From an uncultured Clostridia bacterium (GTDB lineage: Bacteria > Bacillota > Clostridia > Christensenellales > CAG-314): DNA of 64,000 nucleotides. The notes beneath the pieces are model-generated. The model was not told the DNA's origin. It saw nothing but the letters and a program-made list of their open reading frames with translations, and made no database searches. The position numbers and the translations under genes were made by a program. Every line of letters starts with the position of its first letter. The stretch's first letter is position 1. Where the stretch lies: contig CANQYT010000001.1 of NCBI GenBank assembly GCA_947628135.1, forward strand, positions 129,285 to 193,284. The letters are read 5' to 3'. Below, piece after piece: positions 1 through 64,000 of the stretch.

Positions 1-1
1 G

Positions 2-649
2 GGCATTTCCAACGGCACGCTGTATCCCGCCTATTTCGGAGAGGAGGTAAATTTCCTCACCGACGAGGCTGTCAAGGCTGATTACGTCGCCACCGCCGAC
101 AAGAAACGCAGCAGTCCCGCCCGTCAGAACAGTTACAATATGACGGTGCTTGCCGCGGTGTACGCGCGTTTGGGAGAGGGGGACAAGGCTGAGAAATGTC
201 TTTCCAACGCCGTAAAGGGCTGTATGATGAACAATCTCGCGTTTGTGGACAAGGATTGGCGCGGTATGGGTATTTGCGGCAGCGGCGTGTGGACTCCCGT
301 CCAACTCAACGTCAATATGGTGTTTGCGCACGCGGTACAGCAAATGCTGATGTATTCGCACAACGACGTGCTTAGCATATTCCCCGCGTTACCCAAAAGT
401 TGGGGCAGCGCAAGTTTCGAGGGCTTTGTCGCGGAAAACGGCATAGAAGTGTGCGCGTACTACGACGCGGGCAAAAAGACGTTGCGCGTCCGTCTCGAAA
501 GCAAAAAGGAAACGCGTATTCGGCTGTTCTTGCCGAATTTCGTAAAGAAACTCGTCAAATCCACCCTTCCCGACAAGACGGAGGGCGTAGACGTCTCCCT
601 CACCCTTCCCGCGGGCAGGAGCGTCGAACTGTCCTACAAAACGAGGTGA
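2..649 (+). CDS. glycoside-hydrolase-like protein, C-terminal part (5' end lies outside window)
   Basis: The frame of ORF 140..649 stays open back to position 2. The segment IFPALPKSWGSASFEGFVAENGIEV resembles the LLPALPxxWxxGSxxGLxARGGFxV region near the C-terminus of GH95-type hydrolases. Family recalled from memory only. Confidence 0.5.
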   Translation, partial: GISNGTLYPAYFGEEVNFLTDEAVKADYVATADKKRSSPARQNSYNMTVLAAVYARLGEGDKAEKCLSNAVKGCMMNNLAFVDKDWRGMGICGSGVWTPVQLNVNMVFAHAVQQMLMYSHNDVLSIFPALPKSWGSASFEGFVAENGIEVCAYYDAGKKTLRVRLESKKETRIRLFLPNFVKKLVKSTLPDKTEGVDVSLTLPAGRSVELSYKTR

Positions 650-653
650 GTTT

Positions 654-1358
654 ATGCAATTGAAAAAACTCGATCTGCTCAACGAAGGCAAAACGAAACG
701 GCTTTGGGCTACAAACGACCCGCGCCTTGCGATAGCGGAATTTTACGACGACGCTATGATGTATCACGGCAAACGCAAGTTGTATTTCGACGGCAAGGGC
801 GCGCTTACCAACGAGATAAACATAATTCTTATGCAGATGTTGGAAAAAAACAACATTCCCACTGCGTTCGTGGACAAGTATTCGGACAATTCCGCCGTGG
901 TGCGGCTTGCGGAAATGCTGCCCATAGAGGTGGTCGTGCGCAACTACGCCGCAGGCACTATGCCCGACAGGTTGGGGCTAAGTTACCACAGCAAGTTGAG
1001 ATCGCCCGTTTTGGAGTTCTGCTACAAAAACGACGACCTCGGAGACCCTTTCATCAACGAATATCACGCATACGCGATGGGGCTTTGCACGCAGGAAGAG
1101 ATGTCGGCTATGTGCTACAACGCAATGCGCATAAACAAAGTGCTTACCGACCTGATGAAAAAAGTAGGCGTGATAGTGGCGGATTTCAAAGCGGAATTCG
1201 GACGCGTAAACGGCAGATTGCTCGTCGCCGACGAAATTTCTCCCAACGTCGCGCGCTTTTGGGACAAAGACACGCTGAGACGTATGGACGACGAGGGCAG
1301 AAACCCCAAAGGGGAGTACATTCGCCTGTTGGAGTTGTTGAAACAGATAGATAACTGA
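654..1358 (+). CDS. purC: phosphoribosylaminoimidazole-succinocarboxamide (SAICAR) synthase
   Basis: 234 aa. Typical PurC N-terminus (LLNEGKTKRLWATNDP), the IEVVVRNYAAG motif and a C-terminal ADEISPNVARFWD segment. Confidence 0.9.
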   Translation: MQLKKLDLLNEGKTKRLWATNDPRLAIAEFYDDAMMYHGKRKLYFDGKGALTNEINIILMQMLEKNNIPTAFVDKYSDNSAVVRLAEMLPIEVVVRNYAAGTMPDRLGLSYHSKLRSPVLEFCYKNDDLGDPFINEYHAYAMGLCTQEEMSAMCYNAMRINKVLTDLMKKVGVIVADFKAEFGRVNGRLLVADEISPNVARFWDKDTLRRMDDEGRNPKGEYIRLLELLKQIDN

Positions 1359-1396
1359 AAAAAGCGTAAAGCGCGTAGAGCAAGGAGGCGCTGCAA

Positions 1397-1870
1397 ATGA
1401 AATGTATGTACTGCGGCTGTGAGGACAGCAAAGTTGTCGATTCCCGTTCCACCGACGACGGAAGAAGTATCCGCCGCCGCCGCGAATGTATTGCGTGCGG
1501 CAAACGTTTTACCACCTTCGAAACAATTGAAACAGTACCCTTTCTCGTGATAAAGCGAGACGGCACTCGTCAGATATACGAGCGTTCCAAGATAAAAAAC
1601 GGCGTTTTGCGCGCCTGCGAAAAGCGTCCCATATCTATGGCGCAGATAGACGAACTTGTGGACAATGTGGAAAAGGCGCTGTACAACAGTCTTGACGAGG
1701 AGATAACCTCGCAGAAAATCGGCGATATGGTTATGGAGCAACTCAAAGAGTTGGACGACGTTGCGTACATTCGTTTCGCCGCCGTTTACAGACAGTTCAA
1801 GGACAGCGCGACGTTCTTCGAGGAAATGAGCAAAATTTTCAACACGGGCAAGGGCAAGAAGAAACGCTGA
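1397..1870 (+). CDS. nrdR: transcriptional repressor NrdR
   Basis: 157 aa. N-terminal zinc ribbon MKCMYCGxxxSKVVDSR...RRRRECxxCGKRFTTFE followed by an ATP-cone. Confidence 0.95.
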   Translation: MKCMYCGCEDSKVVDSRSTDDGRSIRRRRECIACGKRFTTFETIETVPFLVIKRDGTRQIYERSKIKNGVLRACEKRPISMAQIDELVDNVEKALYNSLDEEITSQKIGDMVMEQLKELDDVAYIRFAAVYRQFKDSATFFEEMSKIFNTGKGKKKR

Positions 1871-2430
1871 TGAAGAACCTCGAACAGGAATTGAAACTTA
1901 TGCTCACGGAGCGGGAGTACGGACTGCTTGCGGAGCGCGCGGACGGTCAGCCGCAGTTGCAGACCAACTACTATTTCCGTTGCGGCGGCATTGCGTCGGA
2001 CGAAATGGTGCGCATACGCCGCAAAGGAGAGGTCTATACGCTTTGTTACAAGCGGCGGCTGTCCCAACAGGACGGAGTGACCGTGTGCGACGAGCGCGAG
2101 TGTCCCATTTCCGCCGAACGCTTCGGCTACATACTCAAACGCGGAGTATCCGCAGACGAAATGAACAAACTGTTGGACGTCAAGGTAAATTCTCCCTTGA
2201 CGTTGGCGGGCAGTCTGGATACCTACCGTTCTGCGTTTATGCTGAGCAATTGGCTTATCGAGTTGGACAAAAACGTCTATCTCGGCGTAATCGATTACGA
2301 ATTGGAGTGCGAAAACCGCGACGTAAGCCAACTTTCCGCACTGCGAAATTACCTTTACTACACATTCGGAATAACGGGAGAAGCGTCTCTGCCCAAGTCG
2401 GAACGCTTTTTTCGGGCGTTGAGCAAATGA
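1870..2430 (+). CDS. CYTH-domain protein (triphosphatase / class IV cyclase-like)
   Basis: 186 aa. Starts with an ExExK-like EQELKLML, then QTNYYF, VRIRRKG, and IELDKNVYLGVIDYELECE, matching the CYTH beta-strand pattern. Its start overlaps the nrdR stop. Confidence 0.6.
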   Translation: MKNLEQELKLMLTEREYGLLAERADGQPQLQTNYYFRCGGIASDEMVRIRRKGEVYTLCYKRRLSQQDGVTVCDERECPISAERFGYILKRGVSADEMNKLLDVKVNSPLTLAGSLDTYRSAFMLSNWLIELDKNVYLGVIDYELECENRDVSQLSALRNYLYYTFGITGEASLPKSERFFRALSK

Positions 2431-3074
2431 AACTGAACAAAACTTACAAGTATATTATTTTCGACTTCGACGGCACGCTCAACAACACTTCGCCGGGGAT
2501 ATATGCCACGTTCACTGCGGTACTCGCGCACTTCGGCAAGGACGCGTCTACCGTCGATTTGTCGCGGCACATAGGACCTCCTCTTACGGACAGTTACACG
2601 CGCTTGTTGGGCGCGCGGCGTTGCGCCGAAGCGATAGAACTGCACAAAAAGATATTCGCCGAAACAAAAGCGGCGGAAAACAGTTTTTTGTACGACGGAG
2701 TCACGGATATGCTCGACGCGCTCAAACGAAGCTGCAAGTACGTGCTTGCCGTTGCGTCCAGCAAGTACGAACCGCACGCGATAGAGTCGCTTGCCTATCA
2801 CCGCATAGCCGACTACTTTCAATACGTGTACGGGCAGACGGAAAAGCGCGGTTTCAAAAAGGACGTATTGCGGCAATTGACAGAGGACAACGGTTGGGAG
2901 CGTTCGCTGTGTCTGATGATAGGGGACACTCTGCACGACGTGGAGGGCGCGCGCTGTTGCGGTATAGACGCCGTTGCCGTCACCTACGGCTTCGGAAAGG
3001 AGTCGGAACTTGCGGCGGCTCACCCCGTTGCGCTTGTTCGCTCGCCCAAAGAAATTACGGAGTTGCTTATTTAA
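2427..3074 (+). CDS. HAD-superfamily hydrolase (phosphoglycolate phosphatase/PpaX-like)
   Basis: Internal Met (residue 150) of ORF 1980..3074 gives MKLNKTYKYIIFDFDGTL (HAD motif I DxDGT). Motif IV GDTLHDVEG lies near the C-terminus. The upstream part of the long ORF overlaps the CYTH gene. Confidence 0.85.
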   Translation: MKLNKTYKYIIFDFDGTLNNTSPGIYATFTAVLAHFGKDASTVDLSRHIGPPLTDSYTRLLGARRCAEAIELHKKIFAETKAAENSFLYDGVTDMLDALKRSCKYVLAVASSKYEPHAIESLAYHRIADYFQYVYGQTEKRGFKKDVLRQLTEDNGWERSLCLMIGDTLHDVEGARCCGIDAVAVTYGFGKESELAAAHPVALVRSPKEITELLI

Positions 3075-3075
3075 T

Positions 3076-4737
3076 ATGAAACGAACCGACTACAAAAGTT
3101 ATTTCAAAAACGTAATAGTACCTGTATTTGTATACGGCGCGCTCACAGGTTTGGTGGTGGGTACGATAGTGTACTTTTTCAAGTGGGTAGCGGAGTGGCT
3201 CACGGAAAGATCCGCCGAAATTTACCGCTTTGCGCAGACGCATTGGTACATAGCGGTAGCCGTTGTCGCCGCGGCGATATTGCTCGCCGTAGTGGAGTAT
3301 TTTCTGCAAAGATGGTCGTCCGAAACAAGCGGCGGAGGTATTCCGCGCGCGGAGGGCGTACTGCGCGGACTGCTCACCTTTCGGTGGTTGCGCACGGGCG
3401 TAGCGGTAATATTGAACAGCTGGATAAGTTTCTTTGCGGGTTTGCCCTTGGGAAGCGAAGGACCGAGCGTTCTTCTCGGCACTGCGATAGGCGGCGGCAC
3501 AAGCAAATTGCCCCTTTCTCACAACAGTTGGGATCGCTACATAATGACGGGCGGCGCGTGCGCGGGTTTTGCCGTAGCCACCAACGCCCCTGTAACGGGC
3601 ATTTTGTTCGCGCTGGAAGAAACGCACAAACGCTTCACCCCGATGATATTTCTTATGGCTATGAGCAGCGTGCTGTTCGGAGTTACCGCGTCCAATCTGT
3701 GGTCGCTGGCTTTGGGACAAGCCCCGTCGCCCCTTTTCGATTTGATGGGGGCGGAGGGCGAAAAACTCGTTATGGGAGCGTTTGCGCTCAAAGACATCTG
3801 GATACCGTTACTGCTCGGCTTAGCCGTCGCGGCGTTGGCGATAGGGTACAATCATCTGGTGTTTTGGATAGGTAAACTGTACGATTCCAAGTTGAAAAAA
3901 ATTCCCCAATGGGTACGCCTCGTCATCGTGTTTGCGCTGACGGCGGTCATCGGCTTGATAGCATTCGGCGATTTCGACGGTACAAACGCGCTGTTCGGCG
4001 GCGGCGGACTTATCAAAGGTCTTGCCGAAAACAAATTTCCGTGGAGAATAATATTCGTTCTGTTGGCGATACGTTTCTTTATGATAGCCTTTTCAACGGG
4101 CAGCGGCGCAACGGGCGGAGTGTTCATACCGATGCTGAGTATCGGCGCGCTGTTGGGCGCGTTGCTGGGAAACGCTTTCGTCGCTATTGGTATGCAAAGC
4201 GAACTGTTTCCCACTGTGGTGATGCTTACTATGTCGGCGTTTATGGGCGCAACCACGCGCGCGCCCCTCACCGCGTTGGTGTTTATGGTGGAAAGCACCT
4301 GGTCGTTCAGCAATCTGTTTTACGTTGCTATCACCGTCTTTTTGAGTTACTTCCTCTGTGAGATATTCAAAACCGAACCGCTGTACGACGTGCTGCTGGA
4401 ACGTATGATATCCAAACAAAACGACGGCAAAAAATGCGAAATAGTCCGCCTCTCCTACACAGTGCGTAAGGGGGCGTTCGCCGTCGGCAAAGCGGTGCGC
4501 GACGTGCTGTGGCCCGCCAACACCAAGGTGAGCGAAATAGCGGCGGGCGACGTTACGCGAATGGACGACGACGGCGAGAGAAAACTGCACGTCGGGGACG
4601 TTCTCACCATCATCACCCAAACGTACGACCTACCCGCAACGGAAAAGGAACTGCGGGAAATTTTGGGAGAGCAGTCCCCTCCCGAAACGCCGTCCGATAG
4701 CCCCGACGAGGTTTCCCCCGCCGATTCGCAAGACTGA
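3076..4737 (+). CDS. ClC-family voltage-gated chloride channel / H+-Cl- antiporter with C-terminal TrkA-C-like domain
   Basis: Start taken at Met 35 of ORF 2974..4737. ClC selectivity motifs GSEGPSV and GGVFIPML are present, with many TM segments and a soluble C-terminal domain. Confidence 0.9.
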   Translation: MKRTDYKSYFKNVIVPVFVYGALTGLVVGTIVYFFKWVAEWLTERSAEIYRFAQTHWYIAVAVVAAAILLAVVEYFLQRWSSETSGGGIPRAEGVLRGLLTFRWLRTGVAVILNSWISFFAGLPLGSEGPSVLLGTAIGGGTSKLPLSHNSWDRYIMTGGACAGFAVATNAPVTGILFALEETHKRFTPMIFLMAMSSVLFGVTASNLWSLALGQAPSPLFDLMGAEGEKLVMGAFALKDIWIPLLLGLAVAALAIGYNHLVFWIGKLYDSKLKKIPQWVRLVIVFALTAVIGLIAFGDFDGTNALFGGGGLIKGLAENKFPWRIIFVLLAIRFFMIAFSTGSGATGGVFIPMLSIGALLGALLGNAFVAIGMQSELFPTVVMLTMSAFMGATTRAPLTALVFMVESTWSFSNLFYVAITVFLSYFLCEIFKTEPLYDVLLERMISKQNDGKKCEIVRLSYTVRKGAFAVGKAVRDVLWPANTKVSEIAAGDVTRMDDDGERKLHVGDVLTIITQTYDLPATEKELREILGEQSPPETPSDSPDEVSPADSQD

Positions 4738-4867
4738 CTTGCGGCGATATTTTCGTTTTACATTGCGCGCGCAACAAATTTTTTGTCAAAATGTTGCAAA
4801 ATATTAGACAAATCGCAAATGTGTGTGTATAATTAAATATATCCTAATAGGAAAGGAGTGTAACGTT

Positions 4868-5038
4868 ATGGCTCACAAAATCAGTAATGATTGTATTGCT
4901 TGCGGCGGTTGCCAAAGTGTTTGCCCCTGCGACGCTATCAGCGAAGGCGACGGCAAATTCGAAATTGCGGCAGATCTCTGCGTAGATTGTGGTGCGTGCG
5001 CAGCACAATGTCCGGTCGGCGCTATTGAAGAGGCTTGA
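4868..5038 (+). CDS. 2x[4Fe-4S] ferredoxin
   Basis: 56 aa from internal Met MAHKISNDCIACGGCQSVCP...CVDCGACAAQCP (two CxxCxxCxxxCP clusters). RBS GGAAAGGAG lies upstream and a terminator downstream. Confidence 0.9.
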   Translation: MAHKISNDCIACGGCQSVCPCDAISEGDGKFEIAADLCVDCGACAAQCPVGAIEEA

Positions 5039-5053
5039 CCGCCAATCTTTTCG

Positions 5054-5078
5054 CCCGAAGCGATGCTTCGGGTTTTTT
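5054..5078 (+). terminator. rho-independent terminator after the ferredoxin gene
   Basis: Hairpin CCCGAAGC-gatg-CTTCGGG followed by TTTTTT. Confidence 0.8.
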
Positions 5079-5324
5079 GTTGCAAAAAATCTTTCCGCGC
5101 ATACTTTTTCGGACGTTTTTACGTCGCCCGACTTTGCGGTGTTTTTCTTCGGGAACTGCGCCTCGCCGCGCAACCAAAAGGGCGATTGCGGACAAGCGCG
5201 GCAACTGCGGCGCGAGCAGTTTGTCTTTAAGCAAGGCGTTGGGCAGTCGGGTTTTGCCGCTTTTTGCGCACGCGCGCGCATTTTTTTACTTTACTAATCG
5301 CAAGCGATGAGGTAAAATAAACCT

Positions 5325-6062
5325 ATGGTAACGTTGAAAGCGCAAGAAACGATAGAAGATCTTCAATGCGACGGTCTGCGGCTTATACAATCGACAAAGG
5401 AGTACCGCTTCACGACGGACGCGGTGTTGCTTGCCAACTTCTGCAAGGATATGCGCGGCAAACTCTGCGTGGAGTTCGGCGCGGGCAGCGGCGTTGTGAG
5501 TATACTCGTCGCCCGCAAAAAACACCCCAAGCGTGTAGTGGCATTGGAAATTCAGCCGCAACTTGCCGATATGATGAAGCGCAGCGTACAACTCAACGGA
5601 CAGCAGGACGTTGTCGAAGTGTACGTTGCCGACCTCAAAGACGCCTGTCGGTACGTAAAGGACGCCGACGTCGTGGTGTGCAACCCTCCCTATCGCAAGG
5701 TGGGCAGCGGCGAGCGGCAACAGCAAAGCAACATCGCGCTGTGCCGTCACGAGATAGCGGCGACCCTTTCGGACGTCATCGTCAGCGCTTCCGCGGTACT
5801 CAACAATCGCGGCAGTTTGTATCTGGTACATCAGGCGAGCCGCCTTTGCGAGATAGTGACTTTGTGCCGCGACAGCGCACTTGCCGTAAAGGAGATACTG
5901 CCCGTATGTCCCACGCCCTCGCGCCCGCCGAATCTGGTGCTGATACGCGCGGTAAAGGGCGGCGCGGCGGATTGCAAACTGCTTTCTCCGCTGTACGTCA
6001 CGGACGAAGCGGGCAACTACACGAAGCAGGCGTCCGCTTGGTACGGCTTAGCGGACAATTGA
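5325..6062 (+). CDS. SAM-dependent methyltransferase, tRNA (adenine-N6) TrmN6/YabB-like
   Basis: 245 aa. SAM-binding motif VEFGAGSG and catalytic NPPY (VVCNPPYRK). Sits upstream of rsmI, as yabB does in Bacillus. Confidence 0.75.
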   Translation: MVTLKAQETIEDLQCDGLRLIQSTKEYRFTTDAVLLANFCKDMRGKLCVEFGAGSGVVSILVARKKHPKRVVALEIQPQLADMMKRSVQLNGQQDVVEVYVADLKDACRYVKDADVVVCNPPYRKVGSGERQQQSNIALCRHEIAATLSDVIVSASAVLNNRGSLYLVHQASRLCEIVTLCRDSALAVKEILPVCPTPSRPPNLVLIRAVKGGAADCKLLSPLYVTDEAGNYTKQASAWYGLADN

Positions 6063-6141
6063 ACGCGCTTACTGCGGAGGATTTTCCGCAGAGTAATTTT
6101 TGGGTCTCGGTTTGCTTACCGCGCCGACCCAACGGAGCAAT

Positions 6142-6924
6142 ATGGTATATTTCATTGCAACGCCGATAGGAAATCTCGGCGAGATAACTTTTCGTGCGGT
6201 GGACACGTTGAAGAGCGTTTCCGCGATATTTTGCGAGGACACGCGCCACAGCAGGATACTGTTGGAACGCTACGCAATTTCCAAACCCACGTACAGTTAC
6301 CACAAATTCAACGAGGCAAAACAGACGGAATTTGTCTTGTCCTTTTGCGAACGGGGCGAGGATGTGGCTGTCATCAGCGACGCGGGAATGCCCTGCGTCA
6401 ACGACCCGGGGCACACATTGGTCAACGCGCTCAAAGAAAAGGGCTATCCCTACACGGTAGTCAGCGGTCCGAGCGCGTTCGTCAATGCGTTTGTGCTAAG
6501 CGGCTACGAACCGCCCTTTACCTTTTACGGTTTTCTCCCGGACAAGAAGAAGGACCGCGACAATCTGCTGGACGCAAGCGTTGGCGTAGCGATATTTTAT
6601 CTGTCGGTACACGATCTGAAAGAAAATATGTCCTATCTTGCCGAACGGCTGGGGGACAGGGAGTGCTGTCTGGTAAAGGAACTCACCAAGTCGCACGAGC
6701 AAGCGCGTTTTTGCCGTTTGAGCGACGAGATAGAGGACGACAAGGGGGAATTCGTGTTGGTGGTAAACCGCGGAAAGGACGTCAATCCGTTGTGCGCGCT
6801 GTCCGTAAGCGAACACCTCGATTACTACATCAGGGACGGTATGAGCAAGTCCGACGCGATAAAAGCCGTCGCGAAAGACCGAAATCTCCCCAAAAACGAG
6901 ATATACAAACAAACCTTGCGGTGA
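6142..6924 (+). CDS. rsmI: 16S rRNA (cytidine1402-2'-O)-methyltransferase
   Basis: Internal Met 15 of ORF 6100..6924 gives MVYFIATPIGNLGEITFRAVDTLKSVSAIFCEDTRHS, the canonical RsmI N-terminus. Confidence 0.9.
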   Translation: MVYFIATPIGNLGEITFRAVDTLKSVSAIFCEDTRHSRILLERYAISKPTYSYHKFNEAKQTEFVLSFCERGEDVAVISDAGMPCVNDPGHTLVNALKEKGYPYTVVSGPSAFVNAFVLSGYEPPFTFYGFLPDKKKDRDNLLDASVGVAIFYLSVHDLKENMSYLAERLGDRECCLVKELTKSHEQARFCRLSDEIEDDKGEFVLVVNRGKDVNPLCALSVSEHLDYYIRDGMSKSDAIKAVAKDRNLPKNEIYKQTLR

Positions 6925-6932
6925 CGCCGCAC

Positions 6933-6967
6933 GCCCGACCGTGTCAGGTTCGGGCAAATTTTTTTTT
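6933..6967 (+). terminator. probable rho-independent terminator after rsmI
   Basis: Imperfect hairpin GCCCGACC...GGTTCGGGC followed by AAA and a T9 run. Confidence 0.55.
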
Positions 6968-7144
6968 CGTCACTGCACCAAAACGCCGTCGTTGTGCGTT
7001 TGTATTATGTCGTGACTGTACGAACACGCGTGTGACGGTCGCAAAAAAAATTTTTCGCTGACCTGCAATAAAATGAGCCTTGTCCGCGTTTATATTACGT
7101 CGAAGGCAACGACAGAATAAAACTTCGGGTAAGCGAAAGGAGAA

Positions 7145-7729
7145 TTGATAAAAAAGCGAGGAAACAAACAAAAGATGTCATCTGAAAACTACATAAGACC
7201 TCGTCGGAGAGAACTTGACAACGCCATATACGGCATTGCCAACGGCGAGGAGGGATCACTCAAAGTTCTCTACAATTTGAGCGGCAGCGCAATTTACGCT
7301 TACGCGCTCACTCTGACGGGCAACGTCTACGACGCCGAGGACGTGATGCAGGAAACGTTCGTAAAGATATACGACGCGTCTCCCAACTACGTATCGCGCG
7401 GCAATCCGATGGGTTGGATATTGCGCATAGCCAAGAACCTATGTTTCGACAAGTTCCGCGCGCGGTCGCGTTTCGAAACGGTATCGGACGAGCAGTTGGA
7501 ACGTCAGTTGGCTACCACAAACGCCGACGCCGAAGAGAGACTGCTGATACGAAGTTGTCTCGACAAGTTGGACGAGGACGAACGCGCGATAGTGGTTATG
7601 CACGCGGTAGGCGGTATGCGGCACAGAGAAATTGCGTCCGAGCGCAAAATTCCGCTCAACACAACGCTCTCCAAGTACAAACGGGCGCTTGTGAAACTAC
7701 GTAAAATATTGGAAGGAGAAGAAAAATGA
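7145..7729 (+). CDS. ECF-type RNA polymerase sigma-70 family factor
   Basis: 194 aa. Region 2 (AEDVMQETFVKIY...WILRIAKNLCFDKFR) and region 4 (HAVGGMRHREIASERKIPLNTTLSKYKRAL). Start is ambiguous: TTG at 7145 or ATG at 7175. Confidence 0.85.
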   Translation: MIKKRGNKQKMSSENYIRPRRRELDNAIYGIANGEEGSLKVLYNLSGSAIYAYALTLTGNVYDAEDVMQETFVKIYDASPNYVSRGNPMGWILRIAKNLCFDKFRARSRFETVSDEQLERQLATTNADAEERLLIRSCLDKLDEDERAIVVMHAVGGMRHREIASERKIPLNTTLSKYKRALVKLRKILEGEEK

Positions 7730-9156
7730 AAAACAAAAAAATAGAAAACAAAGTCGCACAAAGTTTCAGCGACGCCAAACCGGACGTTTACGACGCCGTA
7801 TCGGCGCAATGTCCCACGCGCGCTTCGGCAAGTACGGCGGCAAAGAGAAGTTCCGTCGGCGGTTGGAGGATAGCGACCTGCGCGCTTGCCGCGATATTGG
7901 TGGTGGCTATCGTGTTCGGCGGAGTAGCCCTCGGACTGAGGGGCGGCAGTACGGCGGTTGCGGCTACCGTAACGTTGGACGTAAACCCCAGCATATCCGT
8001 TTCCGTTGACAAAAACAACTACGTCGTCGGCGTGGAAGCGCTCAATATGGACGGCGAAAAAATCATCGGCGATATGGATTTCAAAGGCTCTCACATAGGC
8101 GTTGCTGTATACGCGCTTATCGGCAAAATGGTGGTAAACGGCAAACTCAGCCTTGACGCAAATTCCATTTTGGTATCTATCGAAGCGGCTCAAAGCGATT
8201 ACGACGCGCTGTTGGACATAGTCTCCAACGAAATAGAGTATATGTTCGGCGACGCGAGCATAGTGTCCCAACGTCTGGACGACACCGCAAGGGCAAGAGA
8301 ACTTTCGGAAAAATACGGAATTTCCGTCGGCAAGGCGCAGTTGATAGTCAAGATACTTGACAAAGTGCCCGGCAAGTACGCGGAAGAACAACTTGTTTCT
8401 CTCAAAATCAACGAACTCAACCTAATTCTCGACGGTCTCGGAATGGCGGGCGAAGAGGTCGCTCAGACGGGCAGCGCCAACGACGGCAAGTATATCGGGC
8501 GCGAAGCGGCGATAGCCGCGGCTCTTGCAACGGTATCCGTAGGGCAACCCCCCGCAAACGTGCGCTGCAAGATGGATTTCGAGGACGGCGCGATGATATA
8601 CGAAGTGGAATTTGTCCACGGCGATTGGGAGTATGAAATAGGCATTGACGCCTTGACGGGCGAAACGTTGAGTTACGAGCGCGAACCGCTTACCAAGGTG
8701 CAGGGCACGCCCGTTTCGCAGGAAGAGGCAAAAGCAAAGGCGTTGGAACTTGCGCAAGTGCCCCAAGAGGACCGCGCAAACCTCACCGTCCACGCGCAAA
8801 CAAAGACCGACGACGGCGAAACGGAGTACGAAATCAACTTCGTCTACAACGGATACGCGTACGAATTCGAGTTGGACGGTTTCGGCAACGTGCGCGCCGC
8901 TTCCAAAAGGCAACCCTCTGCCACGGGAACGTTGGGATACGACGACGTCAAGCAACGCGTCGTCGAGGAAGTGACCAAGAACAGCAGATTTACATCTTTG
9001 AAACTTTCCGAAATACGCGATTGGGAGATAGAATTGGACTACGAACGCGGCAACAAGGTGTACGACATCGAATTTAAGTGGAACAACTACGAATTCGATT
9101 GTAAGTTAGACCCCAACACGGGCGCATTCACCTTCGAAGCGGAAATAGACGATTAA
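7726..9156 (+). CDS. anti-sigma-factor-like membrane protein with repeated PepSY-like extracellular modules
   Basis: Start overlaps the sigma gene stop by 4 nt (ATGA). One TM segment (CALAAILVVAIVFGGVALGL). The C-terminal half has repeated ...YEVEF / YEINF / YDIEF modules typical of PepSY. Confidence 0.6.
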   Translation: MKNKKIENKVAQSFSDAKPDVYDAVSAQCPTRASASTAAKRSSVGGWRIATCALAAILVVAIVFGGVALGLRGGSTAVAATVTLDVNPSISVSVDKNNYVVGVEALNMDGEKIIGDMDFKGSHIGVAVYALIGKMVVNGKLSLDANSILVSIEAAQSDYDALLDIVSNEIEYMFGDASIVSQRLDDTARARELSEKYGISVGKAQLIVKILDKVPGKYAEEQLVSLKINELNLILDGLGMAGEEVAQTGSANDGKYIGREAAIAAALATVSVGQPPANVRCKMDFEDGAMIYEVEFVHGDWEYEIGIDALTGETLSYEREPLTKVQGTPVSQEEAKAKALELAQVPQEDRANLTVHAQTKTDDGETEYEINFVYNGYAYEFELDGFGNVRAASKRQPSATGTLGYDDVKQRVVEEVTKNSRFTSLKLSEIRDWEIELDYERGNKVYDIEFKWNNYEFDCKLDPNTGAFTFEAEIDD

Positions 9157-9176
9157 CTTCGACCCCCACTCAAAAA

Positions 9177-9201
9177 ACGCTCTCGCAACGAGGGCGTTTT
9201 T
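9177..9201 (+). terminator. rho-independent terminator after the sigma/anti-sigma pair
   Basis: Hairpin ACGCTCTCG-caa-CGAGGGCGT followed by TTTTT. Confidence 0.75.
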
Positions 9202-9351
9202 CATTGCAAAAATTGTTGACAGCAAAGTTTGCAAAAGCGCTTGCCGCGGCGTTACAATGTATACGAGGGGCAGGAGGGACTTGCGCTTCTCGGCGGGAAA
9301 CTTTGGGGACTGTGTTTTTCCCGAAACTAAAAAAAGGAGAAATGAGTTTTT

Positions 9352-9981
9352 ATGGATCTCGCAACTTTTTTGTCGCGTGCGTGCGAATTTTTCGCCGAAA
9401 GCGGCAGCGCGTACTTCATTGCGTACGCGGCGGCTACTTGTTTGCTTACCCAAGCGGTAAAAAAACTTTTCGTCAACAAGGCGAAAGTGGACGTTTTTCA
9501 CAAGTTCGATTGGGCGCGCGTTTTGCCCTTCGTTTTCGGGGCTGGCTTTGCCGCTCTGGACGTGTTTGTTGTGCGCGGCGTGCGCGTTTTCGACGCGGGC
9601 ACGGCGTTGCAACTTGTCGCGTCGGCGCTGGCGATAGGTTCGTTGGCGACCTGCGCTTTCCGCTTTGTGAAGAGCCTGTCGGGGCAAAGTCTTTCCGACT
9701 TGATGAAAAACGATTTTTTCGGAGCGTTCTACACCCAATTGCTGTACTTCGGCAACGTGCGGCAGCGTATAGCCGACAAGCAACTTGATTTCCGCGATTT
9801 CATTTCGCAGGTAAAGTTGCTTGCCTCCGACGCCGAAATCATTTACAGAGATGAGGGCAACGCCGACGCAAAGCGCTGCCGTCTTGCGGGGCTGCTGAAA
9901 GGCATAATCGACGACGGCAGTATCGAAGCCTGCGTCAACGTTCTCAACGACGCATTGATGAAACTTACTTCCGACAAGTAG
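9352..9981 (+). CDS. hypothetical membrane protein
   Basis: 209 aa ORF with AAGGAG upstream. Three hydrophobic segments in the N-terminal half. No recognisable family. Confidence 0.55.
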   Translation: MDLATFLSRACEFFAESGSAYFIAYAAATCLLTQAVKKLFVNKAKVDVFHKFDWARVLPFVFGAGFAALDVFVVRGVRVFDAGTALQLVASALAIGSLATCAFRFVKSLSGQSLSDLMKNDFFGAFYTQLLYFGNVRQRIADKQLDFRDFISQVKLLASDAEIIYRDEGNADAKRCRLAGLLKGIIDDGSIEACVNVLNDALMKLTSDK

Positions 9982-10082
9982 CATAGCAATGGGGCTGTCC
10001 GCAGTGACAGCCCTTTTTGTTGTTGACAAAAACGCCGCGGGATACTATACTGTTAGCAAATCGGCTCAAAGCGGTGAAATTT

Positions 10083-10628
10083 ATGGTAAACGCACAGGAA
10101 CATTTCGACAAGGCTTACGACAACTACACCGAAGCGCTCGCGCTGATAGAGGAAATTTGCGCCTCCGACAAGCGTAACGCGCACAACGTCGAACAACTGC
10201 GCAGGCAGTTCGACGTAATAGTGCAGTACGTCCTGCTCAAAGTTGCGATAGCCGACGGCGAATTTTCCGAAATAGAGGGCGCGTTTATCGACAATCTCAC
10301 GGACAATATGAAGATACTTCATTTGTTGGGTTTGGGCGGAGATGAGTACAATTGGCAGTTTGCGGGCATACACCTGCACCTTTGGCAGATAGAGACTGTC
10401 ATCGACAAGGTGGAAAAACTCGCCTATGCGCCGATGTTCGATTTCGCAAAGAAATTCGCTCCCGTCGCTGCGCACACCGACTGCCTTGACAAATTGTTCG
10501 GCTACGTAAAAACCATCGCCGCCTGCTTCATTTTGTGCGACGGCAACGGCACTCAGAGGGAAGTTGCCGTGGCTTTGGATGTAGTGCAACGCTGTCTTGT
10601 AAACCCGTGGCAAAATGCCGCAAAGTAG
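10083..10628 (+). CDS. hypothetical helical protein (possibly TerB-like)
   Basis: Internal Met 23 of ORF 10017..10628. The segment KVAIADGEFSEIEGAFID weakly recalls TerB-type ADGxxxxxE. Call is tentative. Confidence 0.45.
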   Translation: MVNAQEHFDKAYDNYTEALALIEEICASDKRNAHNVEQLRRQFDVIVQYVLLKVAIADGEFSEIEGAFIDNLTDNMKILHLLGLGGDEYNWQFAGIHLHLWQIETVIDKVEKLAYAPMFDFAKKFAPVAAHTDCLDKLFGYVKTIAACFILCDGNGTQREVAVALDVVQRCLVNPWQNAAK

Positions 10629-10703
10629 TTTTCGCGGCATTTGACAAACTTGTTTCCGATACGCCCCGCCCAAGCGGCGGCGTTTTTTTTATTTTACCTT
10701 TTA

Positions 10704-11210
10704 TCAAAGGTAGGCTTTCAGCGATTCGAATTTCCCCTCTTCGAAACGCAGTATCTGTTTCTGCAAAGAGGTCACTTCCGGGTTGACGTCGGAGTCCTCT
10801 CTTATCATACGGTACAGATCTATTATACCGTTGAGCGTGCCTTGCAGCATAATTTTCGCTACGTGCGTGATACTTTTGTCCGCCATCATTTTCGCTTTGA
10901 TTCCCATATTCGCCATTGTCTGAGCAAATTTGGGCGCGGGCGTGGGATCGAAATTGAGATTTTCGCACAATTCGTCCAACTGTTCCACGTATCTGTCGTA
11001 TTGTTCCACCTGCTTGTGCAAAGCCTTTGTCACTTCCTGTTTTTCCACGTAGGGCAGCAAGGTTTTTATGCAACTTTGCGCCATAGTTACGTTTTTGTAC
11101 AGTTCGCTCATAGCCTGACGCGTTCTTTCCACGTTGCAGTTGTTTTCCGTCACGGGCTGTTCCGTCGTTTCGGGCGCGTTCTTTTTGCCGTTAGTCGTCG
11201 TCATCTTCAA
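10704..11210 (-). CDS. hypothetical helical-bundle protein
   Basis: 168 aa ORF. Predicted all-helical by composition. Its start codon overlaps the stop of a small upstream ORF. Confidence 0.55.
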   Translation of the reverse strand: MKMTTTNGKKNAPETTEQPVTENNCNVERTRQAMSELYKNVTMAQSCIKTLLPYVEKQEVTKALHKQVEQYDRYVEQLDELCENLNFDPTPAPKFAQTMANMGIKAKMMADKSITHVAKIMLQGTLNGIIDLYRMIREDSDVNPEVTSLQKQILRFEEGKFESLKAYL

Positions 11211-11340
11211 ACGCCTCCTCCCAACTCAGATGTACGTCCTCTATCTGCAACCAATCGGGCTCGAAATCGTCGAACAGGCGATTGCGGCAGGTTTCGTAGT
11301 TCGCGTAGTATTCGTGATTGTTCTGTTTGCTCTTTGCCAT
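11191..11340 (-). CDS. small acidic protein (49 aa), below the ORF-track cutoff
   Basis: Hand translation of the reverse strand gives MAKSKQNNHEYYANYETCRNRLFDDFEPDWLQIEDVHLSWEEAFEDDDD*. It is preceded by ACAGGAGGTAGTT (GGAGG, 5-nt spacer). Its stop lies inside the first codons of the 10704..11210 gene. Confidence 0.45.
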   Translation of the reverse strand: MAKSKQNNHEYYANYETCRNRLFDDFEPDWLQIEDVHLSWEEAFEDDDD

Positions 11341-11462
11341 AACTACCTCCTGTGTTTGGAAGTAGTATGAGCATATCTCGCGCGATTATGCTTTTCGCCG
11401 CCGAGTAAAAGGGGCGGAAGTGAATTTTGTAAAAAATCTTTTGCGCTGTTTGCAATCGTTTG

Positions 11463-12407
11463 TCAGCGCAGCGCGGTTTCCTGCGTAAATTCGCGCACGG
11501 CGTTTTCGTATCTCGGCTTGTCCGTCATATAACTCAACCCGTGCCCCGCGTCGGGAAACGTCAGCAGTTTCGCGTGATCTTTGCAGGCGGCGTACAGTTT
11601 ACGGCTCATATCGCAGGGCACAATGTCGTCCTCTTCGCCGTGTATCAGCAGTATGGGCAGGTCGGTGTTCGCAACGGCTTTCAACGCCGTCGCCTCGTCG
11701 GGGTCGAATCCGCCGAAGATTTTCGCGGCGGCGTTTATCAGCGGGGTCATAATTTTCGTCGACAGTCCGAGTTTTGCGCAACTGTCCGCGATTATTTCCG
11801 AGGGCGCGGCGTATGGGCTGTCCGCGATGATGCCTCTGACGTTTTTGGGCAGATCCAACTCGCTTGCCGAAAGCACGGTAGACGCTCCCATCGACACGCC
11901 CACCAGCCATATCTGCGTATCTTTGCCGAACCGTTCGAGCGCGTAATTTATCCAACTTACCACGTCGAACCTTTCGCGTATGCCGAAAGTGATGGTGTGC
12001 CCCTCGCTTTCGCCGTGAGCGCGCAAATCTATCAACAGCGTGTTGAAGCCGCTTTCCCGCGCGAGTTTGTTGCCTCCGCAAAAGTCGCGTACGCTCGTGC
12101 CGCGGTAGCCGGGCACTTGTATCTGCAACGGCGCGCCCTCCGATACAAAGTAGTATCTTGCGGAAAGTTTCAGCCCGTCGAAACTCGTCGTGTACACCCG
12201 TTCGTAGGGCGTTTGCTCCATTTCGGAGATAAGCGCGTACATCTTGTCGCGGTTATGTTCGAAATGTTTGCTTTTGGGCAAACGGTAGTGATTTTCCGTC
12301 TTGTGCCGCCTCTGGTAGAAGGGCAGATAATAGCATACGAACAGCAACGCGATAGATACAAGCCCAACGCAGCAAACTACTATCAAAAAAATACAAAATC
12401 CTATCAT
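11463..12407 (-). CDS. alpha/beta-fold hydrolase with N-terminal membrane anchor
   Basis: 314 aa. N-terminal TM segment, nucleophile elbow GVSMGAS (GxSxG), and a late HGEEDDIVP...GH motif consistent with a Ser-Asp-His triad. Confidence 0.8.
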   Translation of the reverse strand: MIGFCIFLIVVCCVGLVSIALLFVCYYLPFYQRRHKTENHYRLPKSKHFEHNRDKMYALISEMEQTPYERVYTTSFDGLKLSARYYFVSEGAPLQIQVPGYRGTSVRDFCGGNKLARESGFNTLLIDLRAHGESEGHTITFGIRERFDVVSWINYALERFGKDTQIWLVGVSMGASTVLSASELDLPKNVRGIIADSPYAAPSEIIADSCAKLGLSTKIMTPLINAAAKIFGGFDPDEATALKAVANTDLPILLIHGEEDDIVPCDMSRKLYAACKDHAKLLTFPDAGHGLSYMTDKPRYENAVREFTQETALR

Positions 12408-12600
12408 AGTATTCGTCCTTTGTCTCCACTGTACCGCTTTTTCACACGTTTGTCAAGCATAGATTTTTCTTCGGCGTTTTTCGGCAATGTTTTACGTAAC
12501 GTCGATTTGCCGACAATTTTACATCGGCAAAGTAAATTGTCCGCAAGTTGTGTAGTGAAGTTGCGCGCGCACAGCCGCAACCGTTTGCAGAACCGCCCCG

Positions 12601-12634
12601 AAAAAAAACGACCTCGGCATACGCAGTCGAGGTC
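12601..12634 (-). terminator. rho-independent terminator (minus strand) after the XRE gene
   Basis: Reverse strand reads GACCTCG-actgcgtatgc-CGAGGTCG followed by T8. The hairpin overlaps the stop codon. Confidence 0.75.
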
Positions 12635-12848
12635 ATTTCTTAACGATGAGAATATCGTCGGCGGAACAATCGAGAAAGTTACACAATTTGGACAGCACCG
12701 CAAGCGTAGGCTGTATACGTCCCGACACGTATTGCGACACGGTCGGTTTTGTCACGCCTATTGCTCGGGCGATCTCCGTTTTCGTTTTGCCCGACGTTTC
12801 TATTTCCCGTTTCAGATTTTCGCTTATTTGTTCATCTAAGGATTTCAT
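12633..12848 (-). CDS. XRE-family helix-turn-helix transcriptional regulator
   Basis: 71 aa. KTKTEIARAIGVTKPTVSQYVSGRIQPTLAVLSKLCNFL is a canonical Cro/C1 HTH. Confidence 0.85.
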   Translation of the reverse strand: MKSLDEQISENLKREIETSGKTKTEIARAIGVTKPTVSQYVSGRIQPTLAVLSKLCNFLDCSADDILIVKK

Positions 12849-12857
12849 TCTTCTATA

Positions 12858-12872
12858 TTAGGCAATACCTAA
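12858..12872. promoter_or_regulatory. 15-bp palindromic operator candidate 1 (TTAGGCAATACCTAA)
   Basis: TTAGG/CCTAA inverted-repeat arms around a 5-nt centre (CAATA). Lies in the divergent intergenic region between the XRE gene and the 13031 gene. Confidence 0.55.
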
Positions 12873-12888
12873 ATATTGCGCTTTATAG

Positions 12889-12903
12889 TTAGGCATTACC
12901 TAA
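12889..12903. promoter_or_regulatory. 15-bp palindromic operator candidate 2 (TTAGGCATTACCTAA)
   Basis: Second near-identical palindrome, 31 bp centre-to-centre from the first (about three helical turns). Confidence 0.55.
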
Positions 12904-13030
12904 TAATACTACTGCATTTCTACATAGAAATTATAATAATGTTGTGCGATTGTCGATTCAGAATGTATGGTTGACTATCACTTCAATTTGGACAGACTTT
13001 GTCGTGCAAGAATAGTATAAGGAGTAAAAA

Positions 13031-14434
13031 ATGAGCGAACAGAAGAACATTTCTAAAAAGAAAAAAATAATTATAGCGGTCGTTGCGGCTGTTGTGGCAA
13101 TCGCGTTGCTGGTGACAATTTTAGTGTTGTGCTTGCCCAATGATTCCAAAAACCCAACACCGGATAACCCAACCCACACGGAACATATTTGGGATGAATG
13201 GGAAACTTTCAAACAAGCGACGTGTACCGAACAGGGAGAGCTTAGACGTAAATGCACTCAATGCGATGCGTATGAAACAATGCCCGAAAAGGAATTGGGA
13301 CATATTCTCGATCCAAAAACAGAACAAATCAAAGAACCTGCTACTTGTATTGATGCAGGAGTTATACAAGGTAAATGCAGTCGTTGCGGGCAAACTGCCG
13401 AGAGACCAATAGCCGCTTTGGGTCACAGTATGGAGTGGAGTATCGACGAAAATACGCACGTAAAGAAATGCACTCGTTGTAAGCAACAGGAAGGTACGCC
13501 CGAGCAACATATATTTAACGGAGAAAATCAGTGTACAGAATGTGGTTACACAAAGCAAACAAGCAAACACTATGTTCTTTCCGAGGATGGCAAAACACTC
13601 ACTTTCGGCAGTTATCCGCAGAGTGAAGTGACTGATAATGCGCTAATATCCAACCTTAATGCGGAGATACAAAACAAATTGCCGTCAAGCGATGATCTGA
13701 ACAGTTGGACGGATTACGGTTACTATATTCAAGGGAAAGTACAAAGTTATATGTGGTACATAGATGTGGAGTACAAAAGTGATAAATACCGCGGTGTATA
13801 CTTTACCGAGTACCGTCCGGAAAATGCAGGCTATGGCACGGGAAATTCAAACAGCAAGCAGGACGAAAACGGATATACAACAGAAAAGGTATACTGGTTC
13901 AAGTTTGAACCTATTACTTGGAGAATACTGACGCAAGAAAACGGAAAAGCATTTGTTGCTGCCGATATTATCCTCGACAGCAGGGAGTTTGACGCATTGG
14001 GTTCAAACAACTACGCCGCAAGCGGAATACGCAAATGGCTCAACGATGCATTTTTAAAAACGGCATTAGCAAATTTGGAAGATTACGTAGTCGTTACAAA
14101 CGTTGACAACAGTGCCGATTCAACCGGAGTTACCGACAACAAAAACATTTGTGAAAATACAGACGACAAAGTATTTTTGCTTAGTTATGCGGAAGTATTA
14201 AACGAGGATTTAGGATTTGATTTTGACACACGCAAACATCAAAGCACTGATTACGCCAAAATTCAAGGCGTCAACAAGAGTTCCTCGGGTTATGGATATT
14301 GGTTGCTCCGTTCGCCCTCATCGGACACAACTTTCGACGTGCGTGCTGTGCATACCTCAGGTATGGTATCCGATGAACGTCGAATGAGTGAAACATCAAG
14401 CGGTATCGTGCCCGCATTGTATATGGTTTTGTAA
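13031..14434 (+). CDS. membrane-anchored extracellular protein with Cys-rich repeats and a DUF6273-like C-terminal domain
   Basis: 467 aa. N-terminal TM anchor. Three CxxC-containing repeats (ATCTEQG..KCTQCD, ATCIDAG..KCSRCG, KCTRCK..QCTECG). Then FGSYPQSEV, ITWRIL, KVFLLSYAEV and YWLRSPS motifs, which I recall as typical of DUF6273. Confidence 0.65.
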   Translation: MSEQKNISKKKKIIIAVVAAVVAIALLVTILVLCLPNDSKNPTPDNPTHTEHIWDEWETFKQATCTEQGELRRKCTQCDAYETMPEKELGHILDPKTEQIKEPATCIDAGVIQGKCSRCGQTAERPIAALGHSMEWSIDENTHVKKCTRCKQQEGTPEQHIFNGENQCTECGYTKQTSKHYVLSEDGKTLTFGSYPQSEVTDNALISNLNAEIQNKLPSSDDLNSWTDYGYYIQGKVQSYMWYIDVEYKSDKYRGVYFTEYRPENAGYGTGNSNSKQDENGYTTEKVYWFKFEPITWRILTQENGKAFVAADIILDSREFDALGSNNYAASGIRKWLNDAFLKTALANLEDYVVVTNVDNSADSTGVTDNKNICENTDDKVFLLSYAEVLNEDLGFDFDTRKHQSTDYAKIQGVNKSSSGYGYWLLRSPSSDTTFDVRAVHTSGMVSDERRMSETSSGIVPALYMVL

Positions 14435-14459
14435 AAAAGAATTTGCACAAGTTTTTTTT

Positions 14460-14498
14460 CACCCCATATCGCGTTTTTGCGGTGTGGGGTGTTTTTTT
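14460..14498 (+). terminator. rho-independent terminator
   Basis: Hairpin CACCCCA...TGGGGTG followed by T7. Confidence 0.75.
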
Positions 14499-14827
14499 GA
14501 GGGAGAAATCGCTCGCCGCAGACGGTTGCGGATGTCGCCGCGCGTTCGTTTTGCACGCCCGTTTCACCCGCTCAACGAACAAGCGTTTTGCCTATATCGT
14601 CGTTTTGTTTTGCGTATGCCGCCGCAAATTACGTCGGGAAAGTCTCGCGCAATGCAAATCTTCAAGTAAAATGGCGAAAACAGCGAAATTTCGTTTGACT
14701 TTTCTCCCTTTTTAATGTAATATATATCTCAGCCGCGTAAAACGGGTTTTTTGTCAAGCGCTTTTTCGCCGCCGCATCGACGGGAAAGTCACCCTATTAG
14801 CGAGTCTTATCAGGAGGTAAAAGTAAT

Positions 14828-15136
14828 ATGTACGCAATCGTAAAAACAGGCGGAAAACAGTACAAGGTTACGGAAGGTCTCGTATTCGAAACGGAACTTC
14901 TCGACGCCGAAGTAAATTCCGCAGTGGAACTGGAAGTTGTGCTTGCGGCGGACGGAGACAAGGTTCTCACGGGCGCAGAGGCGGCAAACTGCAAGGTTAC
15001 GGCAACGGTAGTAGAACACGGCAAGGGAAAGAAGATAAACATCTTCACCTACAAAGCCAAGAAGAACGTCCGTCACCGTCAAGGTCACAGACAGCCCTAC
15101 ACCAAGCTGAAAGTTACAGGCATCACTTTGGGCTGA
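14828..15136 (+). CDS. rplU: 50S ribosomal protein L21
   Basis: 102 aa. Starts MYAIVKTGGKQYKVTEG. Confidence 0.97.
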   Translation: MYAIVKTGGKQYKVTEGLVFETELLDAEVNSAVELEVVLAADGDKVLTGAEAANCKVTATVVEHGKGKKINIFTYKAKKNVRHRQGHRQPYTKLKVTGITLG

Positions 15137-15465
15137 TGACAGACGTAAAGATCACTCGCAAAAACAATTCCGTCGTTGAAGTGACGGCGTGCGGACACAC
15201 GGGTTACGCGCAAAGCGGCGAGGACATCGTGTGCGCAGGCGTTTCCACTCTGATACAGTCCGCGTTGCTCGGTCTGTTGCAGGTGGCAAAGATAAACGTA
15301 CGCTACAACGTCAACGAGGAAGAAGGCTCTCTCAGGATAACTCTGCCGGAGCGTCTCACAGCGGAAGAGCGGCACGACGCCGACGTAATTCTCAACACGA
15401 TGCTGTGCGGCTTGCAGGATTTCTACACGGAGTATTCCGACTTTATCAATTTGGAGGTAATTTGA
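15136..15465 (+). CDS. prp: ribosomal-processing cysteine protease Prp
   Basis: 109 aa between rplU and rpmA. Contains the ACGHTGYA...DIVCAGVS motifs of Prp/YsxB. Confidence 0.9.
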
Positions 15466-15466
15466 A

Positions 15467-15748
15467 ATGATGTTCATAAAGTTGCAGTTGTTCGCCCACA
15501 AGAAAGGAATGGGCAGCACAAAGAACGGACGCGACAGCGAAAGCAAACGTCTCGGCGCAAAGCGTGCCGACGGACAGTTCGCCCGCGCCGGAAACATTCT
15601 CGTCAGACAGCGCGGTACGCATTTCCACCCCGGCAACAACGTCGGTATCGGCAAAGACGACACCCTGTTCGCTTTGATAGACGGCGTTGTCAAGTTCGAG
15701 CAGAACAAAACGAGAAGACAAGTTTCCGTCTATCCCGTTGCGGAGTAG
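15467..15748 (+). CDS. rpmA: 50S ribosomal protein L27 (with N-terminal propeptide)
   Basis: 93 aa. [10 protein letters not shown]|[20 protein letters not shown]. The extension ending in FA before HKKG is the Firmicutes Prp cleavage context. Confidence 0.97.
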
Positions 15749-15761
15749 AAATTTTTTCGAA

Positions 15762-15789
15762 AACGAGGTTGAGCGCAACCTCGTTTTTT
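15762..15789 (+). terminator. rho-independent terminator of the rplU-prp-rpmA operon
   Basis: Hairpin AACGAGGTT-gagcgc-AACCTCGTT followed by a T run. Confidence 0.85.
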
Positions 15790-15885
15790 CAAAGCCGCCG
15801 CAAGTTGTTTTTTGCCGCTTTGCCGCAATCGAACAATGACGCGCGCAATTGAGAAAATTCATTCCGAAGAAACGCAGGTACACTT

Positions 15886-16728
15886 ATGAATTTACCATTG
15901 GCATTCACTTACGACTCGCAATATTTTTCCGTGCGCGACACGCTGGAATGCGGTCAGATATTCCGTTACAAGCGTCTTGACAACGGCAGATACGCCGTTT
16001 TTTCGAGGGACAAGTACGCGGAACTTGACGCTGTGGGCGAAAAAGTGGAAGTCTACACGACGGACGGAGAGTATTTTTACCGCTTTTTCGATTTGGAAAC
16101 GGACTACGGAGCAAAGGTCGAGCGCATATCCGCCCTTTCCCCGATAATGAAGCGCGCGGCGGAGTGCGGCAAAGGTATCCGCATACTCAATCAGGATCTC
16201 ACCGAAATGATTTTCAGTTTCATCATTTCGGCAAACAACAACATCAAGCGTATCGGCGGGATAATAGAGCGTATCTGCAACCAATTGGGCGAGGACACTC
16301 CTTTCGGCAAGGCGTTTCCGTCCGTTGAGGCTATCGCCGACAGCCCCGTCGAACTTTTTTCCCGTTTGGGCGCGGGCTACCGCGACAAGTATCTCGTCGC
16401 CACCGCGCAAAAACTGCTTGATTACGACGTGCGCTCGCTTTACGCTTTGGACAGCGCGTCCGCGCGCAAGCAGTTGCTTACGTTTTGCGGGGTAGGACCG
16501 AAAGTTGCCGATTGCATATTGCTTTTCGGAATGCACCGCGGAGACGTTTTCCCCGTGGACACCTGGCTCAAAAAGGTATACCACGCCTACTTCGAGCAGG
16601 GACATCGCGATTGCGAAATATCGACCTTTTTCTGCAACTTGTTCGGAACGGACGCGGGGCTTTGCCAACAATATTTGTTTTATTTTCAAAGAAAGTATGG
16701 ACAAAACGCCGCAAATACTGTACAATAA
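15886..16728 (+). CDS. ogg: HhH-GPD DNA glycosylase (8-oxoguanine glycosylase / DNA lyase type)
   Basis: 280 aa. HhH-GPD signature FCGVGPKVADCILLFGMHRGDVFPVDTWLKK with the catalytic K and D. Confidence 0.8.
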   Translation: MNLPLAFTYDSQYFSVRDTLECGQIFRYKRLDNGRYAVFSRDKYAELDAVGEKVEVYTTDGEYFYRFFDLETDYGAKVERISALSPIMKRAAECGKGIRILNQDLTEMIFSFIISANNNIKRIGGIIERICNQLGEDTPFGKAFPSVEAIADSPVELFSRLGAGYRDKYLVATAQKLLDYDVRSLYALDSASARKQLLTFCGVGPKVADCILLFGMHRGDVFPVDTWLKKVYHAYFEQGHRDCEISTFFCNLFGTDAGLCQQYLFYFQRKYGQNAANTVQ

Positions 16729-16754
16729 AAAGAAGTGACAACGGAGGTAATACA

Positions 16755-17831
16755 ATGCTTAGAGACAGAAATATCTCTTTCTTTATTGACGTAGACAACG
16801 TAGGACTCAAAAGCGACAATTACGTCAACGTTATGGAACAGCTGAACGGAATGGGCGTCATTCTCAGCGGCAAGATCTACGGCGCGGGAGAGCGCAAACA
16901 CAAGGAGATCTACGCCGACGCGGAATTGCACGGCTACCGTATCGAACGCCCGATGCGCGTAAAGCGCCGCGGCAAAAAGGAATTCGACCCGCGTATTTAC
17001 GTGGACGTGGTGGACGCCGTAGCGCGCACGCCCGCCATCGACGCGGTTTGCGTAATAGCCCAACCCGCAGATATGGTCTATCTGTACAGTTATCTGCGCT
17101 CGCGCGGAATAAAGGTCATCGCGCTTGACAACGCCGACGACGCAAGTTGCGCGTTCATCGACGAAGTGATAGACCTCGGTATCGTGTTGGAACTTAAACT
17201 TCCCAAACAGACTGCGCCCGCAAAGCGCGCCGAACCCGCTCGTCCCGCGACTCCCGCCGAACAGCAACCCGCTCCCGCCGACGGGCTGGATCGCACCGAC
17301 GAACTGCTCCGCGAGATAGAACGTTTGCGTTCCTCCGCCGCGGAGGAGACGCCGCGTTCCGACGCTCCCGCCGCCGCGCAGGAAACCGAACGGCACGCGG
17401 AGACGACTTCCGACGAGCAAATTGCCGAAACCGACGACAAGCAAAGTACCGAAGCCGACGGCGAACAAACGGCGAGCATAGTGGACGAGGCGAAGTCCCT
17501 GCTGGAACGCATTGCGGAAATGCGCGATTCCGCTTCGCACGAAACTTCCGAACAGTCGGAGGAAACTCCGAGCGAACAAGCGGAAGAGCAAACGGAGGAG
17601 CAAACGGAACAACAGTCCGCCCCCGCCGCGCAGGAACAAACGCAAGCGGAAGAAGTTGCACAGCCGCAAGACGCGCCCGCAACGGAGACCGCCGCACAGC
17701 CCGCGCAACGCACTTCCGTATCCAACGACAGCGATCTCATCAGGCGCATAGAGGAAATACGCCGCAACAGCCAGGGCGGCGACGAAGACTTCATCGCCGA
17801 AATCAAAAAACTGCTCGACGGTTTGGAGTGA
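16755..17831 (+). CDS. NYN/LabA-like domain protein with a long acidic low-complexity C-terminal half
   Basis: Met 91 of ORF 16485..17831, with GGAGG upstream. The N-terminal ~150 aa (ISFFIDVDNV...VCVIAQPADM...IKVIAL) looks like a NYN domain. The remainder is P/A/E/Q-rich. Confidence 0.65.
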   Translation: MLRDRNISFFIDVDNVGLKSDNYVNVMEQLNGMGVILSGKIYGAGERKHKEIYADAELHGYRIERPMRVKRRGKKEFDPRIYVDVVDAVARTPAIDAVCVIAQPADMVYLYSYLRSRGIKVIALDNADDASCAFIDEVIDLGIVLELKLPKQTAPAKRAEPARPATPAEQQPAPADGLDRTDELLREIERLRSSAAEETPRSDAPAAAQETERHAETTSDEQIAETDDKQSTEADGEQTASIVDEAKSLLERIAEMRDSASHETSEQSEETPSEQAEEQTEEQTEQQSAPAAQEQTQAEEVAQPQDAPATETAAQPAQRTSVSNDSDLIRRIEEIRRNSQGGDEDFIAEIKKLLDGLE

Positions 17832-17860
17832 TAGGGTAGGTTTTCAACCAAGCACAGAAA

Positions 17861-17889
17861 GTCCGTTCTTCGGGAACGGGCTTTTTTTT
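17861..17889 (+). terminator. rho-independent terminator
   Basis: Hairpin GTCCGTTC-ttcg-GGAACGGGC followed by T8. Confidence 0.75.
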
Positions 17890-18048
17890 GCGCTTGTTTT
17901 TCGACGTCGGCAACCTTTTTCTGCGGACGAACTTCGTTTTCGAGGCGCAATATATTGTAACTTGGTATACAATACTATACTTGACAACTTCCCGCCGAAG
18001 TGCTACCATATATCCATAATGGATAATTGTGTCCGCAAGGAGAAAAAA

Positions 18049-18621
18049 ATGACGATCAGACCTTATCAGAAGAAAGATTTTCGTTTTGTGGAGGACATCT
18101 GCATAGCCGCAAGCAAGTATGCCGACGACGACACTCCGCTCAACCGCGCGATATGGTGCAGTATGTACTGCGATTACTATCTGGACAATCAGCCGGAACT
18201 GTGTTTTGTCTCCGTTGACGAAGAGGACGTGCCCGTAGGTTACGTGTTGGGCGCGGCGGATATGGACGACTACCGCGACCGTATGCAGGACTTGTATCTT
18301 CCTCTCGTGCGCAAGGTGTCGGGCGGCGATTACTTCCGTTTCGTTGCCGAAACCAAGGTGTGCGAGCGGTATATTCGCGACGGATATACGGCGCATCTGT
18401 ACCTCAACACTGCGGAGGAACACCGCGACGCGGAGTTGGAAGCGCAGTTGCTTTCCGCATTGGAAAACAAACTCAAAGAAATGTTTGTGGAAGGGCTGTA
18501 TATCATCGCGGGGCAAAAGGACAAGGAAAAGCGCGAGTTTTTGGAAAAATACGGCTACGAGGAAATAGACTACCTCACGGGCGCGGTCGTCTACGGCAAA
18601 AAGTTGTACACAGAGGACTGA
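18049..18621 (+). CDS. GNAT-family N-acetyltransferase
   Basis: Met 30 of ORF 17962..18621, preceded by AAGGAG. MTIRPYQKKDFRFVEDICI and later strands fit the GNAT fold. Assignment moderate. Confidence 0.6.
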   Translation: MTIRPYQKKDFRFVEDICIAASKYADDDTPLNRAIWCSMYCDYYLDNQPELCFVSVDEEDVPVGYVLGAADMDDYRDRMQDLYLPLVRKVSGGDYFRFVAETKVCERYIRDGYTAHLYLNTAEEHRDAELEAQLLSALENKLKEMFVEGLYIIAGQKDKEKREFLEKYGYEEIDYLTGAVVYGKKLYTED

Positions 18622-18624
18622 CAG

Positions 18625-19011
18625 ATGTATTTTTCGCAACCCATAGAAGAAAAGGACGCGCTGTCGCTCAGCGCAGTGACGTTGGCGTTCGTTGGGGACG
18701 CGGTACACAGTCTGTACGTGAGGTGCGCGCTGTCGCAAAGCGGAGTAAGACCCGCGGTTTTGCACGAAACCGCTTCCGACAGGGTCTGCGCTTCGGCTCA
18801 GGCGGCGCTCGCCGAGAAGTGGCTCAATGACTTCACCGAAACGGAAAGGGAAGTTTACCGTCGCGGGCGCAACGGCAGTTTGCATCACAGGGCAAAAAAT
18901 CAGTCCTCCTCCGACTACCGCAAAGCCACGGGTTTCGAAGCGGTGCTGGGCTTTCTGTATCTTACGGGACAGGAAGCGCGGCTCAAACAAATTCTGGAAA
19001 CACAGTTATGA
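18625..19011 (+). CDS. mrnC: mini-ribonuclease III
   Basis: 128 aa. LAFVGDAVHSLYVR and YRRGRN motifs. Sits upstream of rlmB and sigH, as in Bacillus. Confidence 0.9.
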   Translation: MYFSQPIEEKDALSLSAVTLAFVGDAVHSLYVRCALSQSGVRPAVLHETASDRVCASAQAALAEKWLNDFTETEREVYRRGRNGSLHHRAKNQSSSDYRKATGFEAVLGFLYLTGQEARLKQILETQL

Positions 19012-19706
19012 AGATAGAAGGCAGAAACAGCGTGCTCGAAGCGTTGCGGTCGGAGGAAGTTACGGTCAATTCCCTCACCTGCGAAAAGGGCAGATCGGAC
19101 AGCGTAACGGCGCTTGCGCGGCAACAAGGCGTAAAGATAACTTTTGTGGACAAGTCCGTGTTGGACAAGATGTGCCCCGACGGCAAACATCAGGGGTACG
19201 TCGCCGAAGTTACCGATTTTCACTACTGCGAAGTGGAGGATATCCTCTCGGCGGAACACCCTTTCGTGGTGGTGCTGGACGGTTTGTCCGATCCGCACAA
19301 TTTCGGCAGTATAATACGCGTGTGCGAATGTGCGGGAGTGGACGGTATCATAATAGGCAAAAACCGTCAAGTGGCTGTCACGGATACGGTAGTGCGCGTT
19401 TCGGCGGGGGCGGCTTCCCACGTCAGGATAGCGCGCGTCACCAACGTACACGCCGCAATCAAACAATTGCAGCAAGCGGGCGTTTGGGTGTACGCGCTGG
19501 ATATGGACGGGCAGGAGATCACGTCCGCTCGGCTTACGGGTGCGGTGGCGCTCGTGGTAGGCGGCGAGGGCAGCGGAATTTCCCCCTACACAAAGAAGTG
19601 CTGCGACGGAGTTGTCTCCTTGAAGTTGAAAGGCAAGGTCAACTCTCTCAACGCGTCGGTGGCGTGCGGTATCGCGCTGTACGAGGCGCTCAGACAAAGA
19701 GGTTAG
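19008..19706 (+). CDS. rlmB: 23S rRNA (guanosine2251-2'-O)-methyltransferase, SpoU/TrmH family
   Basis: 232 aa. SpoU motifs LDGLSDPHNFGSIIR, LVVGGEGSGIS and LNASVACGIALYE. Confidence 0.85.
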   Translation: MKIEGRNSVLEALRSEEVTVNSLTCEKGRSDSVTALARQQGVKITFVDKSVLDKMCPDGKHQGYVAEVTDFHYCEVEDILSAEHPFVVVLDGLSDPHNFGSIIRVCECAGVDGIIIGKNRQVAVTDTVVRVSAGAASHVRIARVTNVHAAIKQLQQAGVWVYALDMDGQEITSARLTGAVALVVGGEGSGISPYTKKCCDGVVSLKLKGKVNSLNASVACGIALYEALRQRG

Positions 19707-19707
19707 T

Positions 19708-20250
19708 TTGGACGAACTTATTTTACTTGCAAAAAACGGCGACGAAGCCGCTACCGAACGGTTGGTTTCCGACTACAAAGGTCTGATACGTTCCCTTGCC
19801 AACAAATTTTATCTTGTGGGCGGCGACAAGGACGATTTGTTGCAGGAGGGAATGTTGGGCTTTATCTACGCCGTAAAAAAGTACGACGAGGACAAGGGCG
19901 CTTTTCCCGCGTTTGCCGAATTGTGCGTGTTGCGGCAGATACTCGGCGCGGTCAAGCGCAGCAACGGTGCAAATCAGCGTCCGCTCGGCGAACGGGTCGA
20001 TCTCGACGCACTCTCGCACGTAGCCGACGGCGCAAACAATCCGTTGGAAACGGTTTTGCAAAGGGAATTTTTCGACGACGTTGAAAATGCCGTCAACACC
20101 CGTCTCACTCAGACGGAACGCCGCGTTATCACGCTGTTTGCCGAGGGTTACAGTTACGACGACATAGCGGACAAACTTGGCAAAAGTCACAAATCGGTAG
20201 ACGGCGCGCTTCAACGCGCGCGCAAAAAACTGCTTAAACATATCAATTGA
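19708..20250 (+). CDS. sigH: RNA polymerase sigma factor SigH-like
   Basis: 180 aa, TTG start. DDLLQEGMLGFIYAVKKYDEDKGAFPAFAELCVLRQI matches SigH region 2. Conserved position after mrnC-rlmB. Confidence 0.75.
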   Translation: MDELILLAKNGDEAATERLVSDYKGLIRSLANKFYLVGGDKDDLLQEGMLGFIYAVKKYDEDKGAFPAFAELCVLRQILGAVKRSNGANQRPLGERVDLDALSHVADGANNPLETVLQREFFDDVENAVNTRLTQTERRVITLFAEGYSYDDIADKLGKSHKSVDGALQRARKKLLKHIN

Positions 20251-20269
20251 CAAAGGAGCATATCGCAAA

Positions 20270-21757
20270 ATGAGCTACGTAGCGCTGTACAGAAAATACC
20301 GTCCTCAGACTTTCGACGAAGTGATAGGACAGGAACACATCGTCACCACGTTGCGCAATCAGATATTGCAGGACAAGGTCTCTCACGCTTATTTGTTCTG
20401 CGGAACGCGCGGAACGGGCAAGACGAGTACCGCAAAGATATTCGCCCGCGCCGTCAACTGTCCCCACGCCAAGCAAAACAACGGCAATCCCTGCGGCAAG
20501 TGCGATATTTGCCGTACGTCGGGCAGCGCCAACCTGGACATCATCGAGATGGACGCGGCAAGCAACAACGGCGTCGATTACGCCCGCGACATACGCGAAA
20601 AGGTGCAATATCCGCCCGTAAACGGCAAATACAAAGTGTACATCATCGACGAGGTGCATATGCTTTCGGTGGGGGCGTTCAACGCTTTGCTCAAAACTTT
20701 GGAAGAACCTCCCGAACACGCGCTGTTTATTTTGTGTACCACAGAGGTGCACAAGATACCCGCTACCATTCTGTCCCGCTGTATGCGTTTCGATTTCCGT
20801 CTCGTGCCCACGCAGTTGCTTGCACAGCACGTCGCCCGCATATACGACGCGGAGGGCAAGCAGTATTCCAAGGAAGCCGTTGCCGCCATCGCTCAGGCGG
20901 GGGAAGGCAGCGTGCGCGACAGCGTTTCCATCGCGGACAGGTGCTATTCCGTCTCGTCGGGCAAGTTGGAGTATTCCGACGTGCTTGCGGTGTTGGGCGT
21001 TTCCTCCAAGAGCGGCATAGTTTCGCTTGCCAAGGCGATATTTTCCAATTCCACCGCGGACATACTCACGGAGATAAACAAACTCGTTACGGACGGCAAG
21101 GACGTTGCGCGTCTCAACAAGGATCTGTCGCTGTACGTCAGGGATCTGCTCACTGCCAAGGTGTGCCCCGACGCAAACGGCATATTGATGCTTCCGCAAG
21201 AGGATTTCGACCAACTCAAAGAAATTGCCGACGGCGTCACCGTCAAGAAACTGCTGTACGCCGTGGATTGTTTCGTAAATGTCGAAACGGGGTTGAAATA
21301 CGCGCTTTCCCCGCTTATGCTGTTCGAAGCGACGGCGTTGAAAGTGGCTTGCGGCAGCGGAGAAGTGGACGCGGACGGGCTGGACAAGCGTATCACCCGT
21401 TTGGAGAATTTATCCGACTCTCCCGCTAAAAACGGGTCGCTGTACGTAGTGGACGTCACCGACCCCAAGTCGGTATGGCGTGGCATAAAACTTTCGTTGG
21501 ACAAACGGGGCGAACCTTTGCTCACGGGAGTGTGGAGCGACGTAAAGGTAAGTTACGACGCTCAGCGCAACTACGTGTTGAAGTGTTCCGAAGGCTCTTA
21601 TTGGCTGATAGAAAACAAATACAAAAAACTTTTGCAGGCGGAACTTGCGCGCTTCATCACGGGGCAACTCGTGGTGGAACGGGACAACGTCCCCTCTCAA
21701 AGCGAAATAGACAGACAACTCAACGGTCTGGGCAAAAACGTCAAATTCGACGACTGA
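20270..21757 (+). CDS. dnaX: DNA polymerase III subunit gamma/tau
   Basis: 495 aa. YRPQTFDEVIGQEH, Walker A GTRGTGKTS, the Zn module CxxCxxC, and IIDEVHML. Confidence 0.95.
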   Translation: MSYVALYRKYRPQTFDEVIGQEHIVTTLRNQILQDKVSHAYLFCGTRGTGKTSTAKIFARAVNCPHAKQNNGNPCGKCDICRTSGSANLDIIEMDAASNNGVDYARDIREKVQYPPVNGKYKVYIIDEVHMLSVGAFNALLKTLEEPPEHALFILCTTEVHKIPATILSRCMRFDFRLVPTQLLAQHVARIYDAEGKQYSKEAVAAIAQAGEGSVRDSVSIADRCYSVSSGKLEYSDVLAVLGVSSKSGIVSLAKAIFSNSTADILTEINKLVTDGKDVARLNKDLSLYVRDLLTAKVCPDANGILMLPQEDFDQLKEIADGVTVKKLLYAVDCFVNVETGLKYALSPLMLFEATALKVACGSGEVDADGLDKRITRLENLSDSPAKNGSLYVVDVTDPKSVWRGIKLSLDKRGEPLLTGVWSDVKVSYDAQRNYVLKCSEGSYWLIENKYKKLLQAELARFITGQLVVERDNVPSQSEIDRQLNGLGKNVKFDD

Positions 21758-21782
21758 AAAAAATATAATTTAGGAGACAAAT

Positions 21783-22139
21783 ATGGGAAACAAATACGGT
21801 TACAACGGCGCGGGCGGCGGACACGGCGGTTTCGGCGGCGGCAATATGCAAAGTCTGATGAAACAAGCGCAGCAAATGCAGCAAAAACTGCAAGAGGCGC
21901 AGCAGGAGTTGGAAGAACTCGAAGTTACAGGCGCTGCTTCCGGCGGATTGGTGGAAGTGACCTGCAACGGCAAAAAGACCGTCCTCTCCGTCAAGATCAA
22001 GGCGGAAGCGTGCGATCCCGACGACGTGGAAATGTTGGAAGATCTCGTCCTCGCCGCCATCAACGACGCGTATGCAAAGGCGCAGGCGGAAGAGGACCGC
22101 ATAATGAAGCCTTTCGGCGCAATGAAAGGATTGATGTAA
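21783..22139 (+). CDS. ybaB: nucleoid-associated protein YbaB/EbfC
   Basis: 118 aa. MQSLMKQAQQMQQKLQEAQQELEE...GGLVEVTCNG. Sits between dnaX and recR. Confidence 0.9.
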   Translation: MGNKYGYNGAGGGHGGFGGGNMQSLMKQAQQMQQKLQEAQQELEELEVTGAASGGLVEVTCNGKKTVLSVKIKAEACDPDDVEMLEDLVLAAINDAYAKAQAEEDRIMKPFGAMKGLM

Positions 22140-22140
22140 A

Positions 22141-22731
22141 ATGCCCGATTACATCGAACCGATAGAAAAACTTATCAGGCAATTCTCCCGTCTGCCGGGG
22201 GTAGGCTCAAAGACGGCGCAACGCTATGCGCTTACGGTGCTTTCTATGAACGACAAAGACGCGCAGGCGTTTGCCGACGCCATTGTCGAAGCCAAGAGCA
22301 AAGTCACCGTCTGTTCCGTATGCGGCAACTACACCGACGTAGACCCCTGTCATATCTGCCGCACACGCGACGCTTCCACGATATGCGTCGTGCAGGAAGC
22401 AAAGGACGTGTTGGCGGTGGAACGTTTGGGCGAATACAAGGGCGTATACCACGTGTTGGGCGGCGTGCTCAATCCATTGCGCGGAGTGGGGCGCGACGAC
22501 ATCAGGCTTGCGGAACTTTTCCGCAGGCTTACGGGCGACGTGCGCGAGGTCATTCTCGCAACGGACACTTCCGCCGAGGGCGAAGCCACCGCAACGTATA
22601 TCGCGCGTTTCGTCAAGCAGTACGGCGTAAAGGTCACGCGGCTTGCGCAGGGAATAAGTATCGGCAGCGAGTTGCAGTACGCCGACGAAGTAACGTTGTC
22701 CCGAGCGTTTCTCAATCGCAAGGAGATATAG
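22141..22731 (+). CDS. recR: recombination protein RecR
   Basis: 196 aa. LPGVGSKTAQR HhH, a C4 zinc finger CSVCGNYTDVDPCHIC, and a Toprim domain. Confidence 0.95.
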   Translation: MPDYIEPIEKLIRQFSRLPGVGSKTAQRYALTVLSMNDKDAQAFADAIVEAKSKVTVCSVCGNYTDVDPCHICRTRDASTICVVQEAKDVLAVERLGEYKGVYHVLGGVLNPLRGVGRDDIRLAELFRRLTGDVREVILATDTSAEGEATATYIARFVKQYGVKVTRLAQGISIGSELQYADEVTLSRAFLNRKEI

Positions 22732-22869
22732 CGCGGTTTGTAAGGGCGTTTTGCCGCGGGCGACCCACTGCGGAAAAGTTGATTTGCGGTAAACGCCGAA
22801 ATCGGTTTTGCGGCGGTTTGCGGCAGAGCGTTGTCGGAAATGCCACGCGGAAGTTTTGTTTGTAACACT

Positions 22870-23118
22870 ATGAGATTGGACAAATTTTTGAAAGTATCGC
22901 GAATACTCAAACGCAGGACGGTCGCGCAGGAAGCGTGCGAAGCGGGCAAAGTAGACGTCAACGGCAGACCTGCCAAGTCGGGCTGTCAACTCAAAATAGG
23001 CGACGTCGTTTGCGTACACTTTGCGGGCGGAGCGCTCACTTTCCGCGTAAAAATGCTGCGCGAATCGGTAAAGAAAGAGGAAGCGGAACTGATGTACGAG
23101 ATAGTGACGGAACTATGA
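22870..23118 (+). CDS. rqcP: S4-domain RNA-binding protein, YabO/RqcP (Hsp15-like) type
   Basis: Met 14 of ORF 22831..23118 gives MRLDKFLKVSRILKRRTVAQEACEAGKVDVNG, which closely resembles Bacillus YabO as I recall it. Confidence 0.65.
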   Translation: MRLDKFLKVSRILKRRTVAQEACEAGKVDVNGRPAKSGCQLKIGDVVCVHFAGGALTFRVKMLRESVKKEEAELMYEIVTEL

Positions 23119-24176
23119 GGTATGCCATCGTGGTCGCGGCGGGCAATTCCACCCGCTACGGCAAAGACAAGTTGGAGGAAAATTTGCTCGGCGGCACTGT
23201 CTTGTCTCACAGCACGGAAGTTTTTCTCCCGATAGCCGACAAAGTGGTGGTCGTTGGACGGCACGTTGCGGGCACGGCGTTCGCAGAGGGCGGACAGACC
23301 CGCGCGCAGTCGGTGTACAACGGCTTGCAAAGCATTCCCGACGACGGCGTTGTGGCAATTCACGACGGCGCGCGTCCGTTCGTTACGCGTTCTTTTGCGG
23401 AAAAACTTTTCTCCGAGGCGGAGCGGTACGGCAGCGCGATACCTCGTCTGCCTCTGACGGACGCTTTGTACCGCGACGGCAAACAGCCCGTTGCGGCAAA
23501 CAGAGAGGAATTTTTCTGCGTGCAGACTCCGCAGGTTTTCGATACGGTGCGGCTCAAAGCGGCTTACGACGCTGCGGCAAAACGCGGACTGTCGGGCTTC
23601 AACGACGACGGCTCGGTTTTTGCCGCAAACGGCAATCCGTTGCATTTCGTAGAGGGGCTGCGTTCCAACGTAAAACTCACCTATGCCGACGACGTTCCTC
23701 GGTTTCGGGTGGGCAACGGTTTCGACGTTCATCCTTTTACGCAGGGCAACGGCGTTGTGTTGGGCGGCGTAACGATACCTTTCGGCAAAAAGTTGCAAGG
23801 TCATTCTGATGCGGACGTGCTTTGTCACGCCGTGTGCGACGCGGTGCTGTCGGCAAGCGGCAACAAGGACATCGGCTGCCAATTTCCCGATGACGACCCC
23901 GCCTACGAGGGAATTTCCAGCGTTGTGCTTTTGGAAAGGTGCGTCCGACTTGCGCAGGAGAGCGGTTACGAAGTGGTCAACGTCTCCGCTACGGTTATTT
24001 GTCAAGAACCGAAAATTTCCCCATATGCCGACGAGATGGCTTGCCGAATTGCGCAAGTTTGCGCCCTGCCTCCTCGGTGCGTAAGCATCTCCGCAACCAC
24101 GACCGAACGTCTCGGCGCGCTGGGCAACGGAGACGGTATCGCCGCGGAAGCGACGGCGTTGTTGCGCCGCGCGTAG
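23115..24176 (+). CDS. ispDF: bifunctional IspD/IspF (MEP cytidylyltransferase / MEcPP synthase)
   Basis: Met 61 of ORF 22935..24176. The N-terminal half has AAGNSTRYG...HDGARPF (IspD). The C-terminal half has RVGNGFDVHPF...GHSDADVLCHAV (IspF). Confidence 0.85.
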   Translation: MRYAIVVAAGNSTRYGKDKLEENLLGGTVLSHSTEVFLPIADKVVVVGRHVAGTAFAEGGQTRAQSVYNGLQSIPDDGVVAIHDGARPFVTRSFAEKLFSEAERYGSAIPRLPLTDALYRDGKQPVAANREEFFCVQTPQVFDTVRLKAAYDAAAKRGLSGFNDDGSVFAANGNPLHFVEGLRSNVKLTYADDVPRFRVGNGFDVHPFTQGNGVVLGGVTIPFGKKLQGHSDADVLCHAVCDAVLSASGNKDIGCQFPDDDPAYEGISSVVLLERCVRLAQESGYEVVNVSATVICQEPKISPYADEMACRIAQVCALPPRCVSISATTTERLGALGNGDGIAAEATALLRRA

Positions 24177-24197
24177 TTTTTGCCGAACGGCAAAGTT

Positions 24198-24689
24198 TCA
24201 GGAATATTTTTTCAGCATATCTTTGAACGTTTCGAGGTGCAGTTGCTCGTCGAGGATTATCCTCTGTATGAGCGCCGCCACCTTTTCGTTTTTCAGCGCA
24301 AAAAGCATTTTTTGGTAATCGGCGATGGCGTTCATTTCGCTTTGAATGTCGTCCATCAGCATTTTTACGGGCGACGTCGCTCTGCTCACCTGCGACGTAT
24401 TGAAATATGCGTAGGTGTTGGGGCACTGCACGTAACGCGGAGGAGTGCCAAGTTTCAGCATCGCTTTGCCGAGCAGATCGACGTGGTGCATTTCGGCGAG
24501 GGCAACGGAAAACAGCGCGTCCGCGTCCTCTTTGTTTGCAATGTCGAAGTAGAATCTGTGACCTATGTATTGAAGCACGGCGGCAACTTCCCCTTTCAGC
24601 GTTGCGTAGGCGAAAGAAATTATGTTGCCGCTGCGTACGTCCGCAGTCAATTCGGAAACGGACGGGTAAGGTAAATCGAGTACGAGCAT
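24198..24689 (-). CDS. ferritin-like di-iron protein (Mn-catalase/CotJC-like family)
   Basis: Met 22 of ORF 24198..24752, preceded by AAGGAG. Two ExxH motifs (LAEMHHV and LDEQLHL) are spaced as in ferritin-like four-helix bundles. Confidence 0.6.
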   Translation of the reverse strand: MLVLDLPYPSVSELTADVRSGNIISFAYATLKGEVAAVLQYIGHRFYFDIANKEDADALFSVALAEMHHVDLLGKAMLKLGTPPRYVQCPNTYAYFNTSQVSRATSPVKMLMDDIQSEMNAIADYQKMLFALKNEKVAALIQRIILDEQLHLETFKDMLKKYS

Positions 24690-24770
24690 TTTCACGCGGA
24701 TCTCCTTGTTCAGTGTATGTCGAAGCGTCGCGTTGTGACAAAGCAAACGCAAAAATCATATTTTGATTGT

Positions 24771-25802
24771 ATGAAGTTATCCGTAACTTTGATAGTGCGC
24801 AACGAACAAGCCAATCTTGCCCGATTGCTTCCGCAGTTGGGCTTTGCCGACGAGATAGTGGTGGTGGACACCGGTTCGGAGGACGAAACGGAGTCCGTCG
24901 CGCTTTCTCACGGCGCAAAACTTTTCCGCTTTGCGTGGAAAGACGATTTTTCCGCGGCTCGCAACTACGCGCTCAAAAAAGCGAGCGGCGACTACGTAAT
25001 GTGGTTGGACGCGGACGATTTTCTCCCGCCGAAAACGCAAAAATTGTTGATGGGGTGGAAAAAATCCAACCCCACCGCCGATTTTTACTACGCAAGATAC
25101 CGAATGGACGGAAGTTTTCCATTTTGGTTCTGGCGGGAGAGGGTGGTGCGCAATTGCAAACAGTGCCGTTTTCGTGGGTTTATCCACGAGGCTATCGTCC
25201 CTTTCGGGCAGGTCGCCTATTTGGATTGCGAAGTGGTACATCGTCCCGCCTGTTCGCACCAAAGGCGCAATCTGCTTATCTACCGCAATGCGGCGGCAAA
25301 GGGCAAAAGGCTGAGCGCGCGGGACAAATATTACTTCGCCCGAACGCTCGTCGACAACGGTTTGTTCGACGAGGCTGTGCCCCTGCTCAAAAAGTTTGTT
25401 TGTTCCTGCCGCGCGGGGGCGTACGACAAGCGGGAAGCGTACAAATTGCTTGCCGCGCACGCATTGAGCGAGGGCGATTCGCGCGCCGCGTTGAGTTTTC
25501 TTGCCCGTTCCGTTCGTCTGTTGCCGCCGGACGGCGAAGTTTGCTGTCTGTTCGGGGCAGTTTATTTCGGCGCGGGCAATTGGCAGTTTGCCTCGGAGTG
25601 GTATCGTTTGGCGTATTCGTCCCGCAGTCAGGGCGGCTTCGTCAACGAGTACTACAACGGTTTTTTGCCCTGCGTACAACTTTCGGTGTGCCTGTACCGT
25701 TTGGGACGTAAGGAGGAGGCGCGCGAGTTTCACCTTGCCGCAAAGTCCGTTGCGCCCACCCACCCCACGGTGCTTGCAAACGACGTCTTTTTCGCCGATT
25801 AA
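24771..25802 (+). CDS. family-2 glycosyltransferase with C-terminal TPR-like region
   Basis: Met 19 of ORF 24717..25802. LSVTLIVRNEQANL...VVVDTGSEDET and WLDADD (DxD). The helical repeats in the C-terminal half look TPR-like. Confidence 0.75.
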   Translation: MKLSVTLIVRNEQANLARLLPQLGFADEIVVVDTGSEDETESVALSHGAKLFRFAWKDDFSAARNYALKKASGDYVMWLDADDFLPPKTQKLLMGWKKSNPTADFYYARYRMDGSFPFWFWRERVVRNCKQCRFRGFIHEAIVPFGQVAYLDCEVVHRPACSHQRRNLLIYRNAAAKGKRLSARDKYYFARTLVDNGLFDEAVPLLKKFVCSCRAGAYDKREAYKLLAAHALSEGDSRAALSFLARSVRLLPPDGEVCCLFGAVYFGAGNWQFASEWYRLAYSSRSQGGFVNEYYNGFLPCVQLSVCLYRLGRKEEAREFHLAAKSVAPTHPTVLANDVFFAD

Positions 25803-25931
25803 CGCAACGTTTCTCTGTTTTTCCGTGCGTAAACGCCCTCCGTGCGGATAATTGCGCGGAGAGTCTTGCCGCATATAAAATATTTCGATACGGTCATAAA
25901 AATTAGCGATAGCGCCTGTACCCGTTTTCAC

Positions 25932-25960
25932 TTGACACCTTTGACATAAAAAACTATAAT
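25932..25960 (+). promoter_or_regulatory. sigma-A-type promoter of the pgk operon
   Basis: TTGACA, a 17-nt spacer, then TATAAT. Perfect consensus, located 61 nt upstream of the pgk start. Confidence 0.8.
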
Positions 25961-26021
25961 TGTATAGGACAAAGTTGCGTTTTTTCGCAACGAACAAAAA
26001 AAACTACAAGGAGCAACTCAG

Positions 26022-27335
26022 ATGAACAAAAAAAGCATCAGGGACGTAAACGTAAAAGGCAAAAGGTGTCTTGTCCGCGTAGACTTCAACGTACCTATGA
26101 AAGACGGAGTCATTACGGACGAAAACCGTATCAACGGCGCGCTTCCCACCATCAAATATCTTATGGAGCAGGGCGCAAAGGTAATTCTTTGTTCGCACTT
26201 GGGCAAGCCGCACAACATATTCACTCCCGGTTTCAAACTCAACAAAAAGGAAAAAGCGGCGTTGGAAGCGCTGCCCGAAAGCGAGCGCGAAGCGGCTAAG
26301 CAGGAGATGATAGCAAAGGCGTTGAAAGGGGACGCGAAGAAATTCAGCCTCCGTCCCGTTGCGGAACGTCTCAATCAGTTGCTTGACGGCAAGGTGACCT
26401 TTGCCACGGACATAGTGGGCGAGGACGCGCAAAAGAAAGTCGCCGCTTTGAAGGACGGCGAAGTCGTGCTTTTGGAAAACACCCGTTTCGACGCGGGCGA
26501 AGAGGCGCGCGATGAAGAATTTTGCAAAAAACTTGCGGCGTTTGCCGACGTTTACGTAAACGACGCTTTCGGAACGGCTCACCGTTCGCACGCCAGCACG
26601 GCGGCTATCGTAGAGTACGGTTTCGTAAAGGTCGCGGTGTGCGGTTTCCTCATCGAGAAAGAACTGTCCGTAATGGCGGACGCGCTCGACCACCCCGTTC
26701 ACCCGTTCGTGGCTATTCTCGGCGGCGCAAAGGTAAGCGACAAACTCAACGTCATCAACAATTTGCTCAACAAGTGCGACACGCTTATCATCGGCGGCGG
26801 AATGGCTTACACCTTCCTCAAAGCGCAGGGCTACGAAATCGGTAAATCTCTGCTCGACGAAGAGAAGTTGGACTACTGCCGCGAGATGATGTCCAAGGCG
26901 GCAGCCGAGGGCAAGCGTATCGTTCTGCCCGTAGATACGGTCACCATTCCCGAATTTCCCAACCCCATCGACGCTCCCGTGCAGACCGAAGTGGTGGACG
27001 TCGCGCATATCCCCGCCGATCGCGAGGGCGCGGACATCGGACCTAAGAGCTGCGAACTGTTTGCGGATATCATCAAGCGGGCAAAGACGGTCATCTGGAA
27101 CGGACCTATGGGCGTATTCGAAAATCCCACCCTTGCCAAAGGCACAAACGCCGTGGCAAAGGCAATGGCGGAAAGCGACGCAACCACGATCATCGGCGGC
27201 GGCGACAGTGCGGCTGCGGTAGCGCAGTTGGGCTATGCGGACAAGATGAGCCACGTCAGCACGGGCGGCGGCGCAAGTCTGGAACTGTTCGAAGGCAAAG
27301 TGCTGCCCGGTATCGCTTGCCTCAACGACAAGTAA
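26022..27335 (+). CDS. pgk: phosphoglycerate kinase (with an internal insertion)
   Basis: 437 aa. RVDFNVP, SHLGKP and GGGDSAAAV motifs. There is extra sequence between HLGKP and FSLRPVA. Confidence 0.95.
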
Positions 27336-27336
27336 A

Positions 27337-27534
27337 ATGAAAGACGCGCTTCGCAAGTATATCAACGCGGAAATATCCGTGTACACCCACGGCAGCGACG
27401 GCTATTCCGAGGGCATTTTGCAAGAGGTGACGGACAGCGTTCTCGTTTTGGAAACGAAAGGGCGCGGCGGCGTCAGAGAAACGATAATACCTCTTTGTCA
27501 GATAGTCAAGATCGTTGCGCAAAACAAAATATAA
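27337..27534 (+). CDS. small hypothetical protein (65 aa) inside the glycolytic operon
   Basis: ORF starts 2 nt after the pgk stop. The beta-rich pattern [27 protein letters not shown]...[10 protein letters not shown] hints at an Sm/LSm-like fold. No family recognised. Confidence 0.45.
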
Positions 27535-27552
27535 AAATTTCACGGGCGGAAT

Positions 27553-28320
27553 ATGAAAAACAAAATCATCGCAGGCAATTGGAAAATGAACAAGACCCGC
27601 GCCGAGGCGGAAGCGCTGCTCAAAGAACTTCTTCCCCTCGTTGCGGACGCGGCTAACACGGTCATCGTGTGCGTACCCTACACCGATTTGTATTCGGCGG
27701 TGGAACTTACCCGCGGCACAAACGTACACGTGGGCGCGCAAAACTGCCATTGGAAGGAATCGGGCGCATTCACGGGGGAAATCGCTCCCTCAATGCTCAA
27801 AGAATTGGGCGTAGAGTACGTGGTGATCGGGCACAGCGAACGCCGCACCTACTTCGGCGAAACGGACGGCACGGTGCTTGCCCGCACCAAAGCGGCGCTT
27901 GCGGCGGGTCTCAAACCCATCGTATGTATAGGCGAAACGCTTGCCGAGCGGCAAAGCGGACGTATGGAAGAGGTGCTTACTCGTCAGGTTACGGAAGGCT
28001 TCAAGGACGTAACCGCCGAGCAACTTGCCGACGTGATAGTAGCCTACGAACCCGTCTGGGCGATAGGCACGGGCGTGACAGCCACCGACGAGCAAGCCAA
28101 CTCCGCGATAAAATTCGTTCGCAAACTGTTTGCGGACAAATACGGCAAAGCGGCGGCGGACGCGCTGTACATACAGTACGGCGGCAGTATGAACGACGCT
28201 AACGCCGCGGGACTGTTGGCGATGTCCGACATCGACGGCGGACTTATCGGCGGCGCAAGCCTTGTAGCGGCTAAATTTGCCGCGATAGTACACAGTTACC
28301 CCTCCGACGGCAAACGTTGA
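27553..28320 (+). CDS. tpiA: triose-phosphate isomerase
   Basis: 255 aa. IAGNWKMN, VIGHSERR, AYEPVWAIGTG and YGGS motifs. Confidence 0.97.
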   Translation: MKNKIIAGNWKMNKTRAEAEALLKELLPLVADAANTVIVCVPYTDLYSAVELTRGTNVHVGAQNCHWKESGAFTGEIAPSMLKELGVEYVVIGHSERRTYFGETDGTVLARTKAALAAGLKPIVCIGETLAERQSGRMEEVLTRQVTEGFKDVTAEQLADVIVAYEPVWAIGTGVTATDEQANSAIKFVRKLFADKYGKAAADALYIQYGGSMNDANAAGLLAMSDIDGGLIGGASLVAAKFAAIVHSYPSDGKR

Positions 28321-28426
28321 CGCATTGACGTCGCGCAAACGCTTTCGGTTCGGTCGTTTCTAATACAGTGCGGTTTCGCACGGCAAAGTCATATCACGCC
28401 GCAAACATTGCGGCATAAGGAAGTTT

Positions 28427-29989
28427 ATGGACAAACAAATAACAGCGCTTATCATTATGGACGGCTACGGTCTGTCCAAGCAGGCAAAGGGCAACGCGAT
28501 AGGGGTGGAATGTTCCCCCTACGTCAGGTATCTGATGCACACTTATCCCACCACGCAACTCAACGCCAGCGGTCTTGCCGTCGGCTTGCCGGAGGGGCAA
28601 ATGGGCAACAGCGAAGTTGGACACCTCAACATCGGCGCGGGCAGAGTCATCTATCAGGACCTCACCCGCATAACGAAATCCATCAACGACGGCGATTTCT
28701 TCGAAAACCCCGCTTTTCTTGCGGCGATAGATTCCGCCCTCAAAAACGGCGGCAAAATGCACTTGATGGGGCTTTGTTCCGACGGCGGAGTACATTCGCA
28801 CATCACGCACCTCTATGCGCTCATCGAACTGTGCAAGCGGCGCGGGCTGGACAACGTGTACGTGCATTGCTTTATGGACGGGCGCGACGTGTCGCCCACA
28901 AGCGGCGCGGGATACGTCCGCCAATTGCAAAACAAGATGGACGAGTTGAATTTCGGCGCGATAGCCACCGTTTGCGGCAGATACTATGCAATGGACCGCG
29001 ACAACCGTTGGGATCGCGTGGAAAAGGCGTACGATATGCTGTTGGGCAATTGCGACAACAGGGCGGACAACGCCGTTGACGCATTGGAAGCAAGTTACGC
29101 TCAGGGCGTAACGGACGAATTTGTACTGCCCACGGTGATTACAAGGGAGGGCTCGCCCGTTGCCACGGTGGAAAACGGCGACAGCGTCATCTTCTTCAAC
29201 TTCCGTCCCGACCGCGCCCGCGAGATGACCCGCGCGTTCACCCAAAGCGGTTTCGACGGTTTTTCACTGCACGGCAAACAACGCCGCGTGCATTGGGTGT
29301 GTATGACGCAGTACGACGAAAAGTTCGAGGGCGTCGACGTTGCTTACCGTCCCGAAACCTACGTCAACACGTTGGGCGAATATCTTGCCAAGTTGGGCAA
29401 AACTCAACTTCGCATTGCGGAAACGGAAAAATACGCGCACGTCACTTTCTTCTTCAACGGAGGAGTGGAAGCCCCCAACGACAACGAAAGCCGTATCCTC
29501 GTGCCCTCTCCCAAGGTAGCCACTTACGATTTGCAGCCGGAAATGTCCGCGGAGGAAGTGTGCAACCGCGCGATGGCGGAAGTGGAAAAGGGCAAATACG
29601 ACGTAATGATACTCAACTACGCCAACTGCGATATGGTGGGGCACACGGGCGTAATTCCCGCGGCGGAAAAAGCCGTCGCCACGGTGGACCAATGCGTGCG
29701 CCGTCTTGTGGAGTGCATACTCAGCAATGGCGGCAGAGCGTTCGTCACGGCGGACCACGGCAACGCGGAAAAAATGCTGGACGACGACGGACAGCCTTTC
29801 ACCGCGCATACCACCAACAAAGTGCCTTTCATTCTCGTGGACGAGCAGTTGCGGGGCAAAGCAACGCTGATAGAGGGCAACTTGTGCGACATCGCGCCCA
29901 CAATGCTGTACGTAATGGGCGAACCTATCCCGCAGGAAATGACGGGAAAGGTGCTTATCACGCGCAAACGCAGCAGAACCGCGCGCTGA
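28427..29989 (+). CDS. gpmI: 2,3-bisphosphoglycerate-independent phosphoglycerate mutase
   Basis: 520 aa. IIMDGYG, MGNSEVGHLNIGAGR and ADHGNAE motifs. Confidence 0.95.
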   Translation: MDKQITALIIMDGYGLSKQAKGNAIGVECSPYVRYLMHTYPTTQLNASGLAVGLPEGQMGNSEVGHLNIGAGRVIYQDLTRITKSINDGDFFENPAFLAAIDSALKNGGKMHLMGLCSDGGVHSHITHLYALIELCKRRGLDNVYVHCFMDGRDVSPTSGAGYVRQLQNKMDELNFGAIATVCGRYYAMDRDNRWDRVEKAYDMLLGNCDNRADNAVDALEASYAQGVTDEFVLPTVITREGSPVATVENGDSVIFFNFRPDRAREMTRAFTQSGFDGFSLHGKQRRVHWVCMTQYDEKFEGVDVAYRPETYVNTLGEYLAKLGKTQLRIAETEKYAHVTFFFNGGVEAPNDNESRILVPSPKVATYDLQPEMSAEEVCNRAMAEVEKGKYDVMILNYANCDMVGHTGVIPAAEKAVATVDQCVRRLVECILSNGGRAFVTADHGNAEKMLDDDGQPFTAHTTNKVPFILVDEQLRGKATLIEGNLCDIAPTMLYVMGEPIPQEMTGKVLITRKRSRTAR

Positions 29990-30124
29990 CGGCGCAAAGT
30001 CAACTTAATTTCGATTTTTATTTGAAATAAGTTGCAAAATAGTGCGCGCTGTGCTACAATATACAAGCGTAACAAGCGACAAAAGGGCAGAACGCGCCCT
30101 TTTATATAGACGGAGGTCACAAAA

Positions 30125-30418
30125 GTGTTGAATTTTATTGCGTCTACGGCGGACGTAGTAGCCGGTATCCGAATCGCCCTCGCGGCAATCATCTTGATCG
30201 CCATCGGTTTCATAATTTTCGTAGTGATGAAGCAATCGGGCAACTCCGACGGTACGGAAGCCTTCACGGGCGGCTCAAAGTCCGACGACAACGAGTCCTA
30301 CTACGGCAAAAACGCAGGTTCGCGCCTCGAAGCGCGTCTCAAACTGTGGACGTACATTTGTGCGGGCGTAGTTGCGGTTTGCTGCATTGCCCTCATCATT
30401 ATGGCAGCGGTCTTGTAA
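30125..30418 (+). CDS. secG: preprotein translocase subunit SecG (long form)
   Basis: 97 aa, GTG start after GGAGG. Two TM helices flank a G/S-rich loop (KQSGNSDGTEAFTGGSKSD). Sits between gpmI and rnr, as in Bacillus. Confidence 0.65.
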   Translation: MLNFIASTADVVAGIRIALAAIILIAIGFIIFVVMKQSGNSDGTEAFTGGSKSDDNESYYGKNAGSRLEARLKLWTYICAGVVAVCCIALIIMAAVL

Positions 30419-30523
30419 CGTAACGGAAACTTCTCTCTTGGCGACTAACGTAAGTTTAGCCGCCTTTTTTGTAGGCGCGCCGCCGTTGCGTAAAAACAAA
30501 CGAAAGAGGATACAATTTTACAA

Positions 30524-32626
30524 ATGGATATCACACAACAACTTTACGAAATATTGAGCAATTCGCATAGCGATTGGTTTTCGACAAAGCAACTGTACGA
30601 AATGCTTCACGCCCGCACCCCTGCCGAACGTAAAGAAGCGGCGGCGGCGCTTCGCCGTATGCGGGAAGAGCGTCTGCTTGTGTACGACAAGCGCAACAAC
30701 CGCTACCGCAAGGTGACGGACAGAGATTTCGGCACGGCTGTTTTTCAGTCGAACGCCAAAGGCTTCGGTTTTCTGCTTGTGGAAGGGGGCGACGACTTGT
30801 TCGTTCCTCCCAACAAAACAAACGGCGCGTTTCACCGCGACAAAGTGCTGTACCGCAAGACGGACGGCGCGCGCGGCGAGGCGGAGGTAGTCAAGGTGTT
30901 GGAGCGCGGTATGCCCCGCCTTGTCGGCACGTATTGCAAAAGCAGAACTTCGCGTTTCGTCTCTCCCGACGAACGGCGTTTCGTAAGCGACGTATATATT
31001 CCCCCGAAAAGGGATATGGGGGCGCAAAACGGACAAAAAGTAGTCGTGCGCGTAACCTATTACCCCCGCGACAACCGCAACGACGCCGAGGGGGAAATAG
31101 TCTCCGTGTTGGGCTTCCCCGACGAACGCAACGTAGATATGCTTTCCGTCGCGGCGAACTACAATCTTTCGCAGACCTTCCCCGAAGCGGCGGAAAAAGC
31201 CGCCCGCGCCCTCCCGCAGAAAGTGACCGCAAGCGACCTTGTCGGCAGGCGCGATCTGCGCGGCGAGCGCATATTTACCATCGACGGCGAGGACGCAAAA
31301 GACCTTGACGACGCAGTCGGTATCACGCAAAACGCCGACGGCAGTTTCACTTTGGGCGTACACATCGCGGACGTAAGTCACTACGTACCGCTCGGCGGCG
31401 AAGTGGATAGCGCGGCGTTCGAGCGGGGCACAAGCGTCTACTTTCCGCAGACGGTGTTTCCTATGCTGCCCACGCCTCTCAGCAACGGCATATGTTCGCT
31501 GTACGAGGGGGAGGACAGGCTCGCTCTCTCCTGCGTAATGCGCATAACGGGCGGCGGCGAAGTCGCGGACTTCCAACTGTTCCCGTCGGTAATACGCAGT
31601 TGTCACCGAATGACTTACGCCGACGTGCAGAGTATTCTGGACGGCGACAAGGCGCTTGCCTCGCGCTACTCGGACATAACGCCCGACCTTTTCGCAATGG
31701 ACAGGCTCGCCCGAATACTTTCCGACAGGCGCGGCAAACTCGGCAACATACCCTTTGCCACGCGCGAAGTGAGTTTTGTGTACGACGATGACGGCGAAGT
31801 GATGGACGTAGTTCCGGCGGAGAACGGCTTTTCCCACGAGATAATAGAGCAGTTTATGCTTGCCGCCAACGAAACCGCGGCGCGTTTTGCAAGGGAGTCG
31901 GGCTGTCCCTTTGTGTACCGCGTCCACGCCAAGCCCGATTCGGACAAACTCGACGTTTTGTTTGCGCTTATGCGCAGTTTGGGCATAGACGTCAAACGTC
32001 CCAAGCGGTACGACAACGCTGTTTTGCAGGACGCGCTTGCAAAGGCGTCGCAAACGCCCTATTTTGCGCTTGTCAACGACGTAATGCTTCGTTCTATGCA
32101 GAAAGCAGAGTACAGCGACGTCAACAAAGGACATTTCGGTCTGGCTTCCGATTGCTACTGTCATTTCACCTCGCCGATACGTCGATATGCCGATCTCACC
32201 GTTCACCGTATGATAAAGCGCGCGCTAAGCGGCGACCCCCGTTTCACTGCCGACGACAGACGAATCTGCCGAGAGGCGGCATTGCGCGCAAGCGCCCGCG
32301 AAAAGTCCGCCGACGAAGCGGAGCGCAAAGCGGACGACGTAAAGAAGTGCGCCTACGCCTCGCGCATAGTGGGCAAGGAGTTCGAAGCGGTCGTAAGCGG
32401 CGTAACCGAGTGCGGACTGTTTGCGGAACTGCCCAACACCGTGGAAGGCTTCCTTTCCGCCGACAAATTGGGCGCGGTGCAGTACGACGCGGATAGGTTT
32501 TGTTTGCGGTGCGCTTCGGGCAGGTACAGCCTCGGCGACAAAGTGCGCGTGCGCGTCTCGTCGGTGGACAGGCAGGCTTGCCGAATAGATTTCGACCTCG
32601 CCCCGCAAAAAGTACCCGCAAAGTAG
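30524..32626 (+). CDS. rnr: ribonuclease R
   Basis: 700 aa. RNB domain motifs (TIDGEDAKDLDDAV, HFTSPIRRYADL) and a C-terminal S1 domain. Confidence 0.95.
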   Translation: MDITQQLYEILSNSHSDWFSTKQLYEMLHARTPAERKEAAAALRRMREERLLVYDKRNNRYRKVTDRDFGTAVFQSNAKGFGFLLVEGGDDLFVPPNKTNGAFHRDKVLYRKTDGARGEAEVVKVLERGMPRLVGTYCKSRTSRFVSPDERRFVSDVYIPPKRDMGAQNGQKVVVRVTYYPRDNRNDAEGEIVSVLGFPDERNVDMLSVAANYNLSQTFPEAAEKAARALPQKVTASDLVGRRDLRGERIFTIDGEDAKDLDDAVGITQNADGSFTLGVHIADVSHYVPLGGEVDSAAFERGTSVYFPQTVFPMLPTPLSNGICSLYEGEDRLALSCVMRITGGGEVADFQLFPSVIRSCHRMTYADVQSILDGDKALASRYSDITPDLFAMDRLARILSDRRGKLGNIPFATREVSFVYDDDGEVMDVVPAENGFSHEIIEQFMLAANETAARFARESGCPFVYRVHAKPDSDKLDVLFALMRSLGIDVKRPKRYDNAVLQDALAKASQTPYFALVNDVMLRSMQKAEYSDVNKGHFGLASDCYCHFTSPIRRYADLTVHRMIKRALSGDPRFTADDRRICREAALRASAREKSADEAERKADDVKKCAYASRIVGKEFEAVVSGVTECGLFAELPNTVEGFLSADKLGAVQYDADRFCLRCASGRYSLGDKVRVRVSSVDRQACRIDFDLAPQKVPAK

Positions 32627-32719
32627 CAAAAAGTCGCCCTGTGTTTACTTAAAGTTTACCTTTGTATAGTATTATGTAAAATACAATAGAGGGCATTTGC
32701 CCGCAGAGGTACGGTACTG

Positions 32720-33178
32720 ATGATAGACAAAATTCTCCCTTGGATAGGCGGCGTGTTCGCCGTCGTGGGGTTGATACTGATATTCTTCGACGTAATTTCC
32801 ACCATCAAACGCCGCGACAAAACCAAGACCAACATCGTGGGTCTCGTACTGTTGTCCGTCGGCGTAGTGGGTTACGCCGTCACGGATCTCATTCTGCCCG
32901 CGGCAATGCCCGACGGCAGCGGTTGGCCCGCCCTCGCCTCCCTTGTGTGGATAGTGATGTTTTGGGTGTACGTGGTGTTGGACGCGGTCACAACTTGGGG
33001 CGACATACGCGTTGCGCACCGCAAAAAAAAGCAACGCCGCGCCGACGAACAAATTTCCCACCCCGACGCTCGGGGCGACGAAGCGGTGGAGGAGGCGGAG
33101 CGCCTTTGGGAGGAACACTCGCACGATTTGGTGCAGGAGGAACAATTGCAGTCGGAGCAATCCGCCGACAAACGCTGA
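32720..33178 (+). CDS. hypothetical membrane protein
   Basis: 152 aa. Three TM segments followed by a charged C-terminal tail. Confidence 0.5.
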   Translation: MIDKILPWIGGVFAVVGLILIFFDVISTIKRRDKTKTNIVGLVLLSVGVVGYAVTDLILPAAMPDGSGWPALASLVWIVMFWVYVVLDAVTTWGDIRVAHRKKKQRRADEQISHPDARGDEAVEEAERLWEEHSHDLVQEEQLQSEQSADKR

Positions 33179-33194
33179 CAAACGCTGACAAACT

Positions 33195-33653
33195 ATGACT
33201 AAACTTATTTCCACCAACAAAAAAGCCTATCGCGACTACACCGTAGTCGAAACGTTGGAGTGCGGAGTCAACCTCATCGGTTGCGAAGTCAAATCTTTGC
33301 GCAAAGGCGAAGTCAACCTCGCCGATTCTTGGTGTCGCATAACCAACGGCACGCTGATTCTCGTCAACTGCCACATAAAAAACTACGACAAAGGCAGTTA
33401 CAGCAACGTAGAGTCCCGCAGGGACAGGCGTTTGCTTGCGCACAAACGGGAAGTTATGCGCCTGCTCGGCAAGGTAAAGGAAAAGGGCTATTCCGTCGTA
33501 CCCACCAAGTTGTATTTCAAGGACAGCCTCGTCAAGGTGGAAGTCGCCCTCGTCAAAGGCAAGCGCAACTACGACAAAAAGGAAGCCATTCGCAACAAGG
33601 ACGTGGAACGCGACGTTCAGCGAGTATTAAAAGACTATTCGGAATCACGTTAG
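33195..33653 (+). CDS. smpB: SsrA-binding protein
   Basis: 152 aa. NKKAYRDYTVVETLECGVNLIGCEVKSLR...LLAHKRE. Confidence 0.95.
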   Translation: MTKLISTNKKAYRDYTVVETLECGVNLIGCEVKSLRKGEVNLADSWCRITNGTLILVNCHIKNYDKGSYSNVESRRDRRLLAHKREVMRLLGKVKEKGYSVVPTKLYFKDSLVKVEVALVKGKRNYDKKEAIRNKDVERDVQRVLKDYSESR

Positions 33654-33655
33654 AT

Positions 33656-33968
33656 TTTCCGACCACACGTGCGGCGGTCGATTGCTTGCTACTGCGTAAC
33701 GCTTGCGCAATCGACGGTTAAATAGACAACATTTACAAAACCGACTTCCTCGTCCGAAGTCGGTTTCTTTTTATACAGTGAGTAACATTATCCTGTGCGC
33801 TAACGCGCCGCCGCAGTCGGACTTGGGAGTGGTGCAGGAAACCTGCACGGTCGGATAAACCTTTCGCCGGGGTCTCCCATACCCCCGGCATCCCCGGGGA
33901 GGACGCAAAGCTTCGGTACACGCCCGAACTTTGCGGAGTTTGGTTGAAACTTTCCGACCACACGTGCG
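33656..33968. repeat. 18-nt perfect direct repeats (TTTCCGACCACACGTGCG) bracketing a 277-bp segment
   Basis: Copies at 33656-33673 and 33951-33968 (period 295 bp). The enclosed segment holds a terminator hairpin and, at 33863-33899 on the minus strand, a 37-nt GC-rich motif also present at 41309-41345. Confidence 0.8.
33741..33772 (+). terminator. rho-independent terminator downstream of smpB
   Basis: Hairpin CCGACTTC-ctcgtcc-GAAGTCGG followed by TTTCTTTTT. Confidence 0.75.
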
Positions 33969-34039
33969 ACAAGTCGTATCGGGTATTCGGTGAAAAAAGG
34001 CTTCACTTCGTGTGCCGCACCTAACAGGGTGCGGCACAC

Positions 34040-35095
34040 TTGTTGCAGATTATTCACATCAACTTGCAACTCAAAAAAGACCTTCCCCGTCACGGGTAAG
34101 CCGTTACGGGGAAGGGGGACTGCGCTCCGCGCGGTGGAAGAGGGATACTCGAAATCAACAATATCCATATTTTTCTCCTTACTCTCTACAACTTTGTCCG
34201 CAGGAAACTTATATTGTATCGCAATCGACCTTATTAACCTTCCCCGTCACGGGTAAGCCGTTACGGGGAAGGTGTCGCCCGACGGGCGACGGAAGAGGGG
34301 TTCTTTGAAACCAACTTACTTCTTTGCCCCCCCCCCTCTTTCGTCTGCTACGCAGCCACCTTCCCCGAAAGTCGCGCTTGCGCTGTTGACTGTCGGGGAA
34401 GGTCTGTTGCTAAACTGCACTTATGACTGCAAATACAGTGTGTTTTTGAGACGTTGTTTTTGTTATCGGTAAAATTGACAAAACAAGTGTAATTTGTTTT
34501 TTCTCTCACTCTGTCTACAACAACTTACATTAAACACTTTCCAACTTGTCTATATTCTTTTTCTCTCACCCCGTCCGCAGGATACCCACATCAACTCGCA
34601 ACTCAAAAAAAACCGTCCCCGTCAATTACGCACCGCGGAATTTACGGGGAAGGTGTCGCCCGACGGGCGACGGAAGAGGGTTTTATTGAAACCAACTTTT
34701 TTGCCCCCTCTTTCGTCTGCTACGCAGCCACCTTCCCCGAAAGTCGCGCTTGCGCTGTTGACTGTCGGGGAAGGTCTGTTGCCGAATTGCACTTATGACT
34801 GTAAATACAAGTGTGTTTTTGAGACGTTGTTTTTGTTATCAGTTGAATATACAAAACGGTGTAATTTGTTTTCTCTCACCCCGTCCGCAGGAAACCCACA
34901 TCAACTCGCAACTCAAAAAAAACCGTCCCCGTCAATTACGCATAGCGGAATTTACGGGGACGGGGGACTGCGCTCCGCGCGGTGGAAGAGGGCTTTTCCG
35001 AACCCAACTGTTTTTATCTCCAAGTCGGCGCGGCGCGCCCCGCAGGGGGCGGTAAGCCCAATGTCCAAAGTCGGGACGCAAAAACAAGTTTTTAC
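34040..35095 (+). repeat. modular hairpin-repeat array A (4 units)
   Basis: Heads GTCCGCAGGA(A/T)AC at 34196, 34573 and 34883, plus a head-less first unit. The hairpin CC(G/T)TCCCCGT...ACGGGGA(A/C)GG occurs 4 times. Two units carry the long second hairpin CCTTCCCCGAAAGTCGCGCTTGCGCTGTTGACTGTCGGGGAAGG. No plausible CDS. Confidence 0.9.
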
Positions 35096-35100
35096 ACTAT

Positions 35101-35616
35101 TTATAGAGTATTCGCCTCAACATTTGACATAGAGCCATTTTGTTTGCGCATAGTTTTCACCGCAACGGCGGACAGCGCCAGCACAGTTGCGATCAGCGCA
35201 ATGTTCACGGCGGGTACTACCGCAAACAAAGCCGAAATCTCAACCAACAGGAAACTGTACACGCTGTAAACAGTCACAAGCGCAGCGGAAATGCAAACCA
35301 CCACAAGGCACGCAACTATTGCGCCGTACTTCTTGCCGTTGCAAAGCAGTACTATCCACACGACGGCAAGCGCAATGGCGGGTGGCAACGCCGTGAAGAA
35401 CCACAACACAACGATAACCATCGCGCCCAAAACCTGTCCCAACGCCTCGCCCAGTTCCTCCGAGGTCGTTGTTTCCGTCTCGCTTGGGGCGGTCTCGGTT
35501 TGCGAGCCGTTGCTCGCCGATATGAGCGCAGGCGTAATCACAAACGAAGCCAACAGCCACACGATGAGTATCGGCAGCAAAATTTTCAAAGCCGTTACAG
35601 AACGTAAGTTTTTCAT
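35101..35616 (-). CDS. hypothetical integral membrane protein
   Basis: 171 aa. Signal/TM at the N-terminus, a T/E-rich linker, then three or four TM helices. Confidence 0.55.
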   Translation of the reverse strand: MKNLRSVTALKILLPILIVWLLASFVITPALISASNGSQTETAPSETETTTSEELGEALGQVLGAMVIVVLWFFTALPPAIALAVVWIVLLCNGKKYGAIVACLVVVCISAALVTVYSVYSFLLVEISALFAVVPAVNIALIATVLALSAVAVKTMRKQNGSMSNVEANTL

Positions 35617-35699
35617 ATCTACCTCCGCAAAAATGTTGTAACGTTGCCGAGTTTAGCACTTTTTATGTGCAAAGTCAACACCTTTCGTCAAAATATTTT

Positions 35700-36353
35700 T
35701 TACTGCTTGTCTTGCTCGTCCCTTTCGCTTTGCGTTTCGCCGTCCCTTTCGGCAATCATTTTGCGCAGTTTGCTTGCGTGGTAGTAGCAGTTGCAGCGGC
35801 TCAGTCCCAACTGCTCGCTCACCTGCGCAATGGTCAACTTGTCCGCAAAGTACAGCGCAAACACCTGTACAAACTGTTCTGAGTAGCGGCTTTGCGGACG
35901 TCCGAAACGCACCCCGCGCAGTTTTGCGGAGGCAATGCCCTCTTTCTGCCGTTGGCGTATGTTTTGCCGTTCGTTTTCCGCCACAAAGGACAGCACCTGC
36001 AACACCACGTCGGAAATAAACTTTCCCATCAGGTTGTCCGTTCTTTCCCTTGTGTCCAACACAGGCATATCCAGCACCGCAATGTCCGCGCCTATTTCCC
36101 GAGTAATCGCTTTCCATTCTTCTATTATCGCGTCGTAATTTCTTCCCAACCTGTCAATGGACTTTATCACCAGCAAATCGTCCTTTTTCAGCACGGCAAG
36201 CAGTCGTGCGTACTGTTCCCGTTCGAAGTCTTTTCCGCTTTGCTTGTCCACAAAGACGTTTTGTTCGTCAATTCCCATCTGCGCAAATGCGTCCAACTGC
36301 CTCGCCACACACTGATCCTGCGAGGAGACCCTCGCGTAAGCATACATCGTCAT
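35700..36353 (-). CDS. serine recombinase, resolvase/invertase (Hin/Gin/Tn3-resolvase) type
   Basis: 217 aa. N-terminal catalytic domain YAYARVSSQDQ (catalytic Ser), LLVIKSIDRLGRN, ENERQNIRQRQKEGI, and a C-terminal HTH (LTIAQVSEQLGLSRCNCYY). Confidence 0.9.
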   Translation of the reverse strand: MTMYAYARVSSQDQCVARQLDAFAQMGIDEQNVFVDKQSGKDFEREQYARLLAVLKKDDLLVIKSIDRLGRNYDAIIEEWKAITREIGADIAVLDMPVLDTRERTDNLMGKFISDVVLQVLSFVAENERQNIRQRQKEGIASAKLRGVRFGRPQSRYSEQFVQVFALYFADKLTIAQVSEQLGLSRCNCYYHASKLRKMIAERDGETQSERDEQDKQ

Positions 36354-36494
36354 AATTGTACTTTTATCCTCCTTGATTTTGTTTTGACGAATTTCTCGCC
36401 GCTTTCGGCAAGTTGATATCTATTTTAGCCAAATTTTCCGAGATTTCAAACCGTGTTGTCGAAAAAAACGAAAAATTGAAAAAAAATTTCAAAA

Positions 36495-36514
36495 AAAAGT
36501 AGGATTTAACTAAC
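36495..36514. repeat. left inverted repeat of the candidate invertible promoter segment
   Basis: AAAAGTAGGATTTAACTAAC. The reverse complement of 36668-36687 is AAAAGTAGGATTTTCCTAAC. That is 18/20 matching, with a 13-bp perfect core. Confidence 0.6.
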
Positions 36515-36556
36515 TTTGACGAAACGTCGTATTTTTTTGCTCGTTTCAACGTCATA

Positions 36557-36577
36557 CCTGCCGTGAGGCGGGTTTTT
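36557..36577 (+). terminator. small plus-strand terminator inside the candidate invertible segment
   Basis: Hairpin CCTGCC-gtga-GGCGGG followed by TTTTT. The reverse strand has no T run after the hairpin, so it is unidirectional. Confidence 0.5.
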
Positions 36578-36630
36578 GCGGGCTTTTCGCCGCGCTTTGT
36601 GCCGTTGCAAAGCGAGTTTGCAATACATCT

Positions 36631-36659
36631 GTTATACACCAATCGATTTTCTTTGTCAA
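36631..36659 (-). promoter_or_regulatory. near-consensus sigma-A promoter on the minus strand inside the candidate invertible segment
   Basis: Reverse strand reads TTGACA (36659-36654), a 17-nt spacer, then TATAAC (36636-36631). It currently fires toward the recombinase gene and away from the 36725 operon. Confidence 0.6.
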
Positions 36660-36667
36660 TGATTTTT

Positions 36668-36687
36668 GTTAGGAAAATCCTACTTTT
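36668..36687. repeat. right inverted repeat of the candidate invertible promoter segment
   Basis: GTTAGGAAAATCCTACTTTT, the partner of 36495-36514. It ends 37 nt before the ATG at 36725. Confidence 0.6.
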
Positions 36688-36724
36688 ACTAACACTCGGA
36701 CGGCACGTAGAAAAGGGGGTAAAT

Positions 36725-38302
36725 ATGCGTGATATAACGCTGACAAACGGCGGCAAACGCCGTGCAATATTGGCAGTTTTTGTTGCGGTAGCGTTGCTCG
36801 GCGCGGCTTTTGCGTTGTTTTTTGCGCCTGCGGCAAATGCCGCCCGCAGTGATACGGATTGGGTAACTGTGGGCGAAACTGTGCTTGCCCGCTCCTCCGA
36901 CGGCACAACCAAGTTCAACAAAAATTCGCTGGAAGCGCTGTACGGCTATCTCACCGCAGAGGGGACGTACTCGTCCGTTGCCGCTGCGGCACAGTCGGGC
37001 AAAACTTCCGCCGATTTCCGCACCCTCAACGGCGGAAAAAACGTTTCCGTCTATTTCGGCGGTTTCGAGTGGGACGTAGTGTACCTCACCACGGCGCAGA
37101 ACGGCGGTGGCAACACCAATAAAGGCGACGTCATTCTCGACTTGTGGCGTTCGGTGGACGATAATATGACTTATGCCAAAGACGCTGTTATACACTTCAA
37201 TGCCCCTATGTCTAATACAACCGTTAGGTATCCATCGATGTTGTATTCTGTGTATTATTCGCGCGTGGTGGGGTTAAATATCGGCGGGGCTTATAATTCC
37301 ACTAGTAGAGGGAGCTCTTTGGATTATGTAAATCAAGACGCCAATCATCAGTACGCCCGCTTTACTATGACCGAAGATCAGGGCGTATCGGGCAGTTTGA
37401 CGCAGTTCATTGCCACGCCCGTGCAGGTAGGCTATCAAGAACACGAGTGGGACGAAGCAACGTCCAACGCAATTAATTCGAACAAATATTATTGCCCCAA
37501 CGACGCCTACGGAGTTCCGGAAGTCGGTGGACAATGGATACGTAATGAGTTTAATTTACTTGAACGAGGTGATGATGAAGAACGTCCGGCAGTGGCAAAA
37601 TACGACGCTTGGAAGAACGACTATCTTTGGTTGGCTTCTATTTCTGAAACGGGTTTTGAGGATGACGTTGGCAACGGTATTTGGGATACTGATGTCTCTC
37701 TTCGGAGTTCTATTGAACTAAAAAGTTCTCGTCTGTCGACAAAAATAACTTTGTTACGCTCTCACAAAGGCGATACTCGTAGTGGGGGTTATTTTAGTAC
37801 ACTCGACGAGTCTGGTAACCAAGGAACTTTGACTGGTACCAGCAACGGTGTCGTTCGCCCCGCATTGCACCTCAATCTCACCCAAGCCAACGACAATTCG
37901 GAAGAGCCGTCGTTGTCCTACACGTTTGAATTGCCCGACTCGGTGGAATTTGCCGTCCAAGACGGGGTTGCAACTGCAACTATCAACGTCACGGCGAGCG
38001 ACATATACGTCCCCGCGGGCAAAACTCTCACGCTCTATGTAAAAGACAACGAAGGTCTACTCGAAAACACATTTTACCTTTGGAACGGCGGTACTAAGAA
38101 GGAGTACACCCTTTCCGCCTCGGGAGGGAACGCCGTCGAAAACGGTGCATTCGACCCCCTCTACGGCAAGATGATTTGGCAGTTGTCGAACGACAAAACT
38201 ATTGCTTCCGAAACGTTTACTATCACGCTTACCCTTGTCTCGTCTCCCACACGTGCGGGCACTTGGCAGGACGCGCTGACATTCACCGCTGTGGTCACTT
38301 AG
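36725..38302 (+). CDS. secreted large protein of unknown function (distant DUF6273-like features)
   Basis: Met 55 of ORF 36563..38302, preceded by AAAAGGGGG. Signal peptide RRAILAVFVAVALLGAAFALFFAPAANAA. Motifs FGGFEWDVVYL, DYLWLASISE and ITLLRS loosely echo the 13031 protein. Confidence 0.6.
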   Translation: MRDITLTNGGKRRAILAVFVAVALLGAAFALFFAPAANAARSDTDWVTVGETVLARSSDGTTKFNKNSLEALYGYLTAEGTYSSVAAAAQSGKTSADFRTLNGGKNVSVYFGGFEWDVVYLTTAQNGGGNTNKGDVILDLWRSVDDNMTYAKDAVIHFNAPMSNTTVRYPSMLYSVYYSRVVGLNIGGAYNSTSRGSSLDYVNQDANHQYARFTMTEDQGVSGSLTQFIATPVQVGYQEHEWDEATSNAINSNKYYCPNDAYGVPEVGGQWIRNEFNLLERGDDEERPAVAKYDAWKNDYLWLASISETGFEDDVGNGIWDTDVSLRSSIELKSSRLSTKITLLRSHKGDTRSGGYFSTLDESGNQGTLTGTSNGVVRPALHLNLTQANDNSEEPSLSYTFELPDSVEFAVQDGVATATINVTASDIYVPAGKTLTLYVKDNEGLLENTFYLWNGGTKKEYTLSASGGNAVENGAFDPLYGKMIWQLSNDKTIASETFTITLTLVSSPTRAGTWQDALTFTAVVT

Positions 38303-38346
38303 CGCCGCGCTGAGTTTTTGGGAATTGCAACAAGGAGACAAACACA

Positions 38347-38874
38347 ATGAACTTCGATTCTAAACGTGACAAAAAACTTCTGCTGACGGTAATTGCGTTG
38401 TTGCTGTTGGCTATGCTAACCGATCTACTTCTGTGCGTCTTGATGCTGGGCTACAAGCCGAGCGGAGACGTCACTTCCTCCTCCGGTGGCGGCGGCATTG
38501 GGTTCGACCCCGACGTTTCGGACGAACGTCCGGGCACGGTTACGCAAACGCAAAGCGTATCCGTGGCGGGTTTCTCGAAACTTACAATGCCGCCCGACGC
38601 CGACACAATTGCAATAGATTTGTACAACCCCGAGGAAAACTTCGGCTTGTACTATCTGACGTTTGAGTTGCGCTTGCGCCTTGACAACGGCGAATACGAA
38701 ACGCTGTACAAGTCCGGCTTGGTGGGCGCAGGCAAACACATCTATCAGATAACCCTTTCCCACGCGCTTAGCGCGGGCGAGTACTCGGGAGAGTTGTTTA
38801 TTCAGCCCTACCGTATGTCCGATATGTCCCCCACAAACACCGTGACGGGCAACCTGACGATAATAGTTAAGTGA
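38347..38874 (+). CDS. membrane-anchored extracellular protein, unknown function
   Basis: 175 aa. N-terminal TM (LLLTVIALLLLAMLTDLLLCVLML), a G/S linker, then a beta-rich domain. Confidence 0.55.
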   Translation: MNFDSKRDKKLLLTVIALLLLAMLTDLLLCVLMLGYKPSGDVTSSSGGGGIGFDPDVSDERPGTVTQTQSVSVAGFSKLTMPPDADTIAIDLYNPEENFGLYYLTFELRLRLDNGEYETLYKSGLVGAGKHIYQITLSHALSAGEYSGELFIQPYRMSDMSPTNTVTGNLTIIVK

Positions 38875-38925
38875 TGAATACGAGTAGGTCTCGTGTTTAT
38901 AAAAAAATATGGAGGTAACAAAACA

Positions 38926-39462
38926 ATGACAAAGACAATGACAAAGACCGCTTTGATAGTTTTCGCGGCAGTGTTGGTGCTGGCTGCGGTGTGCGTTGCA
39001 TTCGCTTGCACGGGCACGGCAAATGCGGCTGGACTCGCCAGCGATGGCAGTAACACCGGCTCGGTACAGGTGACGTACAGTGTTGAGGGCGGTTGGGCAG
39101 TAACAATTACCGACGGACCGATCAACCTTAAACCCGACCAAGAACAAACCATCACCGTAGAAGTGACCAAAGCCGTTTTGGGTGACGGTGAAACACTTTC
39201 GATAACGATCGAAAGCGAACACGACTACAAACTTGTACACGGCAGCGACTCTTTGGCTTACACCGTAAAGAAAGGCGCAACAACTTTCAGCTCAAGCGAA
39301 AAGACCGTTCTTGAAAATATCGACGGTACAACCGACCTTTCCGCAAACGGCAAAGCGGACTTGACAGTCAAACTTGAACAAGCCACCGCAAGCCAAGCCA
39401 AGTACGAAGGCGCGTACACCGACACGCTCAACTTCACGGTAAACACGAACGGCGGCGACTAA
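38926..39462 (+). CDS. secreted beta-rich protein, unknown function (pilin/WxL-like C-terminal strand)
   Basis: Met 12 of ORF 38893..39462, preceded by GGAGG. Signal peptide ending TANAAG. The C-terminus YEGAYTDTLNFTV resembles terminal strands of surface-fibre or WxL-type proteins. Resemblance only. Confidence 0.55.
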   Translation: MTKTMTKTALIVFAAVLVLAAVCVAFACTGTANAAGLASDGSNTGSVQVTYSVEGGWAVTITDGPINLKPDQEQTITVEVTKAVLGDGETLSITIESEHDYKLVHGSDSLAYTVKKGATTFSSSEKTVLENIDGTTDLSANGKADLTVKLEQATASQAKYEGAYTDTLNFTVNTNGGD

Positions 39463-39555
39463 CAAATTTCGTCTGGCGGTAGCGGTGCGCTTTGCCCGCT
39501 GCCGTCAAACGGCGTTGCGGTACAACAAATCAATGCAAAGGTAGGAGTAAAAATT

Positions 39556-40410
39556 ATGCTTGGCATTTTGGCAGATTCCATTTTCGGCACGCACGTAGAT
39601 TCCATTGCGGACATTCTGTTTTGGATAGTTTTGGCACAGGTGTTGCTTTTTGCCGCCGTGGAGGTGTGCATAGTAATTTTGTTACGCCGACCGAAAGACG
39701 CCGACCAATCGACCGAACAGCGCTCTCCCGAGCAGTCGCCCGCACCGAGCGGCGACGTTGCGGCGAGCGTTGCGGCGGAGCAGGTAGCCGCAGAGCAAGT
39801 AGTTTCGGAGCAGATTTCCGCAGAGCAGGTTGCGCCTCAGCAACAAGAGGCGGCGCAGCCCGCCCCCATCCTTGTTGACACGGCGGACTCTCACGAAGCG
39901 GGCGTCTTGCGCTACGACAAAAGTTTTGTGGCGCGTCTGATACAGTCGGACGATTGGCTCAAAGACCGTTACAACGTGTTGAAGAACGAACTTTTGAGTT
40001 ACAAAGGCGTAAAATGCCGTTACAATTGGAAGCGCGAAACTTTCAAAGCGGGCAAAAAGTACGTTGCTCGTCTGTTGTTCCGCGGCAAAACGCTGTGCGT
40101 TCTGTATCCGCTCGACCCCGAGACATATCCTGCCGACAGCGCATATCGCGCGGAAGCGGTAAACGCTCCCACGTTGACGGACACGCCGTCTATGTATCGC
40201 ATACGCAACGAAAAGCACTTCAAAGTGGCGCTTGCCCTGCTAAACGCGACGGCGAGGGAACTCGGGCTGACCCGTACCGCCCGTATCCCCGAGGACTACT
40301 ATATGCCCTACGAGGGTACTTTGCAACTCATAGAGCGCGGCTTGGTAAAGAGAAAAATCAAGTCCGCGAGCGAAGAGGCGATTTTCACGCGCAAAAACGG
40401 CGACGATTGA
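39556..40410 (+). CDS. membrane-anchored protein with an AEQV-repeat linker and a conserved C-terminal domain of unknown function
   Basis: 284 aa. N-terminal TM, a low-complexity repeat AAEQVAAEQVVSEQISAEQVAPQQQ, then a globular part (YDKSFVARLIQS...GKTLCVLYPLDP). Confidence 0.55.
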   Translation: MLGILADSIFGTHVDSIADILFWIVLAQVLLFAAVEVCIVILLRRPKDADQSTEQRSPEQSPAPSGDVAASVAAEQVAAEQVVSEQISAEQVAPQQQEAAQPAPILVDTADSHEAGVLRYDKSFVARLIQSDDWLKDRYNVLKNELLSYKGVKCRYNWKRETFKAGKKYVARLLFRGKTLCVLYPLDPETYPADSAYRAEAVNAPTLTDTPSMYRIRNEKHFKVALALLNATARELGLTRTARIPEDYYMPYEGTLQLIERGLVKRKIKSASEEAIFTRKNGDD

Positions 40411-40463
40411 CGGGCACGGCAGAGATCTGCACCCCGCCGTGGTACAACCATTTCAGCAAAAAA

Positions 40464-40499
40464 CAGCGCTTTCCACCTTGGAACGCGCCGTTTTTTTTT
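40464..40499 (+). terminator. rho-independent terminator closing the 36725-40410 operon
   Basis: Hairpin CAGCGCTTTCCA-cc-TTGGAACGCGCCG followed by T9. Confidence 0.75.
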
Positions 40500-40514
40500 G
40501 CCATTTGACTATTC

Positions 40515-41110
40515 TGTACGTGCCCTGTCCGCAGGAAACTCGCATTGTACTGCAACAAAACAACCTTCCCCGTCACGGGTAAGCCGTTACGGGGAAGGTG
40601 TCGCCCGACGGGCGACGGAAGAGGGGCTTTTCCGAAACCAACTCAATCCCTCGCCCCTCTTTCGTCTGCTACGCAGCCGCCTTCCCCGAAAGTCGCGCTT
40701 GCGCTGTTGACTGTCGGGGAAGGTCTGTTGCAGAATTGCACTTATGACTGTAAATACAGTATTGTTTTGAAACGTTATTTTTTTACTTTCTTTTTTAACT
40801 TTTCATCTATCAAATTTATTTACAATGTTCTGATTACCTTTTTTTGACCGCTTGTTTGTGTAGTTGTTTTTTATGTAAAAATTGTCTATATTATTTTTCT
40901 CCCACCCCGTCCGTAGGAAATTCACATCAAACAATTACAAACTTGTTCATTTTTTCTTTCACATTGTCCGCAGGAAACCCACATTGTATTGTGACAATAA
41001 AAACCGTCCCCGTCACGGGTAAGCCGTTACGGGGAAGGTGTCGCCCGACGGGCGACGGAAGAGGGGTTGTTGAACCCGACTGTTTTTATCTCCAAGTCGG
41101 CGCGGCGCGC
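40515..41110 (+). repeat. modular hairpin-repeat array B (3 units)
   Basis: Heads at 40527 (exact), 40909 (GTCCGTAGGAAA variant) and 40966 (exact). Unit 1 shares a 63-nt identical block and a 77/78 block with array A unit 1. Same orientation as array A. Confidence 0.9.
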
Positions 41111-41490
41111 CCCGCAGGGGTCGGTTGCAAGGAACGCCGTCAACCGAACCGACTTGCGTTTGGTCGGAACACACTTGCGTTTAATCGGAACATCATTACA
41201 AAATAAAATAGGAATTTGAGTGAGCGCAGGGCGTGTGGACACAACGCACAAGCGGAAAAAACTCAAATTCCGTCTGCAATCGGCGACAGGCGCGGCGATT
41301 GCAGCCCACCCCGGGGATGTCGGGGGTAGGGGAGACCCCGACGAAGTGTAAAAAAAAGAAGGCGCGTGCAGCGACTTCCTCAGTAGCCCGACCAAGTCGG
41401 CGCGGCGCGCCCCGTAGGGGTCGGTTGCAAGGAACGCCGTCAACCGAACCGACTTGCGTTTGGTCGGAATATACTTGCGTTTGGTCGGAA
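41092..41490 (+). repeat. 300-bp-period tandem duplication (about 1.3 copies) abutting the typA stop codon
   Basis: A ~99-nt block CCAAGTCGGCGCGGCGCGCCCCG(C/T)AGGGGTCGGTTGCAAGGAACGCCGTCAACCGAACCGACTTGCGTTTGGTCGGAA... starts at 41092 and again at 41392. It includes an internal 23-nt repeat, ACTTGCGTTT(GG/AA)TCGGAA. The 37-nt GC-rich motif sits between the copies at 41309-41345. Confidence 0.85.
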
Positions 41491-41491
41491 C

Positions 41492-43315
41492 TTATTTTTT
41501 GTTATTTCTCGCCCAAACGCGCATACGTTCGGAGTGGTCGAGAATTTGTTTGCGCAGGCGTATGGACGACGGTGTAACTTCCACAAGTTCGTCGTCGGCG
41601 ATAAATTCCAGACACTGTTCCAAACTCAGTACCGTAGGGGTGGTAAGTTTCAGCGCCTCGTCCGAGCCGCTTGCGCGGTTGTTGGTGAGGTGTTTTGTTT
41701 TGCACACGTTTACCGTGATGTCGTCCTCGCGGCTGTTTTCGCCTACTATCATTCCCGCGTAGACGGGCAAGCCCACTCCGACGAACAGGCGGCATCTTTC
41801 CTGCGCGTTGAACAGTCCGTAAGCGGTGGTGACTCCGTCCTCCCAGCACACGAGGCTGCCGCGAGTGCGTTCCGCCACTTCCCCTTTGTACGGTTCGTAG
41901 CCGTCAAGTACGCTGCTCATAATGCCGAATCCCTTTGTATCCGTCAGCAGTTCGCTGCGGTAGCCGAAGAGGGCGCGGCTCGGTATGCGGAATTCCAATT
42001 TTGTGCCGCCTTGGTTGTCCGGCGACATATTGATGAGTTCCGCTTTGCGCGTGCCCAATTTGTTCATCACAGCCCCGACGTAGGCGTCGGGCACTTCCAC
42101 AACGAGGTATTCTATCGGTTCGCAGGTAACGCCGTTTATCTCTTTCATTATCACTTTGGGGCGGGACACGGCAAATTCGTACCCCTCGCGGCGCATATTT
42201 TCTATCAGTATAGACAGGTGCAATTCGCCCCGTCCGTACACTTTGAAGCAGTCGGCGCTGTCCGTTTCTTCCACGCGCATACTGACGTTTGTTTCCACCT
42301 CGCGGAACAGGCGCGCTCTCAGGTGTCTGCTGGTGACGTATTTGCCCTCTTTCCCCGCAAACGGGCTGTCGTTTACGCGAAACAGCATACTTACCGTCGG
42401 CTCGTCTATGTTGACGAAGGGCAGCGGTTCAACGCAGTCGATAGAGCACAGCGTTTCGCCGATGTTGATGTCCGCGATGCCGTTTACCGCAACGATGTCC
42501 CCCATCGAGCCGCTTTCGCAGTCCACGCGTTTCAGTCCCTCAAATTGGTACAGGCGCGCCACTTTCGCGGTGGTAAAGGTGTTGTTTCTGTGGCACAGTA
42601 TCACTGGCTGACCGACGGACAGTTTGCCGCGGTTTACTTTGCCTATGCCTATGCGCCCCACGTAGTCGTCGTAGTCGATGTTGCAGATGAGCAGCTGCGT
42701 TCCGCCCTCTATGTCGCCCTGCGGCGCGGGAATTTCCGTCAGAATTGCGTCCAGCAGCGGGCGCATATCCGTACCGTGAGCGTCGAGGCTGTCGCTTGCC
42801 CAGCCCTGCTTTGCCGAAGCGTAAACTATTTTGAAGTCGAATTGCTCGTCGTTTGCGCCCAACTCCACAAACAACTCCATTATCTGCTCGCGCAGTTCGT
42901 GTTCGTCGAACTCGCCCTTGTCCACCTTGTTGATGACGACAAGCGCCTTTTTGCCCAAGCCGAGTGCCTTTTTGAGTACGTAGCGCGTTTGCGGCATACA
43001 GCCCTCTATCGCGTCCACGAGCAGCAGCACCCCGTCCACCATAGAAAGAATCCGTTCCACCTCGCCGCCGAAATCGGCGTGTCCGGGCGTGTCCACGATG
43101 TTGATTTTTACCCCGTTGTAGTGTACGGCGGTGTTTTTTGCAAGTATCGTTATGCCGCGCTCGCGTTCGATGTCGTTGCTGTCCATAACCCTTTCCGCAA
43201 CCACTTCGTTTGCGCGGAATACGCCGCTTTGCCTCAGCAACTGATCCACTAGCGTCGTTTTGCCGTGGTCTACGTGAGCGATTATTGCTATGTTACGTAC
43301 GTCTTGTCTTGTCAT
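41492..43315 (-). CDS. typA: translational GTPase TypA/BipA
   Basis: 607 aa. [33 protein letters not shown] and NKVDK. Confidence 0.95.
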
Positions 43316-43591
43316 TTTTTCTCCGCAAGTGAGCGCCTTTTGCGCCGACTTGATTGGTCGTGATATTCTTTGATTTGTTCTTCAAAATTATACTCCTTGC
43401 GCCGCCGCTTAGTCAAACGAATGGGCAAAGGCAACGCGCTTTTTTTTTGATTTTTTTGCCGCTGTAAGTTAAATTTACAAAAAAATTCCAAACGCAACCG
43501 CAAGTTTACATAATGAAACTTAAAATCGGTGGCGCTAAGCGCGATTTTTTGATACAATAAAAGCACAAAACAAATTGTGAGGAGCAACGCG

Positions 43592-46135
43592 ATGACGTTA
43601 GGCGACAAATTGAGCAGACTGCGCAAACAGCACAACTACACGCAGGAACAGCTTGCCGACATAGTGGGAGTGTCCCGACAGTCGATAAGCAAATGGGAAA
43701 GCGACGCCGCTTACCCCGAAACGGACAAACTCATAGTTTTATCCAAACTTTTCCACTGCACGGTGGATTATCTTCTCAACGAAGATATAGATGAACCCGC
43801 TTCGCCCGCCGCAGTACAAGCGGACAAAGGCAAAGCGCTCGGTATGGGCGTGCTTAATTACTCTCCGTCCGTCGTTTTCCTCGTTTGGGCGTTGTCGCTG
43901 TGGGCAATGTTTGCCATAAACACGGTAAAAGGGATAGATTCCAACCTGTACGGCGTTGTGGCAAGCAACGTTTGGTTGGATGTGCGCCCCGCGATGTGCG
44001 TGCTGTTGTGTTTTGCGGGCGTAGCCACTCTCTACGGCGTGGCAATGACAGTGTGCCGACGTTTTGCAGCCGACTCGGTAAACGCCCTGCTACTTTACGT
44101 AAGTTACGCGCTGTATGCGGCGGTGTTCGGGTGCGCGTTGGCGTTGTTGGTGCAAACGGCGTATCTCGGTTCTGTCAAGGGCGCGTTGGCGGCGACGACG
44201 TTTGCCGTCACGGTGATATTTGCCGTGTTGCAGACGGCAGCGGCTCTTTTGAGAAGTTACTTTTTCGACACTCTGAAAAACGCCGCGCAGAAATTTTCGC
44301 AAGGGGTAACGCTCGCGGGAAAATGGTTTTGGGCAAAACGCGTAGTTACCTTTTCCGTCACGGCGGCGCTGATAGTGTGCATAACTCTCTCGGTGGCGCT
44401 GCCCGTAACGCTTTGCAGTCCTCTGCGTTTGAGCGTTGCCGAGAACATAAGTTTCGGCGATAGCTGCCTGCAAGTACGCAAAAAGTTGGGCAGTCCGCTG
44501 GACGTGACGGCTTTGGAAGAATATATGGATTCGGAATACACGTCGGAGCAGATGAAGAACGTCGATTTGTACTGCACGCCCAAAGCGCGCAGATACATCA
44601 ACGAAACGTTGCGCCTGATAAAATTGATGGACGGCGACGCAAGACCGAACGGCAACGAGTTGGCGATAGCATCGACAAAGTTGTTGCAGTTGAACAATTA
44701 CCTCTCCACGCTGAAAATGAAAAACCTTGCCGTCGAGTACGACGACCAAGGCGTATGCTGTGTGGAATTTGACAACAAATGCAACGGTCTGGGCGCAGAT
44801 CAAGTCAAATGGAACAAACGCGGAATACACAAACAGCGCGTGGAATTGCTGGACGCCGCGCTGCCTTTCGGCACTTCTCCCGAGGACGCCGATATGAGGT
44901 ATCGCGTGTACTACGCCGACGGCAGTTACCGAATGGACAGGATGGCAAACGTTTCGGCGGAGGGAAATTACAGAGACGGTTGGCAGTTAACGTGGAGCGA
45001 CGGTTGGGGTACTTATTCCCAAACGGTGTACGAAGAAGTAACTTCCGACGGTATCCGCGGCATTTCGGGCTACGCAAGTTTCGCGCTTATTCCGTTGTGG
45101 GGCGGCGGTTACAAACTTTCGCTGTCGGCAAGCAACGTTTCCGGCACGGACAACTTCGATGAGTACCGCGATCAAATATATGAAGTGGAGTTGCAAGACG
45201 GTTTGACGGAAATCCCCGACGACTGTTTCAGCGGGATAAGTTGGATAGCGGAAATCGTCCTGCCCGAAAGCGTCACGCGGATAGGCAAGCGCGCTTTTTA
45301 CAACTGTACCAACTTGCAAAGCATAGAACTTTCGCCCAACCTCACCGAGATAGACGACAGCGCGTTTGAGGGTTGTACATTGCTGGGGCGGGTAGAGGGA
45401 GAGTCCTCGCTTACGCGGATAGGTAAGCGCGCTTTCTACGGCTGTACCCTTTTCGATGGCTGGGCATATATTCCCGACACTATAAAAACAATCGACGACT
45501 ACGCCTTTTACAATTGCGAATCTTTCGGTCTGAGGTGGAATGAAACGTATCTGCCGAGCAACGCAATCAGAATAGGCGATGGCGCATTTCAGAATTGCAC
45601 CTCGCTGCGTCAACTGTATTGCAACAATTACAATCTGAGCAGCGGAATGCTGTTAATAGGCAAATATGCTTTTGCCGGGTGTACGGGTCTTAATTGGGTA
45701 GAATTCGACGGCGGTAACGGCGATTATTCCACAACGGTCGGGCTTTCTCCCCATTGCTTTGAAGGCTGCACCGAGTTGACGACTTGCTACATCAACGTGT
45801 ATTACAGTATTCCTCAATACGCCTTTGCCGACTGCACGAATCTCATTTGTTTTGCAGATAAAAGCTGGGGTTCAGAGGGCTTTAAGTATGTAGAAATTAT
45901 CACAAGTTGCGCTTTCCAAAATTGCTTGGTGCTGCAAGCGATGAATTTCTACGCGCTTACAACCATACAGGCGCGCGCTTTTGAGGGATGTAACGAGGTC
46001 GAATTAAACGTTTCCTATCACAAATGGTCGGTAACAAACGGAGTCCAGACAAGAACGGTAGAAAACAACGGCAACTTCCTTTTCAACAGCGACATTTCCA
46101 CTTATGTGGACTTCACTTGGACGGCAGTGGAATAA
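43592..46135 (+). CDS. XRE-HTH / multi-pass membrane / BspA-type leucine-rich-repeat fusion protein
   Basis: Met 6 of ORF 43577..46135, preceded by GAGGAG. N-terminal HTH (YTQEQLADIVGVSRQSISKWESD), about 6 hydrophobic segments, and C-terminal repeats such as IGKRAFYNCTNLQSIELSPNLTEIDDSAFEGCTLL. Confidence 0.75.
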   Translation: MTLGDKLSRLRKQHNYTQEQLADIVGVSRQSISKWESDAAYPETDKLIVLSKLFHCTVDYLLNEDIDEPASPAAVQADKGKALGMGVLNYSPSVVFLVWALSLWAMFAINTVKGIDSNLYGVVASNVWLDVRPAMCVLLCFAGVATLYGVAMTVCRRFAADSVNALLLYVSYALYAAVFGCALALLVQTAYLGSVKGALAATTFAVTVIFAVLQTAAALLRSYFFDTLKNAAQKFSQGVTLAGKWFWAKRVVTFSVTAALIVCITLSVALPVTLCSPLRLSVAENISFGDSCLQVRKKLGSPLDVTALEEYMDSEYTSEQMKNVDLYCTPKARRYINETLRLIKLMDGDARPNGNELAIASTKLLQLNNYLSTLKMKNLAVEYDDQGVCCVEFDNKCNGLGADQVKWNKRGIHKQRVELLDAALPFGTSPEDADMRYRVYYADGSYRMDRMANVSAEGNYRDGWQLTWSDGWGTYSQTVYEEVTSDGIRGISGYASFALIPLWGGGYKLSLSASNVSGTDNFDEYRDQIYEVELQDGLTEIPDDCFSGISWIAEIVLPESVTRIGKRAFYNCTNLQSIELSPNLTEIDDSAFEGCTLLGRVEGESSLTRIGKRAFYGCTLFDGWAYIPDTIKTIDDYAFYNCESFGLRWNETYLPSNAIRIGDGAFQNCTSLRQLYCNNYNLSSGMLLIGKYAFAGCTGLNWVEFDGGNGDYSTTVGLSPHCFEGCTELTTCYINVYYSIPQYAFADCTNLICFADKSWGSEGFKYVEIITSCAFQNCLVLQAMNFYALTTIQARAFEGCNEVELNVSYHKWSVTNGVQTRTVENNGNFLFNSDISTYVDFTWTAVE

Positions 46136-46504
46136 AACAATTTGACAACGGAAAAGTTTCGGCAAACTGCCGCACATAGAAAGTTGAAAGTGACCCGTTG
46201 CGGTCACTTTTTCAATACATTTTGGGGATAGTAGCGGTGTGTGGATTTCTTGAAAAAGCGTTTTGTCCAATAAATGGTCAAGCGGCGAGGGTTTTGCAGT
46301 AAAAACGAATCGGTTCTTCGCACCCGCAAGAAAATCCGTCGTCATTCCGAAATAATCGGCAATTGCGGCAAGTTTGGATAGGATCGGCTCGCACTCGCCC
46401 CTCCAAAGACTTATCACCGATTCGCCTACGTTCAATTCCTTTGCCAACCCGATTTGTCCTATTCCTTTTTCCTGCCGCAACGGTTTCAACATTTCCGCAA
46501 ACAT
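46004..46504 (-). CDS. XRE-family HTH protein (3' extent doubtful)
   Basis: The N-terminal 60 aa form a Cro/C1 HTH (IGQIGLAKELNVGESVISLWRGECEPILSKLAAIADYF). The C-terminal ~45 aa of the ORF overlap the convergent 43592..46135 gene by 132 nt. Confidence 0.45.
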   Translation of the reverse strand: MFAEMLKPLRQEKGIGQIGLAKELNVGESVISLWRGECEPILSKLAAIADYFGMTTDFLAGAKNRFVFTAKPSPLDHLLDKTLFQEIHTPLLSPKCIEKVTATGHFQLSMCGSLPKLFRCQIVLFHCRPSEVHISGNVAVEKEVAVVFYRSCLDSVCYRPFVIGNV

Positions 46505-46711
46505 TTTTTGCGCCGTCGGACTTCTTCATTACGTCAAGTCGTTTTTCTGCGCAACGCCTCGTTCTCTCTCAAAGACCGCTCGTTTATTCTGCCGCAACCT
46601 TTTGTAAATGCGCTGTTTGCATATTGTCATTACCCCTCATATCGAAAAAAAAGTACTTGACTTTCGTCCGCAATGTGAATATACTGTAAACAAAACAAAG
46701 GAGGAATATAT

Positions 46712-47044
46712 ATGTATTGTAAAAATTGCGGAAACGAAATAGACGATCGCGCAGCCGTATGTCCCAAATGCGGCGTTTCCACGGGTATAGTAACGGCGGT
46801 GCAGAACACCAACGTGCTTGCGATAGTGGGGTTTGTTTTGTCGTTTTTTATGTCCATCGCGGGACTTGTTTGCAGCATAATCGCGCGCAAGCAGATACGC
46901 GAAAGCGGTGAAAAAGGTATGAGTTTTGCAACTGCGGGAATGATAATCTCCATTGTTTCTATGGTTTTGTCCGTTGTGGCGGTGATTATCTCTTTGTTGA
47001 TTGTTTTCGTTTTCGCGTCAAGCATACCTTACTACTATCAATAG
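46712..47044 (+). CDS. zinc-ribbon plus DUF4190-like small membrane protein
   Basis: 110 aa. MYCKNCGNEI...CPKCG followed by two TM helices. GGAGG upstream. Confidence 0.7.
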   Translation: MYCKNCGNEIDDRAAVCPKCGVSTGIVTAVQNTNVLAIVGFVLSFFMSIAGLVCSIIARKQIRESGEKGMSFATAGMIISIVSMVLSVVAVIISLLIVFVFASSIPYYYQ

Positions 47045-47055
47045 TAATTGACAAA

Positions 47056-47088
47056 AGCGTCTCACTAAAAAAACGAGACGCTCTTTTT
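47056..47088 (+). terminator. rho-independent terminator
   Basis: Hairpin AGCGTCTC-actaaaaaaac-GAGACGCT followed by CTTTTT. Confidence 0.75.
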
Positions 47089-47221
47089 GCACACATTTTG
47101 CAAGACGTGCGGGTTTTCGGGAAATTTTTTGAGCGATCGAATGCAATGTGTTCCGCAATGCAAGCGGGACACTTTTTTTTGCTGCGCGGCATATACTGTC
47201 ACATAAACCGAGGAGTAAACT

Positions 47222-48994
47222 ATGTGCGGAATTTTCGGGGCAATATGCGACGGCGCGGTGTCAAACACCCTCAAAGCGTTGAAACTGTTGGAGTATCGCG
47301 GGTACGATTCGGCGGGTATAGCCGCTTTGCGCAACGACAAAATAGACGTATACAAGACGGAAGGACGTATTGCCGCCTTGCAGGAACTTATGCGCGGCGT
47401 GCCCGAATCGGACGTCGCAATCGGTCACACGCGTTGGGCGACGCACGGTTCGGTATGCACGGCAAACGCGCACCCGTTTCTTTCCCCCGACAAAAAATTC
47501 GCGGTGGTGCACAACGGGATAATAGAAAATCACTTGCAATTGAAGCGGGAACTCGGCAACGTGCGTTTCACCTCCCAAACGGACAGCGAAACCGTCGCGT
47601 ACCTGTTGGAAAAGTACTTCGACGGCGACGTTATGCGCACTTTGCTCACCGTCGCGCGCAAATTGCAAGGTTCTTTCGCGATAGCGGTGCTTGCCCTCTG
47701 CGAGCGCAAGATCTACGCTCTGCGCAGCAAAAGTCCGCTTGTTGTCGGCACTTCCGCAGACGGTGTTTTTCTCTGTTCGGACGTGCGTTGTATCTCCCGT
47801 TGGGCAAGCCGAGTTGCGGTGTGTCCGGACGGCTCTGCCGTGGAAATTTCGGCAGATGGGGTGCGAATTTTTGATTTTTCGGGCGCGCCGATACAGCCCG
47901 ATTTCTTTGTGCCCGAGCGTGCCGAACAGGCGGCAGGCGCAAACGGCGACTTTATGCTCAAAGAGATTTTCGAAATACCTCACAGGCTGCGCCTCGCAAA
48001 ACAAGGCTACGTAAACGGCGGCGGTCTGCGCCTGTCCGTTGCGGAGGCGCGCCGATTCCGACGCGTCTATCTCATCGGTTGCGGCACTGCGCACAACAGC
48101 GGTTTGCAGGCAGCTTCTTCGGCGCGTCGCTTGTTGGACGTAGACTTGCTGCCTGTTGTGGCAAGCGAGTTTATTTACGGCGACTATCCCGTTGGCGCGG
48201 ACGCGTTGGCGTTTCTTATCAGTCAAAGCGGCGAAACCGCCGACACCGTGCGCGCGGCGGAACGGGTCGCAAGCCTCGGCGGGGTAACGTACGCCGTTAC
48301 CAACACCTCCGAGTCCTCCCTCGCCTTTGCCTGCAAGTACACGGCGAATATATGCGCGGGCGGCGAATATGCCGTTGCAAGCACCAAGGCGTACAACTGT
48401 CAGTTGATGACTCTCGCTTTGCTGCTGTCCGAATTGGGCGTGCTACGCGGCTCGGTTACGGCACAAAGCCACGCCGAACTTTTGCGCAATTCCGACGCCG
48501 TTCCCGACGCGGTGGCGCAGGTGCTGGACAAAAGCGCCGACGTCGCCCGTCTTGCGGAGGAGGTGGCGAGGTGCAAAGCGGTGTTTTTCATCGGGCGCAC
48601 AACGGACTATCCCACCGCCTGCGAGGGCAGTCTCAAACTTAAAGAAATCAGTTACATACACAGCGAAGCGTACCCCGCGGGGGAACTCAAACACGGTACG
48701 CTTGCGCTTATGGAATCGGACGTTTGCGTGGTGGCGGTGTCCACCGATCCCGCTTTGAAAGGAAAAACCGCCTCCTCCGTGACAGAGGTTACCGCAAGAG
48801 GCGCGCGCGCACTGTCCGTCGCACCCTACACATTCCCCGACGCCACGCCCCTCGTGATACCGCAAACCGACCCTTTCGTTGCCGCGATGGTGTCGGTAGT
48901 GCCGTTGCAGTTGTTGGCGTACTACACGGCAAAGCGCCTCGGACGGGACGTAGACAAGCCGCGCCACCTCGCCAAGTCCGTCACGGTGGAGTAA
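47222..48994 (+). CDS. glmS: glutamine--fructose-6-phosphate aminotransferase
   Basis: 590 aa. MCGIFG N-terminal nucleophile, two SIS domains, and the C-terminal ...KSVTVE. Confidence 0.95.
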   Translation: MCGIFGAICDGAVSNTLKALKLLEYRGYDSAGIAALRNDKIDVYKTEGRIAALQELMRGVPESDVAIGHTRWATHGSVCTANAHPFLSPDKKFAVVHNGIIENHLQLKRELGNVRFTSQTDSETVAYLLEKYFDGDVMRTLLTVARKLQGSFAIAVLALCERKIYALRSKSPLVVGTSADGVFLCSDVRCISRWASRVAVCPDGSAVEISADGVRIFDFSGAPIQPDFFVPERAEQAAGANGDFMLKEIFEIPHRLRLAKQGYVNGGGLRLSVAEARRFRRVYLIGCGTAHNSGLQAASSARRLLDVDLLPVVASEFIYGDYPVGADALAFLISQSGETADTVRAAERVASLGGVTYAVTNTSESSLAFACKYTANICAGGEYAVASTKAYNCQLMTLALLLSELGVLRGSVTAQSHAELLRNSDAVPDAVAQVLDKSADVARLAEEVARCKAVFFIGRTTDYPTACEGSLKLKEISYIHSEAYPAGELKHGTLALMESDVCVVAVSTDPALKGKTASSVTEVTARGARALSVAPYTFPDATPLVIPQTDPFVAAMVSVVPLQLLAYYTAKRLGRDVDKPRHLAKSVTVE

Positions 48995-49023
48995 TTTTGC
49001 GTCTGCGCAATCGGCAAAATCGG

Positions 49024-49268
49024 TTGACAAAATAAGGTGGAGTATATTATTATATAGTCAGTAGAAACTATTTCGTTCGGGCGCGTCGGAAAACTGTTGC
49101 GCAGTTGGGCGCGCAGGACGAACTTACAGGTGGTTATGTCCCGACAGATCGACAAATTCATCGGCAAGATGGGCACGCAGGCGGATCGCGTTTCTTTCGC
49201 CGCGCGTTTTGCGTCTGTTTTCGCAAGCCTGCCCGCCAAGACAAGCACTTTCAGGTGCTTGTTTTTTT
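49024..49268 (+). ncRNA. candidate stand-alone small RNA or orphan leader (promoter-to-terminator unit of about 210 nt)
   Basis: TTGACA (49024), an 18-nt spacer, then TATTAT. A GC-rich structured stretch follows. It ends in the hairpin AAGCAC-tttcag-GTGCTT plus T7 (49243-49268). No convincing RBS-led ORF. A separate consensus promoter follows at 49322. Confidence 0.35.
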
Positions 49269-49321
49269 GTTTGCCGCAAGCGGGCGAGCCGATTCGATTT
49301 GAAAAGTTTTTCAAATGGGTA

Positions 49322-49350
49322 TTGACTTGACCGTTTTGAAATGGTATAAT
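49322..49350 (+). promoter_or_regulatory. sigma-A-type promoter upstream of the RDD-family gene
   Basis: TTGACT, a 17-nt spacer, then TATAAT. Confidence 0.75.
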
Positions 49351-49499
49351 CTATTGAGCGAGAGGTATAAGCGATAGTTATGCCCTGTCGGCAAACAACG
49401 CCGATTCGACTAATTTTTTGGAGGAAAATATGCTTGGTTTGTCGATTGAACGTACGGAATGGCACTGTGCGGTAGACGACATTCGGGTATTGGAATAGA

Positions 49500-50375
49500 A
49501 TGATTTACGACGTGCAAAAAGCCGGCGTGCTAAAAAGATTTTCAGCGTTTTTGCTGGATTTTATATTGCTTTGCGTAGTGGCGGCGGGGTTTGCGTTTCT
49601 GCTGGCGTGGATAACGCAAGTGGACAAGTACACGGACACATTGCACGGCTACTACGAGGAGTACGGACAAAGGTACGGCGTAGATTTTGACATTTCCGCA
49701 GAAGACTATGGCAAACTTACGGACGAGCAAAGGGACGTGTACCAAGAAGCGTATTCGGCGATTTTCAGTGAAAACAGCGACGCAGTCAAGGCGTACAATA
49801 TGTCGATAATGTTGCCCATACTCATTACGACGATAAGCCTTTTGATTTCGTTCATAATTTTGGAGTTTGTCGTGCCGCTTTGTCTGAAAAACGGTCAGAC
49901 CGTTGGCAAAAAGGTGTTCGGTTTGGGAGTGGTGTTCAACAACAGCGTGCGCATAACAACCTTTGCGTTGTTTGTACGCTCTATATTCGGCAAATACACC
50001 ATAGGGACGATGTTTCCCGTGATACTTATTATGTTGATGTTGTATCAACAAATGGGTGCGATCATAGTATTGATTTTGGTTGCGGCGTTGGTGATTTTGC
50101 AATTGGCATTGTTTATCTTTACCAAGACGCACTCGTTCATTCACGATATATTGGCAAGCACGGTGGTAGTGGATTTGTCCTCGCAGATGGTATTCGAGTC
50201 CACGCAGGAGTTGATTTCCTACAAGGAGCAACTCAGCCGCGAGCAAGCGGAGCGCGAAGGCAAAACTCAATCGTTGGAACAACCCGTCAATTTAGATGAC
50301 GTACCCGTCGGAGAGGAACAAGCCTACATTGCCAAGGCGCGCGCCCAATCCCAAAAGTCCAAGAAAAAAAGATAA
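49500..50375 (+). CDS. RDD-family membrane protein
   Basis: 291 aa. N-terminal KRFSAFLLDFILL and multiple TM helices typical of RDD domains, followed by a charged C-terminal tail. Confidence 0.6.
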   Translation: MIYDVQKAGVLKRFSAFLLDFILLCVVAAGFAFLLAWITQVDKYTDTLHGYYEEYGQRYGVDFDISAEDYGKLTDEQRDVYQEAYSAIFSENSDAVKAYNMSIMLPILITTISLLISFIILEFVVPLCLKNGQTVGKKVFGLGVVFNNSVRITTFALFVRSIFGKYTIGTMFPVILIMLMLYQQMGAIIVLILVAALVILQLALFIFTKTHSFIHDILASTVVVDLSSQMVFESTQELISYKEQLSREQAEREGKTQSLEQPVNLDDVPVGEEQAYIAKARAQSQKSKKKR

Positions 50376-50396
50376 CACACTGTATCGGGGGTAAGA

Positions 50397-51143
50397 ATGG
50401 AAAAAATCATTTACAAAAAAGTTACCATATCGGTAGGAAGCAGTGACGACAGCGTGTCGATCCATTGTATTCGATTGAAAGGCGACGAAAAATTGGAAAT
50501 AGGCGAGCAAATCACCGTTCGCGGAGAATTGAAACGTCGCGACAGCCAATTGGAGTTCGGCAACGGATGTTCCTTTGTAAAGGATGTCGACGGACAAGTC
50601 GCCGAACCGAGCGTAGTATCAGCATTGAGGGATCTTCCCGAGGGCGAGTTCTACGCCGAGGGCTTTTGCGCGCTTACGGGTACTGTTTCCGTGATAGAAA
50701 AGGTGCAAAACGACGTTCCGCAAAAAACCACCTACCTCATTGGTTCGTTGACGATGTTTGTAGCCGCCGTATTTTATATGTTGATGTCCGATTTATCTTT
50801 CAAAAATACTGCGGACAGGTTGATAATTTCGGTGTTGTTGGCGTTTGGTAGCGCAATACTGTTCTTCTTGTCCGTCAACTTTACCGAAAAGCCCGTCGTA
50901 ATGTGGATATTCAAAGGATTGGGGTTGGCATTGGGCATGGGTTTTATAGTGTACTTGCACATTTTCCAACAATCCGAAACGTTTGACGCCATTTTGGAAG
51001 TTTTCCGCAGAAAGGGCATTTCGGGCGAATCCGAACTGTTGATGTCGCAGATAACAATGATAGTCACGCTTGCGCTCGGCTACATTTCCGTTGCGGGACA
51101 GGCGGCAAATACGGTGCTTGTCGCAGTGATAAAAGACAAGTAA
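50397..51143 (+). CDS. hypothetical membrane protein with a small N-terminal soluble domain
   Basis: 248 aa. About 110 aa of soluble beta-rich N-terminus, then four TM helices. Confidence 0.5.
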   Translation: MEKIIYKKVTISVGSSDDSVSIHCIRLKGDEKLEIGEQITVRGELKRRDSQLEFGNGCSFVKDVDGQVAEPSVVSALRDLPEGEFYAEGFCALTGTVSVIEKVQNDVPQKTTYLIGSLTMFVAAVFYMLMSDLSFKNTADRLIISVLLAFGSAILFFLSVNFTEKPVVMWIFKGLGLALGMGFIVYLHIFQQSETFDAILEVFRRKGISGESELLMSQITMIVTLALGYISVAGQAANTVLVAVIKDK

Positions 51144-51187
51144 AAGCAAAACAATTCAAGTAAAACAATATAAGGACGGAAAAAAAT

Positions 51188-52321
51188 ATGAAAGTTGTGT
51201 TGAAAGAACTAACCAAAATCTTTCCCGGCAGAACAAAAAAAGCGCCGGAAGTTGTTGCTGTCAACAAATTCGATTTTGAGATCCCCGACGGAAAACTGGT
51301 CGGATTGTTGGGACCTTCGGGCTGCGGCAAAAGTACCACGTTGTATATGATTTGCGGATTGCAGAAGCCGAGCAGCGGCAAAATATTCTTCGGTGACGAC
51401 GACGTTACCGAACTTTCGCCGGAAAATCGCGGGGTGGGGTTGGTTTTCCAAAACTACGCGCTGTACCCGCATATGACGGTCAAACAAAACATTTTGTTCC
51501 CGTTGCAAAACTTCAAGGGGGCGGACAGACTCTCCAAGTCGGAGATGTTGGAGCGCGCCTACAATGTGGCAAAGTTGGTGCAGATCGACGACCTTATGGA
51601 CCGCAAGCCCAGCGAACTGTCCGGCGGACAGCAACAGCGCGTCGCCATTGCCCGTGCCCTTGTCAAGATGCCCAGAGTTTTGCTTTTGGACGAACCGCTG
51701 AGCAACCTCGACGCACGTCTGCGTCTGCAAACGCGTGAGGAGATCAAGCGTATCCAGCGCGAAACGGGCATTACCACGGTGTTCGTCACCCACGACCAGG
51801 AGGAGGCAATGTCCATTTCCGACATCATAGTGGTGATGAAGTTGGGCGTGGTGCAGCAAATCGACAAACCGCAGACCGTTTACGAAGATCCCGTCAATTT
51901 GTTTGTTGCCAAGTTCCTCGGCACGCCGCCTATCAACGTGTTTGAGGGGTATGTCAGCGGCGGAAAGTTGTTTATCGGTGAGGATCGCGTTTTGGACGTG
52001 GACGGCGTAGAAGATCAAGACGTATTTGTCGGTATCCGTCCGGAAGGTTTCATCTACGACGAAAAAGGTCCTTTCCACTGCGCTTTGCGCAACGTCGAGG
52101 TTATGGGACGCGACGTATCCATTGTTTCCACCAACGGCGCTTCGCTCAACCCGATAATTCGTTCGATAGTGGACGCCGACAACAAGATAGACGTTTCGGC
52201 GGAAAAAGTTTCCTTCACCCTTAAACCCCACAAGGTATTTATATTCAACAAGGAAACGGAAGAGCGTATCCGTTTTGGCAAGAGCGAGCAAAACTCCCAA
52301 ACGTCAAGCAAGGAGGACTAA
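51188..52321 (+). CDS. carbohydrate-type ABC transporter ATP-binding protein (MsmX/UgpC/MalK-like)
   Basis: 377 aa. Walker A GPSGCGKST, signature LSGGQQQRVAIARAL, Walker B LLLDEPLSNLD, and a C-terminal regulatory beta domain. Confidence 0.9.
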   Translation: MKVVLKELTKIFPGRTKKAPEVVAVNKFDFEIPDGKLVGLLGPSGCGKSTTLYMICGLQKPSSGKIFFGDDDVTELSPENRGVGLVFQNYALYPHMTVKQNILFPLQNFKGADRLSKSEMLERAYNVAKLVQIDDLMDRKPSELSGGQQQRVAIARALVKMPRVLLLDEPLSNLDARLRLQTREEIKRIQRETGITTVFVTHDQEEAMSISDIIVVMKLGVVQQIDKPQTVYEDPVNLFVAKFLGTPPINVFEGYVSGGKLFIGEDRVLDVDGVEDQDVFVGIRPEGFIYDEKGPFHCALRNVEVMGRDVSIVSTNGASLNPIIRSIVDADNKIDVSAEKVSFTLKPHKVFIFNKETEERIRFGKSEQNSQTSSKED

Positions 52322-52325
52322 CACT

Positions 52326-53276
52326 ATGGTAGATGGCAAAAAACAATGGAAGGCTTGGCTGTACTTGTCGCCGGTTATACTACTGACGTTGGTATTTACT
52401 GTCTGGCCGATAATCAACACCGTGCGTATCGCCTTTCTCGACGACTACACCTTGATGGACGATGTCGGTGGAATGACGTTCTCGGTGGGTGTGTACAACT
52501 TCGAAAAAGTCATCAACTATCCGGAGTTTCTCACCTGTCTCAAAAACACTCTGTTGCTCACGGTCATCACAGTGCCCATTTCGACCTTTTTGGCATTGCT
52601 CATTGCAGTATGCCTCAACTCTATCAAAGCGCTCAACAGATTGTTGCAAACTATCTACTTTTTGCCCTATGTCACCAACACCATAGCGATAGGTATCGTG
52701 TTCTCCACGATGTTCAGTATGGTCGGTACGGGCTTTGGCGGAGCAAACCCCTATATCAGTACCGCAGGTATAATCAACAACATAATCGGCGTTTTCGGTA
52801 TCGAACCGGTCAATTGGGTCAATACGGGCTCAACTTATTGGGCAAATATGTTTGTTATGTGCGTGTACATCATTTGGAACGCGCTGCCTTTCAAGATACT
52901 CATTTTGTTGGGCGGTTTGCAAAGCGTCAACAAGCAGTACTACGACGCCGCCAAGGTGGACGGCACAAGTCGTGTGCGTACTTTCTTCCGTATCACCGTA
53001 CCAATGCTCAGTCCTATGCTCGCCTATGTAGTTATCACCGGTTTTATCGGCGGTTTCAAGGAGTACAGCAGTATCGTCGGTGTGTTCGGCGAGGAAATGG
53101 GACCTGCCGGCAACGAGGGTGCGCTCAACACAATGGTGGGATTTATCAACCGCAACTTGATGAGCGGCTCTCCGAGAGAGGGCATAGCAAGTGCGGGCGC
53201 GATACTTCTGTTTATAATAATTTTTGCTGTGACAATGCTCAATATGTACGTCAGCAAAAAGAGAGTTCACTACTAA
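52326..53276 (+). CDS. carbohydrate ABC transporter permease (MalF/UgpA-like)
   Basis: Met 18 of ORF 52275..53276. Six TM segments and an EAA-loop AAKVDGTSRVRTFFRITVPML. Confidence 0.85.
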   Translation: MVDGKKQWKAWLYLSPVILLTLVFTVWPIINTVRIAFLDDYTLMDDVGGMTFSVGVYNFEKVINYPEFLTCLKNTLLLTVITVPISTFLALLIAVCLNSIKALNRLLQTIYFLPYVTNTIAIGIVFSTMFSMVGTGFGGANPYISTAGIINNIIGVFGIEPVNWVNTGSTYWANMFVMCVYIIWNALPFKILILLGGLQSVNKQYYDAAKVDGTSRVRTFFRITVPMLSPMLAYVVITGFIGGFKEYSSIVGVFGEEMGPAGNEGALNTMVGFINRNLMSGSPREGIASAGAILLFIIIFAVTMLNMYVSKKRVHY

Positions 53277-53342
53277 GGAGAATTACTATGACGCAAAACT
53301 TTTCGTACATAACTGCGACGGCAGTTTTTCAGAGGTGAATAT

Positions 53343-54506
53343 ATGACAAACTTGCTTTCTTTGTCTCAAGGCGGAATGGTCGCCCTCTTAGTAATATTCG
53401 GCGTAGTGATCCTGTTGGAACTCTGTTACATAGGTTATCTGTGCTATTTACGCGCAACGGGTCGCAAACACTTTTCTTTGCGCCGCGAACGGCAAACGGT
53501 GACTCCTCGCGTTGAAACCCAAACCGACGATGGCTTTGCCCTCACAACCGAGTCCCTCGGCGACACCAAGGCGCTTGGCAAGGGCGTAATGAAAGAGCGC
53601 AATATAGAAACGGTAAAAAAGGTTCAAAAAGTTACCAAAATTATCGTCAAGATCTTGATCTATATCTTCTTGATAGCGGTAGCGATCAGCGTTCTGTTCC
53701 CCTTCTATTGGATGATAATTTCATCGTTGAAGTCCTACGACGAGTACGCATTGGAAGGCGACTTTGCCAGCCGCGTATCGCCCACGTTCTTTCCGCAAAC
53801 GATTTTGTGGAGCAACTACGCCGAGGCGTTCAGTACGGCAAATCTCGGTACTCTGTTTCTTAACACCGTGTTTGTCGGTATTGTTTCCACGATATTGTCG
53901 CTTATCATCACCGTGCTTGCGGCGTTTGCCTTTGCTCGGTTGCAGTTCCGCGGCAAAAACGTGTTGTTTGCAGCGTTGCTCGCCACAATGATGATACCGG
54001 GAGAACTGTTTACCATCACCAACTACGGTACGGTCACCAACATTCTCGGTTGGGGCAACACTTATACGGCGCTCATTGTACCTTTCCTCGTCAGCGTGTT
54101 TTACATTTATTTGTTGCGGCAAAACTTCTTACAGATACCGGACGAATTGTACTACGCAGCCAAGGTGGACGGTACGAGTGACCTCAAATACCTGTGGAAA
54201 GTGATGATTCCCCTGGCTTTGCCCACGATCATTTCCATTACCATTCTAAAAATGATGGGTTCTTGGAACAGTTACATTTGGCCTCGTCTCGTTGCCAACG
54301 ACGATTTGCACCAACTCATCACCAACGGTCTGCGCGACACTCAATTCAACGTATATTTGCCCGACGGCTCGATCGATCAGGACAAGATAAACTATCCCGT
54401 GCAGATGGCGGCGGTAACATTGGTGTCCATACCTTTGTTCCTTGTGTTCATATTCCTGCGCAAGTACATAATGAAGGGCGTCAGCCGTAGCGGCTTAAAA
54501 GGATAG
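53343..54506 (+). CDS. carbohydrate ABC transporter permease (MalG/UgpE-like) with an N-terminal extension
   Basis: 387 aa. An extra N-terminal TM plus about 80 aa of linker precede the canonical core. EAA-loop AAKVDGTSDLKYLWKVMIPLALP. Confidence 0.85.
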   Translation: MTNLLSLSQGGMVALLVIFGVVILLELCYIGYLCYLRATGRKHFSLRRERQTVTPRVETQTDDGFALTTESLGDTKALGKGVMKERNIETVKKVQKVTKIIVKILIYIFLIAVAISVLFPFYWMIISSLKSYDEYALEGDFASRVSPTFFPQTILWSNYAEAFSTANLGTLFLNTVFVGIVSTILSLIITVLAAFAFARLQFRGKNVLFAALLATMMIPGELFTITNYGTVTNILGWGNTYTALIVPFLVSVFYIYLLRQNFLQIPDELYYAAKVDGTSDLKYLWKVMIPLALPTIISITILKMMGSWNSYIWPRLVANDDLHQLITNGLRDTQFNVYLPDGSIDQDKINYPVQMAAVTLVSIPLFLVFIFLRKYIMKGVSRSGLKG

Positions 54507-54571
54507 AACTGTTTTATACAGTTTTATATAGTAACACTTTTGCAACAAAAAATAAAAAAAGGAGAATTTTT

Positions 54572-56044
54572 ATGAAAAAATTTATTGCAGTTACTCTTGC
54601 GATACTTTTGGTTGTATCGGCGGTATTCGTACTTGCCGCTTGCAATAATAATCGCAGAGGAGAGTTTGTCATTCCCGAGGGAGGATACGACGGCAGCGCT
54701 GTTACCATCACATTCATTTCGAGTATGGGACAGGACTACGGTACGATTTTGGATGAATATCTTGCACAATTTAAGGAACTGTATCCAAATATAACCGTCG
54801 ATCACCAACGCGGAGGCGACTATGACAGCAACCGAGACATTATCAAAACGCAATTGGGCAACAATCAAGCCCCCAACCTTGCGTTCTGCTACTCCGACCA
54901 CGTGGCTCTGTACAACAGGTCCAAGGCGGTGGTTGTGTTGGACAGCCTGATCGACAGCGACATTCAGCAGACCCACGCTGACGGTACTACGGAGCAGTTG
55001 GGCTTGACGGCCGCGCAAAAAGCCGACTTTATCCAAACCTACTACAACGAGGGCAAGAGTTTCGGCGACGACAAGATGTATATGATCCCGTTTGCAAAGT
55101 CCACCGAATTGATGTACTACAACAAGACGTCCTTTGATGCTTGGGAGCTTCCCGTGCCCGATCACTGGTTTGCCAGCGACGGTCTGGAAGGACTTGCCAC
55201 TGCCGATCACACCAGTATGGAGTACGCGCTTGCCTTCATAAAGGACAAGGACCCCAAATCCACCCCGTTGGGAGTTGATTCCGGTGCAAACTGGTTGATT
55301 ACGCTGTTTGAGCAGTTTGAAACGGGCTACACCAAGGCTACGGCGCCTCACTATCTGTTCGACAACGAAGACAACTACGAGATTTTGACAACGCTCAGAA
55401 GATGGTATCAAAACAACTGGTTTACAACCAGACAGTTGCTAAGCGGCACGTATACCAGCACGTATTTCACGTCCGCAAGTAGCGACCAAGGCAAGAAATC
55501 CTACATTTCCATCGGTTCTTCGGCAGGTGCGGCAAAGCAGGTCCCTGCTGCAAGTGCAAACTTTGATGTTGGCGTAACCATCATTCCGCAAAAGGCGGCG
55601 AACACGCCCATCAACCAATCCAAGGTCATTTCCCAAGGTCCCAGCGTTTGTCTGTTCAACTCCGACAACCCGCAGGAAGTTGTAGCAAGTTGGTTGCTTG
55701 CCAAGTTCCTTGTTACCAATGCGGAGTTTGAAGCTCGCTACGGTATGGCAGCAGGCTATTTGCCCGTCATTCAATCCGTTCAGCAATTGGACGGCTACAA
55801 GCAAAGGTTGGAACAAGCCGACACCAAGGAAAACATAGCAGGTATGGCTGCCAAACTGTGCTTGGACTATAAAGACGCTTTGTTCGTGTCTCCCGCTTTC
55901 TACGGTTCTTCCGAAGCGCGCGACCAGATGGACGCTTTGCTCAATGGATGCGTTATCTTGTTGACTGGCAGCACCGATGCAGCCGCTATCAGAAAAGGCA
56001 TTGAGGACCAGTTTAAGGACGCTCTTGCAAAATGCGAATATTGA
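54572..56044 (+). CDS. ABC transporter extracellular solute-binding lipoprotein
   Basis: 490 aa. Lipobox VLAAC, and the size and composition of a family-1 sugar SBP. Confidence 0.8.
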   Translation: MKKFIAVTLAILLVVSAVFVLAACNNNRRGEFVIPEGGYDGSAVTITFISSMGQDYGTILDEYLAQFKELYPNITVDHQRGGDYDSNRDIIKTQLGNNQAPNLAFCYSDHVALYNRSKAVVVLDSLIDSDIQQTHADGTTEQLGLTAAQKADFIQTYYNEGKSFGDDKMYMIPFAKSTELMYYNKTSFDAWELPVPDHWFASDGLEGLATADHTSMEYALAFIKDKDPKSTPLGVDSGANWLITLFEQFETGYTKATAPHYLFDNEDNYEILTTLRRWYQNNWFTTRQLLSGTYTSTYFTSASSDQGKKSYISIGSSAGAAKQVPAASANFDVGVTIIPQKAANTPINQSKVISQGPSVCLFNSDNPQEVVASWLLAKFLVTNAEFEARYGMAAGYLPVIQSVQQLDGYKQRLEQADTKENIAGMAAKLCLDYKDALFVSPAFYGSSEARDQMDALLNGCVILLTGSTDAAAIRKGIEDQFKDALAKCEY

Positions 56045-56064
56045 TACGCAGAGGTTAAATAAAA

Positions 56065-57495
56065 ATGAGAAACACAGCAAAATTATTAGTTATTTTGTTA
56101 GTATTTGGTGCGTGTTTCGGTATATTTGCGGCTTGTGAGCCCAAGCCCGACCACGAACATACGTGGGTAAACGGTGTTTGCACTCAATGCGACGCAGAGT
56201 ACGAACTTGTGGACTATGTTTCCCAACTCAAATTGGACGAAAACTCCTCCACAGAAAAGACCGCTCCCGGCGGCGCCGAACTTGTCCGTATGTATATCGA
56301 CGGAGACACAACGCACTTCAACGTTCCCGTAACCGACAAGCATCCCGAGGGCGTGCTTAAAGCGCGTTACCTTGCGGTAAACACGCCCGAGTCCACCGGT
56401 CAGGTAGAGCCTTACGGTAAGGTTGCGTCCAACTTTACCAAAAAGACCCTTCAAGACGCAATCGCAAACGGCGGCAAGGTTCTTGTTGAGTCCGACTCTG
56501 ACGAGTGGGAAAACGACAGTTACGGCAGAACGACCGCCTGGGTGTGGTACCAACCCGAGGCAAACGCCGATTGGCGCAACCTCAATCTCGAATTGTTGCA
56601 AAAGGGTCTCGGTTTCGGTTCTTCCGTAAGCGAAAACCGCTACGGTGAGACCTGCCTTGCGGCAGTAGAGCAGGCAATGCGGGCAAAACTTATTGTCCAC
56701 TCCGGCGTCAAGGACGAAAACTACTACTACGGTCAGGCACAGGAGATCACCATCAAAGAACTCCGCACCAACTTTGAAGAGTACGAACTTGTCAAGGTTG
56801 CTTTCGATGGATATGTTACCGCAAGTTATGACGGCACCAGTTACGTTCAGCAGTACGACGAAGAAGATGGTATTTGGTACGGCATTTCCGTGTTCTACAA
56901 CGGATCCGGTTCCGACATCAAAAAGGCACTTGCCGTTGGCAGTCACGTCCGCGTGGTAGGTACCGCCCAAGACTTCAACGGCACCTGGCAGGTTTCCGGC
57001 TTGTCCTACAACATCATCAACACCAAGGATCCCGCAAACACATTCAAGTTGGATGACGAAATACACGATATCGACCCTGTGGTGTTGACGATCGCTCAGT
57101 TCAATGCCAACAGAACGGTAGATGTAATTGACCACACTGCTGAAAGCGATGAAATCGTGTATGTTCCCAAGACCTATCCGCTGCATACTTTGTTGGTAGG
57201 CACTCGGGTCAAAATGGTGGACCTTATCGTAGATCACACTTACACAACACCTTCCGGCACAAGCAAGGACGCCTTCACTTTGTACTGCAAGGATAGCAGC
57301 GGCAATGAAATAACCGTTCGCACAGAGGTGCTTAACAAATGGAACGAAGAAACTCAACGTTACGAACTCGTTACCGCGGATGAATTCGAATGCAAAACGA
57401 TCACCGTTATCGGTATTGTCGATTGGTACAACTACGACAATCACAACGAATATCAGCTCCGCGTTGTCGACTACAACGACTTGATTCAAGCCTGA
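56065..57495 (+). CDS. secreted lipoprotein with a staphylococcal-nuclease (thermonuclease) domain and a C-terminal OB-like region
   Basis: 476 aa. Lipobox FAAC. SNase motifs IDGDTTHF, RYLAVNTPES, PYGKVASNFTKK, DSYGRTTAWVW and ELLQKGLG. Confidence 0.8.
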   Translation: MRNTAKLLVILLVFGACFGIFAACEPKPDHEHTWVNGVCTQCDAEYELVDYVSQLKLDENSSTEKTAPGGAELVRMYIDGDTTHFNVPVTDKHPEGVLKARYLAVNTPESTGQVEPYGKVASNFTKKTLQDAIANGGKVLVESDSDEWENDSYGRTTAWVWYQPEANADWRNLNLELLQKGLGFGSSVSENRYGETCLAAVEQAMRAKLIVHSGVKDENYYYGQAQEITIKELRTNFEEYELVKVAFDGYVTASYDGTSYVQQYDEEDGIWYGISVFYNGSGSDIKKALAVGSHVRVVGTAQDFNGTWQVSGLSYNIINTKDPANTFKLDDEIHDIDPVVLTIAQFNANRTVDVIDHTAESDEIVYVPKTYPLHTLLVGTRVKMVDLIVDHTYTTPSGTSKDAFTLYCKDSSGNEITVRTEVLNKWNEETQRYELVTADEFECKTITVIGIVDWYNYDNHNEYQLRVVDYNDLIQA

Positions 57496-57548
57496 AAAAC
57501 AAGTATAAAAAACGCAACAGACTTAAAAATAATAAAAAGGAGAGTATT

Positions 57549-58970
57549 ATGAAGAAAAAAATTGCATTGTTGCTTGCAGCAGTAATGGTTGTGGCAACTT
57601 TCGGAATGGTTCTTGCCGCTTGCGGGCTTTCCGACGAATCGATCCAGGCTCTTTACACTGAAATGAGCAGGTATCACCGCAACGACAAAGTCAATACCGA
57701 AGAAAACTACACCTTGATCGGACACATTACCACGATCACCGACGACGGCGAAGTGGATGCTTATGTTCGCTGGACATCCAGTTCCGACAAGGTGGTCATT
57801 TCCTCCGAAATGAACAACGCGGGTTTCTACACGGTTACTATTCCCGATCGTACTACCTTGACGGAGGATATCAACTACACTATTACGGGTACGCTTGTTG
57901 ACGCCGACGGAAAGGAGTACAAGGACGCTGACGGCAACCCCTACTCGGTTACACTCAATCGTGTCGTTCCCAAGTACACCTCTGAACTTGACATTGTAGA
58001 CACCCTCACCACGGGCAACTACAAGATCCTTATGCGTGATGAAACCAACGACAAGATTTGGTATGCCAAAGGAGAAATTTACGGTGGCTACTACCTTGCA
58101 ATAACCGAAGACAAAACCGAAGCCGCCGTTTTCACAATTACCGTAGATAACGGTAGCTACGCAATTCAAGTTAACGGCAAGTATCTCGAAGCCTACAAGG
58201 TTTACAATAGCAGCAAGGATAGATATTATGTAGACTTGCGCTTGGTCTCCACCCCCTCCACATCTGATGACCTGCTCACTCTCACTTGGGATACCGAACA
58301 CAAAACATTCTATGTTGATCTCAACGGAACAAACTATTTCCTTGGTGTAAACTACCAAAGCGGCACGACCACTCTGTACAGAGAGGCTATCGGTGCTTCC
58401 GACGCGAGATATGTTGACAGTGCAAACAACTTCCCCATTCATTTTGTTACAACGACCGACCAACCTGATGGCAGCGTTGACCAAGGTACCAAGTACGGCA
58501 TCAAGCAAGCGACCGAACTCCAAGTCGGCACCGACTACTACCTTGGTTTGTACAACACTCAGGTTAGCACCTGGTACTTCTTTACCGGTGTAATGGGCGG
58601 TTACAATAACTTCTACTTTGCCACCTCTGACAACAAGGACGAGGCAGCGGCAGTAGTTTTGGAATCGCACGAAGACGGCTACTACATCAAGGTCAAGAGT
58701 AGCGGCAAGTATTTGACTCTCGGACCTCGCAGCGGTGACTACACCAAGAGTACTTTGAGCCTTGAAGATACAGCGTCTACCGTTTGGAAGTACGACGAAA
58801 CGACTAAGTGCTTTACTACCGAGTTGACAAATGGTGAAAATACCTACAAATTCTACCTTGGCAACTACGGTGCAAACGTAGATTTAAGCGGACTTGCTCG
58901 TTTTGATAGTGGCAACTATCCCGCTTTGTTAGGTGAGATTGTTACTGCAAGCGAAGCTAAAACGGCATAA
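57549..58970 (+). CDS. lipoprotein of unknown function
   Basis: Met 54 of ORF 57390..58970, preceded by AAAGGAGAG. Lipobox LAAC. Beta-rich with internally similar halves (YYLAITEDKTEAAVFTI and FYFATSDNKDEAAAVVL). Confidence 0.7.
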   Translation: MKKKIALLLAAVMVVATFGMVLAACGLSDESIQALYTEMSRYHRNDKVNTEENYTLIGHITTITDDGEVDAYVRWTSSSDKVVISSEMNNAGFYTVTIPDRTTLTEDINYTITGTLVDADGKEYKDADGNPYSVTLNRVVPKYTSELDIVDTLTTGNYKILMRDETNDKIWYAKGEIYGGYYLAITEDKTEAAVFTITVDNGSYAIQVNGKYLEAYKVYNSSKDRYYVDLRLVSTPSTSDDLLTLTWDTEHKTFYVDLNGTNYFLGVNYQSGTTTLYREAIGASDARYVDSANNFPIHFVTTTDQPDGSVDQGTKYGIKQATELQVGTDYYLGLYNTQVSTWYFFTGVMGGYNNFYFATSDNKDEAAAVVLESHEDGYYIKVKSSGKYLTLGPRSGDYTKSTLSLEDTASTVWKYDETTKCFTTELTNGENTYKFYLGNYGANVDLSGLARFDSGNYPALLGEIVTASEAKTA

Positions 58971-59124
58971 CCTAAACCTCAACAGAAGAAGTTGACGATG
59001 TCGCAAATCGGATACCTGCAAGGTCGGTTTGTTCTGATTCAACAATGGACAATGGCTGTATCTTACGGGACTATGAGCGGCAACGCAAGCGGGCAAAGCC
59101 GACGTAAACTTCAATCAAAACAAA

Positions 59125-59156
59125 ACACCCGAGGATTTCCCCTCGGGTGTTTTCTT
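59125..59156 (+). terminator. rho-independent terminator preceding array C
   Basis: Hairpin ACACCCGAGG-atttcc-CCTCGGGTGT followed by TTTCTTT. Confidence 0.8.
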
Positions 59157-59189
59157 TGCCCGCGACCCGCCGCTAACCTATTTTCTACA

Positions 59190-61412
59190 TATTTTCTATT
59201 TTTCTTCCTGTCCGCAGGAAACATATATTGTATCGCAACCATTAAAACAACCGTCCCCGTCAATTACGCATAGCGGAATTTACGGGGAAGGGGGACTGCG
59301 CTCCGCGCGGTGGAAGAGGGGGTTTCCGAAATGATTTGTATACCCTTTAACAACCCGCTACGTCGGACGTGGTGGAAGAGGTTTTTTCCGAAACCCTATT
59401 ATTTTTCACACCGCGACATCGGAGATGGCTTTTCGAAATTTGTATATTCTCTGCCAACCCGCTACTTTCGACTTCCCTCTCACCCTGTCCGCAGGAAATA
59501 AATTTTGCACGGCGATGAAAGACCTTCCCCGTCACGTATGAATTTCTCCAATATGTATTTTTGCTATCACCTGTTCTAAATGTCTGTATTTTTTATTTCC
59601 CCTGTCCGCAGGAAACGTATATTGTATCGCAATCATTAAAACAACCGTCCCCGTCACGGGTAAGCCGTTACGGGGAAGGTGTCGCCCGACGGGCGACGGA
59701 AGAGGGTTTCTCCGAAATCAACTCACTCCCTTGCCCCTCTTTCGTCTGCTACGCAGCCACCTTCCCCGAAAGTCGCGCTTGCGCTGTTGACTGTCGGGGA
59801 AGGTCTGTTGCTCGATTGCACCTATGACCGTAAACACAGTGTGTCTTTGAGTAGTTGTTTTTGTTGTCAGTTAAATTCACCAAACGAGTTAGTTTGTTTT
59901 CTCACACTTTGTCCGTAGAAAATGCAAATCACCCGCAAAAAATTTGTATATTCCATATTTCATTTCTCTCCCTGTCCGCAGGAAATAAATTTTGCACGGC
60001 GATGAAAGACCGTCCCCGTCACGTGTGAATTTCTCCAATATGTATTTTTGCTATCACCTGTTCTCAATGTCTGTATTTTTTTTACCCCTGTCCGCAGGAA
60101 ACGTATATTGTATCGCAACTATTAAAACAACCGTCCCCGTCACGGGTAAGCCGTTACGGGGAAGGTGTCGCCCAACGGGCGACGGAAGAGGGTTTCTCCG
60201 AAACCAACTCATTCCTTTGCCCCCTCTTTCGTCTGCTACGCAGCCACCTTCCCCGAAAGTCGCGCTTGCGCTGTTGACTGTCGGGGAAGGTCTGTTGCTA
60301 AATTGCACTTATGACTGCAAATACAGTGTGTTTTTGAAACGTTGTTTTTTTGTTATCGGTAAAATACACAATGCAAGTGTAATTTGTTTTTTCTCACTCT
60401 GTCCGCAGGAAATAAATTATGCACGGCGATGAAAGACCGTCCCCGTCACGTGTGAATTTCTCCAATATGTATTTTTGCTATCACCTGTTCTCAATGTCTG
60501 TATTTTTTTTACCCCTGTCCGCAGGAAACGTATATTGTATCGCAACCATTAAAACGACCGTCCCCGTCACGGGTAAGCCGTTACGGGGAAGGTGTCGCCC
60601 AACGGGCGACGGAAGAGGGTTTGTTGAAATGATTTGTATACCCTTTAACAACCCGCTACATCGGACGTGGTGGAAGAGGGTTTTCCCGAAACTATTTTTA
60701 TTTTTCACACCGCGACATCGGAGAGGGCTTTTCGAAATTTGTATATTCTCTGCCAACCCGCTACTTTCGACTTCCCTCTCACCCTGTCCGCAGGAAATAA
60801 ATTTTGCACGGCGATGAAAGACCGTCCCCGTCACGGGTAAGCCGTTACGGGGAAGGTGTCGCCCAACGGGCGACGGAAGAGGGTTTCTCCGACGCCAACT
60901 CACTCTCTTGCACCCTCTTTCGTCTGCTACGCAGCCACCTTCCCCGAAAGTCGCGCTTGCGCTATTGACTGTCGGGGAAGGTCTGTTGCTCGATTGTACC
61001 TATGACAGTAAATAAAGTATGCTTTTGAAACGTTGTTTTTGTTATCAGTTAAATACACAAAGCAAGTGTAATTTGTTTTCTCTCCCTGTCCGTAGGAAAC
61101 GTATATTGTATCGCAACCATTAAAACAACCTTCCCCGTCACGGGTAAGCCGTTACGGGGACGGGGGACTGCGCTCCGCGCGGTGGAAGAGGGTTTGTTGA
61201 AATGATTTGTATACTCTTTAACAACCCGCTACATCGGACGTGGTGGAAGAGGGTTTTCCCGAAACCATTTTTATTTTTCACACCGCGACGTCGGAGAGGG
61301 CTTTTCGAAATTTGTATATTCTCTGCCAACCGCGCTGTCTAACGAGGTGGAAGAGGGGTTAATTGAAACCGACTCACTCCCTCGACCCCATCTTTTGTCT
61401 GTCGAAATGCCC
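59190..61412 (+). repeat. modular hairpin-repeat array C (9 units plus one degenerate head)
   Basis: Heads at 59210, 59487, 59604, 59974, 60090, 60401, 60517 and 60786 (exact GTCCGCAGGAAA), at 61088 (GTCCGTAGGAAA), and a degenerate one at 59911. Short (~115 nt) and long (~270-370 nt) units alternate. No RBS-led ORFs. Confidence 0.92.
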
Positions 61413-61449
61413 CTCAACTCGCGCGTTTGCGCGATTGAGTGCGTTTTTT
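61413..61449 (+). terminator. rho-independent terminator closing array C
   Basis: Hairpin CTCAACTCGCGC-gttt-GCGCGATTGAG followed by tgcgTTTTTT. Confidence 0.75.
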
Positions 61450-61686
61450 CTTTTCAAAAACCGCCTTTTTTGCAATTTTTACCCCCATTTGCGCAAAAAG
61501 TTTAGAATAACTAATCAAAACGTTTGACATTACTTAACCATTGCTATATACTGTCATTGTTGCCCGTGGCAAACAAATTTATTTTCGTATATGCAAGCGG
61601 TCGTGCTTGCGCCGTGAGATACGGCGGTACTGTAAATAACTTGTTGGTTGCCGTCGGGTATTTTTTTGTATCGGGAGGTGTCGATA

Positions 61687-62223
61687 TTGGTAGAAATAGG
61701 TCGAAAGATCAAGCAATACCGATTGCAGTTGGACTTGACTCAGGAGGAGTTGGCGCAGCGCACCGAATTGACCAAGGGATATATTTCCCAATTGGAAAAC
61801 GATCTCTGTTCCCCCTCCATAGCAACGTTGGAGGACATTCTCAACGTTCTCGGCGTGTCGCTCAACGAGTTTTTCGCCGAGCCGCGCCGCGAGCAGGTGG
61901 TGTACACCCCCAAGGACTACTTCGTTTCCGTAAGCGGCAACGTGGAAAGCGTCTGGCTCATTCCCGATTCGCAGGTAAAGCAAATAGAACCGATAATTCT
62001 CACGTTGAAAAACGGCGGCGAAAGCGCCGAGCGCAGTCCTTTCGAGGGCGAGGAGTTCGGCTATGTGCTGTCCGGCGAGTTGGAGTTGGAAGTGGGCGAC
62101 GAACGCTACACGGTAAAGGCGGGCGAATCTTTTTCGCTTAGCGGCACGCGCCAACACAAACTCAAAAACGTCAAAAAAACTCAAACCAAAGTGCTGTGGG
62201 TAACCACGCCGTCAAATTTTTAG
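61687..62223 (+). CDS. XRE-HTH plus cupin-domain transcriptional regulator
   Basis: TTG start within ORF 61648..62223, preceded by GGGAGGTG. HTH LTQEELAQRTELTKGYISQLEND and a C-terminal cupin (GEEFGYVLSGELELEVGDERY). Confidence 0.8.
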   Translation: MVEIGRKIKQYRLQLDLTQEELAQRTELTKGYISQLENDLCSPSIATLEDILNVLGVSLNEFFAEPRREQVVYTPKDYFVSVSGNVESVWLIPDSQVKQIEPIILTLKNGGESAERSPFEGEEFGYVLSGELELEVGDERYTVKAGESFSLSGTRQHKLKNVKKTQTKVLWVTTPSNF

Positions 62224-62232
62224 GAGGCAACT

Positions 62233-63690
62233 ATGGACGACAAAATAATCGAAATCAAAAACGTCTGCAAAAGTTACAGCGACAAACCCGTTGTAAAAAA
62301 CATTTCGCTATCCATTCGCCGCGGCGAATTTGTCACGCTTCTCGGTCCGTCCGGTTGCGGCAAAACTACCACGTTGCGTATGATAGCGGGTTTCGAACAG
62401 CCCACAAGCGGAACGATACTTTTCAACGGCGAGGACATCACGTTGCTGCCTCCCCACAAGCGCAACATCAACACGGTCTTTCAGAAGTATGCGCTTTTCC
62501 CGCACCTCAACGTGTTCGGCAACATCGCTTTCGGGTTGAAAATGAAAACTATCCCCGACGGTGAACCCACCGTAGACAAGCGCGGCAACCGCGTGCAGAA
62601 AATGCGCCACCTCACCAAGGCGGAAATAAAGGACAAAGTCAACGCCGCTCTCAAAATGGTGGACCTCGAAGACTACGGACACCGCGCCGTCAACAGCCTC
62701 AGCGGCGGACAGCAGCAGCGCGTAGCCATTGCCCGCGCCCTCGTCAACGAGCCGCAGGTGTTGCTTCTTGACGAGCCTTTGGGCGCGTTGGACCTCAAAA
62801 TGCGCAAAGATATGCAGTTGGAACTTATGCAAATGCACAGTCAGTTGGGCATAACCTTTGTGTACGTCACCCACGATCAGGAAGAGGCGCTCACGATGTC
62901 CGACACGATAGTGGTTATGAAAGACGGCGAAATTCAGCAAATAGGCACGCCCACCAAGGTCTACGACGAGCCTGCCAACGCCTTTGTCGCCGACTTCATA
63001 GGCGAATCCAACATTCTTTCCGGCACAATGGTAAGAGATTGCTGCGTGGACATTTCCGGGCACAAATTCGAGTGCGTGGACAAAGGCTTCAAGTACAACG
63101 AGCCCATCGACGTGATAGTGCGCCCCGAGGACATCAATATAGTGCCCGTCAACGACAAACAGTGTCTCATCGAGGCGGACGTGCTTAGTTGCGTGTTCAA
63201 GGGCGACCACTATCAGGTGACCGCGCTCACTCACGGCGACGAACGCAACGAGATAATCATTCACGACAACGTGGAAGTAAACGTCGGCGACGTTATCGGG
63301 CTGTACATCAAGCCGTTCGACTTCCACATAATGCACAAATCCCGTCTGATAAACGAAGTGGAGGGGGAAATGCACGACAAAAACGTCGTTTCTTTCTGCG
63401 GCGGACGTTTCGAGTGCGTAAGCGACATTCCCGATAACGCCCCCGTGCGCGTAAAGGTGGATTTCGACGACGTGGAACTCACCGACGACGAAGAGGACGG
63501 CACGATTGGCGCAACTATCATTTCCGCCATATACAAGGGCAGTTATTGGCAGTACATCGTGCGCACCGACACCTACTACGATTTCTTTGTGGACAACGAC
63601 TACGAGTGGAGCATAGGCGACCGCGTAGGCATCAAGATCGCCCCCGACAAACTGCAAATAGAGGAGGTACGCCGCGAAGATGAAGAATAA
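62233..63690 (+). CDS. potA: spermidine/putrescine-type ABC transporter ATP-binding protein (long form)
   Basis: 485 aa. GEFVTLLGPSGCGKTTTLRMIAGFE, TVFQKYALFPHLNV, LSGGQQQRVAIARAL, LLLDEPLGALD. Has an inserted segment after GLKMK and a long C-terminal domain. Confidence 0.8.
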   Translation: MDDKIIEIKNVCKSYSDKPVVKNISLSIRRGEFVTLLGPSGCGKTTTLRMIAGFEQPTSGTILFNGEDITLLPPHKRNINTVFQKYALFPHLNVFGNIAFGLKMKTIPDGEPTVDKRGNRVQKMRHLTKAEIKDKVNAALKMVDLEDYGHRAVNSLSGGQQQRVAIARALVNEPQVLLLDEPLGALDLKMRKDMQLELMQMHSQLGITFVYVTHDQEEALTMSDTIVVMKDGEIQQIGTPTKVYDEPANAFVADFIGESNILSGTMVRDCCVDISGHKFECVDKGFKYNEPIDVIVRPEDINIVPVNDKQCLIEADVLSCVFKGDHYQVTALTHGDERNEIIIHDNVEVNVGDVIGLYIKPFDFHIMHKSRLINEVEGEMHDKNVVSFCGGRFECVSDIPDNAPVRVKVDFDDVELTDDEEDGTIGATIISAIYKGSYWQYIVRTDTYYDFFVDNDYEWSIGDRVGIKIAPDKLQIEEVRREDEE

Positions 63691-64000
63691 ACCCAAATTC
63701 AAGTTCCGTTTGACGCGCCGCGCCTTCGCCTACCCGTATATGATTTTTATGCTTCTGTTCGTGGTAGTGCCGCTGGTGATAATTCTCATCAACGCGTTTC
63801 TGGACGACAACAAGCAATTCACGTTTCAAAACTTCGTGGAATTTTTCTCCGACGCGGGCGGCGGCTTGACGGTCCTCGGCAACTCCCTCGTGATAGGTCT
63901 TGTAACGACGCTTATCTGTCTTGTGATAGGCTACCCCGTGGCGTATTTTTTGGCAAAGTATCACGCAAGCAGCCGCGTGTTCGTACTGCTGTTCATTTTG
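63680..64000 (+). CDS. potB: ABC transporter permease, PotB-like (3' end outside window)
   Basis: Hand translation from the ATG at 63680 (overlapping the potA stop) gives MKNKPKFKFRLTRRAFAYPYMIFMLLFVVVPLVIILINAF... The frame stays open to the window edge. Confidence 0.6.
   Translation, partial: MKNKPKFKFRLTRRAFAYPYMIFMLLFVVVPLVIILINAFLDDNKQFTFQNFVEFFSDAGGGLTVLGNSLVIGLVTTLICLVIGYPVAYFLAKYHASSRVFVLLFIL

Follow-up and report, generated by a model that had tools for sequence, protein, structure and literature searches.

Our analysis of a 64-kb stretch of DNA from an uncultured rabbit-gut Clostridia bacterium (64,000 nucleotides, hereafter the window) found three intergenic clusters built from a palindromic module, M, which occurs in both orientations, is joined to an inverted copy of itself, keeps its base pairing while its sequence changes, and has undergone local tandem duplication. 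The best reading of these clusters is that they are lineage-specific, interspersed and mosaic palindromic DNA repeats, a new intergenic family of the REP/BIME or NIME kind in Fimimonas-like Clostridia, whose loci would be seeded by a trans-acting enzyme and whose arrays would grow by recombination. We give this somewhat better than even odds (about 0.55).

The basic repeated element, M, is about 62–72 nt long, is preceded by an A-rich flank, and consists of hairpin 1, a short GC hairpin (hairpin 2) and a terminal tag, GRAAGAGGG. Hairpin 1, which alone takes up 35–41 nt, has the stem CCKTCCCCG/CGGGGAMGG and a variable but self-complementary apex, and hairpin 2 is replaced in other copies by CTGCGC/GCGCGG, CCACC/GGTGG or CCGC/GCGG. 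The tag (GGAAGAGGG) is invariant in 24 of 24 full-length forward modules in a model alignment; it reads GRWAGAGGG in inverted copies and GGGAGAGGA in two variants with large inserts (L008 and L013). With our model R1, twelve copies of M were detected on the + strand of the window and six on the − strand (Table 1). They lie in the three clusters among 16 units headed by GTCCGYAGRAWA, all on the + strand, which vary from 57 to 393 nt in length, each starting with the punctuation motif P and carrying M inside. Diverged forms of P are found in sister species (e.g., CCCACCCC-ATTCGCGGAGACA).

A reading made earlier from the sequence alone had described two hairpins with nearly the same 10-bp stem in a long unit, and this is indeed the case: the stem is common to hairpin 1, CCGTCCCCGT-CACGGGTAAGCCGTT-ACGGGGAAGG at 60131–60165, and to the last hairpin, CCTTCCCCGA...TCGGGGAAGG at 60247–60290. 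The same reading had likened the pair to the left and right ends (LE and RE) of IS200/IS605 elements, a comparison that we abandon because the 3′ hairpin sits in a reverse-complement copy of M, so that the two differ in orientation. In the inverted half the tag GACGAAAGAGGG appears in reverse complement as CCCTCTTTCGTC (the forward copy has GACGGAAGAGGG), and the order of the parts, read directly from the sequence, shows both the small hairpin and the tag mirrored. Since the 3′ hairpin, the small hairpin and the tag are all mirrored, the long unit is an inverted, tail-to-tail dimer of M, similar to a BIME or REPIN, and each of the six long units of the window joins a forward to an inverted M in this way. 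Two sister MAGs, bin65 and bin45, carry in inverted orientation the type of M that the window has as forward: their mirrored half matches the window's forward M, reverse-complemented, at 84–88% identity over 67–79 nt (BLAST in minus orientation, E down to 3e-20).

Table 1. Repeat features and their positions in the window.
Feature	Position	Strand	Remarks
Array 1: H-module, then 4 units	33972..35060	+	
Forward M of array 1	34081-34144, 34238-34299, 34613-34680, 34923-34992	+	
Inverted M of array 1	34331-34402, 34703-34774	-	
Array 2	40511..41130	+	forward M 40564-40625, 41004-41065; inverted M 40652-40723
Intrinsic-terminator-like hairpin of the upstream gene, just 5′ of array 3	59122..59153	+	listed on the - strand by the scan; T run also follows on the + strand (by eye)
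Array 3, 10 units	59190..61455	+	tandem duplication of higher order, periods 487 and 427 nt
Forward M of array 3	59251-59320, 59645-59706, 60131-60192, 60558-60619, 60822-60883, 61129-61192	+	
Inverted M of array 3	59735-59803, 60219-60290, 60913-60981	-	
Half hairpin: left arm CCGTCCCCGTCACG fused to unrelated sequence	60010..60023	+	full copy for comparison at 60822; junction recurs at 59523-59536 and 60437-60450
Punctuation motif P, pyrimidine tract + GTCCGCAGGAAA	60074..60101	+	heads every unit; 16 copies, all +
Leader type a, 3′ end A-rich	60102..60130	+	three leader types seen; no above-chance hairpin
Hairpin 1 of forward M	60131..60165	+	10-bp stem, C/T internal mismatch, apex ACGG-GTAAG-CCGT; from folding and pair counts
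Hairpin 2 of forward M, GTCGCCC-AAC-GGGCGAC	60167..60183	+	swapped for other pairs elsewhere
Purine tag GGAAGAGGG, 3′ end of forward M	60184..60192	+	able to pair with 60222-60230
Tail-to-tail linker, C/U-rich, variable	60193..60221	+	different among the six long units
Inverted M type 3: tag CGAAAGAGGG, small hairpin CTGC-GTA-GCAG, hairpin CCTTCCCCGA..TCGGGGAAGG	60219..60290	-	model R1, E 1.4e-10
AT-rich tail with T runs	60291..60400	+	paralogue has a weak promoter-like match at 34446-34475
Terminator-like hairpin + T run closing array 3	61421..61455	+	terminator scan

Folding predictions on both strands, as the sequence-only reading had proposed, indicate that the hairpins are real, the unit being far more stable than shuffled sequences both as RNA and as ssDNA: the 314-nt unit reaches −111.3 kcal/mol vs −82.5 ± 4.8 for shuffles (z −5.95), its minus strand gives z −5.43, and z is −6.73 for the 171-nt core when it is treated as ssDNA. 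Two further claims, that the apex of hairpin 1 exists in alternative self-complementary sequences and that pairing is kept while the sequence is replaced, are borne out. A second self-complementary apex, CAATTACGCAYMGCGGAATTT, occurs in the copies at 34613, 34923 and 59251, a third is carried by the last hairpin of the long unit, and at least six more variants in sister species keep the pairing (e.g., AATT/AATT vs AATC/GATT; TGTGC/GCACA vs GCGC/GCAC); the kept pairing thus extends to far more than two sub-families. Across 37 modules (28 of them distinct) from three species, 85.5% of the alignment cells are paired and 11 of the 24 pairs show two-sided changes, so that pairing has been preserved despite sequence change; the covariation score of the aligned copies is 0.179 vs 0.097 for shuffles (none of 500 as high) and 0.02–0.07 for slid controls. 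At stem position 3 there is no covariation, with G.A or T.C in 13 of the 28 distinct copies.

The small leader hairpin, which the same reading saw as kept through different sequences, finds no support: leader folding energies (0 to −1 kcal/mol) are at the level of shuffles, and the sole copy that folds is that at 40978, with −3.7 kcal/mol. G-U pairs, which were expected to point to the functional strand, single out neither one, since the raw counts of G-U vs A-C (13 vs 23) are mostly alignment artefacts and the genuine cases (about 4 vs 1) are too few for a choice of strand. As for selection on a folded nucleic acid, the conservation of pairing stands, but compensatory change in palindromes can also come from intra-strand template switching, an established route in quasi-palindromes, and it is therefore no proof of selection on RNA.

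Arrays of M occur in the window species and in bin65 and bin45, that is, in three species, with near-identical modules at many unlinked loci beside unrelated housekeeping or surface genes. The hairpin pattern (exact match, with the spacing of the type-2 apex only) was found in two GTDB species only, with nearly all matches at contig ends; in JGI metagenomes and IMG/VR viral contigs all pattern matches were chance hits by model R1 and no copies of M were detected, and BLAST of the long unit against plasmids and phages gave no match. MAG assemblies from short reads of this gut lineage are broken up by the arrays: contigs of independent assemblies terminate inside them, and at the window loci other assemblies are colinear and end within arrays. 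Chimeric joins are possible, and two contigs (L001 and L002) that diverge from the window at repeat borders are probably assembly paths and not true variants.

Comparison with sister genomes, of which 29–41 kb were sampled per genome, shows the arrays to be insertions relative to a sister genome. In GCA_947630455 the spacer 3′ of prs has 68 nt, with a terminator hairpin and no array, and in bin65 an array of ~450 nt separates the stop codon from the same TTTTATTTTTCGGCGTGT; here the array takes over the position of the terminator hairpin, replacing sequence and not merely interrupting it. The ligA-yicC spacer measures 152 nt in the sister genome vs 848 nt in bin65, with its promoter part conserved, and the spacer 5′ of the HTH-cupin gene in GCA_947601445 has 230 nt and no array. 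Strains differ by indels with their ends at hairpin apexes or module borders. An indel of ~215 nt between GGCGCGC flanks distinguishes L054 from L055, and L057 and L012 differ by two deletions, one ending at TTACGGGG and the other between GGGACCACC and GGGACCGCC. Clean single-module insertions with defined ends or a target duplication were absent from the loci compared.

Tail-to-tail pairs of M, with a short linker inside and longer linkers (tail, P, leader) between them, follow one another in head-to-tail intergenic arrays, just as BIMEs are assembled from REP and iREP in E. coli. We propose that M, folded as a single strand, would be acted on by an enzyme supplied in trans from another locus, for which a RAYT-like HUH Y1 nuclease is the obvious candidate; this would seed new loci, and the arrays would then extend and reshuffle by recombination between modules. 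Because they lie 3′ of stop codons or terminators and 5′ of the next promoter, and because inverted M with a T run is terminator-like, the arrays are probably transcribed as 3′ extensions, and they may serve as terminators, insulators or RNA-stabilising ends, a role that would be a by-product of the repeats and not their origin. Several points count against this reading: the lack of clean single-module insertions, the departures of M from a REP in size, hairpin number and tag, the failure to find a transposase in the window and the fetched loci, and the co-orientation of composite units with a flanking gene in ~11 of the 12 arrays judged (an informal count), which a purely DNA-level element would not obviously need.

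Neither a Y1 transposase nor TnpB or IscB was detected in the window itself, in agreement with the sequence-only reading (Pfam on ~30 ORFs, the remaining long ORFs being judged by reading their translations), and no Y1/RAYT or other transposase was found there or in the fetched loci (~0.3 Mb altogether, much of it redundant or from unrelated chance-hit contigs). A tblastn search with one IS200 TnpA sequence as query gave no match. A small serine recombinase is encoded at 35700–36353 on the − strand; it was discarded as a partner enzyme because no homologue adjoins arrays elsewhere.

An alternative that we consider unlikely is that the units are structured-RNA genes or 3′-UTR modules expressed from the + strand, such as sRNA arrays, protein sponges or stabiliser/terminator cassettes. 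In its favour are the compensatory changes seen in both hairpins of M, and G.U pairs on the + strand are found in hairpin 2b, in a helix between tag and anti-tag and in one bin65 stem, but four bin65 copies have an A.C mismatch on that strand. The arrays begin 0–2 nt 3′ of stop codons in bin65 and just 3′ of terminators in the window, and some are closed by + strand terminators (window 61421–61455; L010). In nine of the nine bin65/bin45 cases read, 4–9 T follow inverted M; this T run is, however, M's own A-rich 5′ flank reversed, and the inverted M of the window species is not followed by one. By inspection, inverted M with its T run looks like a terminator; the terminator scan did not flag it, because of internal loops and a 3-nt gap before the T run.

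A weak promoter-like TTGAGA-18-TAAAAT lies in the tail of a long unit, but promoters are not conserved from unit to unit: the idea of one sigma-70 promoter per unit was dropped, as matches (9/12 in two units, 10/12 in one tail) were equalled by shuffles, and Bacteroidetes-style promoters (TAnnTTTG) were set aside because the relatives are Clostridia. Also in favour of RNA, the C/U-rich linker loops seem to resemble anti-Shine-Dalgarno seeds. Against an RNA gene stand the use of M either way round within the array, which a loop-specific RNA motif would not tolerate, and its patchy, species-specific distribution with strain-level indels, atypical of a functional RNA gene. Rfam 15 had no matches in the window (the best sub-threshold scores, 17–23 bits, were unrelated) and none of its families fitted even at E<10; on 13 MAG loci its one match was an M-box riboswitch outside the arrays. 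T-box elements, hammerhead or other ribozymes, tmRNA next to smpB and group II introns were likewise rejected, with no match in Rfam or ARAGORN.

It is rather improbable that the modules arose without any dedicated enzyme, from intrinsic terminator hairpins that spread and diversified only through recombination (homologous or illegitimate), gene conversion among intergenic regions, slippage of replication and template-switch correction of quasi-palindromes, the last of which would make and keep the self-complementary apexes without selection. Such an origin would suit the build of M, which with its A tract, GC hairpins and reversed T tract looks like a bidirectional terminator, as well as the terminator positions held by the arrays (including the replacement at prs), the indel ends at short direct repeats and hairpin apexes, the local tandem duplication, and the established occurrence of template switching in quasi-palindromes. 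Recombination alone would, however, seed new loci poorly, and near-identical M is found at many unlinked loci in three species; moreover, the invariant tag, the conserved internal mismatch and the mismatch at stem position 3 resemble recognition features.

More speculatively, and with little expectation on our part, the modules could belong to an undescribed ssDNA recombinase system or to a set of 3′-UTR RNA modules. The first would imply an enzyme, other than RAYT or IS200, which is directed by hairpin plus tag and places cassettes downstream of a stop codon and ahead of the terminator; the second, a double hairpin with a GGA-containing tag (GGAAGAGGG), present in as many as 18 copies in 64 kb, which might be a sponge or platform for a CsrA-like RNA-binding protein or the ribosome. 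The model of the sequence-only reading, a non-autonomous IS200/IS605 element (PATE) whose LE/RE hairpins are read by a Y1 TnpA, perhaps with a TnpB/IscB omega-RNA, is very improbable: two hairpins of the same stem do lie near the unit ends, the right-hand arm of hairpin 1 contains TTAC and all units are on the probable lagging-strand template (as judged from mostly + genes and mostly positive GC skew), but the two ends face each other as inverted, not direct, copies, sister species have a different module at the 3′ end, truncations and indels end in apexes or at borders and not at fixed tetranucleotides beside hairpins, TnpA, TnpB and IscB were found neither in the window nor in any fetched locus, and Rfam, whose library presumably holds omega-RNA-type families such as HEARO, found nothing.

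REP/BIME-type repeats are textbook elements of Proteobacteria and poorly known in Clostridia, and experiments have, to our knowledge, revealed how they spread only for a few RAYT systems. The family described here, compact and rich in structure, is evidently young: arrays are found in some species of a genus-level group, and the corresponding spacers of a sister species lack them. Being young and patchy, it is suited to finding the enzyme that moves such modules, and also to testing whether hairpin repeats between stop codon and terminator affect mRNA stability or termination.

Among known systems, Rho-independent bidirectional terminators share with M the A tract, GC hairpin and T tract and the position directly 3′ of genes, but M is multi-copy and near-identical and forms tandem arrays of up to 2.3 kb. 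The inverted modules could act as the terminal inverted repeats (TIRs) of a classical MITE, yet their flanks (AAAARA / TYTTTT) are inverted too, no duplication is seen and the copies are mosaic. Nor are the arrays CRISPRs: the sequence between modules is itself repeated, unlike the unique spacers of a CRISPR, no CRISPR direct repeat matches, and the ~30 ORFs scanned with Pfam have no cas domain; hairpin 2 plus ..ATTGAAAC has what we take to be a likeness to type I-C repeats, but it is not conserved in bin65. IS200/IS605 elements and PATEs resemble the units in their subterminal hairpins, folded ssDNA, strand bias and lack of classical terminal inverted repeats; they have same-orientation subterminal hairpins with adjacent cleavage tetranucleotides, whereas here the ends are inverted copies of one module, without fixed tetranucleotides, and the units are mosaic instead of discrete copies. 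Modular or hairpin intergenic repeats are known in Firmicutes (BOX, RUP and SPRITE of pneumococci, bcr1-18 of Bacillus cereus), some of them transcribed and some with compensatory changes, but these have no sequence similarity to M, are marked by defined ends, by TIRs with TA duplications or by a fixed A-Bn-C order, and lack a double-hairpin-plus-tag module in both orientations.

A resemblance of architecture only links the arrays to the NIMEs of Neisseria, intergenic RS units of 50–150 bp bounded by dRS3 palindromes, often near surface-protein genes and mosaic by recombination. Our arrays likewise have variable units with a conserved short repeat between them, in intergenic positions, but no sequence relation to dRS3, which is a 20-bp inverted repeat and the target of phages and IS110-type elements; here there is a 65-nt double hairpin with a separate P motif, and no integrating phage or IS was seen. 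The likeness to palindromic repeats of the REP/RAYT type, already pointed out in the sequence-only reading, is apt. REPs are defined by a palindrome of 20–40 nt with a conserved unpaired GTAG or CGTC at its 5′ foot (PMC3733652; PMC3333891), their stem is imperfect with a required mismatch, their tag is conserved and single-stranded, and their types differ but stay complementary (PMC3333891). M is twice that size (62–72 nt, two hairpins) and its tag is the 3′ GRAAGAGGG; at its 5′ foot there is only the A-rich flank, and CGTC, which lies within the stem, is polymorphic (CCTTCC variants), so that a CGTC-tagged REP family does not fit. The arrays also differ from BIMEs in their long, modular linkers (P, leader, tail, H-module), in their clostridial host and in that no RAYT was found in the window or the fetched loci, although RAYTs of group 1 occur in Clostridia (PMC5581495). 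REPs and inverted REPs (iREPs) form pairs that stand in tandem, in copy numbers that depend on locus and strain (PMC3333891; PMC3733652), and the same forward/inverted pairing with variable tandem copies is found here (all six long units; three arrays, strain indels). Like REPs and BIMEs, M is an intergenic imperfect palindrome with an unpaired tag and a stem mismatch, positioned 3′ of genes, paired in forward and inverted orientation through short and long linkers, of types that stay complementary, and in numbers that vary with locus and strain.

A single long unit from a family of repeats lies at 60087-60400; the table lists its parts in + strand order, 5' to 3'. When all copies are aligned, the conserved part proves to be a palindromic module of 62-72 nt (M), made up of hairpin 1, hairpin 2 and the purine tag GRAAGAGGG, with an A-rich flank on its 5' side. 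The motif GTCCGYAGRAWA occurs 16 times in the window, every time on the + strand and in three intergenic clusters, and a covariance model of M (R1) finds 12 copies of M on the + strand and 6 on the - strand, the latter being the 3' halves of the six long units. In these halves the tag reads CCCTCTTTCGTC, the reverse complement of GACGAAAGAGGG, forward copies having GACGGAAGAGGG, and the small hairpin lies in a position mirrored relative to forward M. The 3' half in the sister MAGs also matches the forward module of the window in minus orientation (84-88% identity over 67-79 nt, E down to 3e-20). The inverted M is supported without reliance on R1 alone, and because tag and small hairpin are mirrored and the sister-MAG identity is in minus orientation, the long unit is a tail-to-tail dimer of M. 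An M type that lies forward in one species is found inverted in a different one.

Features of the long unit and related elements (window positions unless a locus is named)
Feature	Position	Strand
P, pyrimidine tract + GTCCGCAGGAAA	60074-60101	+
Leader, 29 nt	between P and hairpin 1	+
Hairpin 1	60131-60165	+
Short GC hairpin (hairpin 2)	60167-60183	+
Purine tag GGAAGAGGG	60184-60192	+
Variable linker, ~30 nt	3' of purine tag	+
CCCTCTTTCG	60222-60231	+
Small hairpin CTGC-TAC-GCAG	between 60231 and last hairpin	+
Last hairpin	60247-60290	+
AT-rich tail	from last hairpin up to following P	+
GTCCGYAGRAWA clusters (arrays 1, 2, 3)	33972-35060; 40511-41130; 59190-61455	+
Type-c leader 8-codon ORF	60811-60837; also 59512, 59999, 60426	
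H-module	33972-34056; L009:4494-4590; L010:3056-2960 (-); L018:476-390 (-)	

Leaders of type c contain an eight-codon ORF (ATG AAA GAC CGT CCC CGT CAC GKG), which extends into hairpin 1 and stops at TAA in the full copy and at TGA in truncated copies; as it has no obvious Shine-Dalgarno sequence, it is probably a coincidence.

Measured against dinucleotide shuffles, the long unit folds as RNA with z-scores of -5.95 (+ strand) and -5.43 (- strand), and the 171-nt core as ssDNA with -6.73. The window holds three apex types, each self-complementary, and the sister species at least six further variants whose differences are compensatory; hairpin 2 exists as GTCGCCC/GGGCGAC, CTGCGC/GCGCGG, CCACC/GGTGG, CCGC/GCGG and CCGCGC/GCGCGG. 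Across 37 modules (28 distinct), 85.5% of cells are paired and 11 of 24 pairs show two-sided changes, with a covariation score, in an alignment fitted to the structure, of 0.179 versus 0.097 in shuffles (0/500 as high; slid controls 0.02-0.07). This result is qualified by a mismatch at stem position 3 in 13 of the 28 distinct copies, by a conserved C/T internal mismatch, and by template switching, through which palindromes can recover complementarity. The sequence-only reading, which had proposed that pairing is preserved through sequence change, was largely correct, and the proposal holds for hairpins 1 and 2. It does not extend to the leader hairpin, whose folding energies are those of shuffles with the sole exception of the copy at 40978, and tallies of G-U wobbles versus A.C, expected to reveal the functional strand, fail to identify it.

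The window is chromosomal (RNase R, SmpB, BipA, DnaX, PGK and similar genes). When each GTDB species, represented by one genome, was scanned for an exact pattern, just two MAGs matched, CANQCN01 (bin65) and CANQNJ01 (bin45), both rabbit-gut "uncultured Clostridia", with nearly all matches at contig ends; relatives of the flanking proteins carry the name Candidatus Fimimonas. JGI metagenomes yielded chance matches only, and IMG/VR, plasmids and phages zero copies; at a cut-off as loose as E<10, Rfam matched a family neither in the window nor in the arrays of the 13 MAG loci. M arrays are a real and apparently undescribed repeat family. The window was said to lack Y1 transposase, TnpB and IscB genes, and none was found there or in the fetched loci; the sole recombinase met is a small one of the serine type (35700-36353, -). 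Array-adjacent genes are unrelated (prs, ligA/yicC, mgtE, LRR surface proteins, transporters). An M-box (Mg2+) riboswitch 5' of mgtE in bin65 (L011:3645-3806; RF00380, 100 bits) is an ordinary one with no relation to the arrays.

Arrays differ between relatives at the same locus, which is evidence of their gain and reshaping. Downstream of prs, the sister genome GCA_947630455 (Prs 97% identical) has 68 nt with a terminator hairpin followed by TTTTATTTTTCGGCGTGT, and bin65 has a ~450-nt array between the stop codon and T-rich TTTTATTTTTCGGCGTGT. The ligA-yicC spacer measures 152 nt in GCA_947630455 versus 848 nt in bin65, where a ~650-nt array is added and the yicC promoter part is kept. Upstream of an HTH-cupin gene the window carries array 3 (2.3 kb), GCA_947601445 a 230-nt spacer with the same promoter and no array, and another relative array modules in the opposite orientation. 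Samples of ~29 kb and ~41 kb from the two sister genomes contained zero M by R1, an only moderately informative result. Change is also seen at strain level: a ~215-nt indel with GGCGCGC at its flanks distinguishes locus L054 from L055, and L057 and L012, of the same species, differ by two deletions, one reducing hairpin 1 to its right arm (|TTACGGGG) and the other lying between GGGACCACC and GGGACCGCC; three window copies keep only a left arm, ending in CCCCGTCACG before unrelated sequence. Array 3 contains a higher-order tandem duplication (59476-60622, periods 487 and 427 nt), each repeat comprising a short unit with half hairpin and a long unit; of its three copies two share 98% identity, the third having 66% (ungapped). 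In big-insert variants of M, seen in both locus pairs, a ~100-nt structured insert (GGGTACCCGCACAATTTGAGCTTGCGAAAATTGTGTGGGAGAGGA...) separates hairpin 1 from the tag; these variants appear to arise via recombination between GGGACCACC-type direct repeats.

In bin65 the H-module, a further structured element, opens the arrays 0-2 nt past stop codons, and one array so started has a canonical terminator at its end; window arrays start directly past terminators, and array 3 ends in a + strand terminator. A run of 4-9 T follows inverted M in 9/9 sister-MAG cases read (bin65/bin45); this run is the A-rich flank of M in reverse and, with inverted M, was not flagged by a simple terminator scan. In about 11 of 12 arrays the composite units point the same way as a neighbouring gene. 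A promoter conserved from unit to unit was not found, though one promoter-like match of 10/12 lies inside a long-unit tail. Judged by their position, the arrays are probably transcribed as 3' extensions. That M units are functional structured RNAs is possible but unlikely. Terminator-derived palindromes recombining without an enzyme are a somewhat less likely source of the arrays still. The IS200/IS605 model, invoked by the sequence-only reading in likening the two hairpins to LE and RE ends, fails because the ends are inverted copies and the junctions do not lie at fixed tetranucleotides; a PATE of this type is very improbable.

Other structured features were noted besides M. Directly past the SmpB stop codon (33654-34056), ATTTTCCGACCACACGTGCG lies at 33654 and is repeated at 33948, and a 113-nt module (33704-33815), which includes a terminator-like hairpin at 33738-33766, has a copy of 82% identity in the sister genome (L050:589-700) and recurs at L002:1835-1931. 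The H-module, GGCTTCGCTTCG-hairpin-CTCGTTGCAGATT inside a 10-13-bp helix that covaries (GGTGC/GCACC, GATGC/GCATC, CTCAAAA/TTTTGAG), has zero Rfam matches and in bin65 starts 0-2 nt past the stop codons of three unrelated genes. At L009:5085-5190 and L010:2450-2330 (-), three to four perfect short hairpins of all-different sequence stand in series with a constant heptamer, ACTTCAC, between them; their single Rfam match, to Gut-1 on the opposite strand, is weak and sub-threshold (23 bits, E 0.057). A 100-nt direct repeat (95%; 41092-41191 and 41392-41491) surrounds a ~200-nt GC-rich structured stretch in which CCCCGGGGATGTCGGGGGTAGGGGAGACCCCG (about 41310-41341) has an inverted copy at about 33868-33900. 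Arrays 1 and 2 are separated by a 5.4-kb lower-GC segment (35100-40500) encoding the small serine recombinase (Resolvase PF00239) and several proteins without Pfam match, and since both arrays end in the same tail, GAACCCRACTGTTTTTATCTCCAAGTCGGCGCGGCGCGCCCCGCAGGGG, this segment may be an inserted island. An alternative assembly path (L001:2758-3400) departs from the window sequence at 33952 into tRNA genes, where 20 nt of a tRNA 3' end are duplicated (GGCGTGCCCGACAGGAGTCG), looking like the att site of an integrated element; alternatively, the path may reflect a chimeric join made at a repeat.

We favour, with a probability of roughly 0.55, a new REP/BIME-like family of mosaic palindromic repeats. 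A trans-acting enzyme handling a folded single strand of M would seed the arrays (group 1 RAYTs are present in Clostridia, PMC5581495), recombination and tandem duplication would then follow, and terminator or RNA-end effects would be by-products. REP/BIME elements combine an imperfect palindrome with a mismatch, a conserved unpaired tag, differing types that keep complementarity, REP paired with iREP across linkers both short and long, and tandem copy number varying by locus and strain (PMC3333891). M arrays agree point by point on mismatched palindrome, unpaired tag, types, inverted pairs and tandem variation; M departs from REP in size and in the GTAG/CGTC tag, and no RAYT has so far been met in the window and fetched loci. 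Because the anatomy is REP/BIME-like yet matches neither REP nor IS200/IS605 elements, we place M arrays among the interspersed mosaic palindromic repeats, as a new variant. Like the NIMEs of Neisseria, they are mosaics of variable units with palindromic punctuation.
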